The position numbers were made by a program, and so were the translations under genes. The notes beneath the pieces are model-generated. The model worked only from the letters and a program-made list of their open reading frames with translations, was not told the origin of the DNA and did no database searches. A stretch of 32,000 nt of DNA, taken from Candidatus Methanoperedens sp. (GTDB lineage Archaea; Halobacteriota; Methanosarcinia; Methanosarcinales; Methanoperedenaceae). Below, in pieces: positions 1 to 32,000 of the stretch (its first letter is position 1; every line of letters begins with the position of its first letter). Where the stretch lies: NCBI GenBank assembly GCA_027460535.1, contig JAPZAR010000027.1, forward strand, positions 30,001 through 62,000. The letters run 5' to 3'.

Positions 1-585
1 GAGCAGGGTCATCAAAGCGCCCGCGCTTGGCCCGTCCACCTCAGGGATTTCCCCCTGTGCCTCGATGGAGAAGATCATGTCGCTGCCCGAAAGGTCCTTC
101 CCGGTTCTATTCTGTGCTACAAAGACCGCGGTATTGGCTGCATCCTGGAAAACAACGCCCATAAGAGGCCTGGTCTGAACCAGAACCCTTCCTTTCCCCG
201 GCCGTATCTCAACCGAGATATTCATCATGGAACCTTCCTCCACGATAGTCTGCCTCACAAAAGGATAATCATTTACATATTCGACCTTTTGCATCACCGC
301 AGGCGCCTGAAGCTCGGCCGATCCCTGCAATCCGGTGGGAGTATTGTTCAGCCTGCCGTCAAGATACGCTATCCTTTTCCTGTAGAGATCAAGCTGTGAT
401 GCGTAGTTCTGGATGGAGAGATTGTCGCTGTGAACCTGCATGCTCAGGTCTGCATTAACCTTTTCAAGCTTGTTTATCCGGTCATTCAGCAGGCTTAGGT
501 CTTTTTGCGCTGGCTGGCTCATGACCAGATAGAAATTTGTCATAATTGATAAAATAAGCAAAACTGTCAGGATCCTGCTTTTCAT
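1..585 (-). CDS. Secreted or membrane-anchored S16 (Lon C-terminal proteolytic domain-like, COG1750-type) archaeal serine protease; N-terminal part only, gene continues past the left edge
   Basis: Not on the ORF track because there is no stop in the window. My own minus-strand translation from the ATG at 585..583 stays open to nt 1. It gives MKSRILTVLLILSIMTNFYLVMS (signal anchor), a coiled-coil-like stretch, then ...GEIPEVDGPSAGALMTLL, which carries the Lon-type catalytic-Ser motif GPSAG. Paralogous in layout to 10044..11888. Confidence 0.7.
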   Translation of the reverse strand, partial: MKSRILTVLLILSIMTNFYLVMSQPAQKDLSLLNDRINKLEKVNADLSMQVHSDNLSIQNYASQLDLYRKRIAYLDGRLNNTPTGLQGSAELQAPAVMQKVEYVNDYPFVRQTIVEEGSMMNISVEIRPGKGRVLVQTRPLMGVVFQDAANTAVFVAQNRTGKDLSGSDMIFSIEAQGEIPEVDGPSAGALMTLL

Positions 586-668
586 GAAATACGATTAACG
601 GATTGGATTATAATATTTTCGATTAGGCACCCATTATTTTTTTATACGAACATTGCTTTTTTGATGGC

Positions 669-968
669 ATGAGTAAAATTATACCATCTGATGTGAAAAA
701 AGGGATCCATAAGTCCAGGGGAGGACTCATAAGGTCATTCTTAACAACTGAAAAAGGGATTATCAAGGACATATCTATCTCAGGGGATTTTTTTTTGTTC
801 CCTGAGGAGGCTTTTTTTAAAATTCTAACGGGATTGAAAGGAATTCCTGCTGCGCGTCTGGAGATACAGCGGAGGATCGAAGAGATATACGAGAAAGAGA
901 ATATCCAGTCACCGGGTACGACGCCGGCTGATTTCACTGAATCAATAATGAAAGCGCTGGAGGGATGA
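669..968 (+). CDS. lplB: Lipoate-protein ligase C-terminal domain protein (LplB-type accessory subunit of a split LplA)
   Basis: 99 aa. The ...ISISGDFFLFPEEAF...LEIQRRIEEIY... pattern is typical of the LplA C-terminal domain. The stop lies 1 nt before the start of the catalytic-domain gene. A split LplA/LplB arrangement is known from Thermoplasma. Confidence 0.7.
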   Translation: MSKIIPSDVKKGIHKSRGGLIRSFLTTEKGIIKDISISGDFFLFPEEAFFKILTGLKGIPAARLEIQRRIEEIYEKENIQSPGTTPADFTESIMKALEG

Positions 969-969
969 A

Positions 970-1713
970 ATGGAAGAGTGGCGCTTCATTGATTTCGGGC
1001 TGGTGGATATACGCGAAATGATGGCAATGGACGAAGCCATATTAAAAGGCAAAGAAGGAAATACCTTCTTTTTCTGGACACCCAGGAAATCCATAATCCT
1101 TGGATTCTTCCAGAAGGCAGAGGTGGAATTGAACCTTGATGAGTGCAGGGATTATACAATCACGAGACGGATAAGCGGGGGTGGTATTGCCTTTTCAGAT
1201 GAGCGGTGCAGGCAGATAAATTACGGCGTAGTAGGGACAATAGACAATGACCACTTCCCGCTTGATATAATAGAATCGTATAAACAGATATGTGGCGTGC
1301 TAATTGACACGCTTGTTCATTATGGGCTGAATGCAGCGTTCCGCCCCATTAACGATGTAGTCGTGGACAACAGGAAAATCTCCGGCAACGCCCAGACAAG
1401 ATGGGAAGGACTGTTGCTCCAGAATGGTACCCTGCTGCTTGATTTTGACATAGAGGAGATGCTTCGGATATCCAATATCCCAAAAGAGAAATTCATTGAT
1501 AAAAAAATAGCTTCCATAAGGGAAGGGCTCACCTGGCTTGACAGGGAACTCGGGGAAGAACGCGACATGGAAGAAGTGAAGGATGTGATGAAGAAAAAAT
1601 TCGAGGAATGCTTTGAGGTAAGATTGAAAACCGGGGCTCTCAGCCCCAGAGAAAAGGAACTTACAAATATGCTTCTGTCGAAATATTACTCTCCCGAATG
1701 GGTATACCGCTGA
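970..1713 (+). CDS. lplA: Lipoate-protein ligase A, catalytic (BPL/LplA/LipB) domain
   Basis: 247 aa with the RRISGGGIAF motif (RRxSGGG lipoyl-AMP binding) and KISGNAQ (catalytic Lys). It lacks the C-terminal domain, which is encoded separately upstream. Confidence 0.85.
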   Translation: MEEWRFIDFGLVDIREMMAMDEAILKGKEGNTFFFWTPRKSIILGFFQKAEVELNLDECRDYTITRRISGGGIAFSDERCRQINYGVVGTIDNDHFPLDIIESYKQICGVLIDTLVHYGLNAAFRPINDVVVDNRKISGNAQTRWEGLLLQNGTLLLDFDIEEMLRISNIPKEKFIDKKIASIREGLTWLDRELGEERDMEEVKDVMKKKFEECFEVRLKTGALSPREKELTNMLLSKYYSPEWVYR

Positions 1714-2735
1714 TGGATTACGATGTCATAATCATAGGTGCGGGGCCGGCCGGGTCAGTTACGGCAACTGCCGTTGCAAAGGCTGGTTATCGCGTACTTG
1801 TGCTTGAAAAAAACCAAAAATGCATGTCCCCCTGTGCGGGGTATATCAGCAACACCATTAATCTTGAGTTGCCTGATCCTTCTGTTATCCAGTCAAAAAT
1901 CACAAAAATGCGCACCTATTCTCCGGATCTCTCTTTTCACGATTTCGATCTGAATGGATTTGTGGTGGACAGACCATCCTTTGACAGGTCACTGGTTGTG
2001 CGGGCGGCAGGTGAAGGGGCCGATATCAAATGGGGTTCGCCGCTGACAGTCCTGTCTTGTGGTGTTGTTAAATTTAGTAAAGGAGAAGCAAAAGGAAGAA
2101 TAATCGTCGGTGCAGATGGTGTTTTTTCAAAAACTGCGGCACTTCTTGGACTGCACAGGCAAAAAGTTGCAGTATGTGCGCAGTACCACTTAAAGGGGAC
2201 AAAACCAATCCCCAATACTGCCGAGATTTTTTTTAACGCTGATTATGCTCCGGGAGGATACGCATGGGTCTACCCCACCGGGGAAGATTCTGCAAAAGTC
2301 GGTGTCGGCACGACCAGTGGCAATCCGCGTAAATACCTGGATGCCTTTGTCAAAGCATCTATCAGATTTGGCGGGAAGAATACGGAGTACATCACAGGCG
2401 CCTTGCCGATAAGCGCACTTCGCGAAAAACTCTGTTTTGGAAATATTCTTCTTGTGGGAGACAGCGCTGGCATGTGCGACCCTGTCACGGGTGCTGGCAT
2501 CAATAATGCGATGATAGCAGGCGAGATTGCGGGAAGAACGATAATATCCGCACTTGAAAACGAGGACCTGACTTTGCTTGATCAGTACGAAGCGAAAATT
2601 AGAAGGCTGATGGGGAAGCCTCTTTCAAGAGCGCTTGGAAAAAGGAAAAAGCTAAGTGACTGTAATAATGAGATGTTACAGAAGCATCTGCCGGAGTTGT
2701 GGGTGACCTTCCGGCAGTACTGGGAGAATTTATAG
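1713..2735 (+). CDS. FAD-dependent oxidoreductase, geranylgeranyl reductase family
   Basis: N-terminal DYDVIIIGAGPAGS...VLVLEK Rossmann FAD motif and an internal LLVGDSAGMCDPVTGAGINNAM motif typical of GGR-family enzymes. I prefer the ATG at 1713, which overlaps the lplA stop as TGATG, over the track start at 1698. Confidence 0.8.
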   Translation: MDYDVIIIGAGPAGSVTATAVAKAGYRVLVLEKNQKCMSPCAGYISNTINLELPDPSVIQSKITKMRTYSPDLSFHDFDLNGFVVDRPSFDRSLVVRAAGEGADIKWGSPLTVLSCGVVKFSKGEAKGRIIVGADGVFSKTAALLGLHRQKVAVCAQYHLKGTKPIPNTAEIFFNADYAPGGYAWVYPTGEDSAKVGVGTTSGNPRKYLDAFVKASIRFGGKNTEYITGALPISALREKLCFGNILLVGDSAGMCDPVTGAGINNAMIAGEIAGRTIISALENEDLTLLDQYEAKIRRLMGKPLSRALGKRKKLSDCNNEMLQKHLPELWVTFRQYWENL

Positions 2736-3237
2736 GCAAATTTCTTCTGGGAGCATAAGATGGGAGATTTTAACTAAATATATTGAAACTCAGGATGTGC
2801 ACCATGCAAAAAAACGCTATGTACAGGCCTCCCTTAAGTCCGGGGTTAGAGTAAATTGTAGTTACGTTTATACCAAATTTTTATTCCGTTTTTTGATTTC
2901 AATGCCGGCTCTATAGAACCGTTCACATCAAATAGTTATATGAAAATAAGAAATAATAGAGATTGATGCGTCTTATATAGGCCTCGTACATCGTACGGGG
3001 TTTGGGGATGACTGCTACTATGGGTTTTCGTGCATCCATAAGAATATCTTGAACCAGAAATCAATCATCGTAATCTATATATAATTCGGATTTCTTAACT
3101 TTGATATCTTTAAATTACAAAGTAATTAAAAACTCCGTTTGTGAGATCTATTATGGCAATTTCACCTGAAAATGTTGTGCGACTGCATTCAATAATTCGG
3201 GCATATATGTGCTGATCGACTATCGGGAGACAGAGTC

Positions 3238-4050
3238 ATGAAAATAATAGCTATAATGGGGAGCCCCAAGGGAAAGGGTTCTGGCCATAAGATCGTGAAA
3301 ATGATCGAAGACAGGATGATAGCGATGGGCAACGTGGAATTCGAATACCTCTTCCTTAAGGATGCGAACCTCAAGCTATGCATCGGCTGCTATAATTGCA
3401 TGGCAAAGGGTGAGGACAAATGCCCGCTCAAGGATGATCGCGCCGCGATAGAGCAAAAATTGCTGGCGGCGGACGGCTTCATTCTTTCATCGCCCGTGTA
3501 CATGGGCAGCGTCAGCGGGCTCATGAAAAATTTCATCGACCGGTTCGCCTACTTGAGCCATCGGCCTCGATTCCACCGTCAGAAAATGTTGACAGTGGTG
3601 AACACGTCAATCACTGGCAAGAAGGGGGCGCTATCGACCCTTAAGATCGCACTGGGATACGATCGAGGCGCCCGGATCGTCCATGAGCTTGCGATAGCGA
3701 CACCCCCGTGGCCGCAAACAGAACGCGCGGTCGCCGAGAAGGAACGGGCCATCGATGTTGCAGCCAAAAAGTTCTACCTGACCTGTCTGGACACATCTCT
3801 ACCATTGCCGACGTTTAATAGCTATATGGACTTTCTCATGATGCAAAAGTTCAGCCTTGAATGCCGGCAATATCTACCAGCGGACTATATGTTTTATAAT
3901 GGTAAGGTCTACTATTTTGATACGAAGGTAAATCCGATCAAGGCGGCTGCGGCAAAGGCCATCGTTGAAATCACTGTGTATATGATGAAGGACATGGGCC
4001 CGGGTAATGTCTCATGGCCTGTGACTAAGAAGGAAGAAAAATTCCATTAA
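3238..4050 (+). CDS. Flavodoxin-fold NAD(P)H-dependent FMN reductase, iron-sulfur flavoprotein (Isf)-like
   Basis: MKIIAIMGSPKGKGSG N-terminus and SSPVYMGSVSGLMKNFIDR flavodoxin-like motifs. A compact cysteine cluster CIGCYNCMAKGEDKC (CxxCxxCx7C) resembles the Isf 4Fe-4S motif. A GGGAGA RBS lies upstream. Confidence 0.7.
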   Translation: MKIIAIMGSPKGKGSGHKIVKMIEDRMIAMGNVEFEYLFLKDANLKLCIGCYNCMAKGEDKCPLKDDRAAIEQKLLAADGFILSSPVYMGSVSGLMKNFIDRFAYLSHRPRFHRQKMLTVVNTSITGKKGALSTLKIALGYDRGARIVHELAIATPPWPQTERAVAEKERAIDVAAKKFYLTCLDTSLPLPTFNSYMDFLMMQKFSLECRQYLPADYMFYNGKVYYFDTKVNPIKAAAAKAIVEITVYMMKDMGPGNVSWPVTKKEEKFH

Positions 4051-4278
4051 ACCAAAAGATTTGGGGCGCCTCGAAATTTTATGCCTGATTTATCATTCGC
4101 TCCACAACTTCATCATAAATATTTCAAAATTGTCAGGCATAATCCTAAGGCAATTCAACTTTGCTTTCTCCACAGTCGATTATATGATAAAACATAATAC
4201 AAAGTTTTATTAACCAATAATATGAATTAATTAATTAAGGGATGAGGTTCGCTTGGAACCCATATAATAGTGGTGTAA

Positions 4279-4869
4279 ATGAATATTGGGGGAGATCAGA
4301 AACAAAAATCATTGTATTTTTACCTGATAATTTTAGTAATAATTATTATAATAAACTCGCTCTTGGCTCGTTTTGCCGTATTGACATGGCAGATTGCCCC
4401 TGGGATCTCTGGATTATATTTTGCAGTTGCTTTTATGATCGCCTTTACGCTATGGTTCGGGATTTGGGGTGCAATAGCAGCATATATTGGATGTTTTATA
4501 GGCGCAGGGATGACTGCGGGTCTGCCACCCGGCTTCAATGTCTATTGGTCATTAGCGGATCTCTGGCAGGTTTTGATACCATTGATAGCTTTCAAGACAT
4601 TAGGTGCTGATGCGGGTCTTAGAACGAAAAGGGATTTTTTAGTATTCCTGATCTTTGGCCTTGTGTTAAATAATCTTGTGGGGGCTGGTTGGGGTGCAGG
4701 TACTCTCGCCGTTGGTGGGATTATTTCATGGAATAATACCCCGGATGAATTCATCGGTTGGCTTATAGGCAATCTAATAGTAACGATTGCAGTCACTCCA
4801 TTGCTGCTCAGATACATTACGCCTCTCATTAAAAAATCGGGAGTATATGTTAGAAATTATTGGATTTAA
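4279..4869 (+). CDS. Polytopic integral membrane protein of unknown function, about 5-6 TM helices
   Basis: 196 aa and strongly hydrophobic with Gly/Ala-rich helices (WFGIWGAIAAYIGCFIGAGM, LNNLVGAGWGAGTLAVGG). I recognise no family. The overlapping ORFs 4242..4610 (+) and 4320..4538 (-) are alternate-frame artefacts. Confidence 0.5.
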   Translation: MNIGGDQKQKSLYFYLIILVIIIIINSLLARFAVLTWQIAPGISGLYFAVAFMIAFTLWFGIWGAIAAYIGCFIGAGMTAGLPPGFNVYWSLADLWQVLIPLIAFKTLGADAGLRTKRDFLVFLIFGLVLNNLVGAGWGAGTLAVGGIISWNNTPDEFIGWLIGNLIVTIAVTPLLLRYITPLIKKSGVYVRNYWI

Positions 4870-4889
4870 ACAAAAGGAGGTGATGAGAA

Positions 4890-5144
4890 ATGGTATTCAT
4901 ATGGGATCCGATCACTGCAGTAAATTTGGTGCTCAGCGTCATAGTACTGGTCTTAGGCTATTGGGGCTATAAAAAGAGCAACGATAAGGTGCCTCTTTAT
5001 GTTGGTATAGCCTTCGGGCTCTTTGGCGTCTCGCATATTGCAACACTTCTCGACTTTAAACAAAGTTTAGTGTTGATAATAATCAGAACGCTTGCCTATC
5101 TGATAGTTATATACGCCGTCTACACAGTAGCGTTTAAACGATAA
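4890..5144 (+). CDS. Small membrane protein, 3 predicted TM helices, unknown function
   Basis: 84 aa. A GGAGGTGA RBS precedes the start. It lies 20 nt downstream of the previous membrane-protein gene, so co-transcription is likely. Confidence 0.45.
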   Translation: MVFIWDPITAVNLVLSVIVLVLGYWGYKKSNDKVPLYVGIAFGLFGVSHIATLLDFKQSLVLIIIRTLAYLIVIYAVYTVAFKR

Positions 5145-5178
5145 ACAAACTCTGGCAAATATCAAAGAGAAGTTAATT

Positions 5179-5613
5179 ATGGATGTCTACATTGAAGCAG
5201 CTATTGAAGAGGCAAAAAAGGGATTAAATGAGGGGGGGATTCCAATCGGTTCTATCCTCGTGAAGGATGGGAAGATTGCAGGGAGAGGACATAACAGGCG
5301 TGTTCAGGATAATGATCCGATTATGCATGCAGAAATTGATTGCCTCCGTAATGCCGGAAGAATTGGCAGGTACAACGGGACTATTCTTTATTCCACATTG
5401 ATGCCCTGTTATCTTTGCGCCGGAGCGATTGTCCAGTTTGGGATCAAGAAAGTTATTGTGGGAGAATCTGAGACCTTCGCAGGCGCCAGGGAATTTATGG
5501 AATCGCATGGGGTTCTTGTCATCGATTTGAACAATGATGAATGCAAGCAATTGATGAGCGGGTTCATACGGAACCATCCTCTGCTGTGGAATGAAGATAT
5601 CGGAAAACTTTGA
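5179..5613 (+). CDS. Cytosine deaminase, CMP/dCMP-deaminase zinc-binding fold (yeast Fcy1 type)
   Basis: HAEIDCL and PCYLCAGAI zinc ligand motifs. The length (144 aa) and the C-terminal ...HPLLWNEDIGKL closely resemble the Fcy1 tail (..WFEDIGE). Confidence 0.8.
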   Translation: MDVYIEAAIEEAKKGLNEGGIPIGSILVKDGKIAGRGHNRRVQDNDPIMHAEIDCLRNAGRIGRYNGTILYSTLMPCYLCAGAIVQFGIKKVIVGESETFAGAREFMESHGVLVIDLNNDECKQLMSGFIRNHPLLWNEDIGKL

Positions 5614-5878
5614 GCTATTAAAGCCGCTAAGCTAAAAAACTAATTCAAACCCTCAAAAGTTTTTAGCTTGAGTTCGTATTAGTTCGTTGTTAATGAAACC
5701 TGTTGAGACAGGCACAGTTTTACAACGTACACTTACCTTTATATTTCAAACCCAAACGGAGCGAAAGTATTCAATATCCAATCAAGCAATATTAAAAAAG
5801 ATGGTTGCTTAAGCTGCACAGCAGACCAACTGCAGATGCTACGAAGCCAGAACCATGTTCCTTTTAGGCCGTTGTCAG

Positions 5879-6280
5879 TTAAGCAGTACTGGGAAAAGCA
5901 GTACCGGGAATAAGTACTGCGTTTATGCTGCCTTCCTGTCCGGGCCTGTTGGTAACGCGCGCCGTGCCAAGTTCTGTCTTGATGATCGCGCCCTTTGTCA
6001 CAATGTTACGCCTGACATAGTGTGAATTTGCAGGGTTTCCCGAAACCGTCTCTATCTTTGCTTTCCTGGAGGTCTTTGTCTTAGGGTCCATGACTATTGC
6101 TGTGCTATCCCGGAGGAGTCGGATTTTCTCCCTGCCTCCCAGAGTCTTGACTGTTTTCCGGTTGGTTTCGCCAAGATGTGTGTTTGCCTCTTCGCCGCCG
6201 AGTTCATACCTTCTCTTGCCTCTTGCCCTGATAATTCTACCGCTTGTGTATTTACGTGTTGATTTGCCTTGCCATCTCAT
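5879..6280 (-). CDS. rps8e: 30S ribosomal protein S8e
   Basis: MRWQGKSTRKYTSGR... N-terminus with ...GNPANSHYVRRNIVTKGAII...INAVLI is the characteristic S8e sequence. Confidence 0.9.
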   Translation of the reverse strand: MRWQGKSTRKYTSGRIIRARGKRRYELGGEEANTHLGETNRKTVKTLGGREKIRLLRDSTAIVMDPKTKTSRKAKIETVSGNPANSHYVRRNIVTKGAIIKTELGTARVTNRPGQEGSINAVLIPGTAFPSTA

Positions 6281-6424
6281 ATTATTAATCCTCTTTTATC
6301 ATTATCTATGTTAATAATTTTTCTCACAGACGCTTTAATGTAATAAAAACTTTCGCTCTGGAAGATTCATGAAGATGTCGGGTTATAAATAAACGAGAAA
6401 AATAATCCGGAATTCCAGTCGGGC

Positions 6425-6485
6425 ACCCTGATAAAATGCAAAGATATAAGTAATGAATAAACATGTTTATTGAACCCTGATAAAT
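6425..6485 (+). promoter_or_regulatory. Candidate operator/promoter: a 16-bp perfect palindrome flanked by 11-12 nt direct repeats, abutting the start codon at 6486
   Basis: AATAAACATGTTTATT at 6456-6471 is its own reverse complement. ACCCTGATAAA occurs at 6425-6435 and again at 6474-6484. Read directly from the sequence; function is inferred only from position. Confidence 0.3.
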
Positions 6486-7643
6486 ATGGCCGAATATTCA
6501 AAGAACAGCTTTATGCAGTTCATAAATCCAAAACCAAAAGATATTGAGATATGCGATGTCACTCTAAGGGACGGGGAGCAAACACCTGGCGTGGTCTTCA
6601 CACGGGAAGAGAAAATCGCGATCGCGGAAAAACTTGATAGCATTGGGGTCGAGGTAATTGAAGCCGGATTCCCTGTGGTCTCAGACACCGAGGAAGCCAT
6701 AGTGAGGGAGATCGCTCATCTCGGGCTCGATGCCAGGGTATGCTGCCTTGCCCGTTCGGTGGCAAAGGACGTGGATGTTGCGCTGCGCTGCGACGTGGAT
6801 TTTGTCAGTATCTTTATCGCAACCTCTGATTTGCATCTCAAATACAAGTATCATAAGACCTTCGAAGAAGCCGAATCCTGCGCCCTTGACGTTCTGGACT
6901 ACGCCAAGGACCATGGGCTTACGGTGAGGTTCGCTGCCGAGGATGCAACACGTACCGATATCGAGACTTTGAAAAACATATTTAAAGCGGCGGAAGAACA
7001 TGGCGCGGATTATGTCAGCATCGCGGATACGGTTGGGATACTGAATCCCAGCACTGCATTCTATCTTGTCAATGAGATCAAGAAAACCGTGAAAACTAAA
7101 GTATGCATCCACTGTCACAATGATCTCGGGATGGCCGTCGCTAATACCATAAGCGGGGCCGAAGCAGGAGCTTTCCAGCTCCATACCACAGTCAACGGGA
7201 TCGGGGAGAGATGCGGGAATGCCTCGCTTGAGGAACTTCTCGTCGCATTGCGTGTGCAGTACGGCATCGAGAGGTATGATGTAAGCCAGCTCATGGAACT
7301 TTCCAGGCTTGTGGAACAATATTCCGGTCTCCCGATACCCAAGACGAAGCCCATTGTTGGAGCCAATGCCTTCTCTCACGAATCGGGAATCCATGTTGCT
7401 GCGGTTCTTGAGAATCCGATGACCTACGAGTTGTTCCTTCCGGAAATGGTAGGAGCGAAAAGGGAAATAATAATTGGCAAGCATACTGGAGGCAAGGCAT
7501 TAAAGGGCGTACTCCAGAAAATGGGTTATGATCTTACGCGCGAGCAGATGTGCACAATTCTGGATAGGGTTAAGAAATGCAGTGAGGCAAAGAAAAAAGT
7601 TACATGCGATAGATTGACTGAGTTCGTAAAGGAACTTGATTGA
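6486..7643 (+). CDS. Homocitrate synthase / (R)-citramalate synthase / 2-isopropylmalate synthase family enzyme; short form without the LeuA regulatory domain (AksA/NifV-like)
   Basis: Motifs are DVTLRDGEQTPGV, the HCHNDLGMAVANT metal site and SHESGIHV, which define a DRE-TIM/HMGL-like aldolase. At 385 aa it lacks the C-terminal dimerisation/regulatory domain. Confidence 0.8.
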   Translation: MAEYSKNSFMQFINPKPKDIEICDVTLRDGEQTPGVVFTREEKIAIAEKLDSIGVEVIEAGFPVVSDTEEAIVREIAHLGLDARVCCLARSVAKDVDVALRCDVDFVSIFIATSDLHLKYKYHKTFEEAESCALDVLDYAKDHGLTVRFAAEDATRTDIETLKNIFKAAEEHGADYVSIADTVGILNPSTAFYLVNEIKKTVKTKVCIHCHNDLGMAVANTISGAEAGAFQLHTTVNGIGERCGNASLEELLVALRVQYGIERYDVSQLMELSRLVEQYSGLPIPKTKPIVGANAFSHESGIHVAAVLENPMTYELFLPEMVGAKREIIIGKHTGGKALKGVLQKMGYDLTREQMCTILDRVKKCSEAKKKVTCDRLTEFVKELD

Positions 7644-7661
7644 TCATAAGATATTTCCGTA

Positions 7662-9107
7662 TCAGTACCTTGGGCACCTTGCCCTTGCAAGAATTACGGA
7701 TATTCCTTTCTTATCGAGCTTTTTCTCCAATAGATTTTTAATATCCATATACATCTGCGGGTCTATTATCTCAGTATCCTTGACCAGAGACCTGACAAGT
7801 TCGGTGAGATCGGGTACATCCTGGCCCCCGGTCATGGCAGAGATCTGGTTCTGCAGCACTATTACAACCACTTCATGTCTGTTGTGAACCGCATTGATCA
7901 GCCCCGAAATCCCTGAATGCGCAAGCCCGAAATCACCCGCTATCGCTATCCCTTTCCTGTTGAACCCTGAGGCTGTGCCTATCGAAGAACCCAAGGAGAA
8001 TGCAGCATCAAGGAGGGATAGTGGAGGAACGGAAGCCAGTATTGAGCACCCGAGGTCTCCCGCCACGGGCACATTCAACTCTTTTACTGCATTGTAAAGG
8101 GGCAAATACGGGCAATCATCACATAAAGGGCGTGCGCCGCGTTCCTCTATGGTCTGTGGTGCAATATCGCGTGAGATCTTGTTTTCATTGATACCTCTAA
8201 TCGCCTTTTGAATATCCTCAACTTCGACCATGCCGAAAGGCATGTGTCCTGTAAGCTTTCCGAGCACCCTTTTTGAAAGCTGTCTCTCAATGACAGGTTC
8301 TGTCTCTTCCACTACCAGGACGCGTTCATGGTCCCCTATGAATCGATTTATCAGATCCAGAGGAAAGGGATTTGTTACAGTGAGTGCAAGGTGGGAATAA
8401 TCATCTGGAAGGATGCGATCTACAAGTGTTGAAGGAAAACCCGCTGAAATTATTCCATTCCTGCCTCTATCCTCGCATGTATTTAATTTTGAGCTTTCTG
8501 CATACCTGCACATCTCCGGATAAGATTCGGAGTGAAAGCGCTGGTGCTTGCCCAGCATGGTAAAGAGCCATATATTTCTGTCAAGGGACTTTGCCCGGGG
8601 TGTGCCTCTGCTTTTTCTTACGACATCGCTCTCGCTTTTCAGTAACCTGTCCGTGACCCTGATTATCACGGGAGTACTCACTTTTTCTGATAATCCAAAA
8701 GCCTCTTTGATACTCAGGTAAAGTGCCTGTGGAGTTGATGGGTCAAAAACAGGGACTTCCGCTATTAATCCGTAGAACCGCGAATCCTGCTCATTCTGGG
8801 ATTTCTGAACTCCCGCGTCATCCCCTGCAATTATCACCACCCCGGCACCTATGGTATGCGTTGCAGAGGTCACGAGCGGGTCGGCCAGGATATTCATACC
8901 CACATGCTTTGTGATAACTGCGCCGCGCTCTCCGCATACCGATGAGCCCAGCGCGATTTCAAGAGCTACCTTTTCATTGACACACCATTCATGCCTGATC
9001 TTCCCCATTTTTTCCATCAGTTCAGTTATCGGAAAACCGGGAACACCTGTCACAATTTTAACATCGCTATCAAGAAGACCCAGGGCTGCAGCATCAATCC
9101 CCTTCAT
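7662..9107 (-). CDS. Indolepyruvate:ferredoxin oxidoreductase alpha-subunit-like TPP enzyme; short form with no recognisable 2x[4Fe-4S] ferredoxin insert
   Basis: An N-terminal VTGVPGFPITEL...EKVALEIALGSS...GMNILADPL pattern resembles IorA. The C-terminal GDFGLAHSGISGLINAVHN...VVIVLQN resembles a TPP-binding region, and CDDCPY is also present. 481 aa is clearly shorter than my recollection of IorA length. The start overlaps the upstream gene's stop as ATGA. Confidence 0.65.
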   Translation of the reverse strand: MKGIDAAALGLLDSDVKIVTGVPGFPITELMEKMGKIRHEWCVNEKVALEIALGSSVCGERGAVITKHVGMNILADPLVTSATHTIGAGVVIIAGDDAGVQKSQNEQDSRFYGLIAEVPVFDPSTPQALYLSIKEAFGLSEKVSTPVIIRVTDRLLKSESDVVRKSRGTPRAKSLDRNIWLFTMLGKHQRFHSESYPEMCRYAESSKLNTCEDRGRNGIISAGFPSTLVDRILPDDYSHLALTVTNPFPLDLINRFIGDHERVLVVEETEPVIERQLSKRVLGKLTGHMPFGMVEVEDIQKAIRGINENKISRDIAPQTIEERGARPLCDDCPYLPLYNAVKELNVPVAGDLGCSILASVPPLSLLDAAFSLGSSIGTASGFNRKGIAIAGDFGLAHSGISGLINAVHNRHEVVVIVLQNQISAMTGGQDVPDLTELVRSLVKDTEIIDPQMYMDIKNLLEKKLDKKGISVILARARCPRY

Positions 9108-10060
9108 AAAGCCACCGATTCATCGTTCCGCGAGAACCAGGGAAGAGCTGCAAGAGCACCGATGATGCCTTTCCCCCCGATGCAGATCTCAACACCGCTC
9201 TCCCTGGCGGTCTTTATTGTGAGTTCCTTTGTAATCATGCCGCTCCTGCAAAGTCTGCTGTATTCCGCAAGTGAAGACGCATCGAAGTCCGCCAGCGCTA
9301 CCATGCCCGTTTCGCTGGATACGCTATATTCTTCAAGACCTTCCTTTATTTTCTCGATCAAGCTTTTTTTTGCACCATCCATGCATGCGAATTCAAGCAC
9401 CGTCGCGACGCAGTTCTGGGTCTTATCAGGCACGGGGTAAAGCTGGACAAGGGTATGCGAGATATATTTACTCTCAATTGAATCCACAGCCGCTGCGATA
9501 TTATGAGCAAGCGTCCATGTCGCTCCCACCTCTTTTGAGTCCGTGTTATCAATTCCCACAAGCACTCTCTCTCTTCTTGGGACTATGATCGTGCCGCTTG
9601 CGCGCTTTCCTCCCCCTGATTCCGAAACCCGGCAGCGCAGGACGCCGTTCGCGAATGCTCTGCACGTCGTTGCTCCAACCCCGCCGCCTCCTAGGCCGCT
9701 GTACGTTATCTCGATTTCATTATCATTTATGACAACGGACTCAATGCCAGCCGCTGCCACGGAAGAGCGCAGGTCAAGATCTGAATTCCCGCATCTTACA
9801 AGATAGCGCATCATGTCTCCTACCGCCCTACTCTTAATAACAAGAGGGCTTTTGGAGTAATGGTAGAGCGCCCAGGCCGAGCCGCCGTAGCAGCTTGAAT
9901 GTTCCATTATTTCCACATATTCATGTCTGCGGTCCGCCACTGCGTAAATACCCTTATAAACGATGTTGTATGGGTCAGATAGATACATATTTACAGTGGT
10001 TTTAAGTATTCTATCCCATATATGAGTATCTGGGTTAATTAAAATGTTCAACAAATTCAT
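9104..10060 (-). CDS. Conserved archaeal protein whose C-terminal half resembles the N-terminal kinase-like domain of TiaS (DUF1743-type); possibly the 'methanogenesis marker protein 11' family
   Basis: Residues about 165-318 read VLVGIDNTDSKEVGATWTLAH...LVQLYPVPDKTQN...GKGIIGALAALPW. From memory this parallels the hhGIDDTDS...GMCTTY...GRGhIGAhAA signature at the TiaS N-terminus. There is no OB-fold or Zn-ribbon tail. The 160-aa N-terminal domain is unrecognised. The family assignment was not verified. Confidence 0.45.
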   Translation of the reverse strand: MNLLNILINPDTHIWDRILKTTVNMYLSDPYNIVYKGIYAVADRRHEYVEIMEHSSCYGGSAWALYHYSKSPLVIKSRAVGDMMRYLVRCGNSDLDLRSSVAAAGIESVVINDNEIEITYSGLGGGGVGATTCRAFANGVLRCRVSESGGGKRASGTIIVPRRERVLVGIDNTDSKEVGATWTLAHNIAAAVDSIESKYISHTLVQLYPVPDKTQNCVATVLEFACMDGAKKSLIEKIKEGLEEYSVSSETGMVALADFDASSLAEYSRLCRSGMITKELTIKTARESGVEICIGGKGIIGALAALPWFSRNDESVAL

Positions 10061-11888
10061 TATAATGATTGCCCTGATTTTAGTGACTGCAGGGGGCGCT
10101 CAAGCCCTTGATGGCGGAGTTAGCGTTCCTCTCGTGGCGGATAGCAGCACAGCAGAAGGTGATACCGGCATTCTACTGGGGGCACAGGTCATAGTCACAA
10201 ACGGGACAGGTCATGTTTTTGTGGATACAAGCCCATATACCCAGGTCGACCTGCAGGGCTCAGCAAGGATTGCAGCCATGGTGGCTTCTGATGTGCTGGG
10301 AATTGACCAGAGAGCTTATGATTTTTATTATATCATCGATATAAGTTCACCCATTATTGGGGGACCATCGGCCGGGGGGGCATTGACCGTGGCTACGATA
10401 GCAGCTTTAAAAAACTGGACATTAAAACCTGGTGTTGTCATGACAGGTATGATAGACCCTGATGAGTCCATCGGGCCTGTGGGAGGGATTCCTTTCAAAC
10501 TTGAAGCTGCGGCAGCCAAAAACACCACACTGTTCCTTGTTCCACAGGGGCAAAGCACCGTAACTGTAACAAAAATCGTTCGCCGAGCAAAAGGGCCGAT
10601 CATAGTTTCGCAGACCCAGGAGGAAACAGTGGACGTAGTGGACCTTGGAAAGAAACTGAACGTAACAGTGAAAGAGGTGGGAACAATACAGGATGCCGTA
10701 TTTGTTTTTACTGGCCATGAAATAATCAAACCCGAGTTCAAAGGGAATGTTCTGACCTCGAATTATATTGATCTGCTTGAACCGCTGGCTACCAGGCTGA
10801 AAAAAGAATCATCCGATTGGTATGGAGAACTGGCTGGCGCATTGCCGAAAAATCAGTTCCTTGACCAGGCAAAAGACATCCTTGGCAGGGCAGATACGAT
10901 GTATAAAGACCAGAAATACTACGCAGCTACCTCTTTATATTTTAATTCAATGATCAATATGCGTTTTGTGCAGTGGGATGACGGTTATGGCAAAGCCGTT
11001 GATAAAGAACAATATCTTACCGATCTGATAAATAAGGTCGAAACGCAGATACAACTTTCAGAAAAAGATCTTGACGCCTTCAAATCGTATGGCGTAAGCG
11101 ATGTTGAAGCTGTGGGTGCAGCGGAATCCAGGATAACCACAGCGAGGGCCAGACTCGATGAGGCAAAAAAACTCAATAATAGCGAGGATAAGATCATGTC
11201 GCTTGCTTTCGCAAATGAAAGGGCAAGAACTGCACAGTGGTGGCTCACGCTTGCATCGCCGGGTGATACAACAATACCTGAAAATATTTTAAAAGCCCGC
11301 GCTGGATGGTACTTGAGCCAGGCACAGTCAATTAACACTTACATCCAGGCGCTGCTGGCAGATTCTGGAGCGCATGCCGGGATCACGGGTGTTGCAGACG
11401 AGGATATAAACCAGGCGCAGACAGAGTTACAGAAGGGATATTATTCAGGTGCTATCTTTGATTCACTTCAGGCAACCGTGAAGGCAAGCACGACCATAGG
11501 GTTATTCGGCGATGTGGATACTTCGTCAAAGACCAATAAGAGCGCGGATGCAGCAAAATCGCAAATCAACGAAGCCCGGTTGGGCGGGATCGAACCTACG
11601 TTAGCGGTAAGCGCGTATGAATACGCCGGTACACTGACCACTCCATTCGAAGAGATCTCCCAATATTCATACGCAAGAATGGTGGCCAAGACATCACTTG
11701 TACTTAACTCCTATGCCGTACCTGCCGCAGGAAAACCAGTAAAGCCCACAGTTACTCCTTTTGTATATGAGGCAATACCGTCAGCAACACCTGCTGCAAC
11801 GAACCAAACCGCAAAAAAAGTGCCGGCTCTGGAAGCTATCGCAGCAATCGCCGTCATATTGGTTGTAAGGCGTTTGAACAGAAGCTAA
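10044..11888 (+). CDS. Secreted S16 (Lon C-terminal domain-like, COG1750-type) serine protease with a long helical region and a C-terminal membrane anchor
   Basis: Signal peptide MFNKFIIMIALILVTAGGAQA. Catalytic Ser in IIGGPSAGGALTVA and a candidate dyad Lys in GGIPFKLEAAAAKN. A helical region of about 330 aa is followed by a Pro/Thr linker and the terminal ALEAIAAIAVILVVRRLNRS (TM helix plus basic tail). Several N-x-S/T sequons are present. Confidence 0.75.
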   Translation: MFNKFIIMIALILVTAGGAQALDGGVSVPLVADSSTAEGDTGILLGAQVIVTNGTGHVFVDTSPYTQVDLQGSARIAAMVASDVLGIDQRAYDFYYIIDISSPIIGGPSAGGALTVATIAALKNWTLKPGVVMTGMIDPDESIGPVGGIPFKLEAAAAKNTTLFLVPQGQSTVTVTKIVRRAKGPIIVSQTQEETVDVVDLGKKLNVTVKEVGTIQDAVFVFTGHEIIKPEFKGNVLTSNYIDLLEPLATRLKKESSDWYGELAGALPKNQFLDQAKDILGRADTMYKDQKYYAATSLYFNSMINMRFVQWDDGYGKAVDKEQYLTDLINKVETQIQLSEKDLDAFKSYGVSDVEAVGAAESRITTARARLDEAKKLNNSEDKIMSLAFANERARTAQWWLTLASPGDTTIPENILKARAGWYLSQAQSINTYIQALLADSGAHAGITGVADEDINQAQTELQKGYYSGAIFDSLQATVKASTTIGLFGDVDTSSKTNKSADAAKSQINEARLGGIEPTLAVSAYEYAGTLTTPFEEISQYSYARMVAKTSLVLNSYAVPAAGKPVKPTVTPFVYEAIPSATPAATNQTAKKVPALEAIAAIAVILVVRRLNRS

Positions 11889-11889
11889 T

Positions 11890-13038
11890 ATGGCTCACAG
11901 GATCTATTTTTCAGTATGCGGGGAAGGATACGGGCATTCAAGCCGGGACATGGCAATCGCAGATGTGCTCGCCCGGTCCGGAGCTGATGTTCTAATGGGA
12001 AGCTACGGATATGTTCTGGAACGTTTAAATAAAAATTTCAGGGTCGTTGAGGTGGAGAGGGAGTTCGAAATGATCGGGGACAAGGGTGCATTTGACCTTA
12101 AAGCCACCATATTCCGAAGTAAAAATACTGCGCTTCATTTCTCGAGACTAATTTCCCAGGAAAAAGAAAGGATGGAGGATTTTAATGCCACGTGTGTTGT
12201 GGCAGATGGCAGATGTGCCGCGGTTTTTGCTGCTTTCAAGCTCGGTCTACCGTGTGTTATTATTTCCAATCAGACAAGCGTTGAGCCTTTTTTCAGGGAA
12301 TGCAGCTTTTTTATCCGCCTTCTCGGAAAACCCGTGGAACTGACGCTAAAGACCATGTCCACGCTTGCCGATAACACGCTAATCCCGGATTTTCCCCCTC
12401 CCCATACCATATGTCTCAATACCTTGAGCAGAAAAAAGCATATAAAGAAAAAACAGCGGTTTACCGGACCCTTGGTCGCAGAAAGCTTTTACAATGGAAA
12501 CCATAATGAAAAGGTTGATGTCGAAACCCCTTTTGTATTAACCCTTCTGGGGGGACACTCATTCCGGTTCCCCATCTTTGAGGGGATCTTGAAAATCGCG
12601 GACAGGTTTCCCGGCATCAATTTCCTTATTTTTACAAAATTCGAGAGCGATTCTGTACCCAAAAACGTCAAAGTTTCTAAGTTCGCTTTCGATATTTCTT
12701 CATATATGCAGGCCGCAGAGATTATAATAACGCAGGCAGGGCACAGTACGGCCATGGAGATACTCGCGCTTGGAAAACCAGCCCTCATAATCCCGGATAA
12801 AGGACAGATAGAACAGGAGAGTAACGCGCGGCGGATGAAGGAACTCGGGGTAGCCGAAACTCTGGACTATGCGTCCCTTGATCCCGAGTCGCTTTATGAA
12901 AAAATCGATATATTGCTGAATGACCCCGGGTTCAAGACGAGAGCTAAGGAGTATTCAGAGCTTGCAAAAAAAATGAATGGACCTCAAAAAGCAACAGATC
13001 TGATCCTTGAATTATCAGAAAGCATACAATGCTATTAG
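11890..13038 (+). CDS. Glycosyltransferase, GT1/GT28 MurG-like (MJ1255-type)
   Basis: N-terminal FSVCGEGYGHSSRDMAIA (GxGxGHxxR-type motif) and C-terminal ITQAGHSTAMEILALGKPALIIP (GT28 C-terminal donor-binding motif). It starts 1 nt after the protease stop. Confidence 0.75.
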   Translation: MAHRIYFSVCGEGYGHSSRDMAIADVLARSGADVLMGSYGYVLERLNKNFRVVEVEREFEMIGDKGAFDLKATIFRSKNTALHFSRLISQEKERMEDFNATCVVADGRCAAVFAAFKLGLPCVIISNQTSVEPFFRECSFFIRLLGKPVELTLKTMSTLADNTLIPDFPPPHTICLNTLSRKKHIKKKQRFTGPLVAESFYNGNHNEKVDVETPFVLTLLGGHSFRFPIFEGILKIADRFPGINFLIFTKFESDSVPKNVKVSKFAFDISSYMQAAEIIITQAGHSTAMEILALGKPALIIPDKGQIEQESNARRMKELGVAETLDYASLDPESLYEKIDILLNDPGFKTRAKEYSELAKKMNGPQKATDLILELSESIQCY

Positions 13039-13042
13039 GTCA

Positions 13043-13591
13043 ATGATGAGCTTCCTGACATACATGGAATCGCTGGACCACACGATTTTCCTTGATATCA
13101 ATCATGGCATCACAAATCCTGTTTTTGATGTTTTTTTTCCGACCTTGAGGGATCTCACGTATGTTTTCTGGTTTACCCTGATCGTGTATTTTCTGCTCAA
13201 AAAAGAAAGAAAACTGGCTTTACTTATCACAATTGGGATTATTGCCGGTGCCGTTCTAACATATCCGGTAAAATTTCTCATTGACAGGGCAAGACCCTAC
13301 GATCAAATAGAGACCGCAAGGGTTCTGACACCGCTTGAACACGATCCCTCATTCCCTTCAGGACATACTGAAATGAGTTTCCTTGCAGCCACGGTCGTTT
13401 CCAGGTTCCATCCCGAGTACAGCAAATACCTGTATGCATTTTCAATTATTGTTGCTTTGAGCAGGATCTATGTGGGTGTACACTTCCCGGGGGATGTTAT
13501 AGGCGGTGTGATAATTGGAATAATTGTTGGTAAACTAATCATAACGCTGGCGCAAAAAAAGAAGAATATTTTCTGGGAGGAAGAGAATTAA
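13043..13591 (+). CDS. PAP2-family lipid phosphate / polyprenyl-diphosphate phosphatase (membrane)
   Basis: All three PAP2 motifs are present: KFLIDRARP, PSGHT and SRIYVGVHFPGD. Multiple TM helices. I prefer the ATG at 13043, 5 nt after the upstream stop, over the track start at 13007, which overlaps the GT gene. Confidence 0.8.
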   Translation: MMSFLTYMESLDHTIFLDINHGITNPVFDVFFPTLRDLTYVFWFTLIVYFLLKKERKLALLITIGIIAGAVLTYPVKFLIDRARPYDQIETARVLTPLEHDPSFPSGHTEMSFLAATVVSRFHPEYSKYLYAFSIIVALSRIYVGVHFPGDVIGGVIIGIIVGKLIITLAQKKKNIFWEEEN

Positions 13592-13593
13592 AA

Positions 13594-13869
13594 TTATCCC
13601 CCGCTGACAGCGGGGAGGATTGATATCTCGTCCGCGCCTTTCACGGCGCTGTCAAGCCCTTTCAGGTGCCTTATATCCTCGCCGTTCACATACAGGTTGA
13701 CAAAGCGCCTTACTTCGCCTTTCTCAAGGATACGACGTTCAAAGTCCGGGCCGAATTGCTGAATAAGTTTATCCAGCACTGCTTTTACTGTCGTATCGCC
13801 TAAGTCAAGGATCGTTTCGCGGGCATGGGTCACATTGCTCAATGCAGAAGAAAATCTTATTTTTACCAT
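13594..13869 (-). CDS. MoaD/ThiS-family beta-grasp sulfur-carrier (ubiquitin-like) protein with C-terminal Gly-Gly
   Basis: 91 aa ending ...EISILPAVSGG directly before the stop. Size and pattern (VNGEDI...GADEISILP..GG) are typical of MoaD/ThiS/SAMP. It starts 9 nt downstream of the ThrC-family gene on the same strand. Confidence 0.8.
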   Translation of the reverse strand: MVKIRFSSALSNVTHARETILDLGDTTVKAVLDKLIQQFGPDFERRILEKGEVRRFVNLYVNGEDIRHLKGLDSAVKGADEISILPAVSGG

Positions 13870-13878
13870 TTTATCACC

Positions 13879-15153
13879 TTATGTATTAGCGATCGGTGCA
13901 ACCTCTCGCTGCTTGTGAATATCAAGTTTTGGCTCTGTGAGACGCTCAAACTCGCTCAGCATTGGTTTGATGACAGGGGGACGTTGCAGTGACTTGAGCA
14001 GGGTATCCTGCGCCTTAAGACCGTTCCCCGTGACGTATATCACGATCCGCTCATCGCGCTGTATGTGCCCGCTCTCAACCAGTTTCTTCAATCCCGCGAC
14101 AGTAGTGCCTCCCGCTGGTTCCGTGAATATTCCCTCCGTCCTAGCAAGTAGATGGATAGCATCAATGATCTCGGGGTCTGTCGGCGTGGCCGCATAACCT
14201 CCTGAATCCAGGATCGTCTTCTTGGCATAGTACCCGTCCGCCGGGTTGCCTATGGCAAGGCTGTGCGCCACTGTCTCGAAGTTCCTGACCGGGACAACCT
14301 CGCTGTTGTTTTGCACAGCGCATGATATGGGCGAACAGTTGAGGGGCTGCGAACCCGATATCCTGACATCCGCTTTCTCCACAAGACCCACACGTTCAAG
14401 TTCCTTGTATCCCCTGGAAATGGCGCACAGGAGCGCGCCGCTTGCCATCGGGGCTACGATGTGGTCAGGAACTTCCCATTTCAACTGCTCAGAAGTCTCA
14501 TAAGCGAGCGTCTTTGAACCTTCGGTATAATAAGGCCGGATATTGATATTCACAAAGGCCCAATCCGGATGGGAGTCCGCCACCTCGCTTGCGAGGCGAT
14601 TGGCATCATCGTACGTGCCTTCCACAGCGATCACCTTCGGGCCGTAGATGAGCATCTGTACTATCTTTCCTATTTCTATCGTGCTGGGGATGAAAATATA
14701 TGCCGGCAATCCGGCTTTCGCTGCATGGGCGCCCACTGCTGCCGCAAGGTTGCCAGTGCTTGCACACCCTACTGCTTTTACATCAAATTCGATCGCCTTT
14801 GAAATTGCAACCGATGTGACCCTGTCCTTGAATGAATTGGTAGGATTCACGGACTCGTCCAGGATATAGAGTTCTTCGAGTCCTAATACCGCTCCCAGGC
14901 GGTCTGCATGATGGAGAGTATTGAAACCGGCTCCGAGGTCGATGCGTTTTTCTGATTCGAGCGGGAGTAGGTCTGCGTATCTCCATATCGATTTTGGCCC
15001 CGCAGCTATCTTTTCTTTACTGATGTGGTCTGAAATATAATCCCAATCGTAATTGACTTCAAGAGGACCGAAGCATTCATAACATGTATTCTGGATAACA
15101 GCAGGGTACTCAGCACCGCATTCCCTGCATTTCAATCCTATAACGTGACTCAT
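13879..15153 (-). CDS. thrC: Threonine synthase family PLP enzyme with an N-terminal zinc ribbon
   Basis: N-terminal CRECG...CYEC ribbon, the PLP-lysine motif NPTNSFKDR, GCASTGN, and C-terminal EGIFTEPAGGTTVAGLKKL plus VTGNGLK. The symbol is tentative; see the finding on the MoaD pairing. Confidence 0.8.
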   Translation of the reverse strand: MSHVIGLKCRECGAEYPAVIQNTCYECFGPLEVNYDWDYISDHISKEKIAAGPKSIWRYADLLPLESEKRIDLGAGFNTLHHADRLGAVLGLEELYILDESVNPTNSFKDRVTSVAISKAIEFDVKAVGCASTGNLAAAVGAHAAKAGLPAYIFIPSTIEIGKIVQMLIYGPKVIAVEGTYDDANRLASEVADSHPDWAFVNINIRPYYTEGSKTLAYETSEQLKWEVPDHIVAPMASGALLCAISRGYKELERVGLVEKADVRISGSQPLNCSPISCAVQNNSEVVPVRNFETVAHSLAIGNPADGYYAKKTILDSGGYAATPTDPEIIDAIHLLARTEGIFTEPAGGTTVAGLKKLVESGHIQRDERIVIYVTGNGLKAQDTLLKSLQRPPVIKPMLSEFERLTEPKLDIHKQREVAPIANT

Positions 15154-15472
15154 CTAAAACTTCACCTGTCCATAATAGAACATTACCTTATATAATATTT
15201 ACCATTCATGTTGATAACTCAGAGTAATAAAAGACTGAATAGTTTGTTATAATTCTGAAGTTCCATTGCTATAGCGCCGAAAGCAAGCACAGTAACAGAA
15301 AAATTGGCGGGATAAAGCTCCCGCGATCGCCGGCGGAAGAACAAAGATTATACCAAGTATATTTCTTGCTTCCCAGAGACTCCCAATCTGCAAAGACACT
15401 CAGATTCCCTTTCTGAAATAATATCTTAGGGATCGGGTTACCTTTTCACATGTTTTCGATACTAAAGAGCAG

Positions 15473-15512
15473 AAAAAAAAGAATTCGGGGAGAGGTAAAA
15501 TCCTTCCCCGAA
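15473..15512 (-). terminator. Hairpin plus oligo-T terminator immediately after the multicopper oxidase stop codon
   Basis: On the minus strand TTCGGGGA (15512..15505) pairs with TCCCCGAA (15491..15484) across a 13-nt loop, followed by T8 (the complement of A8 at 15473-15480). It begins 16 nt after the TAG-TAA double stop. Confidence 0.5.
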
Positions 15513-15527
15513 TAACGGCATTTGTTA

Positions 15528-18500
15528 CTACCTCGTCGTAATTGCAGCCACGTTGGTGGACGTACTGGAACCGAAGATATTAGTTGCCAGGATACGGTAT
15601 GTGTAGGTTGTCCTGCGTTTCACACCGTCCTGACCTGTGGTGGGGTTCGTGTATGTCATGGGGCCAGTCCCCGGGTGGGCCGGCAAGGTTGCTACGTTAA
15701 TCCACGTAGTACCACCATTGGTTCTTCTCTGGACGATGAAGCTCGTCTCGGCATTGAAGTTGGGCGGATTGGAGACATTGGGGGAATTATCCGTCCAGTT
15801 GACAACGACGGGGGCGTTATTTGCAGGATTAGGCTGAGCTGCCGTCAGGCTCGATGGAGCCGCAGCCGGGGGGCCCACCGTGACACTATTGGAGGGTGCC
15901 GAGTTGACGGTATTGTTGGGATAGGCGCCCATATTGAGGATACCGACCACGTTGGAAGCCAGCACCTGGTAGTAGTAGCTGGTGTTGGCTGCAACCGTGC
16001 TGTCGTTAAATGCCAGGATCCCTCCGGTTGCCCTGTTCGGAACGCTCCCTGCAACCATGAAAGTCGTCAGTCCTGTCGTGAAGCCAGGATCCGTTGCCCT
16101 CTGGATAGTGAAGTTTATCTCGTCGACAGAGTTGTCTGTCCAGGTCAAATCCACTCTCAGCGGACCACTGAGCCCTGTGGCAATCAGGTTGGAAGGCGCA
16201 GCCGGTGGAACAGACACCACTACTGGTCGCATCATGTCGTTTTCTTCATGCCCAAGCAGGTGGCAGTGGTAGACATACTCCCAGCCGAAATTGACCAACT
16301 GATTGGTTATGACAGGAGTTACCGGGTTGCCGTTCGGGTCTACATTAGTAAATCCCGTCGTCGAACCTAGTGGACGCGTCACATCCATCGGTCGAATGCT
16401 GTTGGGAATCTTGAAGGGGAGGTTCGTGAGCTTAAGTGGCCTCAACGCCACGATGATGTCTTCCAGCGGGTTCATCCGCACAGTTTCCTTCCAGCCCAGC
16501 TCGTTGGGGTCTGGGGGCCTGATGGCACCGTCCCACCCGACCCGGTTTATCACCTGTACGTTGAACAGGTGGACATGGATGGCATGGGTATCAACGCCGT
16601 TGTGCGTGATCTTCCATATCTGGGTTCCATCGTTTAGAGACCCTATGGGAGTGCCAATGTCCGTTATGTTTATAAGTTCCACGGGTGGATCGATGTATGC
16701 CTGGATGATGGATGTCTGCCCAACATTGTTAGTATGCCTTATTTCGTTACCAAGGATGGCATTCATCCGACCATAGTCAGTTGTGAAGTCCTCGATGATG
16801 GCCTTTGGCTCCATTTCCATCCTGATAGCGCCTGTTGGGCCGATTGGGTCGAAGGTGAAATTGGTGTCCTGGATTTTCACATACGCACTTGCATTGCCAG
16901 GGAAACCTGGAGCAGGCGGGTTGTAGACGCTATTGTAAGGAGCCTGAGGCACGAGAATGGTGTCTTGGGACGCATTAAACACAGCAGGTAACGCTGTTTG
17001 CAAGGCCGTCAAAATGGTTGCGTTGACATCGTCGACGGGCGCGGACGAATCAGGTCCTGCACCTACATGGATTTGCATGATGGTGCGGGTGTTGGGACCG
17101 TAGCCTGCCAGGGTCGATGGTGCACCGCCAGAACTGGTCTGGTCTGAGTCATTCGTATAGTAGTCAAGACGGGGATCAGCAGCCGGAACAGGCGCGGGCG
17201 AGTCGCTATAGAGGATCAGGGTCTTTCCTGCGAACCTGGAGAAGTCAACAATGACATCCGCCCTCTCAGCCGGTCCGAGGAAGAGTGCCTTCTCTTTGAC
17301 ATTCCCTACGGTTATGTCTCTGCGGTTGTAGACGTAGTTGATCGGCTGGTTTTTTACCACCATTGGAGCAGGCATGAATCCGCCCTCGGTGCCGATTTGG
17401 ATCATTGCTGGGCCCCTGGTGTTCGGATCCGGGACGCCACCCTCACGGTCATCGAAGGTAAAGCCACCTGGTATAATGGTATACCACCAGGTAGGGAAGG
17501 GAGTGATCAAGTTCTGGTTCGAGTTGAAAGGAACCATCTTGACTTCGGTATTCTTCCGACCATCTACGGTGGTCACATTCGGGTCGGCAACATACAGCTG
17601 CAGGTTCCAGAACCGGTCGTCAGCTGCGTTAAGTATGCGGAAGCGAACAGGTCCTGCTGGCACGTTGAGGACCGGGTAGGCTTTGCCGTTGACAAGCGGG
17701 GTGTCCATGAACGCTTCAGGCACGCCGGACGGCGAAATCAACCGCGCATCTGGCGTCCCGGGGATCTCAGGCCCCTCGCAATACTGCGTGGCGCTGGAAA
17801 CGCAACTGGCATTGAAGTTGGGGTTCGGGATCGGCCCGAATTGTAAGCCTGTAAACGGCGGCCAGAACCACGGGCCGTAATCCCATCTGCCCATTGGGTT
17901 AGCTCCTGTTAGGTCCCCCGGGTTCTGGTTGGGCATGTAGACGTGGGGATACCAGAGCTGGCCATAGCCTCCCCACTTCGTCGAATTCCATGTAGGATCC
18001 TGAGCCATCAGTTGCGAGGCAAAGGTGCCCATCTGGTTCGTGAATGGTGTGGTGTTGTCGGGCACGAATGTCTTGTCCTGGATGACAAGGGGAATTCCGA
18101 CGCCCGGGAGTACTGCTGCATTCAAAGGATTTGCTCCCGCTATGTTGGTACCATTGATCAAATCTTGCTCGAACTGGTCTGTCAACAGGTAGCCTGATGC
18201 CTCACCGGCATAGACATTTAGACGGGTGATCCCGTAGGCATGGTCGTGATAGAACATCAGCCTGGCGCTCTGCTGGTTGGTATAGTAAAAGGTCAGCGAG
18301 CCAGCGCCGGGATCGGGCATGTCAGGGACGTTGGACACACTCACACCTTCAGGGTAATCGGTAATCTCTCCAGCAGGAGTAGTCCACTGATGGGGGGTCC
18401 CGTCACTGATCCATGGAGTGGTTCCACCGTGAAGATGCAGGGTGGCTCGGTTCTCAGAGTAACAGGTTGTAGGCTTTGGCGTCGCCGAACAATCCGTACT

Positions 18501-19760
18501 CATAGTAGCATTGGGACCATCCCCCGCCCCCATATAAGTTGTGTCCACCGGAAGGAAGAGGTCGCCTCCGGCACCTGTGGGAAGCTTGTTGGTGAACTTG
18601 ACGCGAACTGGCTTGTCACGCGTGGCGATGATCACGGGCCCAAGATAACTGATAGGTGCGACGTCCACCCCATTCATTACCTGCACATATCCCCTCAGTT
18701 TTGTCGGGGGAAGGTCTGAATGCATTTCCTGGGTGTACTCTCTTAGCTCAATTTCATAGCAATCAGCCGGCTGGCTGGAATATGTGCAGGGAGTCGGAGT
18801 GGCAATTGTTAGACTCGGTAATGGATTGATGAATTTCCTTATACCCCCGGAAATGACAGTGACCGCTATGGAGTAGGTTCGATCGGTGCTGAACATCGGG
18901 TAATTGACATCCCCAAGGTTGATTATAGAACCATTTATAGGGGCCGCAGCAGCCGGATAAAGTAAGGTGTCATTTCCCACTCCGCCTGGCGTAGCTGGAA
19001 TGTCGACGGCAATCCCTTGCCCGTAATGGGCAATCAGGTCGCCTGCTTGAACGGTGGTTGGCGTTACTGTAAAAGTCTGTACTTGTCCAATCGTTACAGA
19101 TGGTACTGTCAACGGTCCGCTATCAAAAATTACTGTATATTGGTTCGGAACACCTGTGGGCTGCAACACGTAGGCATTAAATGTATTTGGCCCTGATCCC
19201 GGCTGATTATATGTCTGGAATGATGAGAGTGTCCCATTTGACAGCGGGGCATGGGTATTGACAACGAATACGTTCGCCGCATTGTCTGTGGGAATCGCCC
19301 GCCCGATCAACGGATTCCCGATTGTGGTTACTGCCGGAAGCGGGCTGTTGGCATAGTTAGGCCAAATGCCGAAATAGTCAGGTGTAGTACCCGGCCCGGG
19401 TTGTGCGATGGCTGCGATTCCAACCGCTGCAGGTGCAATCGTTGCGGGTCCAACCGCTGCTTTCCCCTTCTTTCCAAGAGATTTTTTCAACTTTTCTGCT
19501 GCAGCCTTCCTCTTGGCAAGCATATCTATCATCATTTCTCGTCTTTTCAGCGGATCAATTTTATTCAGAGTATCCTTTGCAGCATTTGCACCCAGAGTCT
19601 GGCTGTCCACTGTGGTGACATTGCCAGTGTCTGATGTGTGGCTGCTCGGAACGGCAGCACTGCTGTTCAACATAAATAATGTCAATCCAGCAGTAAGCAA
19701 CATTAATACAATGCTTGCATATATTGTTCTTTTTAATTTATGTTCATTATTATTTACCAT
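15528..19760 (-). CDS. Giant secreted three-domain-type multicopper oxidase (CotA/bilirubin-oxidase-like, heavily expanded) with an N-terminal signal anchor and two C-terminal fibronectin type III-like domains
   Basis: 1410 aa. All four MCO copper motifs were located in frame: HLH (18429-18437, ATLHLHGG), HDH (18240-18248, FYHDHAYG), HAIHVH (16569-16586) and HCHLLGHEENDM (16233-16268, i.e. HCH-x3-H-x4-M). An IRKFINPLP motif marks the MCO core start. The last 226 aa (15531-16208) form two FN3-like repeats (LTWTDNS..FTIQR..YYYQVLASN and VNWTDNS..FIVQRR..YTYRILATN). The N-terminal hydrophobic helix has no twin-arginine. About 20 N-x-S/T sequons. An AAGGAG RBS lies upstream. Confidence 0.85.
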   Translation of the reverse strand: MVNNNEHKLKRTIYASIVLMLLTAGLTLFMLNSSAAVPSSHTSDTGNVTTVDSQTLGANAAKDTLNKIDPLKRREMMIDMLAKRKAAAEKLKKSLGKKGKAAVGPATIAPAAVGIAAIAQPGPGTTPDYFGIWPNYANSPLPAVTTIGNPLIGRAIPTDNAANVFVVNTHAPLSNGTLSSFQTYNQPGSGPNTFNAYVLQPTGVPNQYTVIFDSGPLTVPSVTIGQVQTFTVTPTTVQAGDLIAHYGQGIAVDIPATPGGVGNDTLLYPAAAAPINGSIINLGDVNYPMFSTDRTYSIAVTVISGGIRKFINPLPSLTIATPTPCTYSSQPADCYEIELREYTQEMHSDLPPTKLRGYVQVMNGVDVAPISYLGPVIIATRDKPVRVKFTNKLPTGAGGDLFLPVDTTYMGAGDGPNATMSTDCSATPKPTTCYSENRATLHLHGGTTPWISDGTPHQWTTPAGEITDYPEGVSVSNVPDMPDPGAGSLTFYYTNQQSARLMFYHDHAYGITRLNVYAGEASGYLLTDQFEQDLINGTNIAGANPLNAAVLPGVGIPLVIQDKTFVPDNTTPFTNQMGTFASQLMAQDPTWNSTKWGGYGQLWYPHVYMPNQNPGDLTGANPMGRWDYGPWFWPPFTGLQFGPIPNPNFNASCVSSATQYCEGPEIPGTPDARLISPSGVPEAFMDTPLVNGKAYPVLNVPAGPVRFRILNAADDRFWNLQLYVADPNVTTVDGRKNTEVKMVPFNSNQNLITPFPTWWYTIIPGGFTFDDREGGVPDPNTRGPAMIQIGTEGGFMPAPMVVKNQPINYVYNRRDITVGNVKEKALFLGPAERADVIVDFSRFAGKTLILYSDSPAPVPAADPRLDYYTNDSDQTSSGGAPSTLAGYGPNTRTIMQIHVGAGPDSSAPVDDVNATILTALQTALPAVFNASQDTILVPQAPYNSVYNPPAPGFPGNASAYVKIQDTNFTFDPIGPTGAIRMEMEPKAIIEDFTTDYGRMNAILGNEIRHTNNVGQTSIIQAYIDPPVELINITDIGTPIGSLNDGTQIWKITHNGVDTHAIHVHLFNVQVINRVGWDGAIRPPDPNELGWKETVRMNPLEDIIVALRPLKLTNLPFKIPNSIRPMDVTRPLGSTTGFTNVDPNGNPVTPVITNQLVNFGWEYVYHCHLLGHEENDMMRPVVVSVPPAAPSNLIATGLSGPLRVDLTWTDNSVDEINFTIQRATDPGFTTGLTTFMVAGSVPNRATGGILAFNDSTVAANTSYYYQVLASNVVGILNMGAYPNNTVNSAPSNSVTVGPPAAAPSSLTAAQPNPANNAPVVVNWTDNSPNVSNPPNFNAETSFIVQRRTNGGTTWINVATLPAHPGTGPMTYTNPTTGQDGVKRRTTYTYRILATNIFGSSTSTNVAAITTR

Positions 19761-19972
19761 ATATTTTTCTCCTTTTTTCGCGTTCTTTATTTCACTCCTT
19801 ATTTTGCTTTTTTGCGGAGATTAAACCTCGAAGCGATTTATATCTCCGCTTATTATTTCTATTAAATTTTATATGGACAGATATCCTATCATTTTGTCAT
19901 TTATCCCCCCAAAAGCATCCCGCTTTTAAAAAATATTAGAATTAATTCCTTAAAAAGGATTAAGATTTAATT

Positions 19973-20051
19973 GCATATATCAAAAGCATATATCAAAAGC
20001 ATATATCAAAAGCATATATCAAAAGCATATGTTAAAAAGCACATGTCAAAA
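19973..20051. repeat. 13-bp tandem direct repeat array: 4 perfect plus 2 degenerate copies
   Basis: GCATATATCAAAA occurs at 19973-85, 19986-98, 19999-20011 and 20012-24. It is followed by GCATATGTTAAAAA (20025-38) and GCACATGTCAAAA (20039-51). The array lies 213-291 nt upstream of the MCO start codon. Confidence 0.95.
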
Positions 20052-20653
20052 GCACTTGCCGGCTTTATATGGCGGCAGACGTGCATCAATCTAATCTTTT
20101 TGTCCCAAAGCCCTTGGACAATATTTTCTCACAAATAATTCTGAATTTGGATTTTCAGCGGATAAGAGGTTGCTTAGATGGACGGTGGGACAAAAAAGGG
20201 ATGATAGAATTGGAACTGCTCTATTTTGCGCTGGCGTCTGTCTAAATTTATACTCGACTTAATTCTGTCCCACAGCCTGAGACATGTGACCATTACATTA
20301 CGTTTGACACGATCAAACTAACCGCGGATTAGCGTACTATAAACACTTTCGGTCAACATTAGCTTTATAGTGAGGGGTTGCGACCCCATAGTCCTGAGGA
20401 AGCGCCGCAGCTTGCGGGATTTAACATGAAATCACCGGTTGCATATTTTCAGAAGTCAACGAAAATTACAGATTGATCGAAATCCTCTCTTATATTCAAC
20501 TTATAAAAATAATGTGGCCTGTCTCATGCAGACCAACTGATAAGCAGAAAAATGAACATGACCACGAGATATGAGCCAAGTATCTCATCTGCAGGATTAG
20601 TTATTGGCACATTTAGTATTATAACACTACCTCATTCCCTCAGATAAATGCAT

Positions 20654-21448
20654 TCAGATCATTTGCATATCAAAAACATACCTGTTCACCCGCGGTGCCA
20701 CTCCCCCGCAATTTCGATAAGACCTGACCCTCCATCCTTTTTCTTCCAGCAATCTCTTAAAATGAGCAATTTCAAAATCTTTTTTAAATGTATAGAAATG
20801 GATAGTTCCTTCTGGTTTCAATATAAAGCGTGCAAGACTCAGGAAATAATCCTGCCCGTATGGAGTCGGCATCACGATCCTGTCAAAATCCTTTCTGAAG
20901 ATAAGATTAATCGAGTTCGCATCACCCAGAATGATATCAGCATCGACCTTATTCAACTCTGTATTTTTCTTGCAGAAAGTGCATGCAAGGGGATTATTCT
21001 CAATCCCGATTATATTGACATTCCTTGTTTTCGCGATGGGTATCAAAAATGGCCCTGCGCCGCAGAATAATACGAGAACGTCCTCGCCGTTTCTCACCAG
21101 TTCCGCTATCCTTTTCCGCTCAAAGTACATTTTGCCTGAAAAATAGGTTCTGGCTATGTCCACATGGAAATCGCACCCATTCTCCCTGTGTACCGTGGTT
21201 GTCCTGTCCCCTAACAGTATCTCGAAATCCCCAACGCGCTTCGTACCATGGAGTTTGTTCGTTTTTCGAAGAACCACCATAACACCCCTCCTGTGTGAGA
21301 CGAGGGCCTGCGCAATGAGATGCTTTTCATCTTCAAGCTGTAGCGGGATATTGATAATGGCGATATCCCCTATGACCTCAAAGCCTTTCGGGAGAAGAGA
21401 AAGTTTTTTCTCAGGAAGTTTATCTTTCAGAATATCTCTGAGGGACAT
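20654..21448 (-). CDS. trm5: tRNA (guanine37-N1)-methyltransferase Trm5 / Taw22-type (Met-10+ family class I SAM methyltransferase)
   Basis: The LPKGFEVIGDIAIINIP N-terminal domain, DVLVLFCGAGPF SAM motif and GIENNP catalytic NPP-like motif are typical of archaeal Trm5. Confidence 0.75.
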   Translation of the reverse strand: MSLRDILKDKLPEKKLSLLPKGFEVIGDIAIINIPLQLEDEKHLIAQALVSHRRGVMVVLRKTNKLHGTKRVGDFEILLGDRTTTVHRENGCDFHVDIARTYFSGKMYFERKRIAELVRNGEDVLVLFCGAGPFLIPIAKTRNVNIIGIENNPLACTFCKKNTELNKVDADIILGDANSINLIFRKDFDRIVMPTPYGQDYFLSLARFILKPEGTIHFYTFKKDFEIAHFKRLLEEKGWRVRSYRNCGGVAPRVNRYVFDMQMI

Positions 21449-21455
21449 GTTCTTG

Positions 21456-22250
21456 TTAGCGCATTAACGCGCTTGCGAGCATAATGGCCCTCGCAGCATC
21501 CTCTTTGACCCTTGAGGTGTCCACGAAAACCTTTTCCATCAGCACAGGCGCTCCATACCCATGGCCTCCACCCAGGAACACAAGGGTCCTGAAAATAAGA
21601 TTGCCTGAGATCCCATCCGGTGCGATGATGAAATTCGCCTCTTTTACGGCATCTTCTATCAGTATAGAATAATTTTTTGCATCTATCCCCAGCTCGCAAA
21701 CTTTTTTTGTTACGATCTCTGCATCAACAAGCGTCATATCCACCCGCTCATCCCTGCCTTTATCCTCAAAGCGCCCGCCTGAGAGGATGCCCACTTTTGC
21801 TTCTATATCCAGTCGTCCAATATGCTCAACACCTTTTCTTATCAATTCGATCTTACTCGCTACCGTATTTCCCTCGTCGATGCCTACTGGCGCAAGGAAG
21901 AAAGGTCTCCCATCTGCTGTTTCCAGCAAAGCGATCCTGAATAATCTGGTCGTCCCGAGTGAGATTTTCAATGCGGATAGAGTTTTTGTGGCACTCAGCG
22001 TACCCCTCACAGCGCCATCTATTTCTCCGGAATCCAGCAACTCTATGAGCGTTCGAGAAGGTTCCAACGAGTGGATTATTTCAAGCCTGCTTGGCCTGAT
22101 GTGCTCCTTGTCGCCCACGAGCACAACATCTGCATACTCAGCCGCACTCTCAGCGTTCTTGATGAGTTTTTCTGAATTTTTCCCGATCCCGACACCTATT
22201 CTTGCATGGTTATGCCTTGCTTTTTTCTCTATCTCGATAAGGAAATTCAT
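21456..22250 (-). CDS. MtxX-like protein (methanogenesis marker 4; phosphotransacylase-like fold); tentative
   Basis: 264 aa. The general pattern (IGVGIG..., [30 protein letters not shown]) matches my memory of the MtxX/PTA-PTB-like family. Not verified. It lies 7 nt upstream of trm5 on the same strand. Confidence 0.4.
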
Positions 22251-22441
22251 AGTTTACTTGTATACTTTGTATACTTTTATTCCGGCCAAAATTATTAACA
22301 TGGCTGCTGGTATGATTTTTAGTTCATTGCGTTCCTGGCGGTTTATCATGTTGCTACCCCGAAGGTGCAAAGCTTCATAATATTTTTCAATTAGAGAATT
22401 TTAAGCCATTTATATTATTCGTCAAAACTAATTGAACTTAT

Positions 22442-23263
22442 TTAACTGTTTTTTCTGCCAAGTTCCTTTGAGCGTTCGCATGCCGCTATCACCGCATTCA
22501 TCATTGCAACACGTACGCCGCGCTCTTCCATGACCCTGATGCCTCTTATAGTCGTCCCGCCCGGCGATGTCACCATATCCCTTAACTCCCCTGTGTGGGT
22601 CCCGTTATCCAATACCATTCTGGCTGCGCCAAGAACTGTCTGGGCTGCCAGCAATTTCGCCGTGTTCCTGTCAAGACCTTCATGCACCCCGCCGTCGGCA
22701 AGCGCTTCAATTATCATGAAAATATATGCCGGGCCGCTTCCTGAAAGTCCTGTTACTGCATCTATGAGGTGCTCAGGCAATATGACAGTCCGCCCGACGG
22801 CATTAAAGATCCCACTTGCAACTGCTACATCCTCGTTCGATACCGCGCTTCCCGGACTGATGGCAGACGCCGCTTCTTTTACGGTCGCTGCTATATTGGG
22901 CATTACCCGGATAACTTTTGCACCGCGGGGCAGGGCATTTTCAAATGTCTCTATTGATACGCCTGCTGCTATTGAAATTATGAGCTGGTTCTTTATTGAA
23001 TTTTTGATCTCATCAAGGACTTTCGGAACAATCTGCGGTTTTACTGCTATCACCAGTATATCTGAATTGAGAACAGAATCGCAATTGTCCTTGCAGATGT
23101 TTATTTTGTACTCATTGTGCAGCGACTCAAGTTTCTTAAAGTCCGCATCGCTTGCATATATTTTATCAGGGGAAAAAAGGCCGGATGCGAGTATTCCTTT
23201 GATGAGTGCCTCACCCATCTTTCCAGTGCCGATAAATCCGATTTTTTTGCTCGACGTTGCCAT
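22442..23263 (-). CDS. proC: Pyrroline-5-carboxylate reductase
   Basis: IGFIGTGKMGEALIKG NADP motif, VMPNIAATV, and the SGSGPAYIF...EALADGGV...GGTTIRGI motifs are diagnostic of ProC. Confidence 0.9.
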   Translation of the reverse strand: MATSSKKIGFIGTGKMGEALIKGILASGLFSPDKIYASDADFKKLESLHNEYKINICKDNCDSVLNSDILVIAVKPQIVPKVLDEIKNSIKNQLIISIAAGVSIETFENALPRGAKVIRVMPNIAATVKEAASAISPGSAVSNEDVAVASGIFNAVGRTVILPEHLIDAVTGLSGSGPAYIFMIIEALADGGVHEGLDRNTAKLLAAQTVLGAARMVLDNGTHTGELRDMVTSPGGTTIRGIRVMEERGVRVAMMNAVIAACERSKELGRKNS

Positions 23264-23319
23264 TAGACTCTTCTACACTAAAGTGACTGAACCAATAAAA
23301 AGATATTCATAAGAGAAAA

Positions 23320-23670
23320 TCAGGTCTTACTGAGCTTTAAAATAGCGGCCGCAATATCACCTTTTGTTTCCTTGAGTGCATTTCTGGCCTCTGTTTCACT
23401 TGATTTTGCCTGTTCCATCACGAGTTTGACGTCTTCCTCGGGAATTCTTACCTCACGTGCGATTTCCTGGGGCGTTCCGACGACCTGGTAGGTTTTCGTT
23501 CCCCTCGCATCCATTATGGAGACCTGGGCATCTTTGAATACTATGTCCTTTTCGGGTGTGCGGATGATGACCTCTTCCACATTTTCGATCTCGTTTATGT
23601 CGATTCCCATCTGCTTCATCATGGAAGCCATCTTGCGTGGATTGATACCTTTTCCAAGACCGGGGAACAT
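23320..23670 (-). CDS. nac: Nascent polypeptide-associated complex protein (archaeal NAC alpha, NAC + UBA domains)
   Basis: MFPGLGKGINPRKMASMMKQMGIDINEIENVEEVIIRT... is the canonical archaeal NAC N-terminus. The C-terminal EARNALKETKGDIAAAILKL is a UBA domain. Confidence 0.9.
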   Translation of the reverse strand: MFPGLGKGINPRKMASMMKQMGIDINEIENVEEVIIRTPEKDIVFKDAQVSIMDARGTKTYQVVGTPQEIAREVRIPEEDVKLVMEQAKSSETEARNALKETKGDIAAAILKLSKT

Positions 23671-23675
23671 TTAGA

Positions 23676-23999
23676 TCACCCGCAACTTCCGCACCCTGAA
23701 CCGCACCGTGCATGAGGATTATCTATTATGAAACCTTTTCCGTAATCATTATCGATGAAATCGATTTTCAGCTCGTCCATTTCATTTTGAATGTCTTTAC
23801 TAAAAAATAATTTTATTCCATTGTTTTCCTGGACCTCGTCCCCTGTTTTTGGGGTTTTTTCCAATGTGAGTCCATATTGTACACCGCTGCAACCTATCCC
23901 TGCGGCGAATATCCGCAAGCCGTGGTCGCTTTTCTTTTCTTTTTCAAGCAACTGTTTCAATTCTGATGCCGCTGCGTCTGTAATCTCTATCATTTGCAT
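23676..23999 (-). CDS. Iron-sulfur cluster assembly accessory protein (HesB/IscA/ErpA family)
   Basis: IEITDAAASELKQLL...GLRIFAAGIGCSGVQYGL... with a C-terminal Cys cluster CGSGCGSCG. Confidence 0.85.
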   Translation of the reverse strand: MQMIEITDAAASELKQLLEKEKKSDHGLRIFAAGIGCSGVQYGLTLEKTPKTGDEVQENNGIKLFFSKDIQNEMDELKIDFIDNDYGKGFIIDNPHARCGSGCGSCG

Positions 24000-24133
24000 C
24001 TCCTATCGTCCCTCTATGTTTTGGGTATATATAAAAATATCACAGGTAGATTTCTTTTATAAAAAGAAAATTAAATATAATTTCAGAAAAGTATATATAC
24101 AATAAAAGAAACTTTTAATTATCCGGTGGTTCG

Positions 24134-24451
24134 ATGGAGTCACTCAAAATTAGAATTAAGAGACGCATAGAAGTATATCTTGAGCTTGATATAGATGGTA
24201 TCAGGGAATTCATAATAAATATACTGCTTAAATTAAAAAAGGTAACCGTGGACATGCTATACCGTGAACTTAACAGAAAATTCAGGGTTTCCTACAGTGC
24301 GGTTGCCTCAACGCTGGGATATATCCATTCAAAACTCGGAATTCTCCATGCTTACAAGGAATCATACAAGATACCAACAGTATACTCGTTAAAAGAGGAA
24401 TACGTGGACATAATCAAAAACGCACTGAGTGAGAAAGCACAAACCTGTTAG
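24134..24451 (+). CDS. Small hypothetical protein, possibly winged-helix
   Basis: 105 aa and AT-rich, with no recognised family. The helix-helix-wing-like pattern (DMLYRELNRKF / SYSAVASTLGYIHSKLG / YKIPTVYSL) is only suggestive. Its 3' end overlaps the convergent HD gene by 4 nt. Confidence 0.35.
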   Translation: MESLKIRIKRRIEVYLELDIDGIREFIINILLKLKKVTVDMLYRELNRKFRVSYSAVASTLGYIHSKLGILHAYKESYKIPTVYSLKEEYVDIIKNALSEKAQTC

Positions 24452-24975
24452 CATATCATTGCAGTAATCTCATCATTTAGATCGATGATGCGGCGAATTA
24501 TTTTTTCATCAACCTGTTTTTTTTGAAGGTTCAGGACAAGCTCATCAATGGTACCCACCTTTTCACCAAAAACAAGATTATCCGCATGTGCGACTATCTT
24601 TTCTTCCATTGTTACAGGGAAGTAATCCTTCTCCGGGAGACCGAGGGCAACCGCTTCTTCCCGGGAAATTCCAGCCCCTATGTGCCGCTCTATAATATTT
24701 ACAACTTTATCGCTTAATCCGTTTTCAAGAGCTATTATAGAACCAGCGACTGCGTGCCCAATGCCATGTGTTTTTGCCCTGCCTATGTCATGAAGCAAAC
24801 CACCCAGATAAATAGCATCGATATCAATATTAACTGAAGTCCCTTTTTTTTTTGCACACTTCTCAATATCGAACGCAATTCTCCTCGCATATGCGGCAAC
24901 GGTCCTGCAATGCCCAATGACACTGGAAGAACAACCGGAACTAATGAGCAGACCTATAGCATCCTTCTCATTCAA
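24448..24975 (-). CDS. HD/HDIG-domain metal-dependent phosphohydrolase
   Basis: Contains H...GGLLHDIGR (the HD motif), ERHIGAGI and AHADNL. The start overlaps the tfe stop by 4 nt. Confidence 0.75.
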   Translation of the reverse strand: MNEKDAIGLLISSGCSSSVIGHCRTVAAYARRIAFDIEKCAKKKGTSVNIDIDAIYLGGLLHDIGRAKTHGIGHAVAGSIIALENGLSDKVVNIIERHIGAGISREEAVALGLPEKDYFPVTMEEKIVAHADNLVFGEKVGTIDELVLNLQKKQVDEKIIRRIIDLNDEITAMIC

Positions 24976-25496
24976 GCGGTAGCACCTGAAGTCATTTCTT
25001 CAAGCTCTGTAATCCTCTTTTTGAGAGATTTTATTATGGCTTCATTTTCCTGATACTCAAGTTCCTCACCGTCAACCGGACAGATAAAACTAAGCTCAGC
25101 CGCCGTCTCAAATAGAAAACGTTCGCAATTGTTTTTGCAGGTATAAAACACCTTATCTTCCTCAAATTCAAGTTTTGTCTTGAGATTTTTCAAAAGTCTC
25201 TTCGATTCGAGCTCAAGCTGGCCGTCCAGATTGCTAAGGTCAAGCTTCCATAAATAAGTAAGCCAGCCGCTGTCAGTATCCCTTACTCTTCGATAAACTG
25301 CGAGACGATTCTCATATAATATGAAAAGCGTTCTCCTCACAATATTCAGCAAAACCCCTGTCGCCTCTGCGATCTTTTCATCAGTGACCTCGCCTTCAGG
25401 CATATTTTCTACGACTTTGAACCCCTCCTCACCAACAAGCCTTGCGAGATAACCTTTAATAACAGGATCACTTAAATCTGCCAAAAATATCACCAT
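24972..25496 (-). CDS. tfe: Transcription factor E (TFE, TFIIE-alpha homologue)
   Basis: An N-terminal extended winged helix (VIKGYLARLVGEEGFKVVENM...DEKIAEATGVLLNIVRRTLFILYENRLAVYRR..DSGWLTYLW) is followed by a zinc-ribbon-like CKNNC...CPVDG. Confidence 0.85.
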   Translation of the reverse strand: MVIFLADLSDPVIKGYLARLVGEEGFKVVENMPEGEVTDEKIAEATGVLLNIVRRTLFILYENRLAVYRRVRDTDSGWLTYLWKLDLSNLDGQLELESKRLLKNLKTKLEFEEDKVFYTCKNNCERFLFETAAELSFICPVDGEELEYQENEAIIKSLKKRITELEEMTSGATA

Positions 25497-25520
25497 ACTT
25501 TATTTGTTTTTATAAGTTCT

Positions 25521-26624
25521 TTAAGCTTCCGTTATTTCCTTGATCTTGCGTGAGGATGTTCCAATTTTTTCGAGGACTATTTCCCGCGTCTTACCAGTTT
25601 CAAGAACTGTAACCACCGGTTCATCAGGTCTTACTATCCAGCCTGCCTGTGGAATGTCGGAAGCTCTACCTTTTTCCATGCATCTGGCAAGAGTACCTGA
25701 GATTTTTTCATTTATTACGATGTTCCTATTCGCATAAACTATGGCTTTCGCGGCAAAGCATACCGGCTTCCCACGTTCCGGAAGTTCGCCGCTAAAAGAT
25801 TTGACATGGGCGTCAAAAATATTGATCCCCATGGAAAGCTCGACCGTGTCAATACTACCCTGAAAACGGGGATTTACCTCTAGGACAGATACCCCTTTTT
25901 CAGTCAGCATGAAATCCACACCATTGGAGCCCAGGAGCCTGAATTCCAGGGCGATCCTGGTGGCATATTGTATCATCTCGTTATTGAATTTTGAATTGAA
26001 TGGCGTGATGTTGCCGCAGTATGCAAATGGCAACCTGGTAAGCCAGGGAATCCCGATAAGCTGTTCATTTAAAGCAACTATGACTGCTTCATCGCCATTG
26101 CCGATCAAAGATGCGCTGCATGGAATTCCTTCCACGAATTCCTGTGCTATGAACTCCTCTGTGTTGCTCCTTTCCATGAACGATGACAGATCGTCTTCAT
26201 CCCTGAGAACTGAATTCTGTATCCCGCCTGAGCCGAACCTTGGTTTGATCATCAAGGGGAATCCAAGCTCTGATGCCTTGTTCAATGACCTGGTTTCGGG
26301 GTGAGGTATATCCATTTTGCTAAAATTCTCTGCAATCTTAAGTTTGTCATTGACTTCCTCCAAAACCTGGAGCCTGTTATTCAGGACATTTTTAAATCTC
26401 AGTTTCTCAAAACCAGGCATCAGTACCACGGAATCGACCTCGCCAAAAGCTGAAGCAAGTTCATACAATCTTCTTTCAGGCATGCCTTCAAAAAATCCAT
26501 ACTTGTCGGCACATTTACGCATATCCACATCGCCAAAGCGGTCAAGGGCATAGACCGTATATCCTGCCTTTTTCGCAGAGCAGACAACACCGCGGGTACT
26601 GTTGCCGATCACCAGGATTCTCAT
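25521..26624 (-). CDS. ATP-grasp domain protein (COG2232-like predicted carboligase)
   Basis: MRILVIGNSTRG N-terminus, PLMIKPRFGSGG, EFIAQEFVEG, and LLGSNGVDFML...VLEVNPRFQGS form an ATP-grasp core. Substrate unknown. Confidence 0.65.
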   Translation of the reverse strand: MRILVIGNSTRGVVCSAKKAGYTVYALDRFGDVDMRKCADKYGFFEGMPERRLYELASAFGEVDSVVLMPGFEKLRFKNVLNNRLQVLEEVNDKLKIAENFSKMDIPHPETRSLNKASELGFPLMIKPRFGSGGIQNSVLRDEDDLSSFMERSNTEEFIAQEFVEGIPCSASLIGNGDEAVIVALNEQLIGIPWLTRLPFAYCGNITPFNSKFNNEMIQYATRIALEFRLLGSNGVDFMLTEKGVSVLEVNPRFQGSIDTVELSMGINIFDAHVKSFSGELPERGKPVCFAAKAIVYANRNIVINEKISGTLARCMEKGRASDIPQAGWIVRPDEPVVTVLETGKTREIVLEKIGTSSRKIKEITEA

Positions 26625-27148
26625 TTGTTCCTTACCTCTTTTCCCCGTCTTTTCGGAACGATCTCAATCTCTCCACCTTCAAATTCAGATTTCAGGGGGT
26701 CTTTGCCTGCCGCAGCCGCAAGTCGATCGAGGACCACCGCAAGGGCTGCAACTTCTGAATGGGGCTGGTTCCCGAGAGCAATATTCCAGTCTGCCATATC
26801 GTATATCTCAGGAGGCACTTTTTCCGCTCCAACCACTATTAAAAGATCGTGAGTTACTATTTCATCAATCGCATCCGGAAGATTGACCCCGTACATTGTT
26901 AGGTGCATCACTTTGCCTCCTTCCTCTTTCCATTTCTTGATCTCGCTTTTCCAGTTCGAAATCCTCTTAACATAGAAGGAGCCACCCCATCTCTCTGTTA
27001 CCTCACTTACGCTTTTCTCGATCCCCGCGTCGTCAGAATCTAGAAGCATACCTTCTGCCCCCAGCGCACGCGCCGTAAGGGCCACATGGGTAGTAATCCG
27101 CTGGTCTCTCTGAACACGGTGGCCGAGTCTTAGAATTATTGTTCGCAT
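26621..27148 (-). CDS. trm56: tRNA (cytidine56-2'-O)-methyltransferase aTrm56 (SPOUT)
   Basis: ILRLGHRVQRDQRITTHVALTARALGA... with ...VGAEKVP...ADWNIALGNQPHSEVAALAV is the characteristic aTrm56 sequence. Confidence 0.85.
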   Translation of the reverse strand: MRTIILRLGHRVQRDQRITTHVALTARALGAEGMLLDSDDAGIEKSVSEVTERWGGSFYVKRISNWKSEIKKWKEEGGKVMHLTMYGVNLPDAIDEIVTHDLLIVVGAEKVPPEIYDMADWNIALGNQPHSEVAALAVVLDRLAAAAGKDPLKSEFEGGEIEIVPKRRGKEVRNK

Positions 27149-27150
27149 AG

Positions 27151-28389
27151 TTATATGTAAATCGTTTCACCATTGGCAGGTGCAAATGACTGTACGCCTA
27201 TCTCTTCTTTTATCCAATCAGCAAAGCCGGAAGTATTATCGCCATGGACCGTAAAAACTGTTTCCGTTCCGTTATCGCAGAATTTTTTTGCCAGGTCTTT
27301 TAACTGAGTATCTCCGCAGTGCGCCGAGAAATCGTACATTTCAAGCCGGCAATTAAGGTGGATGATATCACTCCTGTCAACTATATATCCTCTTTCCAGC
27401 GCCGTTCTCCCGTTTGTTCCTTCTGCCTGATAACCTGTGAGGTGGATCTTTGATTTATGGTCTCTGTAAATCTCGTTGATATAATAAAGCACAGGACCGC
27501 CGTTTAACATCCCTGCGCTCGTCACTATTATCGAGGGTTCCCTTATGATATCTTTCCGCTCTTCCGGCTCCACAATGCTTGAGCTCGTGAACATCTTTTC
27601 AAGCTTGCTAATATCCCTCACATATTCAGGCGATCCTTTCATAATGTTGAATACATCCACACCCATGCCGTCAACATACGCATGGAGCCCGTGTTTTTTC
27701 AGGATAAGCAGTATCTCCTGCGTCCTTCCTATGCTGAAAGCCGGAATTATAGCTTTTCCGCCATTGTCAACCGTTTCTTTTACTGATTCGATAAAACGCT
27801 CTTCAAGAGTCTTTCGAGGCGTGTGGTCTCTGCCAAAATATGTGCTTTCTATCAAAAGTATATCGCTATCGGGAAGCTCAGAGTCCGCTCCTTCCTGGAG
27901 TTCTGTCTGGATAGTATTTATGTCGCCTGTATAAACCAGGCTTTGTTTGCCTTTTTCAAGATAAACCAATGCAGAGCCTGGAATATGTCCCGCGTCGTAA
28001 AGACATGCAGTATAACCGCAGGTCTGGAATTCCTTTCCATAAGCTACAGGCCTTGCGCTTCTCTCAAACTCCTTGATTTCTTCGTTATAATACGGTATGT
28101 GGTGCCCTTTATTTTTCGCTATTTTAAGAGTGTCCCTTGCCAGGAGCCCGCTCAGCCTGGCTGTCAGGTTCGTGCAGTATATTTCTGGCTTTAGGTCCAT
28201 TAGATTGGGCGCAAGCCCGCAGTGATCGAGGTGCCCGTGAGATATTATGAGGGCTTTCGGACGAAGCCCGTTCTTTGGGAACGTGGGAGGGTCAGTGGGT
28301 TTAATCCCATAATCAAGAAGAAGCTCCTCATCCACAAGTATTGCAGACCGTCCCACTTCTCTTGCTCCGCCTAAAAATCGTATATTAAT
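27151..28389 (-). CDS. Metallo-beta-lactamase / beta-CASP ribonuclease (aCPSF2-like)
   Basis: Contains the HGHLDHCG (HxHxDH) motif, the beta-CASP region and C-terminal VHGD. The track starts at the GTG at 28356, but the frame stays open upstream to a TGA at 28399-28401. That extension encodes INIRFLGGARE, the conserved MBL N-terminal strand. A GAGG motif lies 7 nt before an ATT codon at 28389..28387, so I extend the CDS to that ATT (see finding). Confidence 0.8.
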   Translation of the reverse strand: MNIRFLGGAREVGRSAILVDEELLLDYGIKPTDPPTFPKNGLRPKALIISHGHLDHCGLAPNLMDLKPEIYCTNLTARLSGLLARDTLKIAKNKGHHIPYYNEEIKEFERSARPVAYGKEFQTCGYTACLYDAGHIPGSALVYLEKGKQSLVYTGDINTIQTELQEGADSELPDSDILLIESTYFGRDHTPRKTLEERFIESVKETVDNGGKAIIPAFSIGRTQEILLILKKHGLHAYVDGMGVDVFNIMKGSPEYVRDISKLEKMFTSSSIVEPEERKDIIREPSIIVTSAGMLNGGPVLYYINEIYRDHKSKIHLTGYQAEGTNGRTALERGYIVDRSDIIHLNCRLEMYDFSAHCGDTQLKDLAKKFCDNGTETVFTVHGDNTSGFADWIKEEIGVQSFAPANGETIYI

Positions 28390-28542
28390 GTTATCGCCTC
28401 AGCTTATTTGCATAATATAAAACAACGAACTTGGAACGAACTCACAAAGAACTCGACCTAAGGCCGTATGGGTTAGTATTAGCTCGTTGTTTTTTTTCCA
28501 ATAATTGTTACATGCAATATAAAAACATATTATTGATTTTTT

Positions 28543-28577
28543 TCAGAATATTCTGATTTATCAGAAAAGTTTAAATA
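28543..28577 (+). promoter_or_regulatory. Candidate operator (14-bp perfect palindrome plus a third half-site) directly upstream of a TATA-like box for the AbrB-type gene
   Basis: TCAGAATATTCTGA at 28543-28556 is a perfect palindrome. It overlaps CTGATTTATCAG at 28553-28564. This gives three TCAGA/TCTGA half-sites at 9-nt spacing. TTTAAATA lies at 28570-28577, about 30 nt before the ATG at 28607. Confidence 0.35.
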
Positions 28578-28606
28578 TCCTGAAATCCAATCATTGATCG
28601 ACAAAT

Positions 28607-28876
28607 ATGGCCAAGAAAACCGAAAAAGGCTCCTGCTGCGAAGGGGCAGTAATGGGCTGCTGTAAAGTAGAAGCGCTTGTAAGCATAGATGACCGGGGAC
28701 AGATGGTGCTTCCCAAGGAGATAAGGGATAAGGCAAATATCCATGCGGGAGACAAGCTGGCGCTTGTAAGCTGGGAAAAGGATGGAAAAGTTTGTTGTAT
28801 TTCCTTGATCAAATCAGAGGGGCTTGCTGAAATGGTAAAAAATATGCTTGGGCCGCTAATGAAAGAAATTCTATAA
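28607..28876 (+). CDS. AbrB/SpoVT-family DNA-binding protein with three vicinal cysteine pairs
   Basis: 89 aa. The SpoVT-AbrB swapped-hairpin core is VSIDDRGQMVLPKEIRDKANIHAGDKLALVS. CC pairs occur in GSCCEG, GCCKVE and KVCCIS. It lies 15 nt upstream of arsM. Confidence 0.75.
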   Translation: MAKKTEKGSCCEGAVMGCCKVEALVSIDDRGQMVLPKEIRDKANIHAGDKLALVSWEKDGKVCCISLIKSEGLAEMVKNMLGPLMKEIL

Positions 28877-28891
28877 AAAGAGGGAATCAAA

Positions 28892-29725
28892 ATGAAAGAA
28901 GAAGAAATAAAGAAAGTAGTAAGGGAAGGATATGCCAAAATAGCCAGGAAAGAAAGCTCATGCTGCACTCCTGTAACTGCCTGTTGCGGAAGTAAGAACG
29001 AAGAAATTGCAGTGGGTATAAGCAAGAGGATAGGATATGCGGATGAAGAACTCGGTTCAGTTCCTGAAGGTGCAAACTTGGGTCTTGGATGCGGGAATCC
29101 TGTGGCTCTTGCATCGCTGAAAAAAGGTGAAACGGTGCTTGATCTTGGTTCTGGCGCTGGTTTTGACTGCTTCCTCGCTGCCCAAAAGGTGGGAGTCGGG
29201 GGAAAAGTCATTGGTGTGGATATGACCCCCGAGATGATCCAGAAAGCCAGGGAAAATGCGAGGAAAGGCAATTATTCGAATGTAGAATTCAGGCTCGGGG
29301 AAATCGAAAACCTGCCTGCTCAAGATGATTCGGTCGATGTCATCATCTCAAATTGCGTGATCAATCTCGCACCTGACAAGGAAAGGGTTTTCAAAGAAGC
29401 TATCAGGGTCTTGAGGTCTGGAGGAAGATTGATGGTCTCGGATCTTGTTCTGTTAAAAGAGCTGCCTGATGGACTGAAAAATTCCATTGAGGCTTATATC
29501 GGCTGCCTTTCAGGAGCAATAATGAAAGCCGAATACCTCCAGGCGATAAAGAATGCAGGATTCCGGGATGTCAGAGTGATCGACGAAACGCATTATCCTA
29601 TCGAACTAATGGCCAACGATCCTACGGCAAATGCTATTATTGAAAATTTTGACATTTCGCAGGAAGAGATACACGAGGTTGCCGGGTCTGTTGTCAGTAT
29701 TAAGGTCCAGGGGATGAAAAAATAA
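28892..29725 (+). CDS. arsM: Arsenite S-adenosylmethionine methyltransferase
   Basis: REGYAKIA...[12 protein letters not shown]-terminal Cys region, [16 protein letters not shown] motif, [15 protein letters not shown] and YIGCLSGAI. The last two carry the conserved As(III)-binding cysteines of ArsM. Confidence 0.9.
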
Positions 29726-29760
29726 TCCCTCTTTCTGCACATTTCAGCTAATCCCAGCCA

Positions 29761-30432
29761 TCAATCGATTTTCATCCCCGATAAAAAATTAAAAGTATTA
29801 GCAGCGAAGAAACTGCCTTTTTCTTCTCCTGATGACATATCTCTCTTCAGGCGGCTGAGGTCATCCATAGTATCCACGTCATACCATTTTTCGATCTGCG
29901 ATATCAAGAGGCCCATGGCACGCGCTTTCTTCACTGTATGCGAAGTCACCTCTGATGTACTCCAGGGGATTCCCTTGAAAAGTTCAGGTATGCTCCTTTT
30001 CATGCCTGCCAGGAAGTACCCTCCATCCTCGCAAGGCCCAATGACAATATCAACTTCATCCAATCGTCGCAGCGCCTCCCGTATATAATCCGGGGGCAGG
30101 TTTGGAGTATCGCTATCCAGCATCACAACCTTCTCAAAGCCTCGATCAAACAGGATATTCGATATGTTTGCAAGTCTTTCACCAAGATCAGCACCCACCT
30201 GGCTGATGAGAGTAAACGCAGGAGGTATGATGCTTCGAAAAAATTTCTCTTCGGCGACAGGTGTATAGGCCAAAAAGGGTTGCGCTTCCTTTATAGTTTT
30301 AACCTGCTCAATCTTATCCAGCAGGAAATTATGATAGAGGCGAGCTGCTGCTTCCGGTTTCAGCGGAGGGGTCAGCCTGGTCTTGACTTCATTCGGTAAA
30401 GGTGCCTTGGCCATAATTACAATCGCGTCCAT
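29761..30432 (-). CDS. DUF2064-family transferase (TIGR04282-like; a family annotated as arsenosugar-biosynthesis / rSAM-selenodomain-associated glycosyltransferase)
   Basis: AIVIMAKAPLPNEVKTRLTPPL..EAAARLYHNFLLD N-terminus, VVMLDSDTPNLP and C-terminal WYDVDTMDDL match my memory of the DUF2064 signature. Subfamily membership was not verified. Confidence 0.7.
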   Translation of the reverse strand: MDAIVIMAKAPLPNEVKTRLTPPLKPEAAARLYHNFLLDKIEQVKTIKEAQPFLAYTPVAEEKFFRSIIPPAFTLISQVGADLGERLANISNILFDRGFEKVVMLDSDTPNLPPDYIREALRRLDEVDIVIGPCEDGGYFLAGMKRSIPELFKGIPWSTSEVTSHTVKKARAMGLLISQIEKWYDVDTMDDLSRLKRDMSSGEEKGSFFAANTFNFLSGMKID

Positions 30433-30436
30433 AGGT

Positions 30437-31246
30437 TTACGCCTTTTTACCTATCAGCCTGCCCCATCCCACTTTTCCCTCGTCTGCAGCCCTGACCCAT
30501 TCATGAAGACCCTGATCAGCCACCTGGAATATCTTTTCTCCATACTGCTCAATTATCAAATTTTTCAATTCGTTGCGAAGCTTATTCTGGTATATGTGAC
30601 AATGACAGACAAAATCTTTGCTTATGTCCTCTATTTCTACAATCGCAAAACCCTCTTCCATCAATAATTGTTCATATCCCTCCAGCGTTTCCATGTATGG
30701 GAATGCCATGAAATTATTGAGGTTCTCCCACTCCATATCAGTCATATTTCCTGTCTGTATCCAATCCGTAAAAGCGATAGTTCCTCCCGGTTTCAGAACC
30801 CTGTGGGCCTCGCTTATCAGCTTTTTCTTATCTGTAATATAGCACCAGGCATCCTGCCCCCAAACCACATCGAAAGTGCCTGCATGAAAAGGCATGTCCA
30901 GGGCATTCCCCGGCCTGAAAGTGACAAGATGGGAGAGACCTTCACTTTTCGTTCGCTCGGTAGCTTCGTTCACCATCTTTATTGTGGCGTCAAGCCCCTT
31001 CACCCTGCATCCATACTTCCGTGCCAGGTGCCTCGCTGGCCCGCCCAGGGCGCTGCACACGTCCAGTACCATCATGTTCCTGGTTATCCTCGCTTTCTCG
31101 GCCAGAATCTCTGTCTCACGCTCGCCCCCCACGTGAATTTCTTCCCCCATCAGCGCCTCCCATAATACACCCACCGGGCCTTCATATATTCCATTAACGT
31201 CTGCTATGGTGAAATCCAGTCTTTTTCCTTTTACAATTTTATCCAT
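30437..31246 (-). CDS. Class I SAM-dependent methyltransferase, glycine/sarcosine/dimethylglycine- or phosphoethanolamine-N-methyltransferase-like
   Basis: VLDVCSALGGPARHLARKYGCRV SAM motif I, FDVVWGQDAWCYI (compare FDVVWSQD..LH in betaine-pathway N-methyltransferases) and LKPGGTIAFTDW. The N-terminal WEALMGEEIHVGG resembles the WG.e.iH.G motif of that group. Confidence 0.7.
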   Translation of the reverse strand: MDKIVKGKRLDFTIADVNGIYEGPVGVLWEALMGEEIHVGGERETEILAEKARITRNMMVLDVCSALGGPARHLARKYGCRVKGLDATIKMVNEATERTKSEGLSHLVTFRPGNALDMPFHAGTFDVVWGQDAWCYITDKKKLISEAHRVLKPGGTIAFTDWIQTGNMTDMEWENLNNFMAFPYMETLEGYEQLLMEEGFAIVEIEDISKDFVCHCHIYQNKLRNELKNLIIEQYGEKIFQVADQGLHEWVRAADEGKVGWGRLIGKKA

Positions 31247-32000
31247 TTTTCATTTTTCCGGCATTTGAATAATTATCAGGGTTCATCCAGCATTTTGGAT
31301 CAGGTGCGAGCATGTCCCCTGTTTCATAATATGCCTGCGCCCTGCATCCCCAGCACACCGAATTATTTTCACATGTCCCGCAGTATCCCTGCATATTGCC
31401 CGGATTCCGGATGTGAGTTAGAAGGAGATTATCTCTCTGCTGCTCAATTATATTTTCCAGAGAAGTCTCATGGATATTCCCAAACCCTTTCCTTATGACA
31501 GAACATGGTGTAACGTCCCCGTCAATGGTAACACATACAATCCCGCCGCAATAGAACTTATTGGCATCCATGGTGCTCATTGAAAGACTTGAATTAGAGT
31601 AGTTGACCTCATCCCTGAACTCGCATGCTTCCCTGATATTCCGGATGCTGGGGCTCCATTCGGGATGTTCCAGGGCAAGACCTGCCATGCACATCTGGGT
31701 CAGGCAGGTTCTCATACCTTTTTCTTCGAAGAAGAATCTGGTCGTCCTCCTGACATCCTCTCCGGCAACAAGGTTCGTGAATGTGATGCAGTTGATCATA
31801 TTCTCGGGTCTCTTGCCAAGGGATTGGATATTATCAATGCCCTGTAATATCGCTTTTATCTTCTTTTCCGGATCCCCTGTGTGGAGCCTGCCATATATTC
31901 CTTCATCAAGACTATCAAGATGCACTGATATGAACCCCCCTTCTGACATCTCGACTGCTTTTCTTGCCACATCTCTATTCTCCAGTGGAATTCCGCTTGT
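31239..32000 (-). CDS. Radical SAM enzyme with a C-terminal SPASM domain; C-terminal part only, gene continues past the right edge
   Basis: SPASM/twitch cysteines are present: FYCGGIVCVTIDGDVTPCSV and YCGTCENNSVCWGCRAQAYYETGD...DPKC (CxxCx5CxxC). The track starts at the GTG at 31970, but my translation of 31971-32000 (TSGIPLENRD) has no stop. The radical-SAM core and CxxxCxxC motif must therefore lie beyond the window. The stop overlaps the downstream methyltransferase start by 8 nt. Confidence 0.8.
   Translation of the reverse strand, partial: TSGIPLENRDVARKAVEMSEGGFISVHLDSLDEGIYGRLHTGDPEKKIKAILQGIDNIQSLGKRPENMINCITFTNLVAGEDVRRTTRFFFEEKGMRTCLTQMCMAGLALEHPEWSPSIRNIREACEFRDEVNYSNSSLSMSTMDANKFYCGGIVCVTIDGDVTPCSVIRKGFGNIHETSLENIIEQQRDNLLLTHIRNPGNMQGYCGTCENNSVCWGCRAQAYYETGDMLAPDPKCWMNPDNYSNAGKMKNG

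Follow-up and report, generated by a model that had tools for sequence, protein, structure and literature searches.

A giant MofA/OmpB-type multicopper oxidase, apparently exported and working, encoded in Candidatus Methanoperedens

Introduction

Why would a methane-oxidizing archaeon that is regarded as an anaerobe carry a 1410-aa multicopper oxidase (MCO) with the ligand set of an O2-reducing enzyme, and is this gene functional, old and unusual? The question is raised by a locus of Candidatus Methanoperedens sp., examined here in a window of 32,000 nucleotides (the whole stretch of DNA that was analyzed). A preliminary description, made from the same DNA, had presented the gene as a surprising find in such a host and had offered O2 scavenging, metal oxidation or an envelope redox role as possible functions. 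MCO domains in ANME-2d archaea had already been noted in a 2017 review (PMC5244752).

The MCO gene and its locus

The gene and its transcription-related surroundings comprise the following features:
15528..19760, minus strand: complete ORF of 1410 aa with an ATG start, a giant three-domain multicopper oxidase (ORF list)
15472..15512, minus strand: terminator-like hairpin TTCGGGGA...TCCCCGAA with a T-run after it, 16 nt past the MCO stop (sequence reading)
19761..20664, minus strand: upstream non-coding region that travels with the MCO gene, with a Shine-Dalgarno sequence, AT-rich promoter-like sequence and tandem repeats
15231..20664, minus strand: 5.43-kb segment (upstream region, MCO and terminator) that related Methanoperedens contigs lack between trm5 and thrC

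The MCO gene is real and intact. Its product is 100% identical to the NCBI entry 'MAG: hypothetical protein O8C66_12365 [Candidatus Methanoperedens sp.]', which agrees with the earlier assignment of the host to ANME-type archaea, and the gene recurs with its context in three independent assemblies. A GGAG Shine-Dalgarno sequence lies at 19769-19772, 8 nt upstream of the start codon. Further upstream, a 13-nt tandem repeat array occupies 19973-20054 (TRF: period 13, 6.2 copies); its unit occurs 4 times versus 0.07 expected, and its copy number varies among the assemblies. The spacers around the gene, previously given as ~350 and ~890 nt of non-coding DNA, measure 374 and 893 nt and contain neither a credible ORF nor an Rfam match. 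The gene indeed stands alone, and no copper chaperone or transporter genes were found within the window.

Domain organization and copper sites

The protein is divided into seven regions, all encoded on the minus strand:
residues 1-33, 19662..19760: export signal or signal anchor (hydropathy and a leader type common to paralogues)
residues 34-125, 19386..19661: low-complexity linker, rich in Lys, with a 'KRKAAAEKLK' helix motif (read from sequences)
residues 126-141, 19338..19385: PDYFGIWPNYANSPLP family signature motif (family alignment)
residues ~142-305, 18846..19337: optional beta jelly-roll domain, CBM/lectin-like (AlphaFold2, Foldseek)
residues 306-1185, 16206..18845: CotA-like three-cupredoxin MCO core with four inserts (phmmer, Foldseek, PF07731, ligands, dN/dS)
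residues 1186-1295, 15876..16205: FN3-like module 1 (profile of the 32-module alignment)
residues 1296-1410, 15531..15875: FN3-like module 2, into which a 'SPNVSNPPNFNAE' loop is inserted (profile of the 32-module alignment)

The best solved relatives of the core by sequence and fold are CotA, the Bacillus bilirubin oxidases and Streptomyces PhsA. CotA is matched by phmmer against PDB at E 4e-32, all three are matched by Foldseek at E ~1e-28 with target-normalised TM of 0.71-0.75, and PF07731 scores 33.1 bits versus a cut-off of 20.4, although identity to CotA is only ~20%. Residues 308-1185 align to CotA 4-511 and place all four copper motifs on CotA ligands, as had been claimed: H442-L-H444, H505-D-H507, H1059-x2-H1062-x-H1064 and H1165-C1166-H1167-x3-H1171-x4-M1176. 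The T1 site is complete (H1059, C1166, H1171 and axial M1176), as are the eight histidines of the trinuclear cluster. Two acidic residues shared with the CotA clade are also kept, D453 (CotA D116) and E1172 (CotA E498); in MCOs this D/E pair supplies protons for O2 reduction. The copper ligands and D453/E1172 do not vary across a family alignment of 40 sequences. The copper sites are assigned from sequence; the AlphaFold2 model is of low confidence near domain 1 (pLDDT 35-70 over the HLH and HDH motifs) and so does not confirm their geometry. Three Cys pairs are present in the protein. Taken from the sequence, the protein is apparently a working, exported, O2-reducing four-copper oxidase.

The large size and the inserts between cupredoxin domains were also described correctly. 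Compared with the 513 aa of CotA, the window MCO adds ~430 aa in four core inserts of ~130, 97, 155 and 46 aa (534-663, 723-819, 867-1021 and 1101-1146), as well as the leader, the jelly-roll and two FN3 modules; the inserts are conserved family-wide with occupancy of 0.79-0.97. The count of about 20 N-glycosylation sequons holds (23 N-x-S/T sites versus 15.7 expected from composition), but their density of 16.3 per 1000 aa does not stand out from the 10.4 +/- 4.4 of bacterial homologues.

The leader fits its earlier reading as an N-terminal signal or anchor without a twin arginine: K8, K10 and R11 precede a 20-residue hydrophobic core (12-31) and NSS-AAV, and an RR pair is absent. This leader type is common to Methanoperedens paralogues of both types. 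Kyte-Doolittle 19-residue windows exceed 1.5 only at starts 11-19 and in one weak Ala/Pro-rich window at 101, and the same scan found no C-terminal anchor. The linker that follows is weakly constrained, as judged from its dN/dS of 0.5-0.8, and no homologues of it were found at the 50% representative level; GC is 0.40 over the first 100 codons. In bacterial homologues, related T-x-A-E/D-R-x-AAA motifs precede PDYFG. The PDYFGIWPNYANSPLP motif, which had been spotted in the N-terminal region, proved to be family-wide (occupancy 0.92, identity 0.66 among 110 family members).

The description of the N-terminal ~300 aa as an unknown fold has to be revised. Residues 1-125 are leader and linker, and residues ~142-305 are confidently predicted as an all-beta jelly-roll (AlphaFold2 pLDDT 89.4, pTM 0.83). 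Its best Foldseek matches in PDB (E 1.6e-3 at best, TM <=0.47) are phage tail and capsid jelly-rolls, CBM6, PHR and the Cwp84 lectin-like domain, and it is missing or replaced in many homologues (occupancy 0.42).

The two C-terminal FN3 modules that had been proposed stand at the level of the family profile, whereas a Pfam scan of the MCO protein itself detected neither. The profile of 32 modules, both of these included, matches the FN3 domains of titin, FN3con and PTPRF at E 1e-48 to 1e-12; PF00041 is matched by 22 of the 32 aligned modules, and module 1 alone does not match it. Type-B Methanoperedens-like paralogues P0008 and P0072 carry a nearly identical module pair, which indicates that these modules have been swapped between MCO paralogues.

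Family distribution and relation to MofA and OmpB

The giant MofA/OmpB-type MCO family is already known, very large, and common in anaerobic bacteria and methanogens, so that the rarity implied by the preliminary description does not hold. Close homologues with this architecture number more than 5000, and a family member is encoded in at least 589 GTDB species genomes. Many hosts are strict anaerobes; the bacteria include Geobacteraceae, Desulfobulbus, Clostridium, Methylococcaceae and Chloroflexi, and at least five further archaeal lineages are represented (Methanoregula, Methanospirillum, Methanotrichaceae, Methanomassiliicoccales and Bathyarchaeota). Methanoperedens itself has at least two deep paralogue types.

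The link to MofA and OmpB is drawn from operon architecture, the Geobacteraceae members and the literature. Some family members reside in operons of MCO, FKBP and cytochrome c, matching the published description of mofABC. Over 1181 positions, the window MCO shares 45% identity with an MCO that is followed by FKBP and then by a cytochrome c with a periplasmic-binding domain; its identity to a Geobacteraceae MCO that adjoins an FKBP is 48%. Leptothrix discophora MofA, which has homologues in Fe/Mn-oxidizing bacteria and is counted as a described member of the family, was compared here by description and operon layout. It is likewise a secreted three-domain MCO of >1100 aa with C-terminal FN3 or Ig modules, and the layout of mofA-mofB-mofC equals that of the family operons (MCO, then secreted FKBP, then a cytochrome c that carries a periplasmic-binding domain). 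In contrast, the Methanoperedens gene is solitary, with no mofB- or mofC-like neighbors at its locus, has a leader of the archaeal lineage and resides in an anaerobic archaeal host.

Geobacter sulfurreducens OmpB (GSU1394) and OmpC, also counted as described members of the family, are large extracellular FN3-bearing MCOs of the outer surface whose host, a strict anaerobe, respires insoluble metals. OmpB has been described as a MofA homologue (PMC5566968), and family members at 48-50% identity to the window MCO occur in Geobacter, Geobacteraceae, Geomesophilobacter and Desulfuromonadales. By description, GSU1394 differs in its atypical type II secretion across the Gram-negative outer membrane, and its cluster has a MofC-like cytochrome and a SCO1/SenC chaperone; none of these features is present in the Methanoperedens case. 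The reported phenotype of OmpB is Fe(III) oxide reduction, not oxidation, which counts against an oxidase reading.

The known archaeal MCOs compared here, LccA of Haloferax volcanii and McoP of Pyrobaculum aerophilum, are also exported; they have ~500-580 aa and no accessory domains, and export of LccA depends on Tat. The window MCO belongs to a separate and far larger lineage that is shared with bacteria. McoP has been characterized as a metallo-oxidase (PMC11111587).

Origin, selection and proposed function

Two related contigs (L099 and L101, ThrC 91-92% identical) keep the order P5CR, orf264, Trm5, ThrC with a Trm5-ThrC gap of only ~101 nt; their DNA aligns to window positions 20899-20665 and 15230-15002. 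At the 5.43-kb segment, neither a target-site duplication nor terminal repeats were detected. Between Methanoperedens type-A orthologues, core dN/dS is 0.11-0.15 at dS of 0.7-0.85, which shows strong, long-term purifying selection on the MCO core. The type-A clade, recovered with a bootstrap value of 100%, lies nested within bacterial sequences.

We consider it somewhat probable, judging from these sequence features, that the gene encodes a functional four-copper oxidase of the MofA/OmpB type, exported to the cell surface or beyond, acquired by the Methanoperedens lineage from bacteria and kept by purifying selection. The leader, three Cys pairs and FN3 modules are features of an extracellular protein. 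The enzyme would be exported via Sec, loaded with copper outside the cell and retained at the envelope by an uncleaved anchor or by its binding modules. The T1 copper would then accept single electrons from an extracellular donor, and the His-Cys-His bridge would pass them to the trinuclear cluster, where O2 would be reduced to water. Electrons would most likely come from reduced metals such as Fe(II) or Mn(II), reduced surface cytochromes, or humic and phenolic compounds; the three functions offered initially seem reasonable as possibilities. The MCO would then remove O2 at the surface of an organism living at oxic-anoxic interfaces and could simultaneously regenerate oxidized metal phases. 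It counts against an O2 oxidase that O2 may rarely be available, since the host is regarded as an anaerobe.

In a different role, suggested by the OmpB/OmpC phenotype, O2 reduction would not be the physiological reaction, and the surface copper protein would take part anaerobically in extracellular metal-oxide respiration, delivering methane-derived electrons to Fe(III)/Mn(IV) minerals or aiding attachment to them. Geobacteraceae and Desulfuromonadales within the family, the metal-dependent extracellular electron transfer of Methanoperedens (PMC10542353) and modules suited to surface contact with minerals or polymers (jelly-roll, FN3, and CBM4_9 in a BLZ2 paralogue) would agree with such a role. 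We nevertheless find it unlikely: the eight trinuclear histidines and the D/E relay, invariant family-wide, would be superfluous for a simple electron relay, multihaem cytochrome genes are absent near the MCO gene, the EXXE 'Fe-binding' motifs (2 versus ~0.75 expected) are unconserved, and how OmpB itself works was never established. There is a similarly small chance of a laccase- or bilirubin oxidase-like enzyme that acts on phenolics, humic substances or pigments, or cross-links the envelope or EPS, with accessory modules targeting polysaccharide or matrix. The closest solved or curated relatives (CotA, bilirubin oxidases and the o-aminophenol oxidase PhsA), a jelly-roll akin to CBM6-type modules, the CBM_4_9, Ig, Big_7 and choice-of-anchor domains of the paralogues, which are typical of secreted polymer-active enzymes, and the abundance of the family among Chloroflexi, Acidobacteria and Actinobacteria of soils and sediments point in this direction. 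However, the PhsA score is 112.9 versus a family cut-off of 950 bits, the substrate pocket is unreadable in the low-confidence model, and described members of the giant family are tied to metals, not phenolics.

Copper detoxification by a CueO-type cuprous oxidase appears very improbable. Hyperthermophilic archaeal MCOs are efficient cuprous and ferrous oxidases (PMC11111587), and there are weak partial NCBIfam matches to CueO (E 3e-11) and FtsP (E 6e-7); these are far under the cut-offs, and the protein is three times larger, bears adhesion modules and has neither a methionine-rich segment nor a Tat signal, while copA, cusF and copper chaperone genes are absent from the window. We would give equally little weight to a trinuclear cluster that uses N2O or another nitrogen oxide in place of O2, tied to the nitrate-reducing lifestyle of Methanoperedens. 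Nitrous oxide reductase activity has been reported for the archaeal McoP (Fernandes et al. 2010, as cited in PMC11111587), and the family is widespread among strict anaerobes; yet no sequence feature sets the window MCO apart from O2-reducing MCOs, many hosts are aerobes or non-denitrifiers (e.g. Neobacillus and Methylococcaceae), and the gene has no nitrogen-oxide gene context. Hardly credible, and already disfavoured, is a recently transferred gene that is non-functional or decaying, a possibility raised in the preliminary description. The 5.4-kb segment is an insertion relative to the two related contigs, orthologues occupy different genomic sites, and GC of the gene (0.53) is the highest in the window. 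Yet the 4.2-kb ORF is intact with every catalytic residue kept, GC3 of 0.59 is inside the range of its neighbors (0.38-0.63), and the low core dN/dS at dS of ~0.8 between orthologues argues that the gene is not decaying; the type-A clade is monophyletic, and therefore the gene has been inherited within the lineage.

Gene, reading frame and neighborhood

The 1410-aa protein of the window adds an archaeal member to a known and very widespread family, the giant multicopper oxidases (MCOs), assigned to the MofA/OmpB type, and does not represent a new kind of system. The gene is real: it is one unbroken ORF, its ATG is preceded 8 nt upstream by GGAG (read from the sequence), and a hairpin and T-run begin 16 nt downstream of the stop codon. 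The product is 100% identical to an NCBI entry from a Candidatus Methanoperedens MAG, whose annotation is only 'hypothetical protein'. The same gene in the same context was recovered in three independent assemblies (NCBI, ENA, and Logan), and thus the locus is not an assembly artefact. The features of the region are as follows.

13594-13869 (-) and 13879-15153 (-), entry of the thrC-like PLP enzyme
15231-20664, segment missing from two related loci
15528-19760 (-), multicopper oxidase gene
19973-20054, 13-nt tandem repeat
21456-22250 (-), 264-aa ORF

The neighbors are archaeal housekeeping genes (thrC, ThiS, Trm5/TYW2, P5C reductase, TFIIE-alpha, aTrm56, beta-CASP RNase, TiaS, and homocitrate/isopropylmalate synthase). 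The preliminary description had reported no copper chaperone or transporter nearby and non-coding spacers of about 350 and 890 nt around the oxidase gene; indeed, none of the former is encoded in the window, and the spacers measure 374 and 893 nt and contain no credible ORF. Rfam has no match in the window or in the MCO spacer.

The tandem repeat, GCATATATCAAAA, is located ~210-295 nt upstream of the MCO start and has 6.2 copies according to TRF, the exact unit being found four times versus 0.07 expected. Its copy number varies between independent assemblies (at least 5 units and an 893-nt spacer in locus L001, 3 units and an 867-nt spacer in L002), and it may be a variable promoter element. 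At its N-terminus the thrC-like enzyme carries a Cys-rich segment resembling a zinc ribbon (CRECG...CYEC), and the ORF after it (91 aa, annotated in L001) is ThiS/MoaD-like, suggesting a sulfur-carrier-linked ThrC-like enzyme rather than a plain threonine synthase. The 264-aa ORF has no Pfam match; in L099 and L101, contigs of related Methanoperedens, it keeps its synteny with Trm5 and P5C reductase, at 72-76% identity.

Genomic history of the oxidase gene

A metagenome scan with ThrC recovered ~30 Methanoperedens-like loci, two of which (L099 and L101) keep the order P5CR, orf264, Trm5, ThrC with a Trm5-ThrC gap of only ~101 nt. The DNA around this empty trm5-thrC site (L099 1421-1523, L101 4642-4744) aligns to window positions 20899-20665 and 15230-15002, on either side of the missing segment, which therefore represents a 5.43-kb insertion in the window or a deletion in its relatives. 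The segment comprises the upstream region, the MCO gene and its terminator. The closest orthologues are found elsewhere, either upstream of the beta-CASP/Trm56 block (proteins P0002 and P0003) or between an HTH gene and Sua5 (P0004). Comparison of the sites of the MCO cassette covered loci L099, L101, L167, L168, and L004; the insertion junctions show no terminal repeats, target-site duplications, flank similarity or mobile-element hallmarks. Despite this mobility, the dN/dS of 0.11-0.15 between orthologues in the core, at dS of ~0.7-0.85, points to a long-established gene under strong purifying selection and rules out the recent, decaying transfer that had been raised earlier. A foreign composition was considered and found weak, the GC3 of the MCO gene (0.59) being inside the range of the neighboring genes.

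Copper sites and catalytic core

In a phmmer search against the PDB, residues 308-1185 were aligned to residues 4-511 of CotA (E 4e-32). The four copper motifs, previously described as intact, are borne out by this alignment: H442/H444, H505/H507, H1059/H1062/H1064, and H1165/C1166/H1167/H1171/M1176 match the CotA ligands, M1176 being the axial one. D453 and E1172 are the counterparts of CotA D116 and E498, which supply protons for O2 reduction at the trinuclear site. All copper ligands, as well as D453 and E1172, are invariant in a 40-sequence family alignment. Among the Pfam models, PF07731 matches with 33.1 bits (cut-off 20.4) and PF07732 and PF00394 are undetected in the window protein; NCBIfam gives below-threshold matches to PhsA, CueO, and FtsP.

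The AlphaFold2 model of residues 120-1195 (pTM 0.79) matches the three-cupredoxin fold of CotA, bilirubin oxidases and phenoxazinone synthase (PhsA) with E ~1e-28 and TM 0.71-0.75 over the whole target. Domain 1, with its HLH and HDH motifs, is modeled at low local confidence, and hence the prediction neither confirms nor denies the copper-site geometry. Relative to CotA, the core has four inserts (534-663, 723-819, 867-1021, and 1101-1146). Nearly every member of the family has them (occupancy 0.79-0.97) and they are conserved, which makes them a family hallmark rather than a quirk of this gene. In contrast to the MnxG-type six-domain Mn oxidase, the protein has one set of copper motifs and one three-domain CotA-like core.

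Terminal regions

The N-terminal region of 300 aa, which had been assigned an unknown fold, can be divided into a leader, a Lys-rich linker, the PDYFG...PNYANSPLP motif and, after these, a confidently predicted beta jelly-roll (pLDDT 89). The latter resembles CBM6, PHR, lectin-like and phage jelly-roll domains only remotely (best E 1.6e-3) and is optional within the giant family. The signal or anchor without a twin arginine is present as previously described: the leader contains K8, K10, and R11, followed by a 20-residue hydrophobic core, and no RR. The window protein has no C-terminal anchor. A search with residues 1-128 against 1.84 billion representatives returned one 95-aa match, giving no evidence for a shared anchoring module.

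A T-x-A-(E/D)-R-x-A-A-A motif is located at residues ~80-95 (window ~19476-19523), 20-50 residues ahead of PDYFG, and recurs in bacterial and archaeal N-termini (P0010, P0025, P0041, P0046, P0050, P0068, and P0110); it may serve as propeptide, docking helix or sorting signal. Many homologues (P0004, P0006, P0018, P0037, P0050, P0055, P0068, and P0072) contain long 'GGSGYTSAPxVTI' repeat arrays, without Pfam assignment, that replace the jelly-roll or sit inside cupredoxin domain 2.

The two C-terminal FN3-like modules proposed earlier were recovered at the profile level but not by Pfam on the modules of the window protein alone. The profile of a 32-module family set that includes both of them matches solved FN3 domains (E 1e-48 to 1e-12), and 22 of the 32 modules match PF00041 individually. 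The C-terminus alone gave nothing significant against Pfam and PDB, a VirB10 match at E 0.009 being spurious. The ~20 N-glycosylation sequons noted before are in fact 23 (15.7 expected), but their density is unremarkable and within the range of bacterial homologues, and an N-glycosylation adaptation was rejected on this ground. The three Cys pairs of the protein fit an extracellular location.

Breadth and phylogeny of the giant family

The protein search identified >5000 homologues, mostly of 1200-2000 aa, with variable C-terminal modules (FN3, Ig, Big_7, CBM4_9, and choice-of-anchor), and a scan of GTDB species genomes identified at least 589 relatives. The best 80 of the latter come from over a dozen phyla of bacteria and from several lineages of archaea. 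The bacteria among these 80 include Geobacter/Geobacteraceae/Desulfuromonadales, Desulfobulbus, Desulfarculales, Clostridium malenominatum, Neobacillus, Methylococcaceae, Nitrospirae, Chloroflexi, Acidobacteria, Actinobacteria, and Planctomycetota, and the archaea include Methanoperedens BLZ2, Methanomassiliicoccales, Methanospirillum, Methanoregula, Methanotrichaceae, and Bathyarchaeota.

The NJ tree divides the giant family into two major clades with a bootstrap of 100% for both. In one of them, the window protein groups with five Methanoperedens-type sequences (type A) at 100% support; this group is nested within bacterial sequences, and the one enclosing it has 82% support. Over 800 well-aligned columns, the window protein is 64-76% identical to the bacterial members. 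The other major clade holds the type B Methanoperedens paralogues alongside sequences of methanogens and bacteria. Methanoperedens thus has at least two deep paralogue types (P0008, P0016, P0072, P0103; locus L009), which share a lineage-specific leader style. Some type A and type B paralogues have nearly identical FN3 pairs, which suggests module exchange within the lineage; the Methanoperedens BLZ2 copy (L009 5533-10515) ends in an Ig and two CBM_4_9 modules instead.

Relation to MofA and OmpB

Leptothrix MofA and Geobacter OmpB/OmpC have been described as large extracellular MCOs with FN3 domains (PMC5566968). Of the traits of this type, the window protein has the size (1410 aa, above 1100 aa), the N-terminal leader and two profile-level FN3 modules. 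In a Methylococcaceae locus (L075) the gene order MCO, FKBP_N+FKBP_C, Cytochrom_C+Peripla_BP_6 matches exactly the published operon mofA-mofB (FKBP)-mofC (cytochrome c and periplasmic binding domain). L033 has a similar arrangement, with an FKBP adjoining the MCO and a cytochrome c, and an FKBP also adjoins the MCO in L055 and L070; loci with this adjacency include one of Geobacteraceae and one of Nitrospirae. Over 1181 positions, the window protein shares 45% identity with the L075 MCO, and it is 48% identical to the Geobacteraceae MCO (about 1100-1180 positions). Unlike the mofABC and OmpB clusters, the window MCO has no mofB-like, mofC-like or SCO1/SenC gene beside it, its neighbors being thrC, ThiS, trm5, and further housekeeping genes. 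G. sulfurreducens and Leptothrix sequences (MofA, GSU1394, and GSU2657) are not among the protein matches listed or the best 80 genome loci, and the assignment to the MofA/OmpB family rests on operon architecture, taxon membership and the published descriptions.

The MCO of 'Geobacter sp. UBA698' (L031) groups with Chloroflexi-like sequences and has no mofBC neighbors, only a PEP-CTERM protein and a di-haem peroxidase. The EXXE motif, reported for OmpB as Fe(III)-binding, occurs twice in the window protein (338-341 and 662-665) versus ~0.75 expected, and E338 is unconserved in the family consensus. A PPIase of the FKBP26 type is encoded downstream of a type B Methanoperedens MCO (L005 14719-16808), as are two ORFs without annotation, of 80 and 377 aa. 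The pairing of MCO and PPIase recalls mofA-mofB, but the PPIase was rejected as a mofB analogue, since it has no signal peptide and is a cytosolic chaperone, and its position is probably a coincidence.

A review of 2017 (PMC5244752) had already referred to MCO domains in ANME-2d genomes, and our literature search found no paper analysing the giant ANME-2d/Methanoperedens copies.

Proposed function

The gene is probably functional. Its sequence combines an export-type leader, extracellular-type modules, complete T1 and trinuclear sites and a proton relay. The protein would be exported by Sec, loaded with copper outside the cell and kept at the envelope, where an external donor would be oxidized one electron at a time at T1 and O2 reduced to water by four electrons. 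The best-supported reading, and one that we tend to favor, is a surface oxidase that consumes O2 and takes its electrons from reduced metals, cytochromes or humics, since the entire O2-reducing apparatus is invariant throughout the family. A laccase-like activity toward organic substrates appears unlikely. A cuprous oxidase is very improbable: the CueO model scores the protein at 42.7 bits versus a cut-off of 525, there is no Met-rich segment (no 30-residue stretch with five or more Met), and unlike CueO-type enzymes it has neither RR (Tat) nor cop/cus genes in the window. A decaying pseudogene is hardly credible given the low dN/dS of the core.

An anaerobic, OmpB-like role in metal-oxide respiration would be another way to account for the protein, and it is likewise unlikely. 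For the family at large, it is conceivable, albeit improbable, that the giant MCOs of methanogens, ANME archaea, Geobacter, sulfate reducers and clostridia, which all keep the complete O2-reducing site, work under anoxia, either as copper-based extracellular electron-transfer or mineral-contact proteins or with an alternative oxidant such as N2O. For the window protein itself, N2O or other oxidants seem a remote prospect; the use of N2O by an MCO is reported for McoP in work cited in PMC11111587. If the anoxic reading were true, the Methanoperedens copies would be part of the route of methane-derived electrons to Fe/Mn oxides, and anaerobic methanotrophs would have a second class of surface redox protein, one without haem.

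At oxic-anoxic and metal-rich interfaces, Methanoperedens serves as a key filter for methane. A conserved copper enzyme that is predicted to be exported and to reduce O2, and that carries binding modules, suggests either that these 'strict anaerobes' may handle oxygen or reduced metals at their own surface, or that copper proteins may share in mineral respiration, as proposed for Geobacter OmpB. To our knowledge, neither substrate nor mechanism has been established for this family of >5000 members since MofA and OmpB were described. The interest lies in what the giant MCOs do in anaerobes, and the archaeal copies are compact, single-gene targets for biochemistry.

The BLZ2 transcriptome contains a 'putative multicopper oxidase MmcO' with TPM of 22/42/134, which may or may not belong to the giant family (PMC13079737 Supplementary Dataset 9). 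In its cluster (PADDDONK_00162-00182) it is adjoined by an S-layer-domain protein and two MtrC/MtrF-like multihaem cytochromes and bracketed by iron permease genes (PMC13079737). This setting hints that some Methanoperedens MCO may have a link of the Fet3/Ftr1 kind or one to electron transfer.

Follow-up and report, generated by a model that had tools for sequence, protein, structure and literature searches.

A five-gene radical SAM/SPASM cassette next to an HgcC-arsM unit in Candidatus Methanoperedens

Results and Discussion

Gene content of the locus

The locus lies at the end of the window, i.e. the whole stretch of 32,000 nt that was analysed, which comes from a Candidatus Methanoperedens MAG (a methane-oxidising archaeon). 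ORF calls and recomputed junctions reproduced all five genes as first described in an earlier note, together with their strands: the regulator gene and arsM, separated by 15 nt, converge on three minus-strand genes, of which the methyltransferase gene has a start overlapping the radical SAM stop by 8 nt and lies 4 nt from the DUF2064 gene, whose stop is 35 nt from that of arsM. These ORFs have strong family matches and are genuine genes, chance ORFs being excluded; scanning the window for Rfam families and tRNAs returned no match. The features are listed below, the last three with the coordinates of the retrieved locus L001.

28551..28566, plus strand: palindromic operator-like site TTCTGA-N4-TCAGAA in an hgcC-like promoter
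28607..28876, plus strand: gene of an HgcC-family AbrB/SpoVT-type regulator (NF040962, PF04014)
28892..29725, plus strand: arsM, general type (NF008823)
29761..30432, minus strand: TIGR04282/DUF2064 transferase gene (GT-A, CofC-like fold; TIGR04282, PF09837), the last gene of the cassette operon
30437..31246, minus strand: class I SAM methyltransferase gene of an uncurated family (weak NF041675 match, below cut-off)
31239..32000, minus strand: radical SAM/SPASM gene, C-terminal 253 of 361 aa (SPASM), frame open to base 32000
L001:8923-10008: full radical SAM/SPASM gene (Radical_SAM and SPASM)
L001:8208-8861, plus strand: gene of a 217-aa membrane protein, beyond the window
L001:7469-8161, minus strand: divergent TIGR04283 GT2 gene, beyond the window

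The sequence retrieved past nt 32000 did not lead into an unrelated, well-known pathway; such a continuation, according to the earlier note, would have spoken against its proposal. The operon runs into the N-terminus of the radical SAM gene, the membrane protein gene and the divergent glycosyltransferase gene, and the three minus-strand genes are part of a five-gene cassette shared by many anaerobes.

The HgcC-arsM unit

The regulator had been described as an AbrB protein with cysteines; the AbrB type stands (PF04014) and its more specific identity is the family of the HgcAB-associated protein HgcC (NF040962, 127.2 bits for a cut-off of 70). Its N-terminus carries a CC-x7-CC motif, which is found as CC-x(6-8)-CC in 98 of the 120 closest homologues. 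The place directly downstream of the regulator gene is taken here by arsM and not by hgcAB. In the promoter, a TATA-like box (TTTAAATA) is located just downstream of the palindrome, which occurs once in the window for 0.08 occurrences expected. Four other loci have kept both palindrome and TATA box in front of their hgcC homologues irrespective of the cargo (hgcAB for L173 and L175, arsM for L176 and L179). The HgcC-hgcAB loci of archaeal mercury methylators thus share the regulator family and the promoter architecture with the locus described here and differ from it in their cargo, while the HgcC-arsM arrangement recurs in other genomes.

The arsM product scores 355.4 bits against NF008823 (cut-off 263), and the conserved cysteines of its GCG, SNCV and GCLSGA motifs are present in the translation. 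Against NF038099, which represents the arsenosugar-linked ArsM clade, it reaches 103.7 bits for a cut-off of 400; it is an ArsM of the general type and falls outside that clade. It is 50-57% identical to annotated plasmid ArsM and 67-78% identical to methyltransferases encoded 3' of hgcC in other genomes (just upstream of hgcC in L175), and in housekeeping contexts devoid of the cassette hgcC precedes the gene of an ArsM orthologue (78% identical). HgcC-arsM is an independent two-gene unit with its own conserved operator, and it occurs elsewhere without the cassette. When co-regulation was examined, neither the hgcC operator nor the 14-nt palindrome overlapping it was found near the cassette promoter. 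The pair would represent a separate, self-regulated metalloid-methylation unit that the cassette does not need and that may have landed beside it in this Methanoperedens lineage only; the proximity of arsM is no evidence of a shared function.

Proteins of the cassette

The earlier note had described a SPASM rather than an ArsS-type radical SAM partner, and the complete protein bears this out. Its N-terminal 108 residues, retrieved beyond the window, include the cluster motif CPQGCLYC, and the full protein matches PF04055 and PF13186 and has both the CxxxCxxC and the C-terminal SPASM cysteine motifs (C-terminus against PF13186, 27 bits for a cut-off of 21.5; TIGR04085, 32.9-33.4 bits for a cut-off of 27). 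The SPASM cysteines are invariant, as are two further cysteines located outside the cluster motifs. No curated family reaches its cut-off, and TIGR04167 (ArsS) is not among the best 25 of 38 NCBIfam matches. BLASTP comparison with a bona fide ArsS (436 bits to TIGR04167) gave 36 bits over 82 N-terminal residues, so that only the N-terminal core is shared; the enzyme is not ArsS, and no ArsS was found within 10 kb. The best-scoring curated relatives are AhbD and NirJ, with 105-107 bits (106 for AhbD, the top match) for cut-offs of 500, and a tetrapyrrole reading was rejected for these scores and for the lack of tetrapyrrole genes in the neighbourhood. Homologues number 575 at E<=1e-10, the best 120 of which are 58-88% identical and span archaeal phyla.

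The adjoining methyltransferase has sarcosine/dimethylglycine N-methyltransferase as its best NCBIfam match (NF041675), with 117.3 bits for a cut-off of 550. The likeness to betaine-type N-methyltransferases proposed earlier is therefore real as similarity and does not extend to family membership, the protein having its own QDxWCY motif, invariant in an alignment of 128 members. Its nearest structures are 2o57, the glucose O-methyltransferase 6uv6 and phosphoethanolamine N-methyltransferases. An arsenobetaine-like product, which the earlier note had mentioned as speculation, was rejected since the resemblance to betaine-pathway enzymes is at the level of the fold. The protein is not an ArsM either: it shares 28% identity with ArsM over the SAM fold only, lacks the ArsM cysteine motifs and scores 32 bits against NF038099. 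Its substrate loop holds one invariant cysteine.

Assignment of the DUF2064 protein to TIGR04282 was upheld by a full-length match (1-189/189) of 188.8 bits for a cut-off of 134, with 110 bits against PF09837; among solved structures it is closest to 3cgx, described as a "putative nucleotide-diphospho-sugar transferase". The divergent GT2 scores 193.1 bits against TIGR04283 (cut-off 182), the family paired with TIGR04282. Our literature search found no functional study of TIGR04282, TIGR04283, DUF2064 or arsenosugar glycosyltransferases.

The polytopic membrane protein matches no known family. Its own family has 37 representatives among 1.84 billion proteins and, being so small, looks cassette-specific. 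An AlphaFold model (pLDDT 88.5) compared with PDB folds gave nothing better than E=0.6 and TM 0.44, and a profile search for fused relatives detected only a fusion to a ferritin-like di-iron domain, in Bathyarchaeia.

Distribution of the cassette

Synteny was examined in 80 species-level genome loci and 80 metagenome loci, and adjacency was counted in the 54 non-redundant loci with enough flank. The cassette recurs in Methanoperedens, Bathyarchaeia, Thermoplasmata and Methanomicrobiales, and the radical SAM/methyltransferase pair is also present in bacteria. The two genes of this pair adjoin in 53 of the 54 loci, with TIGR04282 adjacent in 35, TIGR04283 in 31 (31/54 also for the TIGR04282/TIGR04283 pairing) and the membrane protein in 25; no other gene cluster was common to more than 12 of 81 loci. 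Certain loci have no TIGR04282, TIGR04283 or membrane protein gene, and the pair often stands alone in bacteria, so it may function without the transferases. Bacterial neighbours are varied (TetR, DinB, GyrI-like, HipA, MFS and SMR efflux, rhodanese, sulphur transporter, peroxiredoxin) and their annotation revealed no consistent theme. TIGR04282 and the GT2 also occur with other sets of partners: one combines GT87 with an aminotransferase and another SPASM enzyme, and a second consists of a methyltransferase and a molybdenum oxidoreductase. Being generic, the transferase back end reveals little of what the substrate is.

Comparison with ArsS clusters

The parallel in makeup with canonical ArsS clusters that had been noted earlier is visible on two plasmids. 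In Acinetobacter portensis, pJNE5-X3 encodes ArsS, a TVP38/FAD oxidoreductase, DUF547, TIGR04283, TIGR04282, an ArsM-type methyltransferase, Pit, an MTA phosphorylase and a sterol-desaturase-family protein; in Thiodictyon syntrophicum, the pTs417 cluster comprises a GT2, an OlsE-like membrane protein, ArsS and TIGR04282. Such clusters resemble the cassette in having TIGR04282, a TIGR04283-type GT2, a radical SAM enzyme, a SAM methyltransferase and a His-rich membrane protein, and in the order GT2, membrane protein, radical SAM and then TIGR04282. In the cassette, however, the radical SAM enzyme is a SPASM protein of an uncurated family without the Cys-rich C-terminal domain, no TIGR04167 enzyme being present in the locus; the methyltransferase resembles sarcosine/phosphoethanolamine N-methyltransferases and sugar O-methyltransferases rather than ArsM; the membrane protein is from another family, a novel one; and MTA phosphorylase, Pit, DUF547 and the TVP38/FAD protein are all missing.

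Possible functions of the cassette

On balance, the gene complement makes it somewhat probable that this is a self-contained, horizontally spreading cassette that tailors, activates and transfers a sugar, its order being divergent TIGR04283 GT2, membrane protein, radical SAM/SPASM, class I methyltransferase and TIGR04282, with the three minus-strand genes forming its 3' part. The radical SAM enzyme and the translationally coupled methyltransferase would tailor a small-molecule sugar or nucleoside-type precursor, TIGR04282, with its nucleotide-diphospho-sugar-transferase fold, would activate the product, and the GT2 would hand it to an acceptor that is associated with the membrane and managed by the cassette-specific membrane protein; both the sequence of these reactions and the kind of substrate are our inference. 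In canonical clusters this two-transferase back end accompanies ArsS, an MTA phosphorylase and a methyltransferase of the ArsM type, and the cassette may therefore be regarded as an ArsS-less variant of that type of pathway. One point against this explanation is that an ArsS-like adenosylation route would need a phosphorylase or nucleosidase, and the cassette has neither. The substrate may contain arsenic or a different soft metalloid, though we lean against this.

The earlier note had favoured a single organoarsenical pathway that includes ArsM. In such a pathway ArsM would supply methylated As(III), the SPASM enzyme would form an As-C bond in an ArsS-like manner (5'-deoxyadenosyl), and the extra methyltransferase and the two transferases would finish an arsenosugar-like product. 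Part of this proposal stands, in that TIGR04282 and TIGR04283, both curated as arsenosugar transferases, pass their cut-offs and the makeup recalls ArsS clusters. The invariant cysteines, one in the methyltransferase substrate loop and two extra in the radical SAM enzyme, also speak for it, as does the residual arsenic signal found in Chlorobi, where two layouts place the pair within ars operons. In one, seen in Prosthecochloris vibrioformis and in metagenome contigs related to it, the pair is located 3' of arsC and divergent from arsR, thioredoxin, permease, arsC and acr3, and the intervening sequence has no terminator-like site; in the other (L094) a convergent ars operon is found downstream of the pair. 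The partnership with arsM is not supported. The enrichment of the operon near arsM, which the earlier note had made a test of its proposal, was not found, a true arsM being adjacent, among the 54 loci, only in the window's own species while loci of eight other Methanoperedens species have different neighbours; any ars gene occurs within 3 kb in just 4 of the 54 loci, three of them in related Chlorobi. A phmmer search of all flanks with Ars proteins of E. coli, Citrobacter, Haloprofundus, Sulfuricella and Prosthecochloris located ars genes in Chlorobi and the window's species and nowhere else, the absence of ArsR being uninformative because sensitivity is low for short ArsR-type regulators. Canonical ArsS loci are themselves often apart from ars resistance genes, so that missing adjacency is weak negative evidence. 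ArsM, however, is of the general type and travels independently with HgcC, the cassette promoter has no hgcC operator, the radical SAM enzyme has only its core in common with ArsS, and the methyltransferase is not of the ArsM type; an integrated pathway thus appears unlikely.

A role without arsenic, in which a methylated, radical SAM-modified sugar or polar head group is placed onto polyprenyl-phosphate or a membrane lipid as envelope or lipid decoration, is a serious candidate, if short of probable. The GT2 beside the radical SAM gene resembles AglJ or dolichyl-phosphate-hexose transferase in several bacterial variants, certain variants add GT87 (a GT-C user of polyprenyl-phosphate sugars), and this role would suit the sugar O-methyltransferases and phosphoethanolamine N-methyltransferases among the methyltransferase's structural neighbours, the dedicated membrane protein with its ferritin-like fusion, and the more than 90% of loci without ars neighbours. 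The patchy cross-phylum spread at 55-77% identity nevertheless suggests an accessory horizontal trait rather than a core lipid pathway, the taxon distribution fits no known lipid or glycan, and the ars embedding in Chlorobi is left unexplained. Maturation of a peptide or cofactor of the mycofactocin type, with MftC-like SPASM, MftF-like GT2 and MftM-like methyltransferase, is very improbable. The same three enzyme types occur in both systems, the SPASM enzyme partially matches PqqE and MftC, and the TIGR04283 GT2 is related to MftF (35 bits), but every score is far under the family cut-off and only ca. 38 residues precede CxxxCxxC, leaving no room for a peptide-recognition domain. Furthermore, the cassette has no precursor peptide, RRE domain or partner, and 81 loci yielded neither a conserved small ORF nor a peptidase or MftB/D/E-like gene; the scores and the context led us to reject a RiPP reading.

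We consider rather doubtful a further reading, in which the cassette would give anaerobic archaea (Methanoperedens, Bathyarchaeia, Thermoplasmata, Methanomicrobiales) and certain anaerobic bacteria a way to carbon-metalloid glycoconjugates that does not involve ArsS. The SPASM enzyme, with its two extra invariant cysteines, would form an As-C (or Sb/Se-C) bond, the non-ArsM methyltransferase, which has an invariant cysteine in its active site, would methylate the metalloid, and TIGR04282 and TIGR04283 would then join the product to a membrane acceptor. If true, the synthesis of arsenosugars and arsenolipids in cyanobacteria would have a counterpart under anoxic conditions; to our knowledge, the routes of organoarsenical biosynthesis known are those of ArsS, ArsM and arsinothricin (ArsL).

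The data define a second, widespread set of partners for two families named "arsenosugar glycosyltransferase", the radical SAM, methyltransferase and membrane protein families of this set all being uncurated. Carriers matter for the cycling of methane and arsenic in sediments and aquifers, and cultured ones include several Methanoculleus species, Methanosphaerula subterranea and Prosthecochloris vibrioformis DSM 260. Finally, the HgcC family governs arsM as well as hgcAB, which links mercury and arsenic methylation via one type of regulator.

Genes at the right end of the window

The window ends in two convergent sets of genes, which ORF calls place at the positions and on the strands proposed in the earlier note:

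28607-28876 (+), AbrB-type regulator
28892-29725 (+), arsM
29761-30432 (-), DUF2064 gene
30437-31246 (-), methyltransferase
31239 to the window edge (-), radical-SAM/SPASM gene, C-terminal 253 codons

The junctions also proved exact when recomputed, with an 8-nt overlap and a 4-nt gap on the minus strand; the convergent stops lie 35 nt apart, and 15 nt separate the regulator from arsM. Family scans upheld the labels first given to these proteins and made two of them more precise. The DUF2064 protein, thought to be TIGR04282-like, is a member of that family (188.8 bits against a cut-off of 134), and the regulator belongs to the HgcC family ("HgcAB-associated protein"; 127 bits against 70). ArsM scores above the cut-off of the general arsenite-methyltransferase model (355 versus 263 bits) and below that of the arsenosugar-specific ArsM model (104 versus 400 bits), while the other methyltransferase scores below the sarcosine/dimethylglycine N-methyltransferase cut-off (117 versus 550 bits), which makes this a resemblance only.

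A recurrent five-gene cassette

In the locus that extends the contig beyond the window (L001), the radical-SAM gene is complete; its 361-aa product contains both the cluster motif CPQGCLYC and the full SPASM Cys pattern. It is preceded by the gene of a 217-aa polytopic membrane protein that has no match in Pfam or NCBIfam. Divergent from the latter lies a GT2 gene whose product passes TIGR04283 (193 bits versus 182). The outer flanks consist of housekeeping genes: IGPD, UbiA, NadA and CbiA at one end of the unit, beta-CASP RNase, Trm56 and TFIIE at the opposite end. The operon therefore does not continue into a well-known unrelated pathway, which according to the earlier note would have refuted its proposal. 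The unit comprises five genes: the divergent GT2, the membrane protein, the radical-SAM enzyme, the methyltransferase and TIGR04282.

A search at E<=1e-10 gives 575 homologues of the radical-SAM protein; the best 120 of these (58-88% identity) come from Methanoperedens, ANME-2, Thermoplasmata/Methanomassiliicoccales and one Zixibacteria MAG. Comparison loci were drawn from a one-genome-per-species scan (80 loci) and from a scan of metagenomes that used the bacterial branch as seed (80 further loci). In total, 165 loci gave 105 radical-SAM clusters at 90% identity, and the 54 with enough flank serve as denominator for synteny. The methyltransferase is a neighbour of the radical-SAM gene in 53/54 loci, TIGR04282 in 35/54, TIGR04283 in 31/54 and the membrane protein in 25/54. 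Other gene families are common to 12 of 81 loci at most; the ones found in about 10 of the 81 correspond to the gene order shared among Methanoculleus. Because only 37 representatives of the membrane protein family occur among 1.84 billion proteins, this family is essentially cassette-specific; its AlphaFold model, a confident one (pLDDT 88.5), matched no solved fold.

In Bathyarchaeia, a protein of ca. 390 aa combines a ferritin-like N-terminus (PF00210) with a C-terminus homologous to the 217-aa membrane protein; similar genes are found in the comparison loci L011, L023, L025, L036 and L038:

L007:7782-8951 (-), ferritin-like/membrane-protein fusion
L014:7468-8631 (+), ferritin-like/membrane-protein fusion

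HgcC and arsM as a separate unit

The earlier note named a lack of enrichment near arsM as grounds against its proposal, and such enrichment is indeed lacking: true ArsM or HgcC occurs beside the cassette only in the window's own species (L001-L004), and at the loci of eight other Methanoperedens species the neighbours are unrelated. Four contexts of HgcC homologues were sampled (L173, L175, L176 and L179). In L173 and L175, hgcC precedes hgcAB, the L175 locus combining arsM, a nitroreductase, hgcC-hgcAB, acr3 and arsR. At L176:3501-4684 and L179:3501-4637, HgcC is followed in a bicistronic arrangement by an ArsM orthologue 78% identical to that of the window; the surroundings there are unrelated housekeeping genes and the cassette is absent.

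A palindrome, TTCTGA-N4-TCAGAA, abutting a TTTAAATA box is common to all five hgcC promoters (window, L173, L175, L176 and L179). It occurs once in the window, at 28551-28566, against 0.08 expected, and none is found near the cassette. The promoters share the order palindrome, AAAGTTTAAATAT and a further TCAGAAT/TCTGAAT half-site (window 28551-28577; L173 ca. 3830-3870; also L175, L176 and L179), an architecture that is identical for hgcAB and arsM cargo. The palindrome is probably the HgcC operator, overlapping the BRE/TATA region. In L173 and L174, the site falls within an annotated 149-aa ORF, the start of which has therefore probably been called too far upstream.

HgcC carries an N-terminal CC-x(6-8)-CC motif (window 28631-28663, residues 9-19), present in 98 of its 120 closest homologues, and a second CC near the C-terminus; the N-terminal motif may be a thiol site through which this AbrB-fold regulator would sense Hg(II) or As(III). 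Because the pair is found without the cassette and the shared operator-like site is missing near the latter, we conclude that HgcC and arsM form an autonomous unit that regulates itself and whose place beside the cassette is specific to the window's lineage. arsM is a neighbour of the cassette and not a component, and regulators of a family that takes its name from mercury methylation are used in arsenic methylation as well.

Comparison with ArsS clusters

Annotated reference clusters were taken from TIGR04282 matches on plasmids. The fullest, on an Acinetobacter portensis plasmid (L184), has the order ArsS, TVP38/FAD oxidoreductase, DUF547, TIGR04283, TIGR04282, ArsM-type methyltransferase (sharing 39% identity with the ArsM of the window), phosphate transporter, MTA phosphorylase and sterol-desaturase-family membrane protein. 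A Thiodictyon cluster consists of GT2, an OlsE-like membrane protein, ArsS (436 bits to TIGR04167) and TIGR04282. S-methyl-5'-thioadenosine phosphorylase occurs in the TIGR04282 plasmid loci of both A. portensis and Burkholderia glumae (L182), the latter having no ArsS listed within 5 kb; together with the phosphate transporter in Acinetobacter, it suggests a means by which adenine would be taken off ahead of TIGR04282 and TIGR04283 action. Judging from gene content, ArsM and ArsS of the canonical cluster would produce 5'-deoxy-5'-dimethylarsinoyl-adenosine, which the phosphorylase would convert to a ribose-1-phosphate analogue; TIGR04282, which has a nucleotide-diphospho-sugar-transferase fold (nearest structure 3cgx), would then activate this analogue and the GT2 would transfer the activated product.

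The cassette of the window retains both transferases together with a His-rich membrane protein, arranged in comparable order, but has an unrelated SPASM enzyme in place of ArsS (36 bits, N-terminal core only) and a class I methyltransferase in place of the ArsM-type one. Structurally, this class I enzyme comes closest to a putative sarcosine/dimethylglycine methyltransferase, to sugar O-methyltransferases and to phosphoethanolamine N-methyltransferases. The window's locus represents a conserved cassette, an ArsS-less variant of the TIGR04282/TIGR04283 pathway type. TIGR04282 and GT2 have yet other partners: in Methylobacterium they occur with GT87, an aminotransferase and another SPASM enzyme, and a plasmid of Mycobacteroides abscessus carries them with a methyltransferase and a molybdenum oxidoreductase. 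These varied partners mark the transferase pair as a generic back end, and the curated "arsenosugar" name over-reaches for TIGR04282/TIGR04283 members without ArsS.

A molybdopterin-dependent oxidoreductase (sulphite-oxidase/YedY-type) adjoins TIGR04282 in three unrelated ArsS-less bacterial loci (L171, L172 and L067).

Arsenic signal and possible functions

Ars proteins annotated in E. coli, Citrobacter, Haloprofundus and Sulfuricella served as queries against all flanks and revealed one further genome locus, in Prosthecochloris vibrioformis DSM 260 (L084:6047-11842). There, arsC, the radical-SAM gene and the methyltransferase are co-directional, and a second set, made up of arsR, an ArsE-like thioredoxin, a permease, arsC and acr3, diverges from them. 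The intergenic region common to the two sets contains promoter-like sites, and the junction of arsC with the radical-SAM gene shows no terminator-like site. Downstream are genes of an SMR/Qac-type efflux protein and an AbrB-family protein. The same ars arrangement is repeated on two metagenome contigs (L090 and L091), and a second one, with a convergent ars operon downstream, occurs in L094; in all these Chlorobi loci, the radical-SAM/methyltransferase pair occurs without TIGR04282 or TIGR04283. Overall, ars genes lie within 3 kb in 4 of the 54 non-redundant loci, three of which are from related Chlorobi. As a rough estimate, from a post hoc test on two or three independent events, this adjacency is above random placement for immediate neighbours. 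Canonical ArsS loci are not always beside ars resistance genes, so that missing adjacency is weak evidence against an arsenic role; the arsenic link to the cassette remains weak.

The QDxWCY motif is invariant among the 128 methyltransferase family members aligned; Cys135 occurs in all of them (100%), Cys64 and Cys80 each in 91%. In a manual alignment, the QDxWCY loop occupies the position of the catalytic His in related N-methyltransferases. Cys179 and Cys207 of the radical-SAM enzyme, outside the cluster motifs, are invariant from archaea to Chlorobi. These cysteines would suit thiol ligation of a soft metalloid and would equally fit other chemistry.

We slightly favour a self-contained pathway in which the cassette tailors, activates and transfers a sugar. 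That its substrate is any metalloid, as the cysteines and the Chlorobi loci would allow, is a tentative proposition, advanced with about the same reserve as an arsenic-free glycolipid or cell-envelope pathway, for which the Chlorobi ars loci would be unexpected. The fully integrated, arsM-dependent pathway of the earlier note is unlikely: TIGR04282 membership and the absence of a known unrelated pathway stand in its favour, whereas arsM is neither enriched near the cassette nor part of it. These readings overlap and their probabilities are not meant to sum to one. The cassette is worth follow-up because cultured carriers exist and three of its five protein families are uncurated.

Other features of the window

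Divergent TiaS-like and Lon-C-like genes at 9104-11888 have counterparts in another Methanoperedens (L173, L174), where the pair flanks hgcC-hgcAB. The equivalent position in the window is occupied by a GT1 and a PAP2 gene instead, and hgcAB is therefore absent from that site. Finally, a 1410-aa ORF (15528-19760, -) with a faint Cu-oxidase_2 match as its sole match on record lies where the window is richest in G+C (0.53-0.57) and may encode a large secreted or surface protein.

Follow-up and report, generated by a model that had tools for sequence, protein, structure and literature searches.

The closest described relatives of the locus reported here are the ArsR/SmtB repressors, ArsD, and DNA-binding proteins of the AbrB/SpoVT fold. 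Members of the ArsR/SmtB family are As(III)-responsive, winged-helix repressors whose operators contain a dyad of the 12-2-12 type. ArsD combines the roles of arsenic metallochaperone and weak repressor, and it is a thioredoxin-like protein that has the ArsA ATPase as its partner. Among the AbrB-fold proteins AbrB, SpoVT, and MraZ, the last binds runs of short direct repeats at fixed spacing, and to our knowledge none of the three has conserved cysteine pairs or ties to metal(loid) genes.

A fourth relative has been encountered in mercury-methylating microorganisms. Zhang et al. (2023; PMC10349881) described a 'prlF/abrB/mazE' gene that immediately precedes hgcA on 14 contigs and in 8 confirmed methylators (6 archaeal), and suggested that it may regulate hgcAB in Archaea, in a toxin-antitoxin framing that does not mention the cysteines of the protein. 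According to a report cited in PMC10349881 (10.1101/2022.10.17.512643), hgcAB of P. mercurii ND132 is under the control of an arsenic-responsive ArsR-like regulator. In the open literature, no report was found of a linkage of HgcC with arsM or acr3, of an operator, or of an experiment on this family; PMC10349881 was the only pertinent paper, and two other papers that were retrieved, PMC9213503 (a 'mazei' match) and PMC2701414 (on ArsR-ACR3), are not about the HgcC family.

This paper describes a cysteine-rich AbrB/SpoVT-fold protein encoded directly upstream of arsM in Candidatus Methanoperedens sp., together with the promoters and genomic neighborhoods of its homologues. An earlier, sequence-only reading of the locus had proposed a possible new class of As(III) sensor. 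The family turned out to be catalogued already (NCBIfam HgcC; PMC10349881) and is thus known by name, and comparative analysis makes it a strong candidate for a metalloid-responsive repressor built on the AbrB fold.

Materials and Methods

The window, i.e., the complete stretch of DNA that was analysed, comprises 32,000 nt of contig JAPZAR010000027.1 (GCA_027460535.1) of Candidatus Methanoperedens sp., the genome of which is 2.9 Mb in size and 99.84% complete. Positions without a locus or contig handle refer to the window. Genomic context was collected in three independent samples. Sample a consisted of 80 loci on one-genome-per-species contigs; sample b consisted of 301 genomes of the phylum of the window, in which HgcC exceeded its cut-off at 73 places distributed over 64 genomes; and sample c consisted of 80 metagenome loci and was seeded with an acr3-type protein.

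Results

The hgcC-family gene extends from 28607 to 28876 on the forward strand (stop codon 28874-28876) and encodes an 89-aa protein with three CC pairs, located at residues 10-11 (SCCEG), 18-19 (GCCKVE), and 63-64 (KVCCIS). NCBIfam model NF040962, 'HgcAB-associated protein HgcC', scored 127.2 bits against a cut-off of 70, with residues 18-87 covering profile positions 1-70 of 70, and as judged by this alignment the window protein is a full-length member of the family. A profile search of the whole genome placed NF040962 over its cut-off at this single place, and among the control genomes Methanosarcina acetivorans gave no match to the model. The AbrB relationship was recognized by TIGR01439, the AbrB 'looped-hinge helix' domain (39.7 bits, cut-off 28.3), and by PF04014 (30.4 bits, cut-off 24.7), which was the only Pfam family detected at an E-value of 0.01; neither HTH_5 (PF01022) nor the ArsD family matched at that threshold, and the ArsD family was also absent among the NCBIfam matches. 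A search of a word-indexed database of 5.8 billion proteins returned 3145 proteins, and the best 120 of these are mostly approximately 70% identical to the window protein, stem from Archaea and many bacterial phyla, and carry names that include 'HgcAB-associated protein', 'antitoxin PrlF', and 'AbrB family'.

Structural comparison yielded the same classification. A PDB profile search with HgcC retrieved the DNA-binding N-domains of SpoVT/AbrB proteins (2ro5 at an E-value of 2e-4, and also 5itj and 2l66). The AF2 monomer model (mean pLDDT 74) consists of a disordered tail (residues 1-16), a confidently predicted core, and a C-terminal helix (residues 70-88), and strands 1 and 2 were not formed in the monomer, as is expected for a swapped-hairpin fold. 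When this model was submitted to Foldseek, the best matches were SpoVT, AbrB, Sso7c4, C68, and MazE, with probabilities of 0.97-1.0 and weak E-values (0.02-0.1) for the top rows 2w1t, 1yfb, and 5itm. Alignment-based prediction of a homodimer from two copies reached a score of 0.39 against a mark of 0.42, which argues neither for nor against a dimer. The presence of an AbrB/SpoVT swapped-hairpin DNA-binding domain is well supported by comparison, and the window protein is predicted to bind DNA. These results agree with the sequence-only reading, which had recognized the 89-aa reading frame, its three CC pairs, and its position 15 nt before arsM, all of which were re-read in the sequence, as well as the SpoVT-AbrB core, on which PF04014, TIGR01439, the PDB profiles, and Foldseek concur. 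C63 and C64 are on the last strand (strand 4) of the predicted AbrB core (approximately residues 20 to 69), and C10, C11, C18, and C19 are in the N-terminal tail or just before strand 1.

Whether the cysteines are missing in homologues had been raised as a check on the proposed sensor function, and this is not the case: among 81 HgcC sequences C19 (100%) and C64 (99%) are near-invariant, and C18 (94%), C63 (84%), and C10/C11 (83-84%) are conserved in most of the sequences. HgcC proteins of the acr3-linked type (79-80 aa, approximately 40% identical to the window protein, NF040962 scores of 95-106 bits) have no N-terminal tail, retain the CC pair of strand 4, and contain an extra cysteine in the loop between strands 3 and 4 (GCDENG). 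The N-terminal CC pair of HgcC is dispensable, which counts against the sensor model: the tail cysteines are absent in 4 of the 81 proteins and the acr3-linked subgroup lacks the tail.

Upstream of hgcC, a predicted operator array of four pentamers in 9-bp register was found at positions 28543-28583, consisting of TCAGA (28543-28547), TCTGA (28552-28556), TCAGA (28561-28565), and a degenerate CCTGA (28579-28583). The empty slot of this register is filled by a TATA box read from the sequence, TTTAAATA (28570-28577, forward strand), which conforms to the established archaeal consensus and lies approximately 30 nt before the ATG of hgcC, implying that the leader is very short. The sequence-only reading had reported a perfect 14-bp palindrome with a third half-site by the TATA box. 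Both elements are present in the sequence, the palindrome (TCAGAATATTCTGA, 28543-28556) being formed by the first two pentamers, and the fourth unit just past the TATA box was absent from that reading; the interpretation of the palindrome as a classical inverted-repeat operator was replaced by that of a phased array, as the strict 9-bp TCWGA register fits the sequence better. The arrangement TCWGA-N4-TCWGA-N4-TCWGA occurs once in the window, against none in 100 shuffles, and once in the entire 2.9-Mb genome.

The same motif recurs throughout the family. The hexamers TCAGAA or ATCAGA were encountered in 72-73 of 79 hgcC upstream regions, as compared to 6-7% of 1454 control windows, and an exact 9-bp TCWGA pair was present in 47 of these 79 regions and in none of 1452 controls. 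The spacings of TCWGA upstream of hgcC were 9 bp (56 pairs), 18 bp (45), 27 bp (27), and 36 bp (4), and any other spacing occurred at most once. In all 18 archaeal-type hgcC promoters, one unit has its start exactly 9 bp ahead of the TATA start, and in 16 of the 18 another has its start 9 bp behind it. In 26 of 52 bacterial hgcC promoters the first arrayed site is located 28-31 bp past the start of the -35 element (TTGACA), which is approximately the -10 position, and in 13 of the 52 the array begins inside the spacer. The acr3-linked promoters contain a looser TC(N)GAAAA motif on both sides of the TATA box.

Since TCWGA is its own reverse complement, each unit would suit one two-fold symmetric AbrB dimer, and such dimers might oligomerise via the C-terminal helix. 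The motif stays with the cassette in Archaea as well as in Bacteria, and in each domain it is adapted to the core promoter used there, which points to a DNA-binding protein encoded by the cassette, putatively HgcC itself, and the overlap of the array with the core promoter points to control by repression. A host factor could in principle bind conserved repeats of this kind, and is unlikely to do so here since the repeats accompany the cassette across Bacteria and Archaea. A regulon search in the genome of the window yielded 23 two-unit matches against a rough chance estimate of 13 (approximately twofold), and the six matches that were inspected lie in or beside unrelated genes; no second triple array was detected in this genome, nor a two-unit match on its acr3 contig.

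The arsM gene (28892-29725, forward strand) starts 15 nt past the hgcC stop codon and encodes a 277-aa protein that was assigned to NF008823, arsenite methyltransferase, with 355 bits against a cut-off of 263. It is the sole As(III) SAM-methyltransferase gene in the genome. Its ribosome-binding site GAGGG (28880-28884, forward strand), read from the sequence, sits within the 15-nt gap, which suggests that hgcC and arsM are co-transcribed. The N-terminal tail of ArsM contains a CC-x5-CC motif (C24, C25, C31, C32), and further cysteines are found in GCG (C67), SNC (C155), and GC (C205); the catalytic residues are presumably those that correspond to the catalytic cysteines of CmArsM. No ArsR gene adjoins arsM in the window. 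The upstream neighbor of hgcC is a divergently oriented gene for a beta-CASP nuclease, and this synteny is kept in Ca. Methanoperedens: four upstream genes, hgcC, and arsM occur in the same order in two loci of Ca. Methanoperedens nitroreducens, with amino-acid identities of 67-79%, which argues that the hgcC-arsM cassette is old at its present chromosomal site. Converging on arsM from the other side, the minus strand of positions 29761-31970 carries a tight string of genes for a DUF2064/CofC-like transferase, a class I methyltransferase, and a SPASM-domain radical-SAM-type protein. The genome also contains an acr3 gene elsewhere (C6:60443; locus L095 = G000:C6:58943-62938), which has neither hgcC nor an ArsR-sized ORF directly upstream, and is flanked by a 335-aa ORF upstream and a 98-aa ORF with a CxxC motif downstream.

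In this genome the best match to the HgcA model scored 60 bits against a cut-off of 275, and no HgcB match reached its cut-off. As judged from a genome that is 99.84% complete and lacks both genes, the HgcC family cannot depend on hgcAB. A relative from the same genus (L101 = G228:C3:82000-89500) carries, at 2471-5587 on the minus strand, the string hgcC-arsM-nitroreductase-like gene-hgcA-hgcB behind the same operator, in which the nitroreductase/BluB-like gene (L101:3859-4434) lies between arsM and hgcA. The presence of hgcAB in this genome and its absence from the genome of the window imply that hgcAB was gained or lost within the genus.

The sequence-only reading had suggested a search for systematic linkage of cysteine-pair AbrB proteins to arsM or ars genes; such linkage was found, and it also includes hgcAB and acr3. 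Downstream of hgcC, sample a contained arsM in 62 loci, arsM followed by hgcA-hgcB in 3, hgcA-hgcB in 9, and a contig end in 6, so that arsM and/or hgcAB were present downstream in all 74 informative loci. The gap between hgcC and arsM is usually 7-60 nt, and in two loci a gene for a nitroreductase/BluB-like flavoprotein is inserted between them (L018:8500-9135 and L076:5106-5711, with the identity checked in L018). At the 73 places of sample b, the gene directly downstream encodes ArsM (39), HgcA (18), or the ACR3 arsenite efflux transporter (14), with two contig ends, and hgcC thus precedes arsM, hgcA, or acr3 at 71 of 71 informative places. The 14 acr3-linked genes are all from one family of small genomes without an HgcA or ArsM match, and the assignment of their downstream neighbor to ACR3 is based on 452 bits against a cut-off of 283. 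Composite operons were also detected, with the order hgcC-arsM-acr3 in G082 and G143, and hgcC-hgcA-acr3 in G072 and G204, where the gap is wide enough for a putative hgcB. In sample c, arsM (63) and acr3 (13) follow hgcC in 76 of 77 informative loci, next to three contig ends and a single orphan. This orphan (L108:899-1800) encodes an acr3-type HgcC, followed by approximately 660 nt without an ORF of at least 60 aa and then by a convergent ORF, and the empty stretch may represent a decayed acr3.

The arsM- and hgcA-linked HgcC proteins interleave on a quick tree, which was built from few columns and has many unresolved forks, and one identical HgcC protein was found in both the arsM and the hgcA layout. 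Moreover, eight sampled arsM loci without HgcC were inspected, and an ArsR HTH_5 domain is encoded directly upstream of arsM in two of these and is fused to ArsM in one. On the basis of these three loci, HgcC occupies the slot of ArsR. The fusion is a 357-aa ORF (L187:1920-2993, plus strand) in which HTH_5 (residues 23-69) precedes the methyltransferase domain. A second ORF (L191:1024-2241, minus strand) is probably also an ArsR-ArsM fusion; it has a similar N-terminal VCVCDLE, and HTH_5 did not match at an E-value of 1e-5.

Discussion

The conservation of the promoter motif across Bacteria and Archaea argues for an operon-specific DNA-binding regulator, and we consider it highly probable that HgcC is such a regulator and controls its own transcription. 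The complete model, in which HgcC is an As(III)-released repressor of hgcC-arsM, is a reading that we favor with some reserve, as the direction of control, the nature of the ligand, and the release upon its binding are inferred. According to this model, the AbrB/SpoVT-fold factor would repress its own two-gene operon, with HgcC oligomers occupying the 9-bp-phased TCWGA units that flank the TATA box (28543-28583) and thereby blocking access of TBP and TFB. Conserved thiolates would bind a thiophilic metalloid, for which As(III) is the most likely candidate and MAs(III), Sb(III), and Hg(II) are further possibilities. The residues concerned would be C18/C19 immediately ahead of strand 1, the strand-4 pair C63/C64, and, in the flexible tail, C10/C11. 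Metalloid-bound HgcC would then leave the DNA, allowing expression of arsM.

This arrangement resembles that of the ArsR/SmtB repressors in that hgcC heads an ars or hgc operon and is probably autoregulated, its product contains a cysteine-thiolate motif, and a metalloid may likewise bring about derepression. The two families differ in their folds, which are unrelated, and in their operators, since that of HgcC consists of 5-bp units every 9 bp rather than a dyad. HgcC shares its DNA-binding fold with AbrB, SpoVT, and MraZ, and its array resembles the evenly spaced direct repeats bound by MraZ, whereas a short C-terminal helix takes the place of the C-domains of AbrB and SpoVT. With the NF040962 family, which corresponds to the gene upstream of hgcA in PMC10349881, the window protein shares its cysteines and its promoter motif, yet its partner is arsM instead of hgcAB; across the samples arsM was encountered more often than hgcAB, and acr3 constitutes a third partner.

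Other functions have to be weighed against this. HgcC might act as an ArsD-like metallochaperone, whose cysteine pairs would bind As(III) or Hg(II) for delivery to ArsM, HgcA/B, or Acr3, with DNA binding being secondary or absent. ArsD likewise has three vicinal Cys-Cys pairs, and thiophilic substrates are handled by all partner proteins of HgcC. Moreover, a comparison of ArsM and HgcA N-termini (L015-L094) revealed that the SCCxP...GCC tail of HgcC is similar to the N-termini of its ArsM partners, 47 of 64 of which contain CC-x(2-9)-CC and 16 more a single CC, and that several HgcA partners have similar SCC- or CC-rich tails (e.g., L082, L072, and L080). In the window, residues 23-33 of ArsM (28958-28990) form an SSCC-x5-CCGS tail that is very like that of HgcC. 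Such likeness would fit a sensor that mimics the enzyme as well as it would fit a chaperone. A dual role is conceivable, as in ArsD, but HgcC has the DNA-binding AbrB fold rather than a thioredoxin-like one and no ArsD family match, no arsA was seen next to hgcC in the loci examined, and the conserved array overlies the promoter of hgcC itself. A chaperone would furthermore have to dock, as one type of protein, on a soluble methyltransferase, a membrane corrinoid protein, and an antiporter, and we regard this function as unlikely.

The six cysteines would also be compatible with a thiol-redox or metal-cluster sensor that forms disulfides or binds Zn or an Fe-S cluster, and that answers to oxidants or oxygen rather than to a metalloid. 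Vicinal thiols are redox-active, and the named carriers (Methanoperedens, Dehalococcoidia, Thermodesulfobacteriota, and Nitrospirota) are generally regarded as anaerobic. Redox-defence genes would be expected among the neighbors of such a sensor, however, and apart from the single orphan only arsenic and mercury genes were encountered as context in the three independent samples, which makes this explanation quite improbable. Finally, the annotation as a type II antitoxin of the PrlF/MazE/VapB type derives from the name of PF04014 (MazE_antitoxin), from JGI designations of several homologues as 'antitoxin PrlF', and from the discussion of the gene as toxin-antitoxin-associated (PMC10349881). 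This annotation is effectively refuted, and we give it next to no credence: in 74/74, 71/71, and 76/77 informative loci hgcC is directly followed by arsM, hgcA, or acr3 rather than by a toxin gene, so that MazF, YhaV, or PIN does not adjoin, and the upstream neighbor in the window is the divergent nuclease gene.

Returning to a repressor that responds to a metal(loid), As(III) or a close analogue would be the most economical ligand, because ArsM and Acr3 both act on arsenite. In view of the 18 contexts with hgcAB only, the ligand could instead be Hg(II). A broader proposal is that HgcC is the first metal(loid) sensor on the AbrB fold and constitutes one As(III)-responsive repressor, shared by Bacteria and Archaea, that switches on arsM, acr3, and hgcAB via the 9-bp-phased array; we put this forward tentatively, at slightly less than even chances.

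The control of arsM in anaerobes and of hgcAB in methylators is poorly understood, and it bears on the amounts of methylarsenic and methylmercury that arise in paddies, sediments, and wetlands. Provided that HgcC is a sensor of arsenite, it would represent a new structural class among metalloregulators, and would explain the occurrence of arsM without ArsR in these organisms. It would also provide independent support for the link between arsenic and mercury in hgcAB regulation, now extending to Archaea, Chloroflexota, Nitrospirota, and others. Should a single As(III) repressor indeed be involved, hgcAB would join the arsenic stress response in many lineages, which would hint at a native role of HgcAB that has to do with arsenic. 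The compact operator and the 89-aa putative repressor could, moreover, serve as a biosensor part.

In several archaeal genomes of the phylum acr3 directly follows hgcA(B) or lies no more than a few kb away, in the presence or absence of HgcC (G072:C3:36683-39393, G204:C22:209032-211990, G194:C11, G056:C1, and G224:C3), which represents a further physical link of mercury-methylation genes with arsenite efflux.
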